Shown: positions 1 through 64,000 of the stretch, piece by piece
How the letters are laid out: the number at the start of each line of letters is the position of its first letter
How positions within the stretch are numbered: position 1 is the stretch's first letter
Assembly (NCBI GenBank): GCA_046563655.1
Contig: CM102284.1
Location: forward strand, 8,866,001-8,930,000
Reading direction: 5' to 3'
Length of the DNA: 64,000 bases
From: Yuukianura sp. NJ FZ-2021
Lineage: Eukaryota
Position numbers and translations under genes: made by a program
Notes under the pieces: model-generated
Told to the model about the DNA's origin: nothing
The model's input: only the letters and a program-made list of their open reading frames with translations
Databases searched by the model: none

Positions 1-1404
1 GAGTTATGGACCAAGATTCCTTGCAAACGAACCTTGACAACGAAACGTTAATTTTCTTTAACAGGTTGGGTACTACCTCGCTTGTTGACAAAAAGAAAAC
101 GAAAAATACAAGTAATTAGTACCATTACCAATCCGAAAAATCGGTAACAATTTGTATGCAAAGTTTAAAAAAAAATGGCTATATTATTAGGACTACGATG
201 CAAGAAAAAGATAATTTTCTTGCAAAATCGAAAAAACATGAGGTACTACACAACCTGTTAAAGAAAATCACCCACCAGTCAAGAAACCTTGGCTAACCTT
301 GTTGTGGACTGTGTTTTCGCTGACCTTGACCTTGATATTGGAAGTTAAGAGAGAATTCGGACAGTAGGTTAGGAAAGCAAAGTTATTGAGGCAGAGGAAA
401 TGGGCGGAAGGTCAGGTTCGGAGTCGTAAAAAAAACGAGAGAAATGGGGGGGGGGGGTCTGGGAGAAGGGGGGGGGGGTCTAGAGAAACACATAAATAGA
501 GTAAACAGTAAACATAAATACTGCTGTTGGTTTTCGAGAACAAAAAATCGAGGTCAGGGAGGAAAAACGACTAAAACTATTTGGCACGCTCTATCACCAG
601 AAAGTTCGTAAATTACTCCCAACAACTCGTAACATCTAAAGTTCCAATTCAATCTACTGTTAGACTTATAGAACAACTGTAAGTCAACACTATAAGTTAG
701 GTTGTTAGGCTAAAAGTTAGGCTAACCTAACAAAGAAAGAAACCTGTTAACATATACAAAGAAAAGGAAACCTAATCAACTTATACTCGAATTTCCGTTT
801 CAGCAGATTTCCGGGAAATTCGGTTCGGAGAAAACAGAAAAAAAATTCTTCCCAAAATTTCTCCTTTCTCTGAAATCTTCACACAACTTTTTCAAAATTC
901 CTAGAACCCGGTAAAAATCAGGTTTTCACTTTTATGTTTTCGAAAAGTTCAAAGTTTTTGAAAAAACAAAAGAGATTTGTGAAGGATTTGACTTTCTTTT
1001 TTTGATAAAGCAACAGTCGTGCCCGGAATTGGAGAAAAGAGAAAGTTGGATGATAGATTTTTGGTCAAAATTGAATTATCTGACGATAAAAGATTGTTTT
1101 GTTTTCTCTTATCATCGGTTTCTGCTTTCACTTTCATTGATTCCTCTTCACACAGGGGAAAAAACAATTTGAAATGCTTTCTAAGCCTAACCTACGTTAG
1201 TCTAAACTTTCCTTTTGCCACTGCTTAGTAGCTTTTGGCTTCACTTTTATCTTTTTTCAAAAAGTGAGTTCAGTTGGATTCCAAAAGTCACTAAATAATT
1301 CAAAAGACTAAAATGTGTAAAGGCTTTTTGAGAAGCAGCTTATCTTACTTTTCCTCTTGCTTCATTTCCACATCACTTACAAAACATGTTTCAGAAAACG
1401 AAAA

Positions 1405-1625
1405 AAGAGAAGCTTTTTGCCCCGTATGAAAAACAGAGAAGCGTTCTCCCCAGGCAGGAAAAAACAAAAAGGTTTTCACCGCACAAGAAAAAAAGGGACT
1501 TTTTTTGCCCCACAGGAAAAAAAAAGAAGCTGTTTGCCCAGCAAGAAAAAATGGAAGCTTTTCGCCACGTATGAAAAAAGAGAAGCTTTTTGACCCCTAT
1601 GAAAAAAGAGAAGCTTTTTGACCTA
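1405..1625. repeat. Degenerate ~29-bp tandem repeat (GAAGCTTTTTGCCCCGTATGAAAAAAGA-like), about 8 copies
   Basis: GAAGCT/TTTTGCCCC/GAAAAAA motif recurs about every 29 nt; explains spurious Lys-rich ORFs at 1357-1645. Confidence 0.75.
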
Positions 1626-3184
1626 GTTCTTGAGACGAAATTCATTTTGAGCTATGAGAGAAAGTTATAACAGAAAACCATTACGGTCTTAGAATTTTTC
1701 CGGGAAGAAGAAGCCAAGCCAATCAAATTTTCCGAGAAATTCGGGCTCTATGACTCACAAGTCGCTAAATCCTAAAGTGACTTTGGATTTGAACTGAAAA
1801 CGACTTTTTCAAAAGCAGTTTTTAAAAAAAGTAGTTGAATCAGCGCTAAATGGATTCCCAAAACCTACGGTAATTGTGCTTTCAAAAATTTACGTTGACA
1901 CTTATCGCTGTTATCCGTTACGCCAGTAGCTTAGCAAAGTATTCCGAAAGTGACACGATCGCTCTAAAAAAAGTGGACCAATCAGGATTAAGCTTCCAGT
2001 AATTCCAGATGAACAGTTGAAAAATTTCACAAAATACTTCGGAGATACATCATTGCTTCAGGCCTGCAGAAAACCACACAAAAAATTGACGTTAGAGAAA
2101 GTTGGTTGGCGTGGACAATTTGACGTGTTTCAGAAAATTGTTAACTTCGTTATGAACTTGAGGTAAAAAACTTTTTTCTTACTTTCTCCTTCTCCTCTGG
2201 CCGAACTTTTTTCGTTGAAATCGAAACTCCATTTTGGTCCAGGCGAAAATCTTGGGTTTAGAGATGCTGCTGGTGCTTTTGAAAAGAGTTTCTTCGGAAG
2301 ATGAAGTTGGAAATTACTGGTGGACCGGAGATTAAAGTTGTTTCTTCATCTCCTGAATGAGTTTTTTAATGACTTTCCTGACTTATCAACTCCGCACCCT
2401 CATTCTTTTGTTCTCCAAAACAACCTCCGCTTCATCTCCCTTTCCAATTACAAAGTCAATCAGGAATGGACTTTCTCCTAGTTTTTCCAGGAAACTTCCA
2501 GCATCAGGTGGGTGACATTTGAGATCTGGATAACAAAAGCACAAAAAAAAGTTTAACATCAAAGGAACATGGACAACATCAAAGGATTTCATACAAGAAA
2601 GGAAATCGATACAGTTGTAAATTAACCTGTCAAAGTAGCCATGGGGAGAACGGCCACTTCTGACTCCAAGCGACTCTTAATGAAACCTCGACATTGGCCC
2701 AGCATCAGCACTAAACTTCAGCTTTCGATCTCCAACCGCTAAAATGTAACACAAAATGTTAGCATTCAAATTGAAACAAAAAGTTGAACTTCAGAGTTTA
2801 GAACGTACCGGGTGAAAGTCAGCGGGGTGTCAAGTCGTCAGTACAAGCCCCGGACATTGAACTTCGGAAGTTGAAGTTCAAATGAACATGAACTATGAAG
2901 TTCAAACAAAATGAAATATTGCAACTTTAGCGTTCTTGACCTAGCAAAGTGTTATACAGATAAGACTTTGACAAAATAAGCATAGTCTTCTGGAAGTTCA
3001 AGTTGCAAACGTGATTTATAATAAAAGTATATTTTGACGAAAGACGACATTTTTTCATGAGAAACTTTGAATTGAGATATCTAAACCACATAGATGACTG
3101 ATTTCGATGAAACTGGGTTAACACATTTTCACATTTTTGGAATTCGATGAAGCTGTGAAGTGACTTATTTAGTAATCTTAATTG

Positions 3185-4387
3185 TTAATGAAGTTTTTGG
3201 TTCACAGAAGATTCTTCTCCAGCTTCTACTCGACGTAGAGAGATTCCGTACCATTTGAGACAAACTTTAGTTTTTGGCTTGACGAAGTGAGACCTTGCAT
3301 GGATTCTGCAAAAACGAAAACAGGATCACCGGTTAGGTTTTGAAAATCTTGGATATTGAAAATTGAACGTCACACGTTTGAAAGTAACGTACGTGAACAC
3401 GATATGTAGATAAGTAGCATAACCAGCGAGTACATGCCACCAGGCATGGAGTTGAGTGAAAGGCCGATACATTCTTGGCATCATTACCCGAGCATCACTA
3501 AAAACAATGTTCAACCTCAATTCTTTGAAGCAATTGACTAAAAAGTAAAATTGACATACGTGAGCATTTGGCAGAGTTGATTGTCAATGTTCCAGAGACC
3601 AAAGCCCAAGGTGAACAAGAAAAATCCAGTAGAAAGAAGCTTAGTACAGGTACGACATTGGTTATAGTTGACAAGACGCAAGTCCAGTGCCAAAATCACA
3701 AAAACGGTAACAGCGTACATAGACTACAAAGAACACAGACGTTAAAGACATTCGGAGGCTAATGTTGAAAAGTTCTAACTTTAAGCTTACGTGATGAATC
3801 AGCGGATTTTTGAAAATGAGATACGCAGCAGTGAAGAAGAAGCAATACGTGAAGCAAACGAGCACAACGTTCCAGTTGATCGGGCGCTTAATTGGCTTCC
3901 GTACTTCCCATTGCTGGTAAATTGGAATACAGTTGCCCCAAACCATTGGCAGTTCGTCCATCAGTTGCATTGGATAAAGTAACGTCATATGAAAAGCCCA
4001 AGATCCTAGACCAACGACTGAAAAACGTCACAATTCAATTGAAATTAGTGTTGAAAGTAACACCAAATGTCAAAGTTAAATTACCGATGTTTGTTAACTT
4101 ACGAATGAGGAACACATATGTCAAGATGAACTTCTTCTCCAGACGATTTCGTAAAATGTCATGAATTCCGCAAATTGAAGGAATGATCATGCCCAAGTTA
4201 CTGACGGTATTCCCTGGAAATTCCAAAAAAATAGAATAATGAGAATGACGGTAGTTTTACCTTTGATGTCTTACAGTTAATTGAACTTACAGAATTCCGC
4301 AAAGACCGGGCTAGTTTCGTAATTCAATTCACACCAATCCAAAGTAGACGTCGGAGTTCCCCAGAAATTAGCAGGTACAGGAGCCAT
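3185..4387 (-). CDS. ACER3: Alkaline ceramidase (ACER3-like), multi-exon
   Basis: Spliced translation gives [26 protein letters not shown](W)[16 protein letters not shown] and [11 protein letters not shown], typical of CREST/ceramidase; GT-AG introns; TAA at 3185-3187. Confidence 0.92.
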
Positions 4388-5267
4388 CTTCGAATTGAAC
4401 TAATTGAAGCGAAGCCTTCAATTACTTTCTGAATTCCGAGGCCTGTCAAATGGTTAGAATATTCGGTGGACTAATTGAGCAGTATCGTCACTGGACCTCG
4501 TCACCGACGATAATCAAAAACTTCGTAGGCCACTTGAACCTGAATGCTTAAATGAACTACAAAGTTAATTAAGTTCATCAACTAAAATGTCCAACGTTGA
4601 TTCCCTTGGCAACACAAGAAACAGCTGATTTTTGTTGACAAAAAAAGCTGATAAAGTTTTGCGTTTGGCGTCGAGCTTTGACAAAAAAACAGATTTTTAT
4701 TTTTTCAGCTTTGCATAAAGTTAACGCCGTTCAAAAAATTTAATTTATCAACTGTGGTTTCTTTTATATAAAAAGCCTTGAAAATAATAGATAAATTTTT
4801 ATGCGGCGTTGAACTTCTACTCACAAACGTCATGTTACATGGCAAGTCTGCAACTGACAACTTAATTAATTAATCAACTTAATGCTTAATTAACTTAATG
4901 TTTAATTAACTTAATTAGTTAATTAGGAATTAAGCAAATCCAGTTACACGTTTTGCAGAGTATTCCAAATCGATAAACAGCGTCAGATTTATTCAAAATG
5001 TGAAATAAGTGTTGGAACAATTAGGAACTAAAAATTAAATGTGCAATTAAATTAAATGAGCAAAACGTAAACTAAATAGAAACAAATTGAAATGAGAAAA
5101 ACTGGGATGTTTCAGAAACAGAAGTAACAACTCATCAGTAGAAAAACAAAGTCTTTACGAATAAAAGTTAGCCTAAAATAGTTGAAGTACAAGCAGAAGT
5201 CTGAATTTTGAAATTCGGTTTTGTGTCTGGAATCACAATCTTGAAAATGTGGTTGAGAAACCTTGAT

Positions 5268-8200
5268 TTACGATCCGCACATGACGCAGTCCTGGATCAC
5301 AAAAACATAAAATTCGTGAGACATTTCATAAAAATTGAATTCAAAATTACGAAAATGAATGTAAAATAATCGTTGAAGTTAACTTTTTTGACTCACATCT
5401 TTATTTTGAAGAGAGCAAGTCATTCCAGCCATGTTAGTCTCCTCCACTGTTACATTCAACTTGGATTTGTCAACGGTGAACTGAATCGCTGCAGCGGCTG
5501 GCTTCGTCCGCAAGTAGTACATTCCTGTCTTCAATCCCTGAAACAACAAAAAACCTCCAGTTTAACATTGCAAACTAACTTTCAAAAACTACAAATCCAA
5601 AATGACTCCAATTTCATACTTTTTTCCAAGCGTAGAAGTGCATGGACGTCAATTTGGCAAAGTTGGGCTGGGCAATGTGGATGTTAAGACTCTGTGATTG
5701 GTCAATAAAGGCACCGCGATCCGCCGCCATGTCAATCACCGCTCGCTGTGAAATTTCCCACACGGTCTTGTACAGTGCCTTGAGGTCATCTGGAATCTCA
5801 GGAATTCCCTGGACAGAACCATTGGCAGCGATCATCTTGTTCTTCATCGTGGAATCCCACAGGCCACGCTCTGTCAAATCTTTCAACAAGTGCGGATTCA
5901 CGACCTGGAAGAAAAAAAACACACATTTTTGCAATTTCAATTCAGTTTTGACAAAAATGTACCACAAAAGTTCTGTTTACCTGAAATTCTCCAGACAAAA
6001 CACGACGACTGTAGATATTTGAAGTGTAGGCTTCAACAGATTCGTTATTGCCCAAAATCTGAGCCGTGGAAGCCGTTGGCATTGGAGCCAGCAGAAGCGA
6101 GTTGCGAACTCCGTGCTTAGCTATTTCAGCTTTCAATTTAGCCCAATCCCAAAGATCCGTTGGAGTAACACCCCACATGTCATACTGCAAAATCTGCAAC
6201 AGACGAAACCAAAACATTCAAAAAAGAAGTTTCGAACCAAAATGCTAAAAAACTTTGAAGTTTCGACCCAAAATGCTGGAAAACTATCAAGTTTCGACCC
6301 AAAATGCTGGAAAACTATCAAGTTTCGACCCAAAATGCTGGAAAACTATCAAGTTTCGACCCAAAATGCTGGAAAACTATCAAGTTTCGACCCAAAATGC
6401 TGGAAAACTATCAAGTTTCGACCCAAAATGTTCAAGTTTCGACCCGATATGCTGGAAAACTTTCAAGTTTCGACCCAAAATGCTGGAAAACTTTCAAGTT
6501 TCGAACCGAAATGTTATGAAACTTTCAAGTTTTCTCCAAGTTGTCATATTGACATACCCCTTTGCTAACTGGCGATCCCTCATAAGTCTCGTACGGTCCA
6601 AGTTCAGCTGCCAGTTCCATACTTGCTTCCAGAGCACCGTGATAAATCGTCTCAAAAATCTGAATGTTGAGTTTTCTAGCTTTTTCAGAATCAAATGGAA
6701 ATCGCATGAGAATGAAAGCATCAGCCAATCCCTGCACGCCAATTCCAATTGGTCGGTGGCGCATGTTGGAACGTCTCGTTTCCGGAACCGGGTAGAAGTT
6801 TTCTTCAATGATTTTGTTCAGGTTGCGTGCAACGACTTTCGTAATTTGATGAAGTTTTTGGAAATCATATGTTTTGTCTGGTTTGACAAACATGTTGACA
6901 GCAATCGATGCCAAGTTGCAAACAGCAATCTGAAAATGAAAAAACAAGTTGAGATTAGCTAAAAAAAAGTACTCAATACTTTCAAATTCAATTCCTTCAG
7001 GGTAAAAAGTGTTTTTACCTCGTCGGGCGAAGAATATTCAACAATTTCGGTGCACAAGTTGGAACATTTGATTGTTCCCAAGTTTTGTTGATTGGATTTC
7101 CGGTTACAAGCGTCTTTGTACAGCATGTACGGAGTTCCTGTTTCAATTTGTGACTCAACAATTTGGTAAAACAGTTTCTGGGCTCGAACTTGTCTGCGGT
7201 AACGTCCTTCTTTTTCATATCTGAAAATAAAACCAACAATTTTACTCTAGTATCACCAAAACGAGTGTAAAATTATCAAAAATGTTAAAGTTATGAAAAC
7301 TCACTTGAGATACAATTCGTTGAACTTTTCACCCCAAACTTCAAAAAGTCCAGGACAGTCGTTGGGACACATCAAAGACCAATTTTCGTCTTTCTCTACT
7401 CGTTCCATGAACAAATCAGGAATCCACAATCCATAAAACAAGTCCCGAGCACGTTCCTCCTCTGATCCAGTATTTTTCTTCAAGTTCAGGAACTCAAAAA
7501 TATCGGCATGCCACGGTTCCAAGTAAATGGCGAAAGCACCAGGACGCTACAACACAAAAACATGCTTCAATTAACGTAAAACAAAGTAGAAATTGATAAT
7601 TACTTTGCTTTTTAGAGAAATCCTGACCTTGTTTCCACCTTGATCCACATACCGGGCTGTGTTATTGTAAACACGGAGCATCGGAACGAGTCCATTAGAG
7701 ACTCCATTGGTTCCTCCAATGTAAGATCCAGTTGCACGGATACAGTGCACGTTGAGTCCAATTCCACCAGCACTTTTGGAAATTACAGCACATTGTTTCA
7801 AAGTATCGTAAATCCCCTCGATTGAATCTGCTTTCATTGTTAGAAGGAAGCAGGATGACAACTGAGGATTGTTCGTAGCGGCATTGAACATCGTCGGAGA
7901 AGCATGAGTGAACCATCGCTAAAAATTGGAAATTCAATTCAATTTAACTTGTTAGTTGTTAAAAATTGTCAAGTGGTTTGGCTAAAAACTGACCTCGGAG
8001 AGTAAATTGTACGTCTCAATGGCACTGTCAATGTCCTCTCCATGAATTCCAACGGCCACTCGCATCAACATTTGCTGAGGTCGCTCCACCACTTTACCAT
8101 TGATCTTCAGAAGGTAAGAACGCTCCATCGTCTAAAAATCGTTCAAAATACGTCAATTGAGATGATATCAAGAGAAGCGTTAACTAATTAGTTTAGAATT

Positions 8201-8770
8201 TAGTTTAAGTAATTAGGAACCGACCTTGAATCCAAAGTAATTGTAGTTGAAATCCCGGTCATAGACAATTGCCGAATTGAGTCTGTCTGCATTCTTGTTG
8301 ATAATGCCAATGTGCCTGTCTGAAATCAATGGACACTTCCGTCCACTCGACTCGTCCACCATATTGTGCAAATCGTTCATCACCGCTAAAAAAATTAAGA
8401 CACATTACGAATATGACTCGGCATCAAACTAATTGCATAGTTCATGTTCATACTCAATCTAACCTGAAAAGCATTTTTTCGTTTCTTTATGCAAGTTGGA
8501 AATGGCTATTCGTGCAGCCAGTATAGCATAGTCTGGATGTTTAGTAGTTAGTGTCGCAGTAGTTTCTGCTGCCAAATTGTCCAACTCCACCGTCGTCACA
8601 CCCGAGTAGATTCCATTGATAACCTTCTGTGTTATAGCCGCTGGGTCAACAAAGTCCTTGTCCAGTCCATAACACAGTTTGACTATCCTGGAAGTGATTT
8701 TGTCAAAGTGGACCTCCTCTGGCCGTCCACTTCGTTTAATTACGAACATTTTCAAAGTATTTTTTACCAT
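5268..8770 (-). CDS. RRM1: Ribonucleoside-diphosphate reductase large subunit, multi-exon
   Basis: ATP-cone [62 protein letters not shown]-terminal DCVMCGS*. Confidence 0.98.
6228..6530. repeat. 31-bp minisatellite (AAGTTTCGACCCAAAATGCTGGAAAACTATC), about 9 copies, in an RRM1 intron
   Basis: Near-perfect tandem copies with 31-nt period (e.g. 6291 and 6322). Confidence 0.95.
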
Positions 8771-9660
8771 GACGACGACGGAAACAAAGGAACCTGTTTG
8801 AACAAAAGACAGTTCTGTTTGAACAGAGGACGAGGAGATAAGAAACGGATTATTATAACGTCGTCGTGTCGTTTGAAGTTATTGACCTCTGCTGACACTG
8901 ACCCCTGCCGGCTTACCACTTTATTAGTCTCCTAAGTTCCCTCAAAAGACGCAGTTGATTTACCGTTAGCTCTTCTTAGATTCTAAGAATCCACACCTTG
9001 TTTGAACTTTTGACAAAACGTCGTCAGTCGCAAAACAGAAGAGCTCCGATTCGGTCGTCCGGTTCAGTACTCGAGAATTTGTATACGCTCCAATTTTCCA
9101 ATTTACAACAAAGGATAAGAATAAGACGAAGGATACTGCGCTAGTATCGCCAGTACTCCAACATGAACAGGGTAAAACAACTTATTGTTCTAAACTTAAC
9201 CGGTCCTCCTTTGTTTTACTTGGATAGACGGAAGTTGAGTTGTCCGTGTGTTGTGTCGATTATTTAACGTTCAAGTAATCTAAGGTTTACGTTAATTGAT
9301 TTTTGCTTATTCTGTTCGTTATGAATTGATTACAAAGGGATGTGTCAGGGATAAGTGCCGATGCCGAATGGCAATTGCCACGCAGAGATACCGACAACGG
9401 ACAAAGGAAAGAGCGGGATTAAAATCCCACACTAATCGGTTCGCGCGTTCCAATTTCCAAGTAGAGGATATCTCACTCATGAGATACCGTTAACGGAATG
9501 GAAGGATTAGTTCGTTATTTTGATTAATTTAAGTTAAAAACAAAGGTGTTTAGAACGTAAACTTAGCCGGTAACCTGTAAGTTGTTGTAAATTCCGTTTT
9601 CGACATCGTCTAATTCATGTTTATTGATTTTATTTTCAGGGAAACAATAAGCAGCTTAAA

Positions 9661-10606
9661 ATGCGACAGTATCAACTAACTCAGAGATTCCTCAAGCATT
9701 TGGTGCCCCGCTTAAAGGTCAATGAGCCATGGTGGTCAACCCCAACAATTCTGGAAGATGAACCTACGCAACGTTTGAGTATATCTACTAATATCAACAT
9801 CGTCGTCTTTCGTCCACTGTTGCCACCAGGACTGTCACCCTCACCACCAGCAATATCACCACTAGCAATGTCACCACGAGCACTATCACCACCAGCACTG
9901 TCAACAACAACCATCGAGCAACCTGGACCGTCAAAGCATACACCAATACCGCTTACTGATGCCGATATGAAAGCAATTTTAAACCGAAAGCCGCAAAACT
10001 TCGACGCGTAAGTTGTTACTCCGTCTAACTAATAACTGGCTATGAATTTAGTAATCAAAACGACATTTTATTGACTCTAGAGCAAAGAGGAAATTCCCTA
10101 AAAATAAGGTGGAGTGCAATAAAAAGTGTGGAGCGATTCTCAATATTGGTGAACAAGGCGAGCATAATGAACGTTGTCCAAAGCAAATTGAATTTGAAAC
10201 GAACTTGAAAGAAATCCGGGGTAAGAAACAGCCAAGAAGTTACCAACACATTCAGCCTTCGATTTTATTTTCATGATTTTATTTACGTTCATTTTAGAAA
10301 ATGTCCAGCCGATTCCACAAAATCAGGTTGATGAAAATAATTACATCGACCAAGGCTTGGAAAACGGGTCCAATATGATTTTCCAGACTGCTGTAATCAA
10401 TCATCGTTTTATTTTGTAAAGTTTTAAGTTGTTTTAAGTACGTCAACTAATCAGAGGTCACTGAACTTTTTTTTTCAGTTGGGACATTACAAGAGTTCTA
10501 AAAATGATCCTCTACGATTCTTGGTTCGACCAGCAGACACAAAAATCCTACCACCACGAACCAAACCGCGCAACAATCCTCCAGATTCAGAGGACAAGCA
10601 TTCTAG
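9661..10606 (+). CDS. Hypothetical spliced Pro/Ser-rich protein, divergent from RRM1; exon structure and end uncertain
   Basis: 116-aa ORF after a TTTTCAG acceptor, ending at a GTAAGT donor, with further candidate exons; no family recognised. Confidence 0.35.
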
Positions 10607-10984
10607 TAAGTTTACTACAACATGTTTCACATTCCAATGTTATGACACGACCAAATTCTTTTACAGAATGACTCTCCTCTCATATCTCTCCACATTCTCA
10701 TCAACACTTCAACTTTCACACTACTATCTCAACAACAACGATGCTACATGTATATAAAACAGAAGAGGAGGGACGGAGAGGACGGAACTTTACTTATTGG
10801 ATTGGATGTTGGAGGATCTTGTTTTTTTTTTACTAACGTCTTCCCAAACTCCAACTTCAAAACTAAATTTTATATAGAAATCTGCGCCAATTTATTCAAC
10901 GGCGTTAATTACTTAATTTTTAACATCCTCATTTCATTTTCTCCATGAAACGAGTCATCCCTGGTCTTCCGTAAGTAATCTATC

Positions 10985-11265
10985 TTTCAGTAGTAACCTT
11001 TCAGTTTGTAATTCAGTTTATTCAGTAATTCAGTAGTTTAGTATTACTAATCTGCCGAATTACGGAAATTACTGAATAACTGAAATTACCGAATTACTGA
11101 AATACTGAATTAGTATTTGAGTAATTCGGTAGTTTCAGTTATTCAGTAATTCAGTAATCTGCCGAATTAGAGAAATTACCGAATTACGAATTACTGAAAT
11201 ACTAAATTAGTATCTGAGTAATTCAGTAGTTTAGTATTTCGGCAATTCGTATTCGTAGTTCAGAA
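10985..11265. repeat. Internally repetitive palindromic repeat (TTCAGTAATTC / GAATTACTGAA units), MITE-like
   Basis: Many direct and inverted copies of CAGTAATTC, TACTGAA and TTACCGAA. Confidence 0.6.
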
Positions 11266-11404
11266 ACACCAATTCGTCATCTAAGTTTCTGATTTCGAAG
11301 TTGTGCAAGTTCTAACAATTTTTCTCGTTTTTTGTCAGGTTTCCGGGTGTGACAGCAACTTGAAGTCACCTTTTGTTTCATCTTTCCTTAAATTACTTAC
11401 GACG

Positions 11405-14400
11405 ATGGATAAGAATTATGATTCGTCAATTGAAGAACTAACGCAAGAGGAAATGAGGATGTTAGCCTCCATGAAACGACAGGAACCGCAAGGGGAAGAG
11501 CATGTTGCTGCCGGAATTGGTCCAAAGTCATCCTGTCCACAGTCTCAAGTCACCGCTGGAACTTCAGTCACTGGTGACCCTACTTCTGCTAAACTTACGG
11601 AACTTGTATCTTCGGGGTCATCGACCTCCAGTCAATACTCGTCAGAAGGTGAAGATGCTGCGGGAGGTGGACATGATGACCATCACAACATTGCTCGTCG
11701 TCGTCACCATAGAAATCTAAAGAAGGCTCCTCAGTCCTACGGGAGACAAAAACAAGGAAATCCGAACAATGTCAGCTCGGACTCTACAAATTCTCACTCT
11801 GCCTACAACACACTCATCATTCACCAAAATAATTCAAGTCTTCTAGCCGATACGTGGATGTAAGTTAATAAAACTTTGTAATTACTTAAGTAATTACCGG
11901 TAATTACACAAAGTAATTGATGAATTACTTGAATTTTCAGACCTGCTGCTCACGAATTCACGTCCTACGGAATTGGCAATCGAAGACGAGAACATGACGA
12001 ATCGCTGTCCAAGACGCAGCGTCCAGCCCATTCCTATTCAAATCCTTATGAAAATATCATTGCAGATGAAAGTGGAAACTACAATTCGAATTCAGCGTTT
12101 ACTTCCAGCGAACTGTCAGAAATACCGCGAGACTACTTGAACCAACTGACTGTTCTCAAGCATCTTGCTAAAGAAGTTAAGGTAAAGACTAAAGCAAGCT
12201 ACTAAAGTCAAAATACTGCAATTAAAGCCAAAATTTCTGTTTCTAAATTTTGAAATTTTGAAATTTTTAGCAAGATCCAATCAGTGGAACAAGTGGAACT
12301 AGCCTTCTAAGATCTGCAAGTTTTTCCAAGTCTCAGCCCGATCTGACACAAACTGGAGGCGGAGCTAGAGTTCAAAAAATGGAAGAGACAAACCACTTAA
12401 AGTCACAACAACCACCACAGTCAGGAAATGTTCGGAGAAAGAAGAAGCAAAGTAGCGACAATGTCGCTGATACAGCGCAAGAGTCGTCCAGTTATGCTTC
12501 AAACCAAGGTCAAGGTCACGCAATGCCTCAACAGCGTTCTCAAACTCAACAAGACGATGTACTTCCGTCAGTTCAAATTTTAGAAATTCTGATGCGGGAA
12601 AATGCAGCGTTAAATGCTGAATTGGTCAACGCGAAAAGAAAAGTTTCAACTATCCACAAGGTAAATAAATGTTTAAACATGATTTGAAATTCATTCTTAA
12701 GAAAGTTTCAAAATTTTGAAAGTTTTAAGATTTTATTGAACTTTTTGTTTAGCTCGAGTCAGAACTGGATAGACTTCAGGCTTCCCATGAAGCTCTGTTT
12801 GCATCAGCCGAACGGCGCGAAAGTTTAGAGCGAACGGCTCGAGCCAAGTTAAATACGGAGTTGAAACGGCTAACGGCTGTCAACCGAGAACTTTTGTCAT
12901 CGGGTTCTCTACAAAACTTGTCGCCGTCTCCGTATGCTTCGTCCACTTCAGATATTGAGCTGCTCAAGAAGGAAATTGCCAAGAGAGACTACACAATTGC
13001 TCAACTACTAGCACAGAGTAAGAAAGACAATAACTTTTCTTTAGTTTGAAATTATCATTATATGTATTAAATTATTCTTATTATATTTTTAGATAAAGAT
13101 ATCGCCACGGCCAAGGAGAGGCAGGATATCGAGTTATCCGCTCAGAGAGCCACGCTGGCCGAACAGCGAACGCATATCGAGATTCTGGATAGGGCTCTTA
13201 CCAATGCTCAGGCAAATGTTCTGCGTTTGGAAGAAGAGGTGAGTAAAATTTTGAATTAATATAATATAAAACTTAAAATTAATATAATATAGCATAATTT
13301 GTATACATTAATATAATATAATTTGTGTTTTGGAAATTAAGTTGTGACATTTTGTGTTTTTTGTAGTGTCGAAAAAAGCAAGAATTTGTGGACCAGTCCT
13401 CACAACTACAACGCCCTCTGGAGTGGAAAGTCAAAGACTTGGAGTCTCGCTTGATGGAAAAAGACGCAATGATCAGAATACTGCAAACCGTGCCAGCATC
13501 TTCTCCGTCACCAATGTACTCGTCAGCATCAGCATCTGGAATACCGTCGTACCGTGACTCTCCTGGATACTGCCAAGCATCGTCATCACCTTGTCATCCT
13601 TCCAGTGCCAGCTTAGCAGCGATGATGACTGACCCACCGTGTTCCATGTTGTACTCACCGAAAGGCGGAAGTGAACCACCGAGCTATGCAAATTTACCGC
13701 TCAAGTTGAGACTCGGAGGAAGTGGATCCAGTTTGGTCAAGAATTCTAATGAAAGTTTGCAACTGGGCGGAAGTGGACCGAATACTGGCGGAAACAGTCC
13801 GAATATCTCCGGACCTGGATCGGTTTGTTCCGGTTCTGGAGCTAAACTGAGCATCGATGAACAACTTAAGGAGCTGGACAACCAGATTCTGTCTAAGGTG
13901 GGCCTTTGTTTGTCTAGAGAGTAGTATGCTTGGGCGGTGGCTTTTTGCTTGGCATGGGATTTTTATAACTTAAGTTATAGTAATTATTATAATTATTATG
14001 ATTAATTACAAATTGTAATTAAGGTAGTCCCAAGTTACTACACTAACAGCACAAGCCACCTCCGGAGTCTCGTTTGAAACTACCAAACTAATGTTTTTGT
14101 TTGCCGTGAAAAGAATTTGGAAAATGGGAAGAGAAAATTCTGTCTAAGATTTTAAAGTTTTCAATTTTTTTAAACGTTTTCAGTGTTTTTAGAGTTTTCA
14201 GTTTTTAAGTTTTGAGTGTTTTCTAAAGTCGTCAGTTTTTTCTCGAGGTTTTCAGCTTTTTAAAATTCAGTGTTTTTTAAAGTCTTCAGTTTTTTAAGTT
14301 TTCAGTGTTTTTGTCTTAAGTATTTTTTTCTCAAGGTTTTCAGTGTTTTTTTTAAAGTCTTCAGTTTTTTAAGTTTTCAGAGTTTCAGAAAGCCTTCACT

Positions 14401-15837
14401 TTTTTAAGTTTTCAGTTCTTTAACGAGATTGTTTACTAACTTTTAATGAAAATGGCAAGCAAAGACGTAGTTTTTGGTATGTTCGAACAGGACGAAGGTG
14501 GTGGTGGGGCTGGAAGTGGTGGGGCGAGTGGTGGTGGGCCTTCGGGAAGTTTGAAAATCCAATCAGGCCTCTGTTGTATCCCAGGATTCCCTCATCCAGG
14601 CTCTACGCAGCGAAAAGGAAAAGTACCCCACGCACTACTGGAAAGTGTGACGGTGGGGAGTGTCGTTCTGCCGGGAACCGTCACTGGACTCCTTCCTCAT
14701 CCGCAAGTCTACACACGCAAAACTTCTGTTCTCCCGCCGAAACCACCGACTGGATCAGGGGGCACAGGTCAAGGTCAAGATACTGGCGGAGGTCAAGGGT
14801 CAAGAACCAGCTCTGGACCGCCCTTTGTCTCTCCGACAGACCAGTCTCCCATGCTCCGTCCACTTGTAACGACCACCACTGCCATGTCACTATCCAATAG
14901 CGTCGATTCTGTTCTGTCTGATACACCAATCAAAGCTGGAAGCTCTACGTGTTTCAAGAATTCAAACAACCAATCAGAAACTTGTAACATTTTCGCGCCA
15001 ATTACTAATTTGCCCAAAGGCTTGCCACCGAAACCGACAGTCGGAGATACGCAAGCAGGAAAAAGCCGATCACTGGAGCGTAGCAAGTATGTGAGTCCAG
15101 GCGAACCGTGTGCTGGCAAGTACACTTCCGTTATGTACGATTCGTCAAGATGTCGAAGTCTGGATAGAAGAGAGCTGAAGTTAAGTATGCCTCCGCCGGT
15201 AGCTGTCAAGAATGTACCGGAAGAGCCAAAAGTGGAAGACAAGAAGGAGTCTAAAAATCTGAAGTCTAGTGTCAGTTCCAAAGCGGCCTTCTTTGGTCAA
15301 CTTCTGACGAGACGATCACCGAGTCCAGGACGTGACAAGGAAAAGAAGGAGAAAGAAGGCTCAACTCCGAAAATGGGCAGACGATTTCCTTTTGGCAGCA
15401 GCAAATCGTCACAACAGCAACAATTGTCGTCGTCTTCCTCTTCGGGCGAAGTCGAAGAGAGAATGATGCTGGACAAGCAAGGTAGACAGTCACAACGTAA
15501 CAGAATTTCAAGTAAATGGAGCAGTTGCAATACTTTGGAAGCAGTTGAAGAACAAAGTGGGTCTGAGAGTCCATGGACTTGTAGGAAGAGCAAGGGCAGT
15601 CCGAAGACCTCCAAGAAGATAAAAGATAAAGATCATGTGGGTCAATCTGCCCAAGGTCAACAGAGGTCAACAGACAAAGATGTCGGTGGCAACGAAGACA
15701 CTGGACAAACTGGCAAAAAGTGGGGACGGATTGTCAAAACTCCGTTTGGACTAAGATATACGTTTGGCAGTCCGCGAGTCGCTGCTCCTGTCGTGGACAA
15801 AACGTCGTCGTCACTGGCCAAAACACAAGAGAAGTGA
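11405..15837 (+). CDS. AMOT: Angiomotin-family coiled-coil protein, multi-exon; alternative stop at 13924 possible
   Basis: Angiomotin coiled-coil motifs HEALFASAERRESLERTARAKL and KERQDIELSAQRATLAEQRTHIEILDRALTNAQANVLRLEEECRKKQ; PPSY motif; joining of the 14446-15837 ORF is inferred. Confidence 0.8.
14150..14420. repeat. Low-complexity intronic repeat (TTTTCAGTGTTTTTAAG-like)
   Basis: Repeated TTTTCAG/TTTTAAG units. Confidence 0.6.
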
Positions 15838-17737
15838 AAAATTTAACAGAGCTTAAGGTCAAGTGGACGCTGGAATTCACTGGAAACTGAAAATTTTGAA
15901 GGTGCGGTGAGGAATTTGAAATGGTTTAAATTGAAGATCTTGAAAACGGAGGATTTTTGGAGAAAAACCACCGGACTGATGGAAATTTTGAAGTTGGCGG
16001 TTTTGAAAATGGTTCTTGTGAAAAATTTTGAAAATGGAGAATTATTTGGACTAAAACGGAGGCAGAGTGAGAAGAAAGAAGATTCGGAGGCAACTAATTC
16101 TCCGAATAGCGGATTTCCTAGTTTCTGTCTCATCTTTATCAATTAAGTTAGTTAGTTAATAATTTAATTTAGTTAATTAGTTAATTTTGTGTCCTTGGTT
16201 TATATTATTTTACGTTTACTATACGATTGTCGTCCTCTCCTTCCCTCTGAAAATATGAAAGCCATAGCATCGGTAACTCTGTAAATATTTTAGAAATCTT
16301 TATTTAAAATTAATGTTTTAAAACGTTAATTGTTTACATTCTTTTTGTTTTGTGCCCAAATAGCAGTCATTTCCTGTCTAAAAATGTACTTATAACAAGC
16401 CTTACTTTACGGGTCACTAACCTAAGTTTTTGAAAAGTTGAGTTTTTACGTTTTTCCGAACGACGAAACTGAAACGAACGATAACTTTTTAGTGAAAAAG
16501 TTTGTGTTTAGAGAGTTAATTTTACTAATTTCAATGTGCCGTAATGCTTGAGCATTCTAACGGGAAACTGGACATGATAAGCACAAGTTCCTACTTTTTT
16601 GGATTCAGTTTTCCTCCAAAAGTAACCAAAAACTAATTTTTGTGTGTGCAAAATTTGGTTTGTACTTTGTACGAAAACGTAAAAGAGCCAGAGATTTTCA
16701 AAAAAAAGTGGAAAAGCAGAACTTGTGTGTATGGCGTCTCTGGAATTCCAAAACACTTTTTCAAAATGTTGTTTTGTGCCGCCCAGTCTGCTTTTTGTGT
16801 CTAATCGTCCTAAAAACGGCCATTTTTAGTCAGTTTGGGAGAAAAAACGAACATGGTTTTGTGAGTGCCTTAATTGTAAACAAAAGTCCAAAAAGTGGTT
16901 TAAAAGTTAAGTAAGAATTTTTAGAGGAAAGAGATTTGTTATTTTGAGGAATTAATAAAAACTTTAATTTAATCTGCATTTTTATCCTCGTTTCACAACG
17001 ATTTTTTAAACTCCTAAATTTTCAACTTAAAATTACAAACTAAACGCTAAAAAAGTAACAGGGGAAGCATTTTTTGCTTCTTTTTTGGGGGATGAATTCT
17101 CCCCTTTTCATTTCTGGATTCGGTGCTCCCTGCTCCTTCATAAGTAAAAGTGCTATAAAACTTGTTGGTAGAAAACATTAGCACATGAAAATTTAAGTTA
17201 CAAAAACAGCTGAAACTATCAACATTCTCTATCTAGAACGGAAACACTAAAATTAAGTGGTCTTACCACAAGATAGGCCGGTAAAATTTTGTGAAAAAAA
17301 AATATTGTGAAAAAGTCCTTATATGGAATTACTGGCAAGCTACAAGTGGGTTGAAAATTTCAAGTTGAAATTTAATTCAAAAATTTCAGAATTACCGTGA
17401 TTCATAAGTTGTAAAACTAATCGACACTGTTTTTGGTGAAACAAACAACACTTTATCTCAATAGGAAATGCTAATCTGTCCTTACAAGTGATTACTCTCA
17501 CAAAGCTAAAACTCCCAGCTAAACGATTTCTGTTTCGACGGTTAGTTTTACTTGTTAGTCATTGACATTCCACATTTTAAAGAAACTAAACGTACGGAAA
17601 ACGTTTGAAAAAAGTCGGCGGACCTATAAAACAGAAAACAGAAAATTCAAAACTGTTACAAGAGTTTGTATTTCTCACAAGTTGTAAAGTATTATTCAGG
17701 AATAGATCAGGGTGACCTTTGACCTTCCAATTCTATT

Positions 17738-18939
17738 ATGCTGGGACTAATCTTGATTGTGGTGGTGACCTTGGTGGCAGTTCGGCAGTTCTTGTACTAC
17801 TACATCCGGAGAAAATGGGGTAAACATGACACTGGAAATGAGGAGTCAGTTGAGGGCAAAGTCGTGTTGATTACTGGAGCGAATAGTGGGATTGGTAAAG
17901 TCACTGCATACGAAATGGCTCAACGTGGAGCCACAGTGATCTTGGCGTGTCGAAATAAAGCTGCAGCGGCACAGACTATTTGCGACATTCGACACAAAAC
18001 ACAAAAGGGGAACCTGGTAAGACAAAAACAAAAACTATACTTCAGTTTCTCAAAAAAAAAGAAGAAATTTTGAAAATTTTGACTTTTTAGAGTGTGATGA
18101 AACTGGACCTGGCGTCGTTCGAGTCAATTCGGTCGTTTGCTTCGGATTTCGGAAAACGTTTTCCACAGCTTCACATTTTGATTAACAACGGAGGTGTGTT
18201 GACCCCTGGACGACATCAGACAAAGTCTAAAGATGGATACGAAATACACTTTGCCACGAATCATCTGGGACACTTTCTACTCACCAATCTCCTGCTGGAT
18301 CAACTCAAAGCTGGAGCACCGAGCCGGTAAGATCTGAAAAACGAAAAACTTCAATTAACATGACATTAACTTAATTAATCTATGATTTTTAGAGTTATCA
18401 CAGTCACTTCCCATATCCATGTCAAAGGCGAAATAGACTTTGACGACCTGATGGGCCAAACCAAACGTTATGTCGACGACATCACCAAAATCCAGTTCCC
18501 GCTCTACGCAAATTCCAAGTTGGCCAATGCCCTGTTCAGCCAAGAGTTGGGCCGTCGGCTGGCCGGAACCGGCGTGACGTCGTATGCACTCTGCCCGGGT
18601 GACGTCGTCACCAACATTTCTAGAAGTCTTGAACTTTCGCCCTTCATGCGCTGCATGTACGTTATATTCCGGTTTGTTCACAGGACGCCTGAAGAGGTAA
18701 CACAAAAATTAAAAAATCTTAAAATCTAAAAGAAAAAACAGGATTTTGAAACTTACTTTTCTGCACAGGGAGCACAAACAACACTGCATTGTGCCTTGTC
18801 CAAAAGCATAAGTTCTGAAACGGGTCAAATGTATCGAAACTGTGCTTTCTGGCCAATAGACGAACGGATTCCACTGGATGACGATGTGGCTCGCAGACTG
18901 TGGACGGAAAGTGCTAAACTGGTGGGTCTCGCGGCTTGA
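17738..18939 (+). CDS. Short-chain dehydrogenase/reductase, retinol dehydrogenase 11/12/14-like
   Basis: N-terminal TM segment, [27 protein letters not shown], catalytic YANSK; 4 exons. Confidence 0.93.
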
Positions 18940-19220
18940 AAACTCGTGGACCCACCATAACGTCCGTCCATGGTGAAATCCTTCAAAGTAACTAAATACT
19001 ATGCTAAGGATGCTAACAACGAATGTGTTAAGATTAATTGTTAATCATGAACTTATTAAACAGTTGACAATGCAATGAGCTATGAGCTCTCGAATGTTAT
19101 TCTCTTAAACATTCGGATAAATTCTAGTTTCAGGAAATTGTATGTTGGTAATCATGATTCACGTTAACTAATTCATATTAAGTGAGTTGATTTGTTATCG
19201 TTTTCGTTACGTTCAGTTGT

Positions 19221-19568
19221 TCAGAGACCAGGGAACGGAGATCTGCCTTCCTCAATTTGCTCTTCCCATTTGCGGACCCAGGCGTTTGGACAGAGTGACG
19301 TGTAGACCTTCTTGAAGTACTCACAAGGACCGTAGTCTTCTCCGCGAAGTTTAATGCACCGATGATACTCGACGAAGCTAATGGCACAGTGCTTGGTCTG
19401 ATTCTGATTTGGAAATCGTGGGTCGAACGGAGCTGTTTCCATTTTGTAGACTCTTTCCTCACCGTTGCCGTTGTCCGAGTAGTCGCCGCCACCAGATGAA
19501 CCAGCAGCATCAGCAGCACCGATTTCCTCAGCTGGACAATAAGGAACCTTTCCAGTGTCACCACTCAT
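19221..19568 (-). CDS. COX6B: Cytochrome c oxidase subunit 6B
   Basis: [30 protein letters not shown] twin CX9C signature. Confidence 0.95.
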
Positions 19569-20699
19569 GTCGCCCGATTACTAAAAATAGAAAACAATTA
19601 CCTAGAAATGAGTGCTAGTCGAGCAGTAGTTTACTTTGAATTTGAACATCAATCGTCTTAACCATTCAGAGAACAGTAATTTTATCAATCCAGCCGCAAC
19701 TGCTTTACCTTTTACAGTGTGTCCTGTCAGTGATTGACCTCTGTGACCTCTCGTTAGTTCCAGAAAAAGTTGACGATTAGCTCCGTCTGATTGACGAGAC
19801 AAAGAAAACAACCGAAAAAAATTCAACTCAATGGATAAAAAATTGAAACAAACACGCATGCGTAAGGCGATTTGAATTTTTCCCGCGAAAAGTTGGGATG
19901 AGCGTCTCCGTCTTTCACAAGGTACGTCACCAGTTTTGAGGGCAACTTTGTAGGTGCCTATTAATTCCTAATCCTAATTAATTACTTTAATTAATTAATC
20001 CTGGTTAATTAATTAATGCTGAATTAATGCTTTTGTTACAATTAATCTACTAAAGATGGATTCGTTTTTACTACATTGTTCAAAACTACAAAGTTAGCAA
20101 CAGTTTGAAATGCTTCTCCGAGTTAACTAAATTATCGACGAAATAACGCAACAATACGAAATATAAACGTAATTGTAATTTACATAGTGCAAAGTGCACA
20201 CTAAATTCAAATAATGATTAACATGCTATGCTAACTAAGCTCACTTTCATAATACTGACAGGAACGTTACCTAACAATACTGCTTAGTACTGGACAAGAG
20301 ACATTTTTTTGATGAAACGTTGTTTCGTTGTTTTGTAACGATGAAGGAAGGAAGGCGACCGCAGGCAGGCATATTTTGTAACCGATTATAATTCTTATTA
20401 GATCAATTTTCCCCTCTGACACGCGTCCTGAAGAAAAACTGAATGTCATTCCATTGCTGAGGTTAAGGTTTTCTGGAAGCAAAATAAAATCGAAATTGTA
20501 AAACAACTTTTGAAAACATTGTTTTTCTTTTTTGTTTCCGAAAGGAGACATTTGTTAGGTTCCATTCTTTCAGTTTATTTTTTAAGTACCTTTTAGATTG
20601 TTGGAAAAGAAGCAGTTTAGTATAATTTCATTCAGGTAAACTTGTCGTAAGCGTAGATATAGGTCATGGTCGGATCACGATCCGCTCAGTTACTATCAT

Positions 20700-21272
20700 A
20701 CGATCATTGCTTACGTAGATATCCTCAGGAAAACATTTCGGTTCGTCTATAAATGGGTCTCGGAAATCTAGTAACAAGTATTAAAAATATTTAATAATTA
20801 ACGTTTTTTGACACTGGGAAAAGGGTATTATTCTGACAACGTATTTTGTAACTTACGATTTCCTGGACAATTCCACGTCTCTACACAGTAAAATTCGATT
20901 GCTCCCGCTGGGTCTTTTTCTGCCCTTGGCATAACCGTAATCGGTAATTCAAAAGTCAGGCACAGAGGTTGACAGCATTCCGCTACAAGAATGAACCAAA
21001 ACTTAGCATTGCATTGTTATTTGTTTGAACATGCTGATCAATTTTAAATGTTTAAACTTACTGATGGTAGCCAGAACGCCCCTGATTTTTCTCTGCGGAA
21101 TGATGTGTTCCCTTATCCACTCCTTGACTTTTTTCCGGATTTGCCGTCGTCTCGCCTCCTTCATCTCTTTCATTACTGATTTTTGGTATGTATTTAGCTG
21201 ACCTTGACCCTGATCCATGTAGTTCCGATCCACCCGGTTCCAAAGATCCGGTAAGCCGCCGTCCGTGTTCAT
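20700..21272 (-). CDS. Hypothetical spliced protein; 3' end not resolved
   Basis: Three exons join in frame (MNTDGGLPDLW..GVLATI|TECCQPLC..NCPGN|HFRDPF); no family recognised. Confidence 0.4.
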
Positions 21273-21837
21273 TTTACTATACACAATTGCCAAAAACCAG
21301 TAAGTTCTAGTTTTGTAGAAGTTGACCTTTTACAACTGACGATGATTGGAACTTTGGAAGACGATAAACGATCGATTACTCCTTCAACGTCGCTCACTAA
21401 ACGAAGTTAAAATGAATGGGGTCATGCTATTTATAGGAAAAAAAGTAAACAAACAACACGTGATACTTTTGAATTTGTTTTGGCGCGCTGCTCGTTGTTA
21501 TGGAGATGGAAATCACATTTCGTAAAAATTAAAAAAAAGAATTGGTCTTTTTTTCGTAATGTCTCCCAGTTTTTAATTAATTAATTACTCATTAATTTTG
21601 AGAAGCTGGTGACAAATGGAGTCAGTACTTTGATTGCTCTTGACTCTACACGATCACGGTCTGTGACCTCCCTAACTTGTAGTGCACACCATCGTATTCG
21701 TAACGGTTAAGGTAACATTTGTTCTTGGATTTATAAAATCATACACTGTTTAGCATAGTACAAGTTTGAACTAATGTTTCGCTTGTCGAATAATGTGTAA
21801 TATTGATGTTTTTCAGCCGTAGACGTGAGCACCGTAA

Positions 21838-22510
21838 TCATTTAGCGGTTGGTTCTTCATCGCCGTCACCATCTACGAGGTTTTCTCCGTTGTACGTTTC
21901 AGCCGGGTCACAGTACATAAAGGCTAGGTGAGTGTTTTCTGAAAAAGAAACAGTTTTTAAACAAACTGTTTGCTTGTTCAGCTGAAATATCATAAAAGTG
22001 TGTCTGTTTTCCTTCTTACCTACACTGGCTACCATTTCGTACTTGTCAGTTTCGACTCGGATGTAGTGGAGACGGGTGTGCGGGTCATTTTGACGGGCAA
22101 TGACAGTACCCAAGTAGTCCAGGTCCAAGCAAGCCTTGGTGTACGCCTGAACGATCTTCGGTGGAATGTTGCTGTTGAAATATACCACTTCGCCTATCAA
22201 CGATTTCAGAAACAGAGTTTGTTAAAGTGCCTAAAATGTACTGAATTCTTAAAAGTTAGGCAGGTCAGCTGTTTTTACCGTCGCGCGATGTAACCGCTGC
22301 TCCACGTACTCCTTTTTGATTCAGCAGTCGCCCTAGTGTTTCTTCGTAGTCTTGCAGGGTCATCGTGAACTAAACAGAAATCATTGGAAAACTAATTGTT
22401 ATTCATCGTTTTCTGATTACTTTTTACAGTTATCCCAACTTTACATTCGGATTCTTCTTGGTGCCGTCTTTCCCACCTGACGATGTCGCTGGATCATTAC
22501 TTGCTGACAT
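21838..22510 (-). CDS. Roadblock/LC7 dynein light chain-like protein (divergent)
   Basis: YEETLGRLLNQKGVRG..QNDPHTRLHYIRVETDKYEMV resembles DYNLRB EETLKRI.SHKGV..DLDP..DLTFLRIRSKK.EIMV. Confidence 0.7.
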
Positions 22511-23420
22511 GATTCCGTAATCGCAGATATTCGGAGCACTTCGAACTAAAAACGTTGTGAAACACACGACGTTCGTATCGTCTGCGTCTCTGCTCCGTCC
22601 GGCTTCGCTCTTTTGTGCCGCTCGAGCGGCGAGCGCGCTCGTCTCCTTTTTGGTAAAAGTTTGTTCAATTTTTGTCAAATTACATCAGGTTGTCATGGTT
22701 ATTGTTTTTTCACATTTTTTCTTGTACTTGTAGATGCATGATAAGACGATGGTGCCAAAATTTGAAGTTGTGTCAGGGCAGCAGAGGTGACCTTGGTGAC
22801 CTTTCGGTAAGTTGCTACTTGGCATCCGCATTTCTGGTATAATGCAGAATATGTCACCCCACTTTGTTCTCTGCGTTTTCAAGTGTTTATGCACTTTTTT
22901 CGATTACAGTTCATTCATCGCAGTGCAGCGTGGGCCTATGACATTCGGAACTTTTGAAGGTGAAACGAGTGAAATCACGATTATATTCAAAGAAGAAAGA
23001 ATTACGCGGTTTTGCTGATTTAAGATAATTTTCACGGTGTGAATGAAGTAAGTTACATTTTTCGTGAATTCTCGTCCTTTTTTTTTCAAAATGCGCGTCA
23101 GCTCAAGCATTGGTGGTATTTTTCACAACTTTTTGTATCTTGTGCGACGAATTCTTGATTTCCATTCCCTTGGAACATGAAAATCAAGGTCAATCGACTT
23201 GTAACCTGAAATAATTTTCAATCACCAACAAATTGAGTGTTCGTTTTGGAAAAAAAAAACCTGCTTGTAATAGCGTGATTCTGCCCACAGAATCTCATCA
23301 CAACGCGACAGAATGATTTTTCACGTGAAGTTCATCTTCCAAATTCCAACGAAAGGAAACAACGAATGAAACTGGATCAAAATATTTTTAATGCTTAGCA
23401 TTACAAATTATGATGATGAC

Positions 23421-24109
23421 CACACTTGGGCAAGCCAGCCAATGCCAGACCCCTCCCTGGGGTGGGGCAGTGGGGGGGGGGGTGTTAAGAAATTCGTTTT
23501 TTTTTCTGTTTTTTTTTCTTTTTTAACTTTTGAATTTTTGGGACTAAAAATCGTGTGGGCGTTCCGAATTGAGCAAAATTAGCTAAAAATTGCGGCGTTA
23601 GGCGCGAGAAAATTTTTGATTGCAACACGCAAAAATTGTATCGGAGAATCCGAGAATTACGAGAAATAGATTTTAATTGATTTGAACACCCAGAAAATTA
23701 TTTTGGCATCCTCCAAGCTCTAATCGGGGTCCAAATGAGGAAGTGGGATCTGAAAACACGATAGCAAGGTAATTTGCGCCGAAGGCGCAACGAAAATTTT
23801 AAGTTTTAGTTAAAAACTCACTTTCTGGGACGCTGTCTGTAGGTTTTTGGGGTCTTCACACGTCAAAAACGAATACGTAGCGCCGTATCCATGCAAATTT
23901 TTCGAAATTCTAGGGTGAATTAGTTAACCAAAGGAATTCGCGCCGGAGGCGCGAGATTTTTTCGAAATTTTGACTGTAAAAGTCGTCAAATTTGACGAAA
24001 TTCATACGTAGACCCCTCAATTTCCGACAAAATTTCCAGACCCCTCCCTGGCGGCTCTCGCCGCCAGACCCCTCCTACATAGGCTGGCATAGGCTGTTGC
24101 CCAAGTGTG
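23421..24109. mobile_element. Non-autonomous hAT-type DNA transposon (MITE), 689 bp
   Basis: TIRs CACACTTGGGCAAGCCAGCCAATGCCAG / CTGGCATAGGCTGTTGCCCAAGTGTG; perfect 8-bp TSD ATGATGAC at 23413-23420 and 24110-24117. Confidence 0.88.
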
Positions 24110-24681
24110 ATGATGACATATTTAGCAATTTTCGCACGCAATGAAATCGTGGTGTACAGATCAGTACTGCTCACACGCCAGTAAAACCTGATGTAATGCT
24201 GCATCGTGAATCACGATTCGTGATTTGCTGTATAAACTTCAGCTTGAGAAATTTTTAATTTTGAAAAGTAATTAATTCCAGTTTTGTATTTTTTGTTTCA
24301 GGAACTACTGAATCATCGGAGCTGCTTATCATGCTGATGGCCTATCATCACCAGTTGACTCTGTGATCAGTTCCATTTCGTTTAAGCTTCACTCCACAGC
24401 GTCGGGCGTGCCATTTGAGAGCAGAGCTGAGCTAGAAGCCTCCGCTGGACTGGAAAAAGTATAAAGGGAAGGCAAATCCAGTTTGTCAACTTACAACTCT
24501 CAGCTGCTTTTGCCACTTCCACACAACAAGAACCTGCTTCCTCTCTCTCCTTTGTGTTCGAGTGAGTACTTTATATCATTTTCATTTTGTTTTTCAAAAA
24601 ACCAAAGTTATTTAACATCAAAACATCTTATGTTTTTCAGTTTTGAGCTTGTCCTGGACCAGACAACAATCTTGTGTGACC

Positions 24682-27600
24682 ATGAAAATGGACAGCCTCA
24701 ATGGCCTCTGCTACAAGAAAACGGAATACGAATGCTACGTACTAAACGGAGCTGACCATCTTCATCACGACTCCAAAGGAATCAGGTAATTACAATCTTC
24801 AATTACTTAACTAATTACGGAATTAGTTGAGTCAGCATTTAATTACTTGAGGAACTACGTGATTCCTAGATTTAAATCTTAACGCTGATGTCAGTTGTGA
24901 CTCGTGAGAATTCGGAATTTCTTAATTTTGAAGTTAGGGCAATTTATTAAGCTGAGATTTAAAATCTCGATATCAGAAGTACGCAATTTAACGTGGGATT
25001 TTACTTCCAGTGTAACGTAGAAAGTCTTACTTGCTACGACGTAAAGTTTTTTTTTTTGAAAAGTTGGTGGTGTGATGCAATTTTTGTTTAAGTTTAGAAT
25101 TTTAGAATTTTTGGTTTTCTGGTCAGCGGAAATCGATTTCCTCGTTTTTTCCACTGCATTTTTCATGTTTCCGCAAACTACAAAAAGTAGAAAAAAAACG
25201 ATGGAAATTGGCCATCGATTTTCGGGTTTCGAGTTTTCCATTTTGAGTTAATTTTGTTGAATAACGTCAGGTTTTAGGAAGTAGGAAAGCAATCGATTTT
25301 TTAGGAAAGTAATCGATTTTTGAGCTTTCTGACCAAAAATGTCCGATTTTAATGGGAACCGGAAAGGTCAAAGTGGTTTTGTGGCACGACGTGATGGTTT
25401 TTTCGTATGGTGTGACCTGGTAAGGGACATAGAACTGTCGTGGCCAAGGAAAAAGTGACGCATGACGCTTTATTTCCACAAGATCGTACGATGTTTTTCT
25501 CGTACGATGCATTTTACATTGGAGTTTTTAGAATTGGATGAGTCCAAAAACCTCCGGCGGTTGAAAGTCGGGCGGGTAGGAAGTTTTTTTGCACAAGTTT
25601 CGGGAGTTTTGCGATGGATTTGCCATAAGGCTGTATGTGTGTCATCGCCATTTGGGTTTGGCAGGAGAGCAGGCGAAAAGAACGTGTTTCCTCCGTGCTT
25701 TTTTATTTGCTTTGATTATAAATTGTAAAGTGTCATTTTCATATTGTGATTAATTTTTAATGCATTGTTAGTTTTAGTTTTAAATTTCTGAAAATGAAGA
25801 CAATGCAATGTTGGATGAATGGCGTTGTTGTTAAAAACTGTTCTCGGAGTTGCTAATTTTGGAACTTTTGTTTGTGTGAACTTTGAAATTGATACTTTTG
25901 AATTTTGGAGGACGCGGTCCATGACTTTTTAATAATTTTAAAGTGTTTGACCTTTGGTTAACATTTGGGCAGGATTGATGTCACTCGATTAGAGTTTTGA
26001 AGTGGGTTCACACGGGAATTCAAAGAACAAAGTCTACTTTTTGCAAAATGTCATCTAATTTAAGGAAAACTAAACTAAAACTTTTTTTTGGGCAAATTCT
26101 TCCCGTATGCGTGCTAAATCTTTAGCTTCTCTGATGAGTTTGTTTGGATATTTTTGTGTTGAAAAGTTGAAGGAGGTCAGTTCGTGACCCATTTTTTGAT
26201 CTTGACGAGCAAACGCAACTCGGCAGCTTCTGTTTCCTAGTTCATTTCACAAATAATTAATAAAGTAACGGGGTTGGTTTTTGCAACTTTTTTGTACTTT
26301 TGGGACTCAGTCAACACTTCCGTTTCCGTCGTTTTAATTGTTAAAATTCTCAGCAATTAATGCTTTCCTGGGAAATGCTGTGGGATTTGCTCCGTTTAGT
26401 TTCCGACTTTTCGGTGTTTCTAAAAATTCAAAAACTGTTTTTTTCCTTTGAATTTCTTTGACAGTTTTCCAAACTCGTAGGTTGCGTTTGAATTTAAAAT
26501 CTAATCTAAAAGTTACGTTATTGGTTTAGCCTAACAACAACAAACAGTAAATTCGGAAGGACGAATACTTGTGATTTATAACGGTTGCAAAGTGCACTAT
26601 AAAGTTCACGTGGAGGGCAAATGCAATCTTACATCCTCTAAACTTTAAACTTTCAAACAAGGATCTAAGTTTGTTAGGTTTTTATGCTAGGTTCATGATA
26701 TAAAAGTTTAGAATAGACTAACAACAGTCATTCTGTTGGATCGTGCAAAGGAAACAATGGGTTTTCGGTTAGGATAAGCTTTAACTACCACCAGATTTAA
26801 ATTTTAGTAGCTCGCTGTTGCGTAATAGTACATTTTAATAGTGCGCATTTTGTGAGAAAAAAGTGTAATTTGGCAGAGATTCAAGAGGTCAATGAAACTG
26901 AATCTTGAGATCAAGAGTTCTGATTGTCTGAACAAAAAAATCCGGGTTACGCCGGGTCATTTAATTTTTGGACAGAAAAGGAGAAGTTGTTTTTTGGCAG
27001 GAAGACTTTTTGTGTTGAAGGAATAAATTGTTAGTTATGCAGGTCAGGGAAGCGAAACTGGGCTGCACGACAATGTGCTCATAGAGTATAGATAATTATA
27101 TAGTTTTCAAAAAAAATAATACACGAAGCTAAAAACATTTTGAAAGGAAAGAAAAACTTGAAAGTTTAGGCAAAATTGGAAGGTGAACAAAAAAAAACTT
27201 TGAATAATTTACTTGCCGAAAGGAAGATTTGGAAAGTTAATTCCAAATTAGGGCGTCAAAGATGTTAGGTGTGAAAAGTTAAACACTTTTGTTATAAATA
27301 TAGTAAGAAATATTACAAATGCATATTTGAAATATTACATTATTAGAGAGTAATTGCAAACCGAAATATAGAGCAAAATATAGAATATAAATATTCATAT
27401 TTAATTTTGAAATAGTAAGTAATAAGTATGCATATTTGAAATATATAGTAAGATATAAGTTACAGGAATTTCAAACGGTTGAGTCCTGTTTAAACCCGCC
27501 AAAGTAGACTGCGCTGGGAAAGTGGGCAAAATAAATGTCGCGAAGGTATATGTCGCCAAAATTAGTGTCGCCAGGTAAATTGTCATTTGTCGCCAAATAT

Positions 27601-30600
27601 GCTAGCGTAAAGTTTAAGGAATTAGAAAACACTTCAGTAACTTGTTACGGCGGGAAAGTGTCAAAAATTCTGCCACTTGGCGACATTTGCGACATTCGTC
27701 ACTTGGTGAGTTTTGTCGGGCGACATATTTTTTTTAACATTTTATTGACAAAAGTCGATATCTTACGAAATTTCTGACGGCGACATTCAAATTTACATTT
27801 ATCTTTCCAACATTCGCACGGCGACATTTCAACTAACTCGAATCGGAGACATTCCTAAGTTATTTGCCACAAGCAACAACATTCGTTAATTGCAATAGGG
27901 GTGACTGGCGACATTGAAACCGGCGACACGAATTTCGGCAGCATTGCAATTAAGGACATTAGTTGGCGACATTGCAATTTGTGACAGGTTATGGCGACAT
28001 TGAAACTAGTAAAATTCGACGCGGCGACATCGGTTACGGCGGCATTATCGTTTTAGGTTGTCGCCATTGGCGACTGACGCACTATGGGAGATGAGAAGAG
28101 AATGTGTCTCAACTTTTACGTGCAAAGTGAATGGAAAACCTGAAACACATTCCCTCTATATCTCCCACTGTGTGACGTTGAAATTGACGACATTGCCATT
28201 TGTGGTAGGTTATGGCGACATTGAAACTGGCAACATTCGGCGTTGCGACATTAGTTATAACGGTGACACTATCGTTTTGCAATCTCGCCATTGGCGACAT
28301 TGTATTCGTGAGGTTGCAGTTGGCGACATTGCAATTAACAATGTCGCCGCGATTCAACTAATGTTGCACCATTGCGATGGGCGACATTACGTTTGGTGAC
28401 ATTACAATTAGTGACATAGGTAATGGCGACATTCGTTTTACGACATTGCGATTGGCGACATCGCAATTTCAATTAAATTGGCGGGATTGCAGTTGGTGAC
28501 ATTTGATAGGTTATGGCGACATTGCAATTGACATTGGGGTTGGCGACATTGAAATTAATGACATAGGTAACGGCGACATTGAAGCTAGCGACACTAATAA
28601 ACTCCACAATGCTTTTGGCGACATAGGTTGCGGCGACGTCGTCGTTGCAGCTTGTTTAATTAAATTTCATGGCGACATTAAGGAGCACCAAGTTAAAAAA
28701 CCATCCTATTGTTCTAACAATTACGTTTTGCGTCTCAATTTCCCCAACCACCGAGCTTTTCATCCTGTAATTCTATATTTCATAATCGAAATACAGAACT
28801 TTTCTATATTTCTCATAATCGCAAAATATAGAATATGGAGCGTTCCATATTCTATATCTATATTCTATATTCTATATTTTCCATAATCTGAGTTGCAATT
28901 ACTCTCTATTGATTATACGAATACATATACTAATACTACACATATTTATAAATATTTTTAGATATTATATAAATATGTATGAATATATGTATATAAAATA
29001 TTTCGGAATGTAAAAATAGCGTGTTTTTTCCATATTTTTTTGTTGTAATATTTAATCTTTGAGGTTAACTTTTTAGTAAAGGCGTGTGAGATTGTTTTTT
29101 TTTGTAAGGCGTTTTGTGATTGGCTGAAATGGTGGGTATGTCTGTGCAGATTACGGTGGTGGTGTGATCTTTTGGAAAGAGGTTCACTTATTATCCACTT
29201 GGAATGATTGTTCACCTTAATCTTCTTGTGACTGTGTTATGTGTCTAGCATAAATGCTGATGCTGGGAAGTACATTCACGATACAGAGGGGAGTTAGTTG
29301 GCTTTTTGCAAAAGTTGAAAATTATTCACAGATCCACTTTTTATATTCCAATCTTTCTTTAGAGAAACTTGATTTTTTCTTGTCTAAAAAGTTTATAAAC
29401 TTAAAAAAACCTGTTGGAGAATACAGGTGAGTAAGGTGACAGATGAACAACAAATGATGAGGTGTTTCAACATTCTAAGAAACTTGAGCGTAGCTTAGTT
29501 CTTTAGAAAAAATCAAAATTTTTAAATTATTTTTTAAAATGATCTTGGCTAAAACCGGAACCACTTCTAGCGAAATTTTAAATCTTCCTGTTTTGTTTAC
29601 AGACAAATTCCAAATTAAGCCTTGGAACGTTTCCAACTTTTCTTTTCTCTGAATTTGAAACTTCTTTGTAATTTTTCGTTTTGTAAGTAAGGTAAACACG
29701 GATAGATGATGCGCGGAAATTTTTGTTTGGGTTTTCCTAAGTTCCTCTTTTGCTAAAATTAAACTCATTTCAATGTCATTTTCATTGAAAAGATTGCGAA
29801 AGTGTGAATCGGAGTTGCTCATAATATAACGTTAGTTGTTAGTTTTTGTTACTGCGGTTAAAAGACAAGTGGAAGTGACCGCCACCTTTGTTAATCTAAA
29901 ATGTCAAAGTCATTTCCTACGTCACTTGTTGTCATTAAATGTGAATCCTCTTGGTCAACTTGTGCCGACGGGATTCAAAATAAGCTTTTTAGGATTTAGA
30001 AGAAGCGGATTGTGGTTTCAGAATGAAAAAAAGTTAATATGTGATGCAAAAGTGATCTGACTCACAAAGCGCAACGAAATGAGAAGTCAAGTGGATTAAA
30101 TTGTGCGTTGATGAATTGACGCTGCGATGAGTTTTTTTTTATTAAATGTTGAATCATGTTGTGAAACGCGCCGTAACAGAAGATCGTACGATGCGAATAG
30201 GATGAATGATGATGTAGATGATCTAGACGGTGAAATTTTTGAAATTTTGACACGTCCAATTGTACAGGTCGAATTGGTTAGGAAAAAGTGATGATTTCAT
30301 TTTTAAGTTAACAAAATTTTATGTTGCGGATGTGATGTGGGTGGTGGTGTGATCCTAAATAATTCCATGACATATGAAACCTAACCTATAGTTAAGCTTA
30401 CCTAACACAGCTTGTTAAATTACAACGGTAACTGATGCATCACTCCACTTAACTTCGGTAAATAAAGCTTAATAGGCGTGACAAATTTTTAGTGAAATCT
30501 GAATCATCATTTAACAGATTGAGGAGGATTGTTAGGATGAAATTCTTAGAGATTTCGCACTTGAAAAGTTACGTTTTTGTTAAAATCTTTGGAAGAATGG

Positions 30601-33600
30601 GCATTGTAGGTTACGTTTTGAGGTTAAGGTTACCTGTTGATGTTGATTAGTTAACACAGAGGTATGAAAATCTGAGAAAGATTGCAACAGACGAAAAATA
30701 AGTTTTGGCCTCTTGACAATAACTTGATGTTGTTGCGAAATTTCTCCTCTTCGAAGTGTTGTCTATTTGCTCATTTCAAAATGGGATGGCGTGTGACTTG
30801 GTTTAATAAACAGGAGAACTTTAATTATAAAGTTTTAGAAGTTTTTTTTTGTAGGAAATTGAAATTGGCGAATTTCGCAAATTTTGATTTTCGCTAAATT
30901 CAATTTGACGCGAGTTTTATTCTTTTGTAAAATTTTGAAATGGTGGTAGACTTTGCACAATTTTTTGGCGGATGTTGAAATTTAAAAAAAAATACATTTC
31001 AGGATGTTGAAATTAAAACAAAAATACATTTCAGGATTCAGAATTTTTTTTTGCTTTTGAAATTAATTTTTGTGTTTAATATGACGTGTGCGTAGGGTTT
31101 AGAGGTAGAAGAATCTCACGAACCACATTGCAGAATGAGAAGCTGCCAAGTTTTTCTCATGATTCCACTACTAATTTCCCATAACCTAACAATTGCTTTT
31201 AGAAGTTGAAGTAAACCCACAGTATGTTGGTGGTTCATAAGTTTATAATACTGGCAATTGAAGTAGTGGCTTGACCAGTTGCTGTCTGGTAGTCGCCAGT
31301 TGATTTGCACAGTCTCTCCCCCCGTTTCACCTGTCCATCCCACTAAATTTCTAACTTCTTCATTCATTCAATTCTTAAGAGTAGGACACGACGACGCGAC
31401 TCTCAAAAGTGACTCGGAAGTTCTTGGACAATAAACTGTCAGAACTTCGAATTTTGAAACTTAGGTTTATGAAAAATTTAGAATTTTGAAATTGAGAAGG
31501 AGTGAAGGACGGATGGTTTTGAGCTGCAAAAATTTTGAGAGAGCGAGAGCGTAAAACTTTTTCAAAGGAGGCCAGTGACCATCAAAATCTCTTCACTTTC
31601 TCCTTTTTTCTTCAACTTTTGAAGTTTTGAACTTTTGAAAAGTGGAAGTTCTTCAGTGTGTAGTTTTTGTTGTTATTGCGATGGAATATTTTTGAAAAAG
31701 GCTACTAAAAAGAGGTGGATCAACAACTAAATTGTTCGTGGGAATCAAGATTTTTAGTGTAATTTGAAGGATTCGTGAACTGGTTGGGCTGAAATCCTTG
31801 ACTGGAGTCTTTGGCTCTGCCCTCTCCATCTACTAAAGTTTAGTTTAAAATGAAAATGGACATGGACGAGTCACATTTCGTGTCTGCCAATGCTGTTCTA
31901 TGGTAAATCTACTCAACTATTTACTACTACTGGGTGAACATCCTTGGAATTATTTTTGTGCAATCTTCGTGTCTCCCTGAAGTGTCTCTCTTTTGTTCTT
32001 CTTCTTTGAAGTTGTGAATTGTGTGTCAATAGTTAAGGAAATGTTGTGGTCAACAATCTTATTCACAAGTGTAGGAAATCGTTTTCTTATAAGTTCAGTT
32101 GTGGGAACAGAAAAAAGTTTTAGCCTTCTGTTGAGAACGAGGACATGATGACACACAATTAAACTTTAACTTTATAGGCGTTTTTCGATTAAAAATTACG
32201 AGTTTCGATTTTTTAGCGAAGCGTCTAATAGCTGAGTGTTTAAACTTTCGTTTTGAAGCAGCTATCACCAAGGGCTGTTTTGTTTTAAAATATGTCTGAG
32301 GTCAAAGTTCAATTTTGTCATGTCACTTGTGAAACTGGTATATTATGTTTTTCAGGGTTAGCTTTTTTAGTATTTGGGCAAAAAATTTGGGTTTTGAGTG
32401 TAAGATTGAAAATGGCGTGACATTTTGTTTTTGAGGCAGGTCACGTTTTATGAAATTTTGAAAGTGAGAGTTTGGCTTTCTCTTTTAAGTAATCAGAGAT
32501 GTTGATTAATCCTCTAATTTTTAGATGTTTGAGTTTCAGCATCAGAATGAACATAAAAAGTGGAAGTGTTTTGGTCAAGGTGACTTCTGAGTAGCATAGA
32601 CGTCATTCCCTCAGTTTTCCCGTAAATAATACACTCAAATTGACTAGAAAACTTTTCGGAGAAAATTTTTTTTTTCTTTTTGAAATTTTAATTTCGTGTA
32701 AAATCGAAATATGGATTTGGCTCTTAAAAGAACTTTTGCATACCAAAACAAGGTTATTTTGGAGGAAATTGGTGTTTAGGTGCCTTTCCGGTGGAAATTG
32801 GAAATTTAAATGGGTTTTTAATTTTAGAAATGAAGATTTTAGAAACTGAATTTTCGTCATTAACTTTTAGTTCATTGTAGAAAATGAGTTGACTTCTATC
32901 CGGTTTTTTTTTGAAAATGAAATGGAACTTGCATTACATAGCCAATAGAGTTAGAGTTAAACCAGGGAATTCTAAAGTCATTAAGGTTGAATGAAATGAA
33001 CTAGTTTGTTCAGAATTTGTCTAATGACTTGATTTTTTTGGTTTTTGCAGTAGATCGAGTGGTGGTAGCTCAAATGGTGGTCGGAGGAAAGCGTCCCGAT
33101 GGGACCCGACTGAAGCTCCGAACAAATCCACCGGAAGTCTCCTGACCACGATGGAACACTTTGTTCAAACCGTGGACGACATGAATGAAACGATTCTCGT
33201 GCCGTGTCGTCTCATGGATGCTAAATTTGACTCTCCGACGACCCAGCAAGTGCATGACCCCAAGGCCCATGTTCTCTCCAATCTAAGTGGAGTTGACCTG
33301 TTTCAGTTCTACACAATCCTCAACTCTGTCAAGAGTGACCTCATGTGGGGAAGCAAGAGTCAGACGGCTGGAAATGCTCCAGGCAGCACCGGAAGCAGCA
33401 GCAGCAGCGGCGTTCCGTCGACCGTTGCATCGTCAGTGTGCAATTCAAATTTTTCAGTGCTGGCTCAGTCTTCTGCCTCCTCGGCAAGTATAGTTTCCAA
33501 TGGAAGCGGAGAGGTCAAAGGGCACAAGCGACGACCGTCCACAGTGTCCACCACTTCGTCCGCTTCCGTTAGTGACACTGGTGAGCACAGATTTGGTAAA

Positions 33601-33844
33601 AAGTCAAATTTTAGCACTTGATTTTGAGTTTTTTTGTTTCGTTTTTTAAATTGTGTTTTTCTTTTAACCAGAATTTTCTGAACTGAATGATGATTCGGGT
33701 GTGGAAGGAGAAGAAGAATTTTCTCAGCACATTGCGGATACTTTCCAGCATCATCTGAAGGGACTTCAGCAGTGTCTGCGTGACCTCACTTTGGCAGCCA
33801 ACTATGTCACAAACAGATACAACAATGACCTTGGAGGTGCATAA
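24682..33844 (+). CDS. MID1IP1: Spot14/MID1IP1 (THRSP) family protein with a long first intron
   Basis: Phase-2 exon 24682-24785 joins in frame to the exon at 33051; motifs SLLTTMEHFVQTVDDMNETILVPCRLMD and FQHHLKGLQQCLRDLTLAANYVTNRY. Confidence 0.85.
27344..28908. mobile_element. Putative non-autonomous TIR element with internal GGCGACATT repeat array, possibly nested
   Basis: 16-bp TIR TAGAGAGTAATTGCAA / TTGCAATTACTCTCTA, subterminal ATATAGA/TCTATAT repeats, imperfect 8-bp flanks TACATTAT vs TTGATTAT; dozens of GGCGACAT/ATGTCGCC motifs at 27535-28680. Confidence 0.7.
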
Positions 33845-35553
33845 AGTCATAAGTAGCCCAAAAGTTCACTACTAGCAAGGTTGGTCTTTAAGAGGTTTGG
33901 CAATAGCTCGAGCTCCTAATTTTTTAAGCAAAATTTTCGAAAACGAATTTACCCAAGTTCAGTCGTCGTCGTTATGGCAATTTGAATTTAAAAAATGGAA
34001 AATTAAAAATCCTTCCATGGCTTCCCATGCACTGCTCTGTCAAATGAAACTGGTTTTTCACACTCGTAAACAAAATTGGTTCCAAATTGGTTCCATTTTT
34101 TGTTTGTTTGCCGATTTTTTCAAACATCGAGGTATTGCCTAACCTCTTTAAAGAAGCGTTGCTATAGTAACCTTGACTACTAGAGTCTAAAAAGTCTATA
34201 AAAGTCTCCTAAAACGAATTTTATATTATAGTTCTTTTCAATTTTTGTCTAAATAGATTCCTTTTTAGTGCTAAAAATGGGTTTTTCTTCTTTTTTTTTT
34301 TTTATTATTGTACTATTCGAACAATCGTTTAGAAACGGACTTTTAACTTCAAGTTTTCGTTCTTTCGAAATCTAAAAATTCTTCTTTTTTCATATTCTCG
34401 TGTTTTTAAAACTTTTCGTTCTTGCACTTGCTCGGAATCTAAAGTTTAATTAACTTAAATGTAATTAACTAAGTTTAGAATTCCTGACGAATGTAAATTA
34501 ATGACAAATGTTAGATTGGTTTTTCATAGTGGATGAAACATGTCAGTCGATGTTAACTTCACTCACTCAGTTTCCAAAATTTTGAAATTTCATATTTCAG
34601 GTTAGAGTTTTCAAAAAATAAAACACTTCCGGTGATCTACCCTCTCACCCTCTGCTGAAAATGTTAATGTTATCCCATTCCGTCGCAATATCAACACGTC
34701 TTCCACTGCACTCTTGCACTGCTTCATTTTTTGAAAGGTGTCTGTTTTCAAAAAATAATTCGAATTTTTGTTTCGAAAAACTTTTTGTTTTTGCACAAGT
34801 GAAACGTTTTCACTGAAAAGTGAAAAAGGCTGTGCAAAGGAAGAGGGAAGGTCCCAGGAAGTGAACTCTGACTTTTGAAAAATAGGGGAAATGAGTTTAA
34901 AAATTTTAGTTCAAGGGTTAACAATTCGCAAAAATATGTTAGGATAGCTAAAATTGTTATGTTAGAGTTAAAGTTAGTTAAAATAGTTAGTGTTAAAGTT
35001 AAAACTAGGTGAACAATGTAGGAAAGGAAGTGTAATGTGGGAAGTTAACATCAGTTATTCATCTGTGATACAAATAACAGTTCTGAGAACAGAGCCAGGG
35101 ACGTTCATAATTATGAATTGGGAATAAAAACGAAAGTTAGCAACGCTTGAAGTGAGAGTGTGGGATAGTTATCTCGTAAATCGGAAAAAATTAGTTAAAT
35201 TCCTAGTGGAAAAATGACGTTTTAATTACCGAGTTGATTTTTCATTGAAATTGGTAGGTTCCTGTGTTTGTGTAGTTAGTTAACCTCAGCCACTCCTTGG
35301 ACTTGGAGTTTAGTTTTTTAGTCTTTGTTTCTCAATTTTTCTTATTTTGTGGTAATGAAATTTTGAAAACAGGACAGGAAACAGAATTGGTTTGAACTCT
35401 GACAGGAAGTTCAGTTCCTGTACAATTCTGTTTTGGATTTCAGTTTTTCAAAGTGGAATTCGCAGATTTTTGTAAAAAGCCAAGAGTTTGTAGAAGCGCA
35501 AGAATTTTTAGAAAACGAAGAATTCGAACTTCAAAAAGTTAAATTTTTGAAAA

Positions 35554-37453
35554 ATGAAGCCAGTTTTGGCTTTGTTAATTTTGGCAGTAGGAGTATGTGC
35601 TGATCAAGCTGCGGAGGAGTCGCGGACTCGACCTCTGCCTCCAAGAAGTCACCCTCCGGCGGGACCTACAGTTAAACTTGGTAAAAATTTAGATTTTCAA
35701 AATTTTGAAAAAAAAAAAATTGAAAATTCACTTTTTCTGACTTCCAGGATCCTACAGAGTTCATGCGGACAAGATCACAGTTTCAGGATTCTCCAGCGGA
35801 GGGTCAATGGCTCAACAATTGCAAATATCTCACTCGTCTCTCTTCAGTGGCATTGCTGTTTTCTCACATAGTAAGTTGACCTTTGACCTTTGACCTTGGA
35901 AAAACTATGTTAATGAACTATTTTTTTTAGCTTATTATAGGTGTGGACCAGGAAATGCAATTGAGATGGAGTATGACAACGCGTGTACCACTTTGGGTGG
36001 ACCAAACAGCCGACTTTGGGACCCCGAACGGGCACGCCGTGACATTGAGCAGTACGCCCGTCAAGGACTAATTGACAACACAAGTAATTTGCAGAACAAG
36101 AAACTGTACGTTTACACTGGAACGCACAACTGGCTCTTCACAACAGGTTAGACAAGCACAATTTGACGAGCAGGCGTTAAAAAGTTTGATTTTTCAAAAA
36201 ATTTACGACATTTTGGAAAGTTTTTGTGTAAATTTTGTGGCTTTTTAGACCAGAGTTTGCGAATTGTGAATATTTATGAGCCGTTGATCCGAAATCCAGC
36301 GGCCATCATGACCAGAGTTCAAGCTGCCAATTTGACACTGGTAAAAACTGAAAAAAAAATTAAATTTCAAAATTTTGAGAAAATTTTGGAAAAAATTTAG
36401 CCTAGCGACACATTTGGAGGATCCTGTGCAGCCGATTCGACTACAAACTTTTTGATCTCCAACTGCGGACTTTCTGGCCCGCATGAAGCCCTTCGTTTCA
36501 TCTTGGGAGACTTTGTTCGGAAACCGGACCGTATTGATTTTGAAAATTCAAAATTTCAGAAAAAGAAAAATTCGAAATTTTGTTTTTTTTTTCAAATTTT
36601 TTTTTGTAGCCCAACGACGGGTGAACCTCCAACCACTTCAAATGTTTGACCAACGAGACTTTTTTGAAGCCAACACGCGACCAGGAATGGACGATGTTGG
36701 ATTTCTGTACGTTCCGCAGTACTGTCGCGGCGGTTACAACCGTTGTTACCTCCACTTCTACTTTCATGGATGTTCTCTCGGACGGTATTATGTTTCAAAA
36801 AAGTTTCAAAATTTTCAAGAATTTTCAAAATTTTGAACCCCTTGTAGAGAATTTGTGTCGGATAATCATATTCGACGCAGCGGGTATTTGGAGTTGGCTG
36901 AAGAAAATGGCATCATCATGGTATTTCCACAAGCACAAAAAATGTTACCGGAAAACGAAATTGGATGCTGGGATACTTATGGCCTCACATCAACTCTTTA
37001 CGGTTTTCATGATTTGAAATTTTGGAACTTTTTCAAAACTTTAAATTTTACAAAAATTTTACAGCTACTCAACGAGGACTGCAAGTTGCCGTTGTTCGTA
37101 GAATGATTACTCAAATTTTGAAACCCACTTTTCAAAATTCTGCTTCAAGTGGATATGGCGGCAGTAGAGGTTCTGGAACTACGAATGCTGCCAACAGTTT
37201 CACCACCAGAAGGAACACTGGAAACAGTTACACTGGAAACAGTTACACTGGAAATAGTTACACTGGAAACAGTTACAGTTACGCTTTTCAAAGTTACAAC
37301 CCAGTTCCAGTGTCGAGCAACGATGTGCAGACGAGGGGTTACCAGGGGTCACGCGTACGGTGGACACGATATGACCCCTGGACAGAGTTAGTACTTCCAC
37401 TATTTACTCGGCCCGAACTCTTTGCATTTCTGGCCATAAGTCAAATTCTGTAA
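35554..37453 (+). CDS. Secreted poly(3-hydroxybutyrate) depolymerase-like alpha/beta hydrolase, multi-exon
   Basis: Signal peptide; ITVSGFSSGGSMA lipase box; GFLYVPQYC..CYLHFYFHGC; GYLELAEENGIIMVFPQ; NEIGCWD. Confidence 0.85.
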
Positions 37454-38577
37454 AAGTTCCTGTAAAACGATAGCAAATTCATAATTTATTATAAATTAAT
37501 TAATTTCAAGTACAAAGTTTAATTTTTTGAAAAAAAAAACAACAACAATTTTGAAAAAGATTTGACTCTCATTTCCTATAACAGGTACTAATCCAGAGTG
37601 ACCAAACCAAACACAAAGTTCTGGACACAAAACCATGAGAAAGTTCATTGACCAAATAAAAAATAGTTCCGAAATCATCTGAAATCTCAAATTGCAAATT
37701 TTTTGTGCCAAACTAAGCAGTAGGATATTTAGGAAGGAGAACGAACGGAGCAATGGATTTTTATAAATGTGTGGAAAGTTGAAGATTTTTGAAGAGTCTT
37801 TTACATTGGAGATGGTCGGGAGAGCAGAAAAGTAGATCGGAGATTATACGAGGCGAAGAGGCGACATAGATCTTTTGCTCTCCTTTGCTTTTTGTATGGG
37901 AATGCATGTGCCGGGAGAAGGATAGGGAAGGGAGTGTAGCCTTCCTGCTTCGCATAATCTCCTGTCAACTTTTCCTCTCTTCTGCCTATCCCCCAATGTT
38001 AAACTTCAGTTCAAAATCAGAGTGGGTGACAAGGGTGGTGTGCAGTAACTGCTACAAAAACCACACAAATTCAGAGGGTGATACGAATTGTGCGAGTAAC
38101 TGCTACACCAACCACAGAAATTATTCAAACACTAATTTCGACCATATTCCCGCGCTTTTGAGAAAGTTGTGTCTCACGTCGTATAGCTTCATTTTTCTGG
38201 TTGGAACAATAGCAAACAAAACTGTTTTAATTAATTACTTAATTTACTTGCAATTAATATGATATTATGGTAATTAATTGAGACAGCTCAGTTAATGATT
38301 GACGTAATGATGAGGTTATGTCACTATGCTTGTGTTCTTAGGATGTTTATAATTTATAATTTATAGAAATGGGTGGAAAAGTACGGTTCACATTGCAAAA
38401 CAACATTTTGCCTTTGCGTAATTTTCCAAAAAAAAATCATCTTCATGGTCAAGTTTTAGGAAAATGGACAGGATTGTTCTCTCACCTTTGAAAATTCCTG
38501 TTGTTTTTATTATTATTTTCATTTTTTAATGTTTTGAAGTAAAAAATCGAGGTAATGTGAGGCTATGTTTTAATGAA

Positions 38578-38702
38578 ACTAGACGGAACCCGTGATGTTT
38601 ACACATCACGATGACATGGAGCAAGAGGATTTTTAACATTTTGTCAAAAATCCCCTAGCTCTTTCGTTTGACCCAACGATGCATCACGGGTTTCTGGCTA
38701 GT
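38578..38702. mobile_element. Short element bounded by inverted Helitron-3'-end-like motifs
   Basis: ACTAGACGGAACCCGTGATG..CATCACG at left and CATCACGGGTTTCTGGCTAGT at right (hairpin plus CTAGT). Confidence 0.45.
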
Positions 38703-39480
38703 TGAATAGAAAATGCATTGTCGAGGCTGGGGGGGCAAGCCCCCCCAGACCCCCCCCCCTGCTTCTGAGTTGAGATGGAATTTTTGGAAGTCTGTGCTTG
38801 GAGGAGTAATGGAAAAGGGACACCCCTGAATCTTTCCACTCTTCCACACAGAGAGTTCTTTGCACATATAGTTTGCATGGTGATGCTATTAACATTGGGA
38901 CGGAGCAACGCTCGTCAATTAGAGTATGATGAATGAGTTTCACGCCAGATGAAAAATTTGCATATCGAAATATAGAAAAATAAATATCAACCACTGAGGC
39001 TAGATTAATTTTATTTTTCAACAGGCGTCTTGAGTAACTCAAAATGAGAAATTTCACCTGCTTTGTTGGTATAAAAATTGAGAAACTTTGCGAAATCTCG
39101 CAATTTTTTTCACATATAAAGTCAAGGGCGAATTTCATTGTTCATATAAAATTCCCATAGGCTTAGCGAATTGAAATTGACGAACATGTTTGAGGTTTAA
39201 TTTAAAATTCACAAAAGCCAAAGCTTTCGCAATGTCAATGTCACAGTTGTTGCAAAATTTGGGAAACCCCAAAAAAGAAGCAGCCTGTTCCGTTTTATGT
39301 TGAATTTAAAAAAATTTGCATGTCTTTAATGGCCTTGTTGGAGCATTTGTAAATTTTTACTTCATTGTAAATGTTGCAACGCGTCGAATTTCATCTCTTT
39401 AAGCTGGACCAAAATTATCCGGAAATTGAAAATTGGGCAACTTATTTTTTTTTCTGTAAAAATAAATAGTAATTGAGCGG

Positions 39481-39650
39481 GAGATCGGTGGTATGTGTGT
39501 TTCCCACTAACCAGAGAGATGTGGGTTCGAGTCCCACCGTCCGAGGGGGGCGGCAGTTCCACTACACGCAGTCGGCAGTCCCTCCTCTTGCACGTAGCTT
39601 AAGCAAAAGCGACTGTGTGGCCTAAACAATACTATCGGCAAATTTTTTTT
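39481..39650 (+). ncRNA. Circularly permuted tRNA-like gene, unit 1
   Basis: 3' half first (T-arm GTGGG-TTCGAGT-CCCAC 39521-39537, acceptor 3' strand CGTCCGA), then 5' half (TTGCACG-TA-GCTT-AAGCAA-AAGC-G-ACTGT 39588-39616); terminal stem; T8 at 39643-39650. Confidence 0.72.
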
Positions 39651-39760
39651 CGTAATATTATATTAACAAAGTCAAAAAATATAAAACTAAAAGTATACTG
39701 CCCGAACCCTCCCAAAGAGAAATGTCTAAAAAAAATCCCTGAAAGTAGCGATGTTGGGGC

Positions 39761-39944
39761 TAGAGGTTGGTGGTATGCGTGTTTTCCACTAAGCAGGAAG
39801 ATGTGGGTTCGAGTCCCACCGTCCGAGGCCTTGGAGAGCCAGTGCCTATTCCGCAGAAACGGAATAGAGCCAGTGCCTCCTTTGTCTCGCACGTAGCTTA
39901 AGTAAAAGCGACTGTGTGGCCTAAACAAATGCCACCTTTTTTTT
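39761..39944 (+). ncRNA. Circularly permuted tRNA-like gene, unit 2
   Basis: CCAC-TAA-GCAGG-AAGAT-T-arm-CGTCCGAG (39786-39827); insert hairpin; TCGCACG-TA-D-arm-ACTGT-GTGG-CCT-AAAC (39887-39926); T8 at 39937-39944. Confidence 0.78.
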
Positions 39945-40040
39945 CGTAATATTATATTAACAAAGTCAAATATAAAGCTAAGAACCTGAAAAAAAAAGAA
40001 ATTCTTAAAAAATCGCTAAAAGTACGGATGTTAGGGGGAT

Positions 40041-40218
40041 AGATTGGTGGTATGCGTGTTTTCCACTAAGCAGGAGGATGTGGGTTCGAGTCCCACCGTC
40101 CGAGGCCTTGGAGAGTCAAAGCCTATTCCGAAAACGGCATAGAGTTCGTACCTCCTTTGTCTCGCACGTAGCTTAAGTAAAAGCGACTGTGTGGCCTAAA
40201 CACAGTCACCAGTTTTTT
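40041..40218 (+). ncRNA. Circularly permuted tRNA-like gene, unit 3
   Basis: Same scaffold: 3' half 40063-40104, 5' half 40162-40197; terminal stem ATTGGTGGT/GTCACCAGT; T6 at 40213-40218. Confidence 0.78.
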
Positions 40219-40392
40219 AATGATATTATAATTATAATAATATTTAAAAGTACATTAAAATTCTCACATCGAAATTGTTGTTCAAATTAACACAACAAAC
40301 GAAAAGTATTTTATGAAATGAAAATTTAAGCCTAAATTAACTAATTTAAGGAAAAGTTAGCTAAATCTTACACTTACGTGATTAGTTGAAAC

Positions 40393-42975
40393 TTAGTTTA
40401 AATTAATTAGATCCACCATGATGCTCTGCATGACTGCTTTGGGTAACTCGAACTCCGTTTCAGCTTCACTTCCAACATTTTCATCATCCACATTTTCCCG
40501 CGCCAGCGGTTCTGCTTCTGCGTTTTCCTTTTGACAATTCATTTCCTCTTGGGCCAAAATGTCGTCCACTTTGGTCAAATTCAGAACAGAAACTCCCAGT
40601 TCCGTCACGTCCGAACTTTCGATGTCTCCCAAAGTATCCATAGTTTCATTTCCAGTGTCAATGCTGACAGGTTCAACAGATGAAGTTGACATGTCAGTAA
40701 CGGATGTTGACATTTCAGTGACCAATGATGTTGACATGTCAGTACTTCGATTGAGTTGCATGGAAGTATTTTGGTCTTTAGTTTTCTCAATCGATTGCTC
40801 TCCAGTTGGAGCAACTGAAGTATCAGTTGGAATTGCGTTGTTCCTGCGTTCTCGTTTCTTCATGAATTCCACTCTGCCCAAATGTTTCCTTGATTTCAGG
40901 TGACGAGCGAATGAACTTGGATAATTTGATTTGAACTTGCAAGTATCGCAAGTTAGCAGGTCGTTTACGACAAGTGAAGTAGAAGTGGTCGCTTGAGGCT
41001 GAGGTCGTTCTGGTTGAAGATGAAACTTGAAGTCACATTTGGGACAAGTAATTTCTTTTCCGCCAATTCCTGGTCAAGGTAATCATCAATTAATTAGTTG
41101 GTCTGACATCAATTAATCATCAATTAGTAATTGAAATTGAAGGATTGAAGTTTTCAACAACTTACGGTGAGTTCGAACATGAGCGCGATATGTATTGTAG
41201 TCTGCAAACTCTTTTTTGCAAGTACGGCATACCATTGGTTCGCCTCCATTGGCATGTCGAATGTAAAAGTGTTTCCGGAGATTACTGTCGCTGACAAACT
41301 CCATTTGGCAGAGACGACATTTGTACGTTTTCTTCTTCTCCTTTTGATGTGCAGAGTCCATGTGACTTTGTCGTTCATCGAACGAATCAAAACGTCGTCG
41401 ACAGAATTTACAGCGGAGGTCATCGTGACCTTGTCCTTTTCCGTTGGCTAAAGTGTGACCTCTAGTCTGTGTTCCAACATTACGTTGATCATCGGTAGGA
41501 CCAGTTTCCATTTCAAGTGCGCTTTTCACCATGTGTGAAGCTGGAGAACGACTGACGTTGTTCGGCATGCTCATTTCAAATGTTCTGTCCACTTCCACAT
41601 TTCCAATGTCTCCAATCAGCGTTGAATTGGCCGCGGGGTGAAAGTCGCCGACTTTGCGATGAGGTCCCTGTTGAGCTTGTTGACCCTGAGAAGGCTCATT
41701 GCCAAGAACGCTGAAGGGATCACGACTTCGAGCTGAAAAGTTACACAAAAACCATAAACGTTCGACATAACTTAAAAGAAGTATGAGAAAGCAAAAGTTA
41801 GGCTTTACATTGATCGGTCGGCGTCTGATTTTTAGAAGGACTTTGACTAAGAAATCCATCGTCAACGGAATCCGAATCTAGAGAGCAAAAATCAGACCAA
41901 ATTGACGGTGACACTGTCAAACTAAACTGAAAGTATTGGCGTGGGCTTACCATCGTCTGACATGAATCTTCTCAAGTTTTCATTCAAGACGTCTTCGTTC
42001 AGGTCCCCAGACGGATACAACGAGTACTCAATTGCAGACGAGCCAACAGAGTTCAGCTGGACTCCAGCGCTGGTAGGACGCGATGAAGTGCTTTTGCTTT
42101 GTTGATGACTGACGTTTGTGTTCGGAGTTCCGGATGGACGGTTTGCTGTTTTCTGGCCAGAGTTGATAGGTGGATTTTGAGGTCGTGGAAAGTCTCCAGA
42201 CACAAAGACGCTGCCTTCTCTACCACGGTGGACCTGCATGAAAGTCGTTCCAGTTTTCTGCAATGCCGTGTTCACAGATTGACGCCCAATAGATGACAAT
42301 GGCGTAGAAGTACAGAAATTAGACTTGGTTAGACAAGATGAACCGATGGAGCTCGTGATGCCAGTGAAGGCTCCCACAGAAGATGAAGAAGGGCATGATG
42401 ACCGAATCGACGAGCATTCAGGTGTACTCGGAGTTTCTTCAATCAAACATTTGTCATTAGTGCCTTATTAGAATCAAAAATTCAATCCAAAACAGAATCC
42501 GAAAATTAAACTCCTTGACTTACCGTTGCAAATGATTTCAATAGAAATAGAACTGGGCAGTTTAGGTAACGTGTTCATCCTTTGATTGAGAATGTTGGAG
42601 CCGCTTTGTAGACCTGACGACGAACGTTGGCCAGAACTTGTAGCGGGTAACATCGGACGCGGAAACTCTTTACCCTTTGCTGTACCAGAATTCTTTCCAT
42701 TTTCATCAGACAAAGTCGTATCGCTCATAGCCGTCACATCTATGGCTTCCCGTGGAACATTTTGAATCAAGTCTACATCAACAAATGGAATTAGTAATCA
42801 CGTTCCGTTTGAAATAACATAGTACTTAGACTTACTAATGAATAAACTCACTTGTGATTCCATTGAGACATTCTCGTACTGTCGACAGTTTCGTTCTCAA
42901 ACGTTTGACTTCCGGAGGCTTGGATTCATCCAGCCCCGACGCCCCCATGACCTTGTTCTCCTTGTCAGGATCCAT
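40393..42975 (-). CDS. C2H2 zinc-finger protein, multi-exon
   Basis: First exon MDPDKENKVMG.. with GTGAGT donor; fingers CKFC..H..H, CRLC..H..H, CRTC..H..H, CPKC, CDTC..RH; acidic C-terminus. Confidence 0.8.
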
Positions 42976-44257
42976 TCCTCGCGATTCCAGAAATGACAAT
43001 TGATGAGAGAAACCGGATTTTGCGTAAAACTGAAAGTCACCTTGACGCTGACCAAGATGTCACATCCAGCCGCACAGTGGGGCAGAATCAAAAATAACAC
43101 GCCACGGTTGTTAGGGGAAACGTTAAATGAAATTTAGAAATTACATTGAAATTGAATGCCAAAATCGGGATTCAGAAAGATCGAAATCCCGAAAAATCCC
43201 GGTAACCGAATGTCAATCTGGAGGTTGGAATAAAAACTACACACCGTCACGTAACAAGTCCGAGCACGACTTCTTGCGGTTTTTTCAATTTTGCATTTTT
43301 AATTGATTTTTCAATTTGGAATAAAATTGTGGCTATGGGGGGTAATTAATACCACCAATTAAGAAATTTTAAAACTCGAATTGTGATAAAACAGCTACAA
43401 ATTTCATAAAAATTTCATTAATGAATACAAAATACAAAATGTACTTTTTATGTCTCAACTTTTGAATTTGACATAGCGGGAATACCGGTATTTTGAATAC
43501 CTTTTGTGTTGCAGTAAGGTTTAACGAGTGTAATTGTACCCGCTCAGTATAGACTTATGTGGCATAGCTAGAATGTGCTAATTAATTATTAAATGAATTT
43601 AGGTAATTAAAAAACAATTAAGCCCAGATGTTGTCACGTGGTGCAACTATTGAAAGCAAGATGCAAAGTTACCTAACCGGGTGGAAACAATGACTATCGA
43701 TAAACCTTGCCTCAACCAAATTCTCACTTTTTCTCAGATTTTCAGAAATCATTGACTGAACAAGAGGACTTCTTTGTTGTTGTTGGCGAAACTTCATTTA
43801 TCGGTAAGTTAATTAGTTAATTATGTAAGTTTAGTTTAAGTTTTAGGTTGATTATAGGTTTAGGGTTTAGTATTCAGGTTGAACAGGACGAAAGCTGACG
43901 ACATGGATCCATCTACGAAGACATCATCATCATGCTCTACAACAACTGCAAAAACGCCAAACTTGAGTTAAATTGATTGAAATTTATATTTTCATTTTGA
44001 TTCATATATTCATTGCATTGAAAAGTCACTAATCTTTTAACAGGTTTTTTTGTGGGAATTAATGAAACGGGTCATGCCAAAATTTTTTTTGAAAACTATG
44101 GGGGGGAAACTTTTGCAACTATTCTTATGTTGGGAAAGTGTTGCAAAATGTCTGACATTATCAATATCAAAATATAAATGAAAGATTTATGTTTTTATAG
44201 ATTCTTGTTTCAAATTAAAATTCGTTATATGTCAATTGGTTATATTCTTATTTGCAG

Positions 44258-46542
44258 ATGGCGCTGAAATGGTCAGACTTGATAATGCTGCGAAACATGG
44301 GCAACCATTACTTGGACGAAGGCTTAGAGGTCGTGAAGAGCCACATCAAAAGAAAATTGACAGATTTGGAAGTGAAGGACTTGCGAAAATTGATTGGAAC
44401 ATGGCAATACCACTACAACAAAAAATGGAAACAGACAACTGTGGCAAGAAAAATGTCAAAATTTCTCGAAAAAGAAGCTGTTTGGCTTGAGAAAACTGTC
44501 GAAATTCCGCAGCGATTTCGTCAACAAGAAAAATTAGAAGTAACCGGCTCATCGGTTAGGTCCTCACAGCGTCTTGTTGCCAAGGTTTCAAATCAACAGA
44601 AAGAAACACCGCAAGTCCTCCTTAAGGCTACTGCCAGAACCATTGCCACCACAGGAACTCCAAAAAGCAGGTTTAAAGCTAAAGTCCTGAAAGAACTGGC
44701 CAAACAACCATCATCTGCTGAAACAATGTGGACCTCTTACAAACGACCACCAAGGAAACCTCGAAGGAACTTGACTCCAGAAGAAGCCCTTAAGCTGCTA
44801 CTAGAATTGAACTTGACTAGAGCAAACTACGATACCCTTAGACAAGTTACGAATGATCTGGGTCACGAGAACTTGTTTCCGTCCTACAAGAAAGTCCAAG
44901 TTGCAAAATTGGCTTGCCGCCCAGATGGCGTTGCTGTTGAGGAGAGGGAAGTCAGCGTTCCACTCCAGAATTTATTGGACCATACTTGTGGAAGAATAGT
45001 TGCAATGAACAAGGATGGAATTGTTGACCACGTTAGATCATCTCAGCAAAACACAATGGACGCGGAAATGATTGTCACTTGGGGGTTAGATGGAGCTGGA
45101 GGACAGTCTCGGTACAAACAGAAAGGTGTTGAAGAAGGATATGTCGAAGAAACGCACTTGTTGACAACTTCACTCATTCCGTTGCATCTGCAGGCATCTA
45201 ATGGCCAAGTTTACTGGAGTAACCCTACACCTCAATCACCTAACTTCTGTCGGTCACTCAAGGTTCAATTTGTCAAGGAGTCCAAGGAGATTGTATTGAA
45301 GGAACGAGACCGTGTTCACTCTGAGATCCAGCAATTGGAACCCTATGTTGTAGACATTGGCGAAGGCGTAAAGTAAGACGATTACATTTCTCTCAATTGT
45401 ATTTTTTCTTTATATAACTTTGTTCCAGGCTCACAGTAAAGTTCAAATTGGTTCTGAGCTTAGTTGACGGGAAGGTCCTCAGCTATCTGACGGAATGTGA
45501 TAGCTCACAAAAGTGCCCTGTATGCCACGCCCGTCCTTCCGATTTCATTCGTCAAAATATCGGAAGTAATGTCTTCAGTCCAAAACCGGGTAGTTTGGAG
45601 CATGGGATAAGTCCACTTCACGCAACAATGCGAATATTCGAATGCTGCCTCCACATAGCCTACAAGCAACAGTTTAAACAATGGTAATTAATTGTTTACC
45701 GTACTTGTCTTGAAATTGAAGTTAGTACTTAGTTGTGTCTGTTTTTAGGCGTACATCTGCAGAAACTGTTGACGCTGTGAAAGCTAAAAAACGCCTAATT
45801 CAACAGCGTTTATTCAAAGAAATGGGCTTACTGGTTGACTTCCCAAAGACTGGGGGCGGGACAAGCAATGATGGTAACACAGCTAGGCGGGCTTTTGCTA
45901 ATCCTGAGAAGTTCTGTGAAATTATTGACTTTGACTTGGAGCTCTTCAAACTTCTTCGTAATGTGTTGCTTGCGTTGACCTGTCAGCTCCCAATAAATCC
46001 TGTTGAGTTTGGCAAGCTATGTCGTTCCGCCGCTGAACTTTACCACGACAAGTACGAGTGGTACAAGATGCCTCAAACTCTCCATAAAGTCCTCATTCAT
46101 GGAGAGGAAATTGTCAAACGAAGGTACTTCTTTACTTAAGCTTATTTTTAATCGTGTACATCTTTTAGTAATCATGTAATCAACTTTATCTAGCCCCTTG
46201 CCAGTGGGAATCCTTGGAGAAGATGCGCAGGAGAACAGACACAAATGGCTCCGTTATTTCCGTCTCCACCATTGTCAAAAGCATTCTCGGAAAAAGACCA
46301 ACGAAGATTTGTTCAACCGTTCCCTGGATACATCAGACCCTTTGCTTTCTTCTAATCGTTTGACGAAGCCTGTTAAACGCACCAACAGGTTGTCCCTTGC
46401 GGCAATCCAAAACATTTTGCAGGAGCCTGTTGTTTCCCGTCTGGAGGAACCACTTGAAAATGTTGGCCTGGGAGATGTCGATGATGATTTGTTCCTCTAT
46501 TTTGATGAAGATATACCTGTTGGATTAGAGTTAGATGTCTAG
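44258..46542 (+). CDS. Transib transposase (RAG1-core-like), 4 exons: 44258-45372, 45429-45683, 45749-46123, 46194-46542; 697 aa
   Basis: Exons join in frame with GT-AG introns; DDE motifs WGLDG, VDGK, EDAQENRHK; Zn ligands CPVC and LHKVLIHG; GGGTSNDGNTARRAF; SPLHA. Confidence 0.93.
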
Positions 46543-46864
46543 TTTATGGTTTTCAGTAATTTTGCTGTATCTTAGGATGTCGATGTAATAATGTAAATAT
46601 TTGTTATTCATTGTACAATGTTTAACTCCATACAGAATGGAAATAAAAATTAAGTGAAATGCAATTGTATGTGAATTGTAAATAGAATCATCAAAGTTTA
46701 ACGTTTATCCTTAACGTTTAACGTTTATCCTTGAATTTTAACGTAAATATATACAAATGAAAGAGTAGCTGCAAATATGACAAAGATTAGAACTGTGACA
46801 AACGTTTATTATAAAGAAATATACCGTGACTAGAACGTATACAGAGCATTACGACCGAAGCTTA

Positions 46865-47164
46865 CTATTCTCCGGATGGTTCGGATGGTTCCCCGTAAAA
46901 ACCTGGCTCCATCCAAATTTCTGCTTCTGCTTCCTCCTCGGTCTGTTCCACGAAACCTTCATCTGACTCCGGTTCACTTTCAACATCAGTTTCCAAGTCC
47001 GTATCCGTGTCCATGTCTGTGTCACCCGTCTCACAATCAGATTCTTCGGAATCCTCAAGGAGTTGGGCAATCCTAGCCCGTTCGGTCTCATCGGCAATTT
47101 CACCGTCCGACGATTCGTCGTCGGAATCTCGCCATACTATCACCCGTCGCACTGGAGCAGCCAT
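46865..47164 (-). CDS. 99-aa very acidic protein inside the Transib, convergent with the transposase
   Basis: Open D/E-rich frame; TTTGTTTTAG acceptor directly before the ATG and a GTAAGT donor near 47221, suggesting a 5'UTR intron. Confidence 0.6.
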   Translation of the reverse strand: MAAPVRRVIVWRDSDDESSDGEIADETERARIAQLLEDSEESDCETGDTDMDTDTDLETDVESEPESDEGFVEQTEEEAEAEIWMEPGFYGEPSEPSGE

Positions 47165-48194
47165 CTAAAACAAAGGAAACTTTGTTGGATGCCGGAAATC
47201 GTAATCATTGTATTTACTTACCAGAAACTTTGACAATTGTTTGAACAAAAAGTATGAGGAGCGGACACGTCTTGTCTTCTCGGAAGCTGAAGATAAAGTG
47301 ACACCTCAAAGCAGCCAGTGTCCATCATGAAAGCAATGCAGTGTTGCCATATTCAGAATGTAGTTAATGTGTAATAATATACGTTTGTGTGAACACTACT
47401 AATTTCTACACCAATATATACCTAACCAACTCACCTAAACTTAACACTCTTACATAACATAACCTAACCATAGGTTATGTTAATGTATATATAATATTAT
47501 ATCTAATACGATTACTTCTTGTTGAATATCAAATGTCAATCATAAATTATAAATGTAATTTTGGTAGCTTAACAACATAACATAACCTAACTTAGGGTAA
47601 CCTTAAGTTAGGTTAGGTAAGATTGATCGTTTCAGTTAGGTTAGGTGAGTTAGTTACGTTATTTAAGTTATTTTTAGTTTATGTTGTCAGTAACCTAATG
47701 AACAGTAATAACTTAATTTATTTCCATTATCGGCGCTATACAGTTCAGGTTACATTATATTGTTAGGCTAGGTTGATCAAATCATGCACTAAGTTAGGTT
47801 AGGTCAACTAAGATTTAGCATAAACTAACCAATCAAACTTTTCCTGAAAGTTGGCAACAGCGGTTTCGATTTTGCTCAGAAAAAAACTCCAAATTCCAAG
47901 TTCAATGACCTCTCGCGCGAACACCTGGTCATCCAAACTAGCTTAGCTCGTCTAGAAGTTTACCAGAATTGGGCATATAAAACTTTATGCTATTTCTGAA
48001 TAATATTAATCACTTTCAATTAGTTTAACTTCGATGATTTTTTTTTTGATTTTTTACACCAATTCCCCTCCATGATTTCTTAATTTTTCATAAACAATTT
48101 GTTTCCTCCGAAACGCTTGTCGTTGTTTGTAGCAATCGACCCCACTGTGAGCCGCAACTCCAGAATCAGAATGGCAAATGCAGCAGCGGCTACG

Positions 48195-48758
48195 CACAGT
48201 GGTTGTTTTTTTAATTTTTTGGTTCTAAGGGAACCAAAGAAATTTCGTAAACAAACTAATTTATCAGTGTCATTTTGACCCGAAAGTTGAAGTTCCGAAT
48301 GATTTTTTGCCTGGAAATGCCTGACCCTCTAATGACAAACCGAAGAGTGATTAGCGTTCTGAAAGACTTGAACTTCAACATTTTGAGGTGCAAATCGGTG
48401 AATAATGCTTAATTAATGAGGAATGCTTATCCAAAGTAATTCTAAATTCTTGTTTATTTTTTCGGTTGCAATAATCTTAATTTGCGATTTTGTGATTTCG
48501 CATTCATAACCTGATGTTATATTGAGACTTGGTATCACAACTTTGGTCGCGCTAAATCTATACTTTCAAAAACCAAAGTCTGAAATTTTTAACTTATTCT
48601 TTGTCTTTTGAGTCTGTCGGATCGGTCCTCAATCAAGTATATGGGTACATTGTTCACTGTTTCATTCTTTCAACCGAGTCAATTGTCAACGGCAACGTTG
48701 TCATTAAAGTTTGTTACAAAAAGCGACCGAACTTTTTTCTTACAATCCGACCACTGTG
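48195..48758. mobile_element. Non-autonomous Transib-type element (564 bp)
   Basis: Ends CACAGTGGT.. / ..ACCACTGTG; perfect 5-bp TSD CTACG at 48190-48194 and 48759-48763. Confidence 0.88.
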
Positions 48759-49440
48759 CTACGGTGAGTCGGATTCATTATCCTTTGCAATCGAATCTAT
48801 AAACAGAGGAAACAAATTAAACAACATTCTCTTCCGCTGGCTGAAGTAACCAGTGGTTACTGATTGTGATTACCTATTAAAAATGTGAGTCTTTTCGCAG
48901 TCGCAAGGTAAGAAAAGCAACAACGCACCGTCTAACGAGTAATTTAATTTTGAAGGTTAATTGCTAATTAATTAGAACACAAATAAGCAACTAAATATAC
49001 CGGCACAAAAATCAAAACAATTTGGTGAAGGTAAAACTTACAACACAGCGTTCTTGACGACTTCTACGGTTGGGCGAACCAAAAAATCTAGATGAAAACC
49101 ATTTAATTTGTTAATTAGAAATAATTCCTATCAAACAATACATCACTAGTATACTAACCTAACTTCTAAATAAAGACAAATTTACTGTTAATGATAAACT
49201 AATTACATCTATTTTAGCTAATTAGCTAATCAGTTTTCAAAAATAATAAATTACAAATACGCTATAACGATGCCCATCCATGTCAAATAGGTTTCTCGGT
49301 TGTGCAAGATACTTTTGTTCAACCTTATCAGCTGATTGTGGTAAACAAAAAGAAATCAGCTTTTTCTTTTGTTTTAAATTAATCGTTAATTTAATTTACT
49401 TCAATTACTTACTGCTTGCAGTATTCAGTATATTGTGAGA

Positions 49441-51384
49441 ATGAATGTCATAAAGTATTTGAAATTAGCGAGTAGTGGTAATCGTTCATGGAACGGAAGC
49501 AAGTCACCACGATTTTTGTACTGCATTTCTAATTCAGAATTTCATACCACAAGTTTTCGCCAACGGAAACAGGAGTTGAAGCAATCGGTTCCAATTCCAG
49601 GAGAAGTCAAGCCATTTTCTCCAGAGACGAAACTCCAGTCACCCTCTGCATCACCCATCACAAGCAGTTTTACATGTCGAACACATACTTGCGGAGAGCT
49701 AACGAGGAACAATGTTGGTCAAAAAGTGACACTAATGGGTTGGATGATGTTCAAACGTTACGGAGGAAAGTTCATTGCAATTCGTGATTCTTATGGTCAA
49801 ACACAAGCGATTATTCCTGCCGAGGTAAGCTAAACTATAATAAAGGTATGCTGGGGTCTCACTAATTATTGAAACGTTTTTTCCTTCACAGAAGCAACAC
49901 TTACTGGATATAACTGAGCATCTCGAATACGAATCGGTGATAAGTATCTCTGGTACAGTCACACTTCGTCCACCAAGTCAACAGCGGACCACAAGCACAA
50001 CTGGTGAAATTGAACTTTTAGTTGATGACCTCACTGTGCTCAATAGACAAACTGGAATGAAGCTCCCTTCGTACAAAGAGTTTGGTTCAGTAGGTTCGCT
50101 AATCTTTGTAACTTTCGAAAACTAACAAGTATTGACGCTAACAACTTTTTCTTTGTAGACCGAAGAAGATTTGCAAATGAAATTTCGATACTTGACCATG
50201 AGGACAGAGTTGATGCAAAAACGTTTACGATTTCGGGCTGAACTGATTAGCCGAATGCGTCAATTCATGCAGAAGCATCACTTTGTAGACGTTGAGACGC
50301 CGACGCTTCTACGACGATCTCACGGCGTAAATCATCTTCAATCAATCACTAATTTTTACGATATTTGTGATTTTTTTTGTATCCTTTTGTCCTAGGGTGC
50401 TCGTGAGTTTATAGTTCCAACACATCATCAAGGCCTTTACTACTCCCTTGCTCAATCGCCACAGATTCTAAAGCAGCTACTCATGGTTGGTGGAATCGAC
50501 AGGTCAAGATTACTAGTTGAATTAATTGATTAATTAACGATTAATTTGTGCTTGTGTCTTGTTTTTTAGATATTATCAAGTTGCCCGGTGCTATCGAGAC
50601 GAAAAGTCACGACCAGATCGGCAACCAGAATTCACTCAACTGGATGTCGAGCTTTCGTTTACCACGAGAGACCATGTTATGAAACTAATCGAAGAACTAA
50701 TTAGAGAAACTCTGCAAATTGCTACCAACACACCGCCATTTCAAACCCTAACTTTTGAAAATGCCATGAAGACTTACGGAACTGACAAACCGGACACGGG
50801 TGACTTCGTTTGGGTAATCGATTTCCCGCTCTTTGTTGAAAAAGAAGGCAATCTGGAATCTGCTCATCATCCGTTCACAATGCCTGCTGACGAAGAAACT
50901 ATCTACAAGGATCCACTCAAGGTAAGACCAAACGTTAGTTAACATAATCAATTAATCGTAATCAATTAACTATGGTTTTTCTTAAAATTAGGCAGTTGGA
51001 CTCAGTTATGATCTCGTGTACAAAGGAAATGAAATCTGCGGCGGATCAATCCGAATTCACAATGCAAATTTACAACGACATATTTACCAAGACCTGTTAA
51101 AGTATCCTGTGGACGATATCGAGTACCTTCTCACGGCACTGGAGTCGGGATGCCCTCCTCACGGCGGATTTGCAATAGGTAATTAGCCAATTAATCAAAT
51201 AATCAACAGTGATTTAAGTAATTCCTTTCGTGCAGGAATTGATCGATTAGTTGCACTGTTGACTGGAGGAAACAGCATTCGTGATGTTATTGCTTTCCCG
51301 AAAACTTCTGAAGGGAAAGATTTGCTCAGCGGAGCTCCTCAACTGCTCAGTGAAAACGATCGACACTTTTACCACCAGAAGTGA
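49441..51384 (+). CDS. DARS2: Mitochondrial aspartyl-tRNA synthetase, multi-exon
   Basis: [90 protein letters not shown]. Confidence 0.95.
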
Positions 51385-51772
51385 CTTTTTTTAAAGAATT
51401 CTGGTTAAAGTTGACTGCGAATTGAGTAAAATGTTTCCAGTTTTATAGCATTTGCGAGTTGCGAATTTACATTTACGTTGCATAATATTTGAAGACAGTT
51501 TTTTGAAGTTTAAGGCAACTAATCTAGAAAGCAAGTTTAAGCCGCTGCGTTTTACAATTTAAAAGCAAAAGGAAGAAGTCTTAATTACTTTTAGTAGCCA
51601 AAACGTGACTTACTGTTTGAGTTTTCCAAAAGCTGAGTTAACTTTTTAAGTTATTGTCCAATATTTGAAGCTTGTCACTTCCAGTTTTGTCACGGTTCGA
51701 TAGTCTCAACAGTATCCACTACTATCGAGGCGCGATAGTCGATAGAGATGCTGACGCTGAGATACAAAATAT

Positions 51773-54369
51773 CTAGTTCATCCAGCTGCGATATTCATGA
51801 GGCAGAGCTCCCCGTCTTGGATAAAATGTGTGACGAACTAAACAAAACAACACAATTTCCATCATTTAGCAAATCTAAAAAATTTTTATAAAGGATGCCG
51901 AACTTACCCGAGTAGCGCAGCAAATTCGTGATGTTGGAAGTATAAATGTCGGCAAATCGAAATACACGACGTGAGAAAAACGTTGGATTCAAGTGAGTTC
52001 TAAACATGCTGCCAAATTGGGGATTGAAAATTTCCTTGTTCCTTTTCCGAATTTGGTTTCTTTCTGCCTGCCATTCTCGTATGACCGGTTGAGCTTGAGG
52101 GTCATCCAGATCTTGGTAAGTTTCGAGTAGTGAGGTCATGAAGTTCTGCCAGTTCATGTCAAACTTAAACTCCGGTGTGTTCAGGGTCTCAATTTCATGC
52201 TGCCAAAAACAAATATAAATTGAACATTTTGTATGATAGTAATCGATTAAAATAGTGATTTTAATCACCTGCAGTTCTTTTATGATTGCTCCTGTTCTCC
52301 ATCCATGATGCAGTGTCACATCAGCCAAGTCAGAGTACGGATGATCTCCAAAGTAAAGAACATTTTGTCCCTTCCAGCCTGTCATTTTCATAAACTGCTG
52401 CAGTGTTCCTCCGTAGTAGACTTTTCCTGGTTCGAGCGATGTGACACGATCCCACAGACGAGCATCCATATCAGGATCGTAGAGTCGGAAAGGATTGGAT
52501 TCACCCGAGAAAAAGTATGGCTTCTTAGCTCCAACTATCGTTACATGAAAGAAATCTATCCAATCGTCACCCAAGATGTAACTCAGTCCTCGGTCACTGT
52601 TAAAAAAATATCAAAAATTGGGAAACTTTTGAATTTTTCAGATTTTGAAAAAAAAAACATTTAAGTGTTGGCAGCACCCCCACCGGTACTGGAGATCCGG
52701 GGATTATTGGGGTTTTCCGAGGTCGAATGTAGGGATTTGGGGTGTGATGGGGATTTCATTATTTTAAATCCCCGGGGAATGATCAAATCCCCGGGGAAGG
52801 GCAACACTGTTGATAACGGAACTTACACAAAGGGATACGGGCTGTTGGTTACGAGGAATAGTTGCTTCCCACTGCTCTTCAGTGCAGTCAAGTATTGACG
52901 CAACTTCGGATCTTTTTCCAAGTAAGTTTCCGGGTCATTGAGCACGATTTTATGCATTTTCGGATGGACCTGGTAGATACTTTCCTGGAACAACAAAAAA
53001 GTATCGAAACTTGTCAATATTAGTAAAAATGGAAAGCTTAGTTGAACTATTGCTTAACTTAGCTTAACTTTGTCAATTAAACTTACTTTTATGTCGCGGT
53101 ACAAACTCTCTGGACTGTAGTCATAGTTGTGTTGATGCAAGTATTCAGTGACATTCGAAAGGAGATTCATTTCAGGCAGGGAGAACAAGTCAGACAATTG
53201 TACCATACAGGGCTTCCTGCAATTTCAAAAATTGTTATTTCCTGAGATATCAAAAATTTTGATTCAAAATCAAAATTCGGCCTAATTCGCAACTAACCCG
53301 TAATCGCGATTCGGACCTTCATCGACGAAGCTCAACGGAATTTTGCGACTTCCGTATTCTGCTATGACTTCCTCGTCGGACAATGGAGTCAGTCCACGGT
53401 AGACACAACCTAACTGGATTTGCATCGATGTGTCCAATTTCAACAAAAGTCCTCGCTTGAAATCATACAACAGTCCACGAACTTGCCAACTCTACAAAAC
53501 AAATTATCAAAATATCGGTCCGTTTTCAGGGAAAACTTTTTAGCATGTATCATTTGAAGTGTAACTCACTGGATTGTACTGGAGATTCTCAACTTCCTTG
53601 GGATACTGAAACGACAACAAAACGTTCATTGGCACCATCGCATGATACTTCCAGCGTTTTTTTAAAGAATGTTTCAAATTTTTGTACCTTATAAACGTTA
53701 ATCAGCACATCCCGTCCCAAATTGTAAATGAGACGTTCCAACTCGGGCTTGTAATTGGCCAAAGTATAGTCGTAGTCGAATCCATACACTTGAATATCTC
53801 TGAGATTGAGTCTGTTACATGCAAATACTGCATGAGGATCTACGTCTTCCGGTAATTTCTTAGCTAAAAAAAGATAAAACAGATCAATTAATTGGTATAA
53901 CACAGGAAAGATGTTGATTAATATTCGTTTCCTTACATTTGCAGTATTGGTAAGCATCGTCGTATGCCTTGCGGAGTTGGTCTGCCTTACTGAGATCTGT
54001 TTCATGGTAGTCATCATGCGGAAATCGAAGATGACTAGGAGATATAGTGCCTCCAGCTCCAGCTGAAGGACAGGAAGAAGATGAACTTTGATGAATTAGT
54101 CTAGGACGATTGATTTTGTTCGTTGGGATAATCGGGACTCTTGGTTCATTGCGCCCAGTACTACTTTTGTCCCGTTGTCCTCCACTTCCAGTGGCTCCAG
54201 AAGAATTAAGTGCTCCTTCTGCCTTTGTTGATGAGAGATTCCGTAGGCCAAGGCCACTGCTAGGTAAGATGACCTCCAGTGGCTGATGCAAAAGGGTAGC
54301 TGCACTGCCATAACCAGCTGCAGTACTAATCTTCAACGACTTAAAATATCTCCAACTAATCATGGTCAT
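51773..54369 (-). CDS. 5'-nucleotidase domain-containing protein (NT5DC2/3-like, HAD family)
   Basis: VYGFDYDYTLA, LFLVTNSP, YFGDHPYSDLAD, GWRTGAII, FNPQFGSMFRT, HTFYPRR..LPHE. Confidence 0.93.
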
Positions 54370-55425
54370 TCAAAATTAATGCAACCACACAAGGAATAGT
54401 TTAGAAGTAACTGATTGCCTAGTTTATGAACGGAACAGTAGTGGTGGAGGCTGTCCAATATAATTTAAGTGTCTGATCTTCTTGGAGGAAGGTATTTGCG
54501 TGTTGTAACTGAAGAATGAACTACTGGCAGGTCATGCCAAGCAATAAAAGTAAGTTAGTAAATAGGAAACTCAACACTTAATTGCCAAACTTAATTGATA
54601 TTTAACTTCTAGTTCCAATCACTTCTGCTTCTGATGTCCGTCCACAAACTACTCACGTGCAAAACCATTATCAGCTGTTGCTGACACTCTTTTTTACGGA
54701 ATCCCGTTAAATTCTTGTCCTCAAGGTCAACTTCCAAAAACGCTTGGCACAGAAGCTTTTCTTAAAAACTTTTCTTTTAAAAACAACTTTATTTAGAAAA
54801 AAAAATTTTTTTTTTGACAAAAAGTAAACAAGTCGTCACCGTAAGGATTAACGACCATCGAAATATCGTACAGTGCAGCTTATACGCCATTTTAGTGGCT
54901 ACAATTGACGGCTACACCCCAAACTTAAAAATCCACCTTAGCCTACTAACCTAAAACTCAAAGTGGCAACAAAAGTTGCCATACCATATAATAGCCAGTG
55001 AAAAAAAGCAGAGAAGCTAGTGGAGTCTAACACTGTGGTTATATCTTACTTCAACCAAAAAATGTCAACGGAGTTTGATTTGAAAAATTCCCGCCGTCAC
55101 TTTCGTTTACAGCAGAAAATGTTGTATAAACGAAACGGCGTCTTCAAACTTTCACTTTCGATTTAACATTTAATTCTTACGAGAATTCGCAGCAGAAGAG
55201 AAACGAAAGTTATTTAAAATTTAGTTAGTTAATTTTAATTAGCTAATTTTAATTTAAAATTACCTTTGGAGTAACTAATTTCAGTTTCCTCAGCTAGCCG
55301 AAGACAACAGCTGAGTTTTCACTTTTTTTTAGGAGAGTGCGCGAACCAGGGTTTCTTTTGTTCGATAAGGAGTCGCACATTCGTTTTTTTCCCTCCGTTG
55401 TCGTCGTCAGTGGCCATTTTGCGAG

Positions 55426-56649
55426 ATGGGGTCACTCCCCGTCGGATCACCACTCTATTGTTGCAACTCTTGCGGTCATTTACCGGATTACGGTGAGAAT
55501 CGGGCGTACTTCATGACTTCATGTGGACACGTTCTCTGTGAGAACTGCTGTCGGGCTGGTAAGTTGCATATTGGATATGGATATCAATTGATTGTAATTT
55601 TAACACCAATGCGCTAATTACCAACTATGAATCGCTCCTTTCCTGTTAATTGGACCAAGATTAGTCAATGTTTATGTTTATGGTAGGTGGACTCACTTGT
55701 GTACGGTGTCAGCTGAAATGCCGTTACGCCGAAATCAGCAACACTGGAGCCATGAAACCGGAAATCAGAATTTACTTCTCAAATCCAATGGATATTTTGA
55801 AAGACGCAGTCGCTCGAGTTGTAAAAGTCACCCAGTTTCAATCCTCTCAGGCAGAACTCTACAGGAGCCAGATGAGCCAAATCGTTCGTTTCAAGCACGA
55901 AATTTGACGACTGCAAAACTGTGACAAAACGTTTATTCATTTCAGGTTAAAAGGAACAAAACGTTGGAAGACCGGGTGGAGTCTCTGGCGAATGAAAATG
56001 TCACCCTCAAGGACAAGTTGGACACACTTCAACAGTAGGTTTTTCTTTAGCATTAGCATTCCGCAATGATCTTTTACACTCTTATCTGTTTGTTCTTAGA
56101 CGAGAGCAGAGTTGGATGGGGACTACAGCGATTCCAACATCTCATGAAGATGCTGGTGGATTCTTCAATATCGCACCGATTCCAGAACCGTCGCCATTTT
56201 TTGGTCCACCGCTCAATACCAATAGGACTCAAAATCGTACAACGTTTGGATCTTCGTCCCATGGTGACAATGCTTCCAATTTTGGCCAGGAGCGTCTCAC
56301 GCGTCGACATACTCCAACTCTCCAGGATATCCAGTCATTTCCTCACGGAAATCCGTCAACTCATCGCAACAGCAGTGTCAACAGGTAAATGTTTAGCCAC
56401 AAATCCGTTGTTAATCAATTAATTAGAAACCAGAGCTAGATTTTTCTTTATTCCAGACTGTTTCCTCCGCCTCCGACTTTCAACTCAGGAGTTTCTGGAT
56501 TGAGACATCATTCCAGCTCTAACTCAAATGCCGCCACCATGAGTTCTCGACTTGCCTTCAATCATCCAGTTGTCACCGTTTCTCGGAACAACTCCGACAC
56601 GTATCACACTACAACCAATTTGCTCTCTAGACTCCGCAATAATCTCTAA
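55426..56649 (+). CDS. RNF212/Zip3-like RING and coiled-coil protein (meiotic crossover E3 family)
   Basis: CNSC..YFMTSCGHVLCENC..CVRC..C..EI...MKPEIRIYFSNP, V.KVTQFQ, then coiled coil and Ser-rich tail. Confidence 0.75.
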
Positions 56650-57246
56650 TTTCAGCCATAATCTCTTAGTTGCTTACTCTTAAGTAGCGGAAGTAGACAT
56701 TGGATTTAGCAGTTAACGTTACTAGTGACGAACATGATTTCTGTAGATGATTAGCATTTAAAAACAACCAATTCCTTGCTTAAACTCACCTCACTTTTGC
56801 TGACGACATGCTTTTGTTCATTTGATCTCTCCAGTTTTTATCTGCGTGGCCAATCAATGATCTAGAAAGGTATTAAGATAAAGTGGCGTGTCTCCTGTGT
56901 CCTGCATGCTCTTAACGCTTAGTCTAATCGTAAATTTGCAATGTAAATAACTTTTTAGTTTGGGTGGATTAGTGGGACACTCCAGGGGCTTTGTCATAAT
57001 TTGATTTGTGCACAACAGCTCTTGACAACAGCTAAAGAACGCGCAATTTAGTGTAGGTGTTGGACACAGAAGTTGTGGAACTCTCGGACACTTTTTAGCT
57101 CTTGCGTATGCGTTTCAGTGCATCCGAAATATCCATTGATTACCAGTTTTTATCTAATCCTCAATTGTTAATTGAAGTTGTAATTTTTTGTTTCTGCAGA
57201 AGACTCAGAAGCTAACGTAGAGTTCCAGCGGCTAAGACCTTTCATC

Positions 57247-60200
57247 ATGGCCGCTCGCCTGCGGAATTTGGTGATAACGGCCTGTCTTGTCCTAATTTTT
57301 ATTCCGTTTGGAGCTGGCTTGAATCGATCAGTGTCCAGTGACAGTGACTCCGTAGTGCCAGTGGTCAGTGTTCAGAACCCAGCTGAGTATGGACTCGGAA
57401 CGAAAACGAATCAAGAACGTTCTGGTTCCGCTGACTTGGAACGTTCGAATACTGGAAGTACTGACATTATTGATGCTGAAATCAAAGAACGAATTCCATT
57501 GGCTGACAACAGTGAACGGCTGACCGGATTGGTGGAGGATTTGGAGTCCATAGGTTGCTACGATGTTTGGGAGAACAAAACAGACTATTTGCATGACAGT
57601 GTTATGCCGCGAAATTCACTCACTTCTTGTTCCTCACTTTGTGAATCGTTGGTACGTTTTAATTATCAATTCGATTAATTACAATAAGGTCTTAGGTTAA
57701 ATTTATTTCTTCGTGTTCTAGTATTCGAAGGCCCTGATTCCAAGAGAGTACATCGTTGGTGTCCGAGGTTCCTCTTGTTTCTGTCCGTACATGGACACTT
57801 TCGATTTGGTCCGAGTGTCAGACGATCACTGTCCCATCGACTGCTATGACCTCGAACCTTCAAATTCAATTGCCAGAGGCGAGAAAACGTGTGGTGGGAG
57901 CTACACAATTTCGGCGTATTGTCCAAAAAGTACTGGCAAGTGCGAACCGTTCAAATCCAGACCAGTCAAGGACTTGTATGCTGAAATTGACGAACCTCAA
58001 CCTGAACTTACGACGCAACTTACCACACTGAACGAAGGTCAACGACAAGTAGAAGGCCCAACAAAGTTTCCTTTCTGTGCAAATTGTTCAATTTGTGAAG
58101 GAACTCTGCGTGTCCTGTACGACTACATTGCTAATCATACAACTGCTGACGTTTGTGTCCGATTCTGTCGACGCAGGATTACAAACTATGACGGCCTGTA
58201 CGAACTCAAAACCCGAGAACCTACGAAGTATGCCGTTTTTGGATGGGCTATCAGAGCCACGGACACGACTGTCCCAACTTGTGGGTGTACCGATGACCTT
58301 GAGAAATTGACTGCAGTGGACAATCAACTTTGTGACAAGCAGTGCGACGATGGATCATATTGTGGGTCCGACAAGTTACCAAATATCGGGACAGTTTATT
58401 CTACGGAAAGTGGAAAGCCGACTGACGATGACGGAGGTACTGGAAATTCGACAAAATTTCTATTTATATCCAAAAGTACTTAAAAGTTCACAGAAAATTT
58501 TAGTACTTAAAAGTTCATTTGTGTAAAAAGTTGTTGTTCAAGTGGTTTAATCACAATTTTAAGATAATTTCTGGATACGTCATTTTAGATACTACCACAA
58601 CACCATCACCGAGTACACAGGAAACTACAACGCAAGCTCCGCCTCCACAAACTGAATGTGGCGACCGAAAGCAATGTCGTGGACATGATCCTTATGGACA
58701 ACCTTGGACAGCATGTGCTGGCGACACCCGAACTGATACTTGCCCGAACGGTGCGACCGGAGGAGGAGCCAGTTGGAAATGTCTGGACACTGGACAATTC
58801 GATGGTCCATCACCAATTTACACAAACTGTACTACCCAATGGGTCCAGCAGCTCGACGCTGCTTTAGAAGTAACAAAGTTTAAACGTTTTGAAAACGATT
58901 TTTTGAGAAATGAATTGGAAAATTGGAATTGATTTTTTTCTGTTTTTAAGGATGGAACGGCTACCTCAGCTCTAAAAATTTTAGTCACCGTGGAAGACAT
59001 GTGCACCAAAGCAAAAGATTTGGAGAACACGGAAGCCCAGTACTTTGGACACGAAATAGTCCAAATCCTGTCAATGGTTGAAGCGGTCATCAAGGACACA
59101 AAGTTGACCGAAGAAACGAGTTTACCCGAATTTGAAGAATTGGCAAACACTGTGACATTTATAGGAGACTCGGTCCTTACTAATGCTAGGACATGGGCGC
59201 AACTCTCTGGCGTAAGCTTCAAAATTATGTTTTCAAAATTCGAGTTTTTCGAACTTCAACTTTTTTTTCTTGCAGTCTGCACTTTCTCATGCTGTGTCGA
59301 CTTTCCTTCGGACTCTTGAGGAAAGTAGCTTCGAGTTGGCCGAAAAAGCGCAGAGTTGTGGACGCTCCGACTACAGCAAATCCTTCTTAAGTGACATGAT
59401 TTCGTCAATGGCCGGACTGACCAGTGTGGATGCAAACAGTAACGAGACGCTGAAATTTGAAAGTGGAGGATCCTACATTGAATTGCCACCGGGATGGCAG
59501 AAAGTTTTTCCACCAACAGTACATTATGGATCACAATTCAGTGGATTGGGCATCGTCACAGTCAAGTCAAATCCATTTCCATCAAATATAAGGCAAGGAA
59601 ATAATCAAAATTTTGAAAACTTTTAGGAAAAAAAAAGTTAACATTTTATCTCTTTTGGAAAACGGAAGAGTTAGTTTTGTTTTTGGTTTTAGTGGATTGA
59701 CGGGAGAAGAAGATACAAAAGACTTCAATGGAAGAATTATGGGGTTCAGTTTGACCAGACCAACCGACAATGCTACGATTACTTTCCCGGGTAATTAGAA
59801 AAGTGAAAGGTCAAAGGTCATTGACAGGAATATTCTATGTGTTTTGGGATAAACATGGTCCATGTCACTCGGAAGTCGGATGGACATATGTTCAGGAAGG
59901 ATTTACTTCTTATCTTTGCATCTAATGTCCAGTTCAGTAGCATCAAGCGTCAACTTGTAGACATAATCTGCTAGATTTGACTTTTTTCGTTTCAATTACT
60001 AATTGAATGTTGTTTTTAGATGCTGGAGTTTACATCCGGATTCAGCATGACGTCGTGGCATGGGGAAATGGGCAACAACGCAAAGAAATACGACGAAAAC
60101 TGCATGCTGGAGAACAAACCAAAGCTATCTTGGGATCAGGCGTCTGCGCTTACTGGGACACAAAGCTTGGGTATAACCGATTTCAGAAAAGTTTTTACGA

Positions 60201-62141
60201 AAAAGCATGATTTATGACCAAAAAAACTTGGATTTTATCAAAATTATGAAAGTTTTGTGCACTTTTTTGAAATGTAGGGTTTGGTCTCAAGATGGATGTA
60301 AACTGATCGCTTCGGATTCGGACGTTACTCAATGCGAATGTTCTCATCTGACATCTTTCGCTGTTTTATTTTCATACTACGACTATGTGGTAATCCTCAA
60401 TTTCGAATTTCGAAAAACGGCATTTCGAATTTTGAAATTTTGAAACTTTTCATATTGTATTTTCTTTTCAAGGAAAAATCGCTGCCGCTGGAAGTATTGA
60501 CGATTGTTTTATGCTCTCTGTCTGTCGTCTGCCTGTTGGCGACCATCGTCATTTTTACTGTCGTAACAACAACTCATGGAACACGGACGACTATTACCAA
60601 GAACTTGGCCTTTTGTCTCCTCATCGGAAATGTGCTGATGCTGCTCGTCGTCGATCGAAACTATTTTGATATGTCAGAGGTCAGTTTTAGCTCAACCAAA
60701 GATTCATGGTAGTGTCAAATTGTAGTGGAAAATACTGTATACTTGTCACGTTTTCCAGGATTTTTGCACTGGAGCTGGAATCGTTACGCACTACATCTTT
60801 CTGTGTGCCTTCATGTGGATGGCTATCGAAGGATATCACTTGTACAAAATGATGGTGCATGTATTTGATTCTGGACATAGTCGATTGAGGATCCTCAGGA
60901 TAATCGGCTATGGATTTCCTTTGCTAATTGTAATCGTGACTGGAGTAATCGGAGTTTCTATGAATCAGAAACCCTACGGTGGAGAGGAATTGTAAGTGTG
61001 CTGCCAATTACTTTTAGAAAAGTTTCAGTTTTTCAAGAAAAGTTTTATTTTTTTAGTTAATTGAAAATTCCGGAATGTTTTTTCAGTTGTTGGCTAAATG
61101 GACAGTACGCGCTTGCGTTCATTGTCCCAGTCGGAATTGTCGTTTTTGTAAGGACACTTTTTAAAATGAAACTTTTTCGTCAGATCAATCAGATTTTAAA
61201 TAGTTAAATCAGATTTTTTTTTAAAGTTTTTTTTTACTCTTGCAGGGAAATTTTGTAGTTTTGGTGATCACACTGCGGACAGCATATAGTGTGCGGAGCT
61301 CTCCGTCACAGATTCACGATCGCAAAAGATCGTTTCGGTAAGGAATGGCATTGATTCTGACGGTTTTTTAACATTTGTAAGTTGTGATGTTTGAAAACTG
61401 GTTAGAACATGGATTCGTGGATGCTTTTCGATAACACTTTTACTCGGAACCACGTGGGTTGTGGGGTACATCCAAATGCTGGCCATTGGCTCTGTCGTAT
61501 CTGAAGTCGCCGCGTACATATTCACAATTTTGAATGCATCTCAAGTAAATTCAAATGAAAATGGTCATAAAAGTTTTACCAAAAAACTTTTTTCGTGAAA
61601 AATGTATTGAATTTTAGGGATTTCTTTTGTTCATCTACCACTGTCTGCTGAACGAAAAAGTTCGGATGGCTGCTGAGCGCAGAAACATCCGATACCCGGC
61701 TTGGCTCTCAGATCCTTCGAGCACTACAAACACAAACACGTCTGGAGGAGTACGTTTCTCTTACGATTTGACGTTTTTCTTTCGAAATTTTGAAAAGTCT
61801 AATTTTGGTTTAATTTTTAGGCTTCAATGAAAAACAATAGTCGATTTGGACGTCAGAATGTCAAGTCGTTCTACTCCGATTCCACTGGGAAACCAGAAAT
61901 GAAGTTTGGAGGTGGTGGACCACTGGAGAGATTTGGCAGTCACAATTCAGTCCAGCTAGGTTTGGACAGAAACTCGAAGCTAAATGGACTGAGCTACCCA
62001 ATCAAAAGAGGAAGTGTCCAGCATGGAACAGTGTCCAGTAGTTGTTCTACCGGTTCGTCAACACTTGGCAGTGGATCGGATACGAATCAGAGTCAGAATG
62101 ACCTCCTGCCGGAACTCCGGAGACATCGTCACCTCATTTGA
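57247..62141 (+). CDS. Adhesion GPCR (latrophilin/Cirl-like), multi-exon
   Basis: Signal peptide, Cys-rich ectodomain, hormone-binding-like domain (CPNGATGGGASWKC), GPS motif CAYWD..WSQDGC..CECSHLTSFAVL, 7TM motifs HYIFLCAFMWMAIEG and LLGTTW. Confidence 0.92.
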
Positions 62142-62713
62142 AACCTGCCTGAAATGCCCACCTCTTGGACAGTCCGGTCCTGTCCAACGTTTTTATGTAC
62201 TACTTTGTCGTTTTTACTAGTTACTCGCACTTTCCCGCTCTTTACTTTAAGATTAACTTAACTTTTTTAGTACAAATCAATACTTAGCTTATAGCTGACG
62301 AAAAAATCGTTTTTGAACAAAAGGTGATTAGATGTAAACCGTTTTTGAACAAAAAGTGGTTAGATTTAAAACGTTTTCATCAATGGACTAAAAGAGTTCC
62401 TGAGCTGTTTGAAACTTTGCCTTAGCTTCAACGTCATTTGCTAAAATAAAACTCTTTTTTATTGCAAATACCCGGGGAATTTTTTCAAGGTCAAGGTGAT
62501 TGACCTCTGTTCATGGTTATCTGAGACGAGACAAAGGAATCCACTGCGCAGTATCGTCACGCAGCCTTGCCGAGCTGAGATTATGTTCAAACAGCCATTG
62601 CTTTTCAGTTGTCCTTTTCTGCTGAGTTTGCTGAAGTCTGTTCCTTTCCTTGTTCGTTTTCATCAATTAACGATTAATTAATCAAGTACATATTTAGATC
62701 AGTTGGAGTAGAA

Positions 62714-64000
62714 ATGAAGCGAGGATTTGATAGAATTGATCCAGAAAGTGCGGGTTGCTCGGAACAAGCGAAAGACGATGGGATTGGACCTGGACCGGCC
62801 AAACGGCCTGATCCGATTATTCGGGGGGCAAAGGCACCACAGTGTAACAAAGAAAAGACTTCGAGTGATCATGGAATTCGAATTCTCATTACAACCAGGG
62901 TAAGTCAAAGTTAGTTGATGTCGATTTAAAACGTTAAACATTTAAATTTAAGTTGCAAGTAAACTAACAATAATTGTTTTCCTTTTCAATGTATTTTTCA
63001 TAGCCTGCTGGAAGGATCATTGGTTTTCGCGGAGAGGTGATTACTAAACTTCGAGCAAAGGTATTTTGTAGAAGAGTTACATTTTTATGTCGTTACATCA
63101 AAATTTTATGTAGGGTTACAAAAAAAACTACTTAACAACTTGGGACAGAAGTTGATTTAAGTTTCATGTTTTGAATATTTTTAGTATCCAACAGTCGCCA
63201 TTCGAGTCCCAGAGTCTGGAACGCCGGAGAGGTAAGGTGACCTTCACTTTTTAAATTCTGTCCAGTATTTATTAGTTTGTATGCCGTGCTAATTCTTGTT
63301 TATTCTTGACAATCTAGGGTCGTTGACCTCTGGTCCAAGTCAATGAACGGTGTGATCGAAATGTTCATAGAAGTTGTCCACATGCTTCATGAAGTAAGTG
63401 TTAAGATTTTCATTTAGTACATGGTACTACCTACAGTTTTACACAAAACTGTTAAATTAATTAAGTTTTACTATGATTTTTTGATTTTTTAAGGATTTAG
63501 GCGTCAAAGTGAAGCAGGAACTTGAAGGGAGCTTGGAAGTTCGGCTGCTCTGCAACAAAGATCAGCTTGTCACCATTAGCAAGCGCATGGAAAACAGCGA
63601 CAATGGACTAATGGAGTTGAGCAGGGTAGAGTTAATTAAAATTAACTTAATTAAAACTAATCACAATTAATGAATTGTCTTGTTTGTCTATTTTTTTAAC
63701 AGTCCAAAGGAGTTCAGCTGACGACTTTTCCAAAACTGGCTCCGAAAAGTACTGACCAAGTTGTGTCGTTGTTTGGTGCTCCGGACAGCATCATTGCGTT
63801 TGTCTTCTCCTACTTGAAACAAGTATCAGAAGTGAGTCACTCACTTTAAGTACTGTTACGATTTTCAAAAATCTTTTTTTTTTTGAAAAACAAGTTTTGA
63901 ATTTGTTTTTACTCGTTTTGATTAGCTCAAGCAAGTGCCTCCGGATGTCACCGAGGAGCAGGAGGAGGAGCAACCGTATGATCCTAAAAACTGGATCGGA
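62714..64000 (+). CDS. KH-domain protein, divergent hnRNP K-like; partial, runs off the window
   Basis: MKR start; IRILI..PAGRIIGFRGEVITKLR..IRVPESGTPER; second KH domain EVRLL; QPYDP. Confidence 0.7.

Follow-up and report, generated by a model that had tools for sequence, protein, structure and literature searches.

Between positions 39,486 and 40,218 of the window (the whole 64-kb stretch of DNA that was analysed) lie three tandem units of the Pol III type, approximately 155-180 nt apiece, with a T-run at the end of each (Table 1). The order is the same in all three: leader, tRNA positions 38-73, spacer hairpin, tRNA positions 1-37, trailer and T-run. A search of the 64 kb for the conserved tRNA-like flanks gave exactly three occurrences, with zero expected from shuffles, and nhmmer did not find further copies of the two conserved halves in the window. 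The strings quoted for units 1 to 3 by a first-pass annotation of this DNA were all located in the window, at 39545-39587 (unit 1), 39833-39880 (unit 2) and 40110-40155 (unit 3).

AT-rich elements sit roughly 20-35 nt upstream of the units and may have a promoter role. The T8, T8 and T6 runs are located 9-14 nt past the h' strand of the trailers, while runs of at least four T are absent from the three spacers. Open reading frames at 36-44 kb are zinc-finger-like or without assignment. The host is a probable arthropod.

At gathering thresholds Rfam gave no matches, and at E values up to 10 (39300-40400) it returned only noise, namely YrlA (16.6 bits), SNORA50 (18.4 bits) and tmRNA (13 bits), the last covering the T arm alone. 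Pattern scans for relatives had no match in metagenome contigs (two patterns) or in viral contigs. The sole match among genome contigs, a normal bacterial tRNA-Lys with another tRNA-like gene after it, was a false positive of a foreseeable kind and was discarded.

Table 1. Coordinates of the units and of their predicted parts (positions in the window)
Feature	Coordinates	Strand	Basis and remarks
Unit 1 AT-rich, TATA-like element	39457..39468	+	about 20-31 nt upstream of the terminal stem
Unit 1 predicted transcript	39486..39650	+	terminal-stem 5' strand to T8 run; folding, sequence
Unit 1 BHB, leader side	39498-39510		same layout as unit 2
Unit 1 tRNA-like 3' half (positions 38-73)	39510..39545	+	anticodon stem 3' strand, variable loop, T arm, 3' acceptor strand, discriminator G (all units); ARAGORN on joined halves, pair table
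Unit 1 spacer hairpin, 42 nt	39546..39587	+	with acceptor stem -20.4 kcal/mol, z -0.36
Unit 1 X, CGGCAGUUC plus an extra C	39551..39560	+	direct repeat
Unit 1 X', CGGCAGUCC	39573..39581	+	direct repeat
Unit 1 tRNA-like 5' half (positions 1-37)	39588..39622	+	5' acceptor strand, D arm, anticodon stem 5' strand, loop positions 32-37 (all units); ARAGORN on joined halves, pair table
Unit 1 BHB, trailer side	39617-39628		same layout as unit 2
Unit 2 AT-rich counterpart, CTGAAAGTA	39739-39747		read from sequence
Unit 2 predicted transcript	39766..39944	+	to T8 run; folding, sequence
Unit 2 BHB, leader side	39780..39792	+	h' UGUUU, extra U, CCAC, bulge UAA; predicted cut 39791|39792
Unit 2 tRNA-like 3' half (positions 38-73)	39792..39827	+	ARAGORN on joined halves, pair table
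Unit 2 spacer hairpin, 59 nt	39828..39886	+	with acceptor stem -33.8 kcal/mol, z -3.9; 1 of 300 shuffles
Unit 2 X, AGCCAGUGC	39837..39845	+	direct repeat
Unit 2 X', AGCCAGUGC	39868..39876	+	direct repeat
Unit 2 tRNA-like 5' half (positions 1-37)	39887..39921	+	ARAGORN on joined halves, pair table
Unit 2 BHB, trailer side	39916..39927	+	GUGG (positions 32-35), bulge CCU, h' AAACA; predicted cut 39921|39922
Unit 3 AT-rich counterpart, CTAAAAGTA	40016-40024		read from sequence
Unit 3 predicted transcript	40044..40218	+	to T6 run; folding, sequence
Unit 3 BHB, leader side	40057-40069		same layout as unit 2
Unit 3 tRNA-like 3' half (positions 38-73)	40069..40104	+	ARAGORN on joined halves, pair table
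Unit 3 spacer hairpin, 57 nt	40105..40161	+	with acceptor stem -26.1 kcal/mol, z -3.2; 1 of 300 shuffles
Unit 3 X, AGUCAAAGC	40114..40122	+	pair table
Unit 3 X', AGUUCGUAC	40143..40151	+	differs from X, still pairs with X
Unit 3 tRNA-like 5' half (positions 1-37)	40162..40196	+	ARAGORN on joined halves, pair table
Unit 3 BHB, trailer side	40191-40202		same layout as unit 2

The tRNA-like body and its predicted joint

ARAGORN called no tRNA on the native 64-kb window and, once the two halves of each unit had been joined in silico at 37/38, a 71-nt tRNA (positions 1 to 71) in all three units; none of the three native-order units and none of 900 shuffles was called. Shifted joints were also accepted as long as the loop stayed at 7 nt (in unit 1, 6 of 49, all on the equal-shift diagonal), so that the ARAGORN test checks the loop length and not the exact cut. 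The T stem, the D stem and six of the seven acceptor pairs are common to the three units, and the body carries the canonical tRNA features U8, A14, A21, G26, U33, G53-C61 and a canonical T loop. Non-decoding features are found in the same body: a C4.C69 mismatch in all three units, A27.G43 (A.A in unit 1), a D loop AAGUAA without GG (no G18G19), G32, C37 and the anticodon GGC. The joined product does not carry the invariant features of a decoding cytosolic tRNA, and in place of the alanine identity pair G3:U70 it has G3-C70. To our knowledge, eukaryotes decode alanine codons through AGC/IGC, CGC and UGC anticodons and not through GGC. Between units 2 and 3 only one of 99 positions in the tRNA-like halves differs, versus 14% substitutions in the spacer and 16% with 23 gap columns in the intergenic flank, and the conserved body gives way abruptly to the diverged spacer and flank.

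[quoted passage not shown] The element consists of a 4-bp helix H (CCAC/GUGG) between 3-nt bulges UAA and CCU, and it is flanked by an anticodon-stem analogue on one side and by a 5-bp outer helix, h', on the other. Opposite the distal bulge stands an additional base (U or C), and thus the BHB is relaxed and not strict. The leaders of all three units read ..GGUGGUAUG(U/C)GUGUUU.., and the trailers differ in sequence from unit to unit, yet each of them pairs with the conserved leader. In unit 2 the permuted cloverleaf with the BHB is the MFE structure (-66.4 kcal/mol, z -3.8, with none of 200 shuffles as stable), in unit 1 it lies only 0.4 kcal/mol above the MFE, and in unit 3 it lies 5.6 kcal/mol above an MFE structure that uses a competing trailer hairpin. 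The anticodon-stem analogue of unit 1 has three pairs only. By rough arithmetic, the 9-bp complement behind the non-cloverleaf MFE of unit 1 is at chance level for its length and was set aside. It had been proposed that the tRNA fold could serve to circularise the RNA, a proposal with which the predicted BHB of leader and trailer, placed exactly at 37/38, would agree.

The spacer hairpin and its twin segments

The segment that the first-pass annotation regarded as a "cargo" hairpin is, according to the folding models, the intervening sequence of permuted tRNA-like genes, and it folds back on itself. As had been claimed, the hairpin joins the 3' end of the tRNA to its 5' start and prolongs the acceptor helix. 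It stacks on the 7-bp acceptor stem with no unpaired base between, G73 pairs with the base preceding tRNA position 1 (the -1 base), and this pair is followed by three more unbroken pairs in units 2 and 3 or by six in unit 1. Since the spacer is stacked directly on the acceptor, the acceptor arm is a rod, closed and irregular, that counts about 33 rungs in units 2 and 3. The hairpin of unit 1 with its acceptor stem is no better than shuffles, 103 of 300 being as stable. It was reported that pairing between the leader and the 3' end that lengthens the acceptor stem inhibits bacterial RNase P (PMC9433436), and that the M. smegmatis YrlA RNA, with a closed 7-bp acceptor, is still cleaved by RNase P and receives CCA (available text of PMC4201824).

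Within each spacer lie two segments, X and X', of a steady length of 9 nt, once 10 nt. Their pair table was built by coordinates because a MAFFT alignment of the three spacers misplaced X' of unit 1. The duplication previously noted in units 1 and 2 was recovered in a repeat search, with 9 of 10 nt identical in unit 1 (39551-39560 and 39573-39582) and 13 of 13 in unit 2 (39835-39847 and 39866-39878). The same search found no direct repeat of the segments in unit 3, in which both the twin identity and the CAGU core are lost. The segments had been described as free loops of 9-10 nt, a description that the partition function of units 2 and 3 contradicts, as pairing (P unpaired 0-0.2) takes up the two outermost positions at either side of each segment and leaves open only the central 3-4 nt plus a single bulged base on each strand. 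The twin segments are instead predicted to pair with each other, forming a two-fold symmetric element made up of one bulged base, the outer pairs G2-C9' and S3-K8', a 4x4 core CAGU/CAGU, and then the mirror image.

Units 2 and 3 differ at none of 20 lower-stem, one of 16 upper-stem and seven of 18 twin positions, so for this pair the earlier picture of a constant scaffold with exchanged loops stands. It breaks down between units 1 and 2, which have different stems and apical hairpins but share the core G-S-CAGU-K-C on both strands. All seven of the differences between units 2 and 3 fit X:X' pairing under one register: four of them make up two compensatory pairs (C-G to U-A and G-C to A-U), one leads to a wobble pair and two fall at unpaired positions. 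The second compensatory pair, at the loop centre, is register-dependent, and RNAfold favours a different register there. At X3:X'8 unit 1 has G-C, unit 2 has C-G and unit 3 has U-A, and a paralogue has U-G there in organism A and U-A in organism B; in its upper stem this paralogue also shows a compensatory change, from A-U to G-C. The units are likewise kept in the second organism. With only four unit versions and one orthologue the symmetry argument rests on few events, and constraint can be imitated by gene conversion within a tandem array. Five of the six strands of unit 1, unit 2 and the paralogue carry the CAGU core, the sixth reading CAGC, and because the core persists in units whose scaffolds are very different it is not a variable guide. 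The complementarity of the loops to targets that had been envisaged did not rise above chance when the window was searched: save for one, the reverse complements of the six 9-10-mers had no exact site in the window beyond the segments, and the one extra site, which matches X' of unit 3, is within chance expectation (0.49).

Several other identities were considered for the spacer and rejected. A second BHB would not fit strands of 9 nt instead of 7, in which a 4-bp helix with 3-nt bulges could not be drawn, and a kink-turn or sheared tandem G.A was dismissed with the order here being 5'-AG/3'-GA. The CAGUGC of an iron-responsive element is present but is internal and not apical, and a hammerhead or other ribozyme had no Rfam match. 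A micro-transposon with 9-bp target duplications would need independent insertions into the same loop in two lineages, while a hairpin "correction" by template switching would have made X' the reverse complement of X and not its copy. Pairing of the CAGU core with ACUG at tRNA positions 27-30 was found, by rough arithmetic, to be at chance level.

Relation to permuted tRNA genes and tRNA-mimicking RNAs

In the available text of PMC3978253, PMC13578239 and PMC4501094, the reported cases of permuted tRNA genes are confined to a few algae, a nucleomorph and a single archaeon, PMC3978253 naming Cyanidioschyzon merolae, prasinophyte green algae, the Bigelowiella nucleomorph and Thermofilum pendens. 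Among the matches listed, full-text literature searches returned no permuted tRNA gene from an animal, and the permuted tRNA-like layout in a probable animal is the surprising part of this locus. Like the permuted genes described in PMC3978253, the units have the 3' half upstream of the 5' half, a leader and trailer that form a BHB, and an intervening sequence that joins the acceptor ends (42-59 nt here, 1-74 nt in the known genes). Their junction at 37/38 is of type II, the commonest type of green algae, and the upstream AT-rich element and downstream T-run are shared with algal permuted genes, as far as these are set out in the same source. Unlike the known permuted genes, the units belong to a probable arthropod, have a non-canonical body (C4.C69, no G18G19, G32, C37, GGC), and bear on the acceptor a long stacked helix whose symmetric core is conserved.

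The predicted joint was also compared with substrates of the fly endonuclease, for which a proximal bulge of 3 nt and a distance of 6 nt between the proximal pair and the 5' exon end were described (available text of PMC6614914). In all three units the bulge UAA is 3 nt and G32 to C37 is 6 nt, as in the fly, whereas the proximal pair is G32-C here and C-G in 16 of 16 fly intron-containing tRNAs in that source. TSEN and RtcB, the enzymes of tRNA intronic circular RNAs and engineered tRNA scaffolds (PMC6614914, PMC4536317, in their available text), are those predicted to act here; what lies between the cuts would be a tRNA-like body with its hairpin, in contrast to the intron of metazoan tRNA intronic circular RNAs.

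In bacterial YrlA RNAs a T arm, a closed acceptor stem-loop and a D arm stand in this order, with an anticodon-like stem made from the 5' and 3' ends (10.1101/312249, available text). The units share this order, with the anticodon-like stem running into a long terminal stem (10.1101/312249, PMC4201824). They differ from YrlA in being eukaryotic Pol III-type genes, in having a BHB in the terminal stem, and in their far longer acceptor arm. The Ro60/Rsr-binding motifs GNCGAAN0-1G or, in vertebrates, GGUCCGA, as given in the available text of PMC4201824, are absent from the leaders of all three units.

Candidate products of the units

Judging from the predicted folds, the chances are about even that the locus holds three tandem circularly permuted tRNA-like genes, whose RNA is circularised through the BHB and retains the hairpin as a symmetric binding platform. 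The tRNA splicing endonuclease would cut the BHB at 37|38 and RtcB ligase would seal C37 to A38, giving a circle of 113-130 nt with a tRNA-shaped body. The hairpin would remain within the circular RNA and keep the acceptor end closed, which would probably limit the access of RNase P and RNase Z, and with the acceptor end closed by the hairpin no CCA end and no charging would be expected. The symmetric CAGU/CAGU element might then be a platform for a dimeric or two-fold symmetric partner and not an antisense guide.

The units could also be true permuted tRNA genes, as in Cyanidioschyzon and Ostreococcus, with a disposable spacer that is removed after circularisation or even earlier, trimming by RNase P and RNase Z, addition of CCA, and a working 71-nt GGC tRNA. 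Every sequence-level feature of permuted tRNA genes is indeed present, as are a standard 7-bp acceptor stem with a discriminator base and the canonical residues (U8, A14, A21, G26, U33, G53-C61) and T loop; the body is much better conserved than the spacer, and RNase P opens even the closed acceptor of the M. smegmatis YrlA (PMC4201824, available text). We consider true tRNA genes unlikely nonetheless, given C4.C69 in all three units, the lack of G18G19, G at 32 and C at 37, a helix that runs on through G73 and the -1 base, and a spacer structure, kept by compensatory changes and with a symmetric core, for which a throw-away linker has no need. The absence of G3:U70 and the GGC anticodon, which as far as we know is not used for alanine in eukaryotes, point the same way. 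A functionless, decaying tandem array of ordinary and possibly intron-containing tRNA genes, similar to each other only through gene conversion, would accommodate the variable copy number of the array (contigs skip 291-336 nt), the partly degraded appearance of unit 1, and the ACGGATG at 40024-40030, upstream of unit 3, which could pair with the 3' acceptor strand at six of seven positions like a relic 5' strand. Read across units, a 5' half and the next 3' half would then give a tRNA with an insert at 37/38 of 169 nt (units 1 and 2) or 147 nt (units 2 and 3). Such an array is nevertheless very unlikely, as a T6-T8 terminator falls within every supposed intron, the three 3' and three 5' halves stand in permuted order with no orphan-completing halves nearby, the conservation of the body ends sharply at the spacer and flank, compensatory changes are found in the trailers and spacer stems, and the units are kept in a second organism.

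Other alternatives concern the hairpin and the uncut RNA. Release of hairpins by RNase Z and RNase P is known from the tRNA-linked miRNAs of murine gammaherpesvirus 68, and a pre-miRNA-like hairpin beside a tRNA-like fold would be expected to measure roughly 55-70 nt, with some 22 bp in its stem. In units 2 and 3 the spacers (59 and 57 nt, about 26 rungs, small symmetric internal loops) would suit a product of this kind, freed by RNase Z and RNase P with a 5' phosphate and 3' hydroxyl and without Drosha; the spacer of unit 1, however, is too short (42 nt, about 17 rungs), the predicted 3' overhang is 1 nt and the extended acceptor helix disfavours both cuts, which makes this product highly improbable. 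It is also conceivable, although decidedly unlikely, that the RNA stays linear and uncut as a Y-RNA-like particle, its terminal stem binding Ro60 or another protein and its tRNA-like module recruiting an effector. The architecture equals that of YrlA, and of the two strands of the terminal stem the 5' one is conserved and the 3' one variable, in line with Ro60 reading mainly the 5' strand (10.1101/312249, available text). YrlA (RF02553) is also the top whole-unit Rfam alignment, for unit 1 only, but with a score of 16.6 bits against a gathering threshold of 69 (E = 2.4); both binding motifs are missing from the leader, and a linear Y RNA has no use for a BHB of such exact geometry at 37/38. 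Extremely improbable, finally, is the guide RNA favoured by the first-pass annotation, in which the 9-10 nt segments would be single-stranded, variable and pair with a bipartite or repeated target from a tRNA scaffold. The constant segment length, the near-identical stems of units 2 and 3 beside seven differences in 18 segment positions, and the central 3-4 nt predicted to be open in each segment are in its favour, and the hairpin shares with H/ACA guides the succession of lower stem, internal region (about 9 + 9 nt), upper stem and apical loop. The outer positions, on the other hand, pair and co-vary with the opposite segment, and the CAGU core is the same on five of six strands (unit 1, unit 2, paralogue). 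Unlike those of H/ACA guides, the two strands pair mutually and are identical instead of being complementary to two flanks of a target, and two identical guides cannot clasp one contiguous target in the way that a pseudouridylation pocket does. An ACA box 14-16 nt 3' of the pocket is missing, the Rfam H/ACA match is noise (SNORA50, 18.4 bits versus a gathering threshold of 90), no recombinase or nuclease gene is found among the open reading frames at 36-44 kb, and the window has no reverse-complement site above chance.

If the units are circularly permuted tRNA-like genes with a retained hairpin, they would represent a natural substrate of the permuted kind for animal tRNA splicing enzymes, a new class of small and possibly circular Pol III RNA in animals, and a testable eukaryotic parallel to bacterial tRNA-mimicking Y RNAs. 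A further step, which we put forward only tentatively, is that they belong to an arthropod gene family for natural circular tRNA mimics, made by Pol III, in which a rod with the CAGU/CAGU element replaces the chargeable acceptor end; if true, these would be a eukaryotic counterpart of bacterial YrlA RNAs and would give the engineered tRNA scaffolds for circular RNA expression a precedent in nature. The hairpin itself should be handled as a structured arm that bears a symmetric recognition element, and not mined for antisense targets. A decoy that carries a pair of protein-binding sites, also named as a candidate in the first-pass annotation, would with identical sites come close to the single two-fold symmetric site favoured here.

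A tandem array of permuted tRNA-like genes

The array consists of three direct units (table below). Two blocks recur in it, one of 26 nt that covers the T arm and 3' acceptor strand and one of 38 nt that takes in the 5' acceptor strand, the D arm and what follows; both are present in exactly three copies in the 64 kb and not at all in shuffles; nhmmer profiles of both blocks found no further copies in the window. From 5' to 3', the leader of a unit is followed by the 3' strand of an anticodon-stem analogue, a variable loop of 5 nt and a canonical T arm (GUGGG-UUCGAGU-CCCAC). Next come the 3' acceptor strand, CGUCCGA, and its discriminator G, then the spacer, and then the 5' acceptor strand, which reads UCGCACG, or UUGCACG in unit 1. 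UA leads into the D arm (GCUU-AAGUAA-AAGC; the unit 1 loop is AAGCAA), after which come G, ACUGU and the trailer. A run of 6-8 T closes each unit, and an AT-rich, TATA-like stretch lies about 20-35 nt upstream of its first conserved base. Units 1 to 3 are circularly permuted tRNA-like genes.

Positions of the array and of other features in the window
Feature	Positions	Remark
Array	39480-40220	+ strand
Unit 1	39486-39650	spacer 39546-39587, 42 nt
Unit 2	39766-39944	spacer 39828-39886, 59 nt
Unit 3	40044-40218	spacer 40105-40161, 57 nt
Near-palindrome TCCGAGGCCTTGGA, unit 2	39822-39835	14 nt
Near-palindrome TCCGAGGCCTTGGA, unit 3	40099-40112	14 nt
CACGCAGUC, unit 1 spacer	39563-39573	9-nt complementarity
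tRNA-like positions 26-34, unit 1	39611-39619	
ACGGATG	40024-40030	upstream of unit 3
AGCGATG	39747-39753	unit 2 counterpart
Contig joints skipping array DNA	39545>39882, 39650>39953, 39678>39970	contigs against window; within 39545-39970
Divergence points of copies with other flanks	39783, 39921/40196, 39925	
Overlapping repeat frames	6023-6962	+ strand
385-aa open frame	44219-45376	+ strand

In unit 2 the permuted cloverleaf is the minimum free energy (MFE) fold (z -3.8, with 0/200 shuffles folding as well), and a second folding run agreed. The cloverleaf lies 0.4 kcal/mol above the MFE in unit 1, and 5.6 kcal/mol above it in unit 3, where the MFE uses a competing trailer hairpin. The non-cloverleaf MFE of unit 1 arises from pairing of a spacer stretch, CACGCAGUC, with tRNA-like positions 26-34, a 9-nt complementarity that by rough arithmetic is at chance level for such a length.

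ARAGORN found no tRNA in the window as it stands, and Rfam gave no match there at gathering thresholds. When the halves (positions 38-73 and 1-37) were joined in silico at 37/38, ARAGORN called a tRNA over positions 1 to 71 of the resulting 71-mers in all three units, as Ala-GGC in units 2 and 3 and as Gly-GCC, in an alternative register, in unit 1. None of 900 shuffled 71-mers and none of the three units in native order were called. Six of 49 shifted joints of unit 1 were also called, every one on the equal-shift diagonal that keeps the loop at 7 nt; the test therefore confirms the geometry and not the exact cut. ACGGATG, which lies upstream of unit 3, could form 6/7 pairs with the 3' acceptor strand, while the unit 2 counterpart pairs at only 4/7. 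The former may be a relic 5' acceptor strand of an ancestral gene of standard order, as expected if permuted genes originate by tandem duplication.

Contigs from the DNA runs jump 291-336 nt of window sequence, so the array is also present with fewer units in the sampled organism. Copies with other flanks were seen outside the window as well, indicating that the family is larger than these three units.

Bulge-helix-bulge and conservation between units

Leader and trailer form a bulge-helix-bulge (BHB) with a 3-nt leader-side bulge (UAA), a 4-bp central helix (CCAC/GUGG), a 3-nt trailer-side bulge (CCU) with one extra base opposite, and a 5-bp outer helix (UGUUU/AAACA); the anticodon-stem analogue holds 4/5 pairs in units 2 and 3 and 3/5 in unit 1. 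Canonical cuts, between bulge bases 2 and 3, would place the junction exactly at tRNA position 37/38 and leave a 7-nt loop, GUGGCCA. In flies the endonuclease rules call for a proximal bulge of 3 nt and for 6 nt counted from the proximal pair to the 5' exon end (PMC6614914), and both are matched here; the proximal pair is G-C in these units, in contrast to C-G in 16/16 fly genes (PMC6614914). The leader strand is nearly constant, whereas the trailers diverge (AUACUAUCG, AUGCCACC, UCACCAG), each still pairing with its own leader. A copy at the end of an 11.4-kb contig has the leader ..GGUGGUAC.. and the trailer ..UACCACC, again complementary, and in another copy the trailer diverges immediately after GGCC.

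Units 2 and 3 have tRNA-like halves that differ at 1/99 positions; over 59 nt their spacers show 8 substitutions (14%) and 2 gaps, compared with 16% substitutions and 23 gap columns in the intergenic flank. A fourth version of the unit was found by comparing contigs of four DNA sequencing runs, from two organisms, with the region. In organism A this paralogue is flanked differently and lies on an 11.4-kb contig; in organism B, which also carries the family, its contig is 105 nt long. It was rebuilt by hand from a difference table that is complete for 40113-40153 and covers only differences at least ~32 nt from a contig end, and is provisional.

The spacer hairpin and its twin segments

The spacer is the intervening sequence of the permuted gene, and it was correctly noted in the first-pass annotation that its hairpin extends the acceptor stem: G73 pairs with the base preceding position 1 and the helix then runs unbroken. 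Beyond this pair, the hairpins of units 2 and 3 continue with three pairs and a 3x3 pyrimidine loop, then GGAG/CUCC and the twin region, and end in an upper stem of 8 bp with an apical loop of 4-6 nt; in unit 1 six pairs lead to the twin region, which is capped by a stem of 3 bp and a loop of 6 nt. Hairpin and acceptor stem together were matched in stability by 1/300 shuffles each in units 2 and 3 (z -3.9 and -3.2), while those of unit 1 were no more stable than shuffles (z -0.36, 103/300). The near-palindrome TCCGAGGCCTTGGA straddles the boundary between 3' acceptor strand and spacer, and could allow an alternative local fold or dimer formation.

The twin segments, one on each spacer strand, had been described as duplicated loops of 9-10 nt. 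They are real direct repeats, identical at 13/13 nt in unit 2 and 9/10 in unit 1; as loops they have to be redescribed, since in the partition function for units 2 and 3 each 9-mer has its two outer positions per side paired with the opposite segment (P unpaired 0-0.2), and only a bulged first base and the central 3-4 nt stay open. The predicted pairs are 2:9', 3:8', 8:3' and 9:2' (primes denoting the second segment), and the positions they enclose, 4-7, are CAGU on either strand of units 1 and 2. Pair 3:8' is G-C in unit 1, C-G in unit 2 and U-A in unit 3; in the paralogue, whose segments are UGUCAGCGC and UGUCAGUGC, it is U-A in organism B (8' = A) and U.G in organism A. The upper stem of the paralogue, CUGUUCCG/CGGAACAG, carries a compensatory A-U to G-C change relative to unit 2. 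Under one register all 7 differences among the 18 twin positions of units 2 and 3 are compatible with pairing: four make up two compensatory pairs (C-G to U-A, and G-C to A-U, the latter depending on the chosen centre register, where RNAfold prefers another), one gives a G.U wobble and two fall at unpaired positions. By these folding models, the twin segments pair with each other.

It had also been proposed that a constant scaffold carries variable loops. This holds between units 2 and 3, where the spacer differences lie in the twin segments (7/18) and the apical loop, and the lower and upper stems differ at 0/20 and 1/16 positions; it fails for unit 1, whose stems and apical hairpin are wholly unlike those of the other two while it shares the core with unit 2. 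Of the six core strands in units 1, 2 and the paralogue, five read CAGU and one CAGC. The element is two-fold symmetric: where versions differ, both strands show the change, position 1 being A/A, C/C or U/U, and pair 3:8' and its mirror pair flip together. Base pairing by itself does not demand such mirroring, which with four versions is suggestive, not proven. In unit 3 the symmetry is broken and the pairs are kept. The twins had been read as bipartite guide elements, or as a decoy carrying two protein-binding sites. The guide reading is not supported, as the strands pair together, the CAGU core is conserved, and the units lack the unpaired strands and the boxes of guide-RNA families; a symmetric element would better suit a dimeric or two-fold symmetric binding partner.

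Known families and the predicted RNA

At the level of sequence, every feature of permuted tRNA genes is present. The definition of such genes in PMC3978253 includes a junction of type II, at 37/38, intervening sequences 1-74 nt long (42-59 nt here), an upstream TATA-like element and a downstream T-stretch, all found in these units. In the relevant portions of PMC3978253, PMC13578239 and PMC4501094 they are named only for algae, a nucleomorph and archaea, and none of the literature matches listed described permuted tRNA or tRNA-like genes from animals. The units share the architecture of bacterial YrlA, as outlined in 10.1101/312249, and fall outside that family: unit 1 scores 16.6 bits against an Rfam gathering score of 69, and the Ro60-binding motif is absent from the units.

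Canonical decoding features are likewise lacking. A C4.C69 mismatch occurs in 3/3 units, unit 1 has A.A at positions 27/43 where units 2 and 3 have A.G, the D loop, of 6 nt, has no GG dinucleotide, position 32 is G, position 37 is C, and G3 is paired with C70, not U70. Eukaryotes are not known to use a GGC anticodon for alanine. The body is not a standard decoding tRNA.

Sequence and folding show the permuted layout, BHB geometry, closed extended acceptor helix, twin pairing and conservation pattern; beyond these, a pathway can be proposed. Pol III would transcribe the unit from the upstream element, the tRNA splicing endonuclease would then cut the transcript, and RtcB would seal the product into a circle of 113-130 nt in which the hairpin would be retained. 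Cutting and sealing into circles have been demonstrated for algal permuted pre-tRNAs (PMC3978253) and fly tRNA introns (PMC6614914); the G-C proximal pair weighs against such processing. Retention of the hairpin is favored in the predicted RNA because the discriminator lies inside the helix, structure and a sequence core are preserved in the spacer, and the body would be a poor decoding tRNA. Pairing that extends the acceptor helix through the discriminator is reported to inhibit bacterial RNase P (PMC9433436). Against retention, YrlA of M. smegmatis, whose 7-bp acceptor stem is closed, is cut by RNase P and given CCA (PMC4201824). The first-pass observation was largely right, and the hairpin becomes the acceptor-closing arm of a permuted tRNA-like RNA; it is this predicted RNA that is the notable item.

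A Candidatus Paceibacterota MAG contig (682-890) carries an ordinary tRNA-Lys(UUU) followed by a second copy-like sequence, with insertions in the D-arm and T-arm regions and no ARAGORN call; it is unrelated to the units. Eukaryotic open reading frames surround the array and encode C2H2 zinc fingers, part of the large subunit of ribonucleotide reductase and a Spot_14 domain. The host is probably an arthropod, since the nearest protein-atlas cluster of the Spot_14 frame, Mid1-interacting protein 1, has Arthropoda as its commonest phylum, with a score of 0.94. Two overlapping frames with a tandemly repeated peptide-like unit point to a tandem DNA repeat adjoining a ribonucleotide reductase exon of the opposite strand. 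The 385-aa frame may represent a mobile-element gene that is domesticated or in decay; its only match, to DUF1280, is sub-threshold (E = 0.0011; 19.1 bits, cutoff 25).

Follow-up and report, generated by a model that had tools for sequence, protein, structure and literature searches.

The window analysed here, a 64-kb stretch of DNA, carries three head-to-tail units within 39481..40218 in which the parts of a tRNA stand in permuted order, each unit running from a leader through a tRNA 3' half, a linker, a tRNA 5' half and a trailer to a closing T-run. The leader GGTGGTATG begins at 39487, 39769 and 40046, which gives periods of 282 and 277; the first base of the T-arm lies at 39521, 39803 and 40080, and the tail GTGTGGCCTAAAC begins at 39615, 39914 and 40189. 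Across 39714-40230, Tandem Repeats Finder puts the period at 277. A 26-nt motif spanning the T-arm and acceptor strand and a 38-nt motif spanning the D-arm and tail each occur three times in the window, always inside the units, where 100 shuffles lead one to expect none, and an nhmmer search with all filters off recovered the three units alone, with no further copies, diverged ones included, in the 64 kb. These positions bear out the preliminary description of a three-unit array with the 3' half ahead of the 5' half (on the same strand in 3/3 units) and with a T-run of six to eight bases at each unit's end (T8, T8 and T6 in units 1, 2 and 3). Of the shared motifs it listed, three (GCAGG, TCGCACG and the AAGTAA of the D loop) are confined to units 2 and 3, their counterparts in unit 1 being CCAGA, TTGCACG and AAGCAA. 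The host is an animal, as intron-split exons in the window match ribonucleotide reductase, with eukaryotic large subunits as the best PDB matches; further intron-split exons match a C2H2 zinc finger, a class II aaRS, a 5'-nucleotidase and Spot_14.

All units lie on the plus strand. We took unit 2 (39769..39944) as the reference copy. It opens with the 5' strand of an outer stem (39769-39776), followed by GTTT (39781-39784), CCAC (39786-39789) and a TAA bulge (39790-39792). The 3' half then supplies the anticodon-stem strand GCAGG (39793-39797), the variable loop (39798-39802), the T-arm (39803-39819), the acceptor 3' strand (39820-39826) and G73 (39827), and a linker of 59 nt (39828-39886) leads to the acceptor 5' strand (39887-39893). 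The D-arm (39896-39909), ACTGT (39911-39915) and GTGG (39916-39919) complete the 5' half, and the trailer consists of a CCT bulge (39920-39922), AAAC (39923-39926), the outer 3' strand (39927-39936) and T8 (39937-39944). Unit 1 (39487..39650) has its leader at 39487-39507 and its TAA bulge at 39508-39510, the anticodon-stem 3' strand with the variable loop at 39511-39520, the T-arm at 39521-39537, the acceptor 3' strand with G73 at 39538-39545, a 42-nt linker at 39546-39587 and the acceptor 5' strand at 39588-39594; its D-arm (39597-39610), anticodon-stem 5' strand (39612-39616) and GTGG (39617-39620) are followed by the CCT bulge (39621-39623), AAAC (39624-39627), the outer 3' strand (39628-39642) and T8 (39643-39650). 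The corresponding positions in unit 3 (40046..40218) are 40067-40069 for the TAA bulge, 40080-40096 for the T-arm, 40097-40104 for the acceptor 3' strand with G73, 40105-40161 for a linker of 57 nt, 40162-40168 for the acceptor 5' strand, 40171-40184 for the D-arm, 40186-40190 for ACTGT, 40191-40194 for GTGG, 40195-40197 for CCT, 40198-40201 for AAAC, 40202-40212 for the outer 3' strand and 40213-40218 for T6.

Upstream of unit 1, on the same strand, an AT-rich, TATA-like stretch and then a purine-rich block of the GGG.GAG type occupy 39452..39486, and the same blocks precede units 2 and 3 at ~39734-39768 and 40011-40045. The purine-rich block, for which a promoter, a 5' leader and a polypurine-like tract are candidate roles, is also present in paralogous contigs. 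The 50 bp upstream of the units include AT-rich sequence, in a genome of ~61% A+T, and an upstream TATA box could not be separated from that AT-rich background. Reading the leader as an A box is likewise weak, since only unit 3 reaches 7/9 specified positions there; unit 2 attains this count just once, at a site 23 nt upstream of its leader. In units 2 and 3, the leader itself contains a T4 (at +14) that might serve as a weak Pol III terminator. Periods 1 and 2 agree in all of the first 31 bases past the T-run; the remainder of the spacers (39651..39768, plus strand, and 39945-40045) has many indels. Spacer similarity runs on beyond unit 3 to ~40252, so that the repeat as a whole extends from ~39452 to ~40252, or ~2.8 periods.

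The permuted blocks fold into a tRNA-like body. For unit 2, the unconstrained minimum free energy (MFE) structure is exactly the proposed one (-67.6 kcal/mol, z -5.31, 0/200 shuffles as good): the paired ends form a stem that passes through a bulge, a 4-bp helix and a second bulge into a cloverleaf with an acceptor stem that the linker closes. Unit 3 prefers an alternative MFE structure (z -3.84) that lies 6.3 kcal/mol below the proposed one. In unit 1, the proposed structure, imposed as a constraint, lies 0.4 kcal/mol above the MFE, and the fold is not better than those of shuffles (z +0.40); with 3/5 anticodon-stem pairs, as against 4/5 in units 2 and 3, unit 1 is the weakest copy. The 7-bp acceptor stem has a C.C mismatch (C4.C69) in 3/3 units, and its helix runs beyond position 73 into the linker, G73 pairing with base -1. 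Although the linker of unit 1 is merely 48-53% identical to those of units 2 and 3, both versions extend the acceptor helix.

At the base of the cloverleaf, the 5-bp anticodon stem is followed by a 4-bp helix (32-35) with a 3-nt bulge on each side, an arrangement that is part of the unit 2 MFE structure and has identical letters in 3/3 units. For the definition of a bulge-helix-bulge (BHB), its invariant 37/38 position and the A-I pair, we relied on excerpts of PMC10485636. In our model the bulges sit where the 37/38 intron cut falls, and the placement fits such a cut: canonical cleavage after the second base of each bulge would leave the ends at 37/38. The BHB junction put forward in the preliminary description therefore stands as regards its 3-4-3 motif at a 37/38-like place and falls short in one detail, an extra T/C opposite CCT that in one register gives a 3x1 internal loop. 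Its claim that the outer stem pairs with the leader despite differing 3' strands was upheld: these strands are 40-58% identical, and a paralogous contig has yet another 3' strand that is also complementary to the leader. Pieces drawn at random from the window did as well at pairing with the leader in 61, 3 and 74 out of 2000 trials. The bulged helix does not vary among the units on either strand, a pattern that suits a sequence-specific site of binding no less than one of cleavage.

When the halves were put into conventional order and spliced by script, ARAGORN at default thresholds called a tRNA in 3/3 units, and it also did so in 3/3 when the junction predicted from the bulges was given its natural flanks. 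Rotated but unspliced forms were called at lowered thresholds only, and the native 64-kb window yielded 0 tRNAs at default settings. A call results wherever the join leaves a loop of 7 nt, so that it supports the tRNA body and not the junction; across 221 joins per unit, ARAGORN made 9, 65 and 54 calls, with many different anticodons. The anticodon followed the placement of the join alone, and our attempt to assign a parent tRNA isotype failed. In Rfam, no family reached its gathering score anywhere in the window, and no tRNA model matched at E up to 10 in 39000-40700, with no tRNA signal beyond the T-arm. By standard numbering, U8, A14, A15:U48, A21, A9 with U12:A23 and G26 with A44 are in place, as are G53:C61, T54, T55, C56, R57 and A58 in the T-arm.

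These features raise the question of a decoding tRNA, in which RNase P and RNase Z would open the circle, which would then receive CCA, be charged and take part in translation. The 7-bp acceptor stem, the canonical T-arm and core tertiary positions, and a CCA that is not encoded, as in eukaryotes, are what such a product would have, and ARAGORN reads units 2 and 3 as Ala(GGC) and unit 1, in a shifted register, as Gly(GCC). However, the anticodon call is not uniform between units, GGC is an unusual alanine anticodon in eukaryotes, and alanine identity requires G3:U70, where G3:C70 is found here. The would-be anticodon loop has G32 and C37, and the D loop, of 6 nt with a single G, is without G18G19; a single-G D loop weakens the elbow read by tRNA enzymes. 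Both stem mismatches, C4.C69 and A27.G43, count further against decoding, and because the acceptor helix continues past 73, with G73 paired, no cleavage site for RNase P or RNase Z is set off. Linker length is more accommodating, 42-59 nt lying inside the 1-74 nt range of intervening sequences given for known permuted genes in excerpts of PMC3978253. We regard decoding as very improbable, and the product does not resemble a working tRNA, given the loop letters, the missing G18G19, the mismatched stems and a GGC anticodon without G3:U70.

A different origin for the same parts would be a tandemly duplicated intron-containing tRNA gene of which the inner array survives as a decaying relic, with no functional RNA expressed. 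Once thresholds are lowered and introns permitted, ARAGORN does join a 5' half to the next unit's 3' half (39587-39830 and 39886-40107), several tRNA rules are violated, and in unit 1 both the anticodon stem and the fold are degraded. Left at default thresholds and permitted introns of as much as 400 nt, ARAGORN makes 0 calls, and each would-be intron across units contains a T8 run; the initial argument that an ordinary intron-containing tRNA, made of a 5' half and the next unit's 3' half, fails is therefore sustained. The array also opens with a 3' half and closes with a 5' half plus T-run, against what a relic of this kind predicts.

How the units have diverged bears on the relic as well. 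Between units, identity of the tRNA-like blocks is 92-100% (92/99, 93/100 and 98/99), as against 40-83% for linker, outer strand and flanks; over all non-core sequence, identities are 147/267, 134/265 and 165/253 (core versus non-core, Fisher p <= 1e-13). Neutral decay would be expected to be even, and the outer stem and acceptor extension still pair with different sequences. We therefore consider a relic improbable. Within the core of these three closely related units, no pair is altered on both sides; the core is without true compensatory changes because all copies stem from one lineage. Anatomy, fold, cloverleaf call and block-wise conservation are plain properties of the locus.

It is also conceivable that the units are pieces, LTR-like or SINE-like, of a small non-autonomous retroelement whose Pol III promoter derives from a tRNA, the conserved blocks being kept for transposition. 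Excerpts of PMC10886601 describe Helenus TRIMs with tRNA-like LTR sequence in six animal phyla, tandem arrays included, and our units resemble these and tRNA-derived SINEs in being multi-copy, tRNA-derived sequence with a B box. The extent of ~2.8 periods is what three repeats with two internal pieces would give, and spacer 1 contains a purine-rich tract and TGCCCGAAC. DNA contigs from the species' runs match the core and then continue into unlike sequence, and this divergence outside the core means that other copies exist. Contig depth hints at few of them: the summed depth of core contigs is at most ~8x that of neighbouring bins (1137-1150 vs 147-157, X3), a figure that is not a copy number. 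Within the window, the only three copies are in tandem. Unlike the tRNA parts of Helenus, which keep normal A-box to B-box order in the excerpted text (PMC10886601), the halves here are permuted. No TGG-initiated primer-binding site follows the repeat, and a weak candidate in spacer 1 is deleted from spacer 2; we found no clear polypurine tract and no A-rich tail, and the boundaries fall in low-complexity AT-rich sequence in which no target-site duplication can be read. Finally, even divergence would be expected between LTRs from a single insertion, and the units do not show it. A mobile-element origin thus strikes us as rather improbable.

A more serious competitor, which we nonetheless judge unlikely, is a linear tRNA mimic: an uncut RNA in which a closed-acceptor tRNA module sits on a protein-binding, bulged terminal stem, in the manner of the bacterial Y RNA-like RNA YrlA. 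Among Rfam families, YrlA (RF02553) alone aligned over the full length, its stem, T-arm, closed acceptor and D-arm following one another as they do here; in both RNAs, the terminal stem is made from the RNA ends and carries the T-arm, the closed, acceptor-like stem and the D-arm. YrlA RNAs have been noted to look like circularly permuted tRNAs whose acceptor stems are closed, according to excerpts of 10.1101/312249, and the conserved 5' strand of our leader, set against a variable partner strand, recalls what is reported for Ro60 sites. A non-canonical anticodon loop and an acceptor helix that continues beyond 73 would also suit an RNA of this kind. The YrlA match, however, concerns unit 1 only, and its 16.6 bits (E 3.7) fall far below the gathering score of 69; Rfam shows no Y_RNA match at E up to 10. 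The Ro motifs given in excerpts of PMC4201824, GGUCCGA and GNCGAAN0-1G, are absent from the leaders, and no Ro60-binding motif is present; the same paper states that known metazoan Y RNAs are without an apparent tRNA-like domain. YrlA keeps the D-loop GG that is missing here, and our units are of a eukaryotic Pol III type with a T-run. Moreover, for a linear mimic, the exact 3-4-3 geometry at 37/38 would have to be a coincidence or an inherited relic. A literature search for animal tRNA-like Y RNAs or permuted Pol III repeats found nothing relevant.

Taken together, we favor, with a probability of about 0.4, the reading that these are Pol III genes whose product is a permuted tRNA-shaped RNA, probably circularised by TSEN, the endonuclease of tRNA splicing, and RtcB. 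Stated as dedicated animal permuted tRNA genes with a TSEN cut at a 37/38-type BHB and closure by RtcB, irrespective of whether the circle is later opened, the proposal stands just short of even odds. We infer transcription, cleavage, ligation and any function of the product as follows. Each member of this tandem family of Pol III-type genes would encode an RNA of ~160-175 nt with a permuted tRNA-shaped body, transcription presumably starting near the GGTGG leader and stopping at the T-run. In the transcript, the linker that separates the 3' half from the 5' half would close and extend the acceptor stem, and pairing of leader with trailer would prolong the anticodon stem into the BHB-like motif. 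TSEN may then recognise the tRNA body and cut in both bulges, and RtcB would join the new ends into circular tRNA-shaped RNAs that retain the linker, with predicted lengths of 113, 130 and 128 nt for units 1, 2 and 3. The end product would be a non-decoding tRNA-like RNA rather than a charged tRNA.

Metazoan TSEN and RtcB produce circles from tRNA introns (excerpts of PMC4536317), and the mechanism proposed here would share with these tricRNAs the same enzymes and a 37/38-type bulged junction (PMC4536317, PMC10485636, both in excerpt). It differs from them in what is kept: in tricRNAs, the intron circularises and the exons form a linear tRNA, whereas here the tRNA body would circularise and leader and trailer would be discarded. 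Several observations count against this reading. TSEN54 reads the acceptor stem, according to excerpts of PMC10485636, and that stem is closed and extended here. The fold of unit 1, no better than its shuffles, and the preference of unit 3 for another structure also weigh against it, as do the base opposite the outer bulge and the single-G D loop.

In this regard, it is useful to compare the array with established permuted genes, which excerpts of PMC4033280 and PMC3978253 describe only in a red alga, some green algae, a nucleomorph and one archaeon. Genes of type II, permuted at 37/38, are those of Cyanidioschyzon merolae, prasinophyte green algae and the Bigelowiella natans nucleomorph; Thermofilum pendens also has permuted genes. 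As in the algal genes, which have AT-rich sequence upstream and a T-stretch downstream (PMC3978253, in excerpt), our units lie between AT-rich sequence and a T-stretch. They also share with known permuted genes a short intervening sequence that links the acceptor ends, a leader/trailer BHB at the junction and the lack of an encoded CCA (excerpts of PMC3978253 and PMC4033280). They differ in their animal host, their tandem copies and the continuation of the acceptor helix into the linker, and in anticodon and D loops that break tRNA rules, so that no isotype fits. Among the literature titles listed since 2015, none was on permuted tRNA genes in animals, and two metagenome pattern scans, one for a T-arm, gap and D-arm and one for the D-arm with the tail, returned 0 stretches each.

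If our reading is correct, these would be the first permuted tRNA genes outside algae and archaea. Should the RNAs prove to be expressed and circularised, they would represent a second natural substrate class for animal TSEN and RtcB, would give animals a gene-encoded circular RNA of tRNA fold, and would provide a living example for the tandem-duplication model of permuted gene origin. They would also belong to a kind of gene that standard tRNA finders and Rfam miss wholly, as suggested by the native locus, where both gave 0 calls.

The three tandem units, each with a tRNA 3' half before its 5' half, form a real, constrained, low-copy family in an animal genome, permuted and tRNA-shaped, with a bulged junction of the 37/38 type; the gene context of the window supports their animal origin. 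They lie in a 277-282 bp repeat that spans 39452-40252 in about 2.8 periods, with one structured unit per period on the plus strand (unit 1, 39487-39650; unit 2, 39769-39944; unit 3, 40046-40218). Each opens with the leader GGTGGTATG(C/T)GTGTTT(T/C)CCACTAA, followed by the five pairing bases of the anticodon-stem 3' strand, a variable loop (5 nt), a canonical T-arm and the acceptor 3' strand (7 nt plus G). The linker, 42, 59 and 57 nt long in units 1, 2 and 3, respectively, leads to the 7-nt acceptor 5' strand, TA, a D-arm (4-bp stem, 6-nt loop), a G, the anticodon-stem 5' strand, a bulged tail (GTGG, CCT, AAAC), an outer 3' strand of 10-15 nt that is unlike between units, and a closing run of T8, T8 and T6. 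Each of the two long motifs was found three times, where shuffles predict none. The preliminary description of this sequence was accurate overall and needs amending in small points: unit 1 departs from the others in its anticodon-stem 3' strand, acceptor base 2 and one D-loop base, and the CCT bulge is faced by one extra base. In addition, the leaders of units 2 and 3 contain a T4 that might cause an early Pol III stop.

Identity between units reaches 92-98% in the leader and 3' half and 95-100% in the 5' half and bulged tail, compared with 48-83% in the linker, 40-58% in the outer 3' strand, 47-72% in the 60 bp upstream and 51-62% in the 100 bp downstream. The core differs from the non-core at Fisher p <= 1e-13 in all three unit pairs, in copies that all come from one lineage. 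Although variable, the outer 3' strands are all complementary to the conserved leader, a pairing matched by equal-length random pieces of the window in 61, 3 and 74 of 2000 trials, and the unit 1 linker, although essentially unalignable with those of units 2/3, prolongs the acceptor helix just as they do. Contigs from the species' own sequencing runs hold further copies with other flanks, one of which has a further, different 3' strand that can again pair with the leader. Over the core, contig depth sums to no more than about 8x that of neighbouring bins; depth not being copy number, we read this only as excluding thousands of copies. An nhmmer search of the 64 kb, run without any filters, returned no copy beyond the three units, and pattern scans of metagenomes found no homologues.

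Two details of the flanks can be recorded here. Behind units 1 and 2, the T-run and the 31 bases that follow it are identical (39643-39681 and 39937-39972), better conserved than the linker; despite this identical flank, the 10-15 bases directly before the T-run are dissimilar. At 39925, in contigs of two runs, the bulged tail of a paralogous copy leads into a complementary 3' strand of other sequence; just T4 comes next, and after it the tail motif recurs in a second, incomplete copy.

The unconstrained minimum free energy (MFE) fold of unit 2 is exactly the proposed structure (-67.6 kcal/mol, z -5.31, equalled by 0 of 200 shuffles): a terminal stem, a short helix, a 4-bp helix between two 3-nt bulges, and the anticodon stem, enclosing the T-arm, an acceptor stem that continues into the linker hairpin, and the D-arm. 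Enforcing the core pairs costs 0.4 kcal/mol over the MFE in unit 1, which taken in full shows no folding advantage over shuffles (z +0.40), and 6.3 kcal/mol in unit 3, whose MFE differs from the proposed structure (z -3.84). ARAGORN called no tRNA in the native window, whereas at default thresholds it called one in all three units rearranged by script (5' half through the second bulge base, then 3' half from the third, with CC and A flanks added). The call at the predicted join persisted with natural flanks, and rotated, unspliced units required lowered thresholds. In a scan of 221 joins, 9, 65 and 54 were called in units 1, 2 and 3; every join leaving a 7-nt loop is called, and ARAGORN therefore certifies the cloverleaf body, not the junction or anticodon. 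Reading each 5' half with the next unit's 3' half, as for an ordinary intron, gave no call at default thresholds and would place a T8 run inside each intron.

At the predicted junction of all units, the 4-bp helix comprises positions 32-35 with G32:C as the proximal pair, and canonical cuts, under the usual rule for cut positions within a bulge, would make base 37 the last of the 5' half and base 38 the first of the 3' half. As described in PMC10485636, eukaryotic introns lie invariably at 37/38, the bulge-helix-bulge (BHB) is a 4-bp helix between 3-nt bulges, and the conserved requirement is the proximal anticodon-intron pair, with the acceptor stem and D-arm also read by TSEN. PMC3978253 and PMC4033280 attribute to permuted tRNA genes an intervening sequence of 1-74 nt, a BHB formed by paired termini, TATA-like sequence in the upstream region and, downstream, a T-stretch, with 37/38 a frequent junction in green algae; maturation passes through a circular intermediate opened by RNase P and tRNase Z, and the genes originate when an intron-containing gene is duplicated in tandem. 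Among the sequence-level features, the swapped order of the halves, the short intervening sequence, the BHB and the T-stretch are present in our units, with a slightly relaxed outer bulge; the sequence upstream is AT-rich, in a genome of about 61% A+T. The papers listed by literature searches on permuted tRNA include no animal case. In our leading reading, at a probability of roughly 0.4, Pol III would transcribe the units, and TSEN cleavage and RtcB ligation would then turn the RNA into a circle.

In standard numbering, the tertiary core is intact (U8:A14:A21, A15:U48, G26:A44, A9 on U12:A23, G53:C61, T54-A58 and C56), whereas other features do not suit a functional tRNA. The rebuilt anticodon loop reads G32, U33, G34, G35, C36, C37, A38, while tRNAs generally have a pyrimidine at position 32 and a purine at 37; only one G occurs among the six D-loop bases; there are mismatches at C4.C69 and A27.G43; anticodon GGC is coupled with G3:C70 instead of G3:U70; and ARAGORN gives unit 1 another anticodon in a shifted register. 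Moreover, G73 is paired with base -1 in a helix that runs on, leaving RNase P/Z without a marked site. To judge from these positions, the L-shape appears to be under selection, unlike the decoding end; we therefore rank a non-decoding tRNA-shaped product above a decoding tRNA, which we regard as very improbable.

A linear tRNA mimic resembling YrlA is unlikely, though the strongest of the alternatives. This bacterial family shares the element order and gives the sole full-length Rfam alignment, to unit 1, but that alignment reaches 16.6 bits where the gathering score is 69, and the Ro60 motifs described in PMC4201824 are missing; the units thus resemble YrlA in architecture and are not members. 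Less probable still is a mobile element like the Helenus TRIMs, which, according to PMC10886601, have tRNA-like LTRs, occur in six animal phyla and sometimes form tandem arrays. Three repeats and two internal pieces fit arithmetically, and spacer 1 (39651-39768) contains a tract rich in purines, together with a weak candidate for a primer-binding site; that site, however, lacks TGG and is deleted from spacer 2 (39945-40045), and the repeat boundaries fall within AT-rich sequence. LTRs of a single insertion would also be expected to diverge evenly, which the units do not, and Helenus tRNA parts are unpermuted as described in PMC10886601.

Elsewhere in the window, a 24-bp tandem repeat (40685-40745, 2.7 copies) lies within a long minus-strand open frame (40393-41073) adjoining a C2H2 zinc-finger frame (41113-41877). 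Three consecutive long plus-strand frames of 385, 137 and 120 aa (44219-46542), the first without a Pfam match, may represent an unannotated or mobile-element-derived gene. At 33028-33621 (+), an open frame encodes a domain of the Spot_14 family (E 4e-12), which is not known outside animals. Two overlapping plus-strand frames at 6023-6962 carry several repeats of a peptide motif roughly 30 residues long, indicative of an approximately 90-bp minisatellite within an intron-split ribonucleotide reductase gene, and the abundant repeated GDI-type motif in open frames at 28013-28886 (+) suggests another short tandem repeat.
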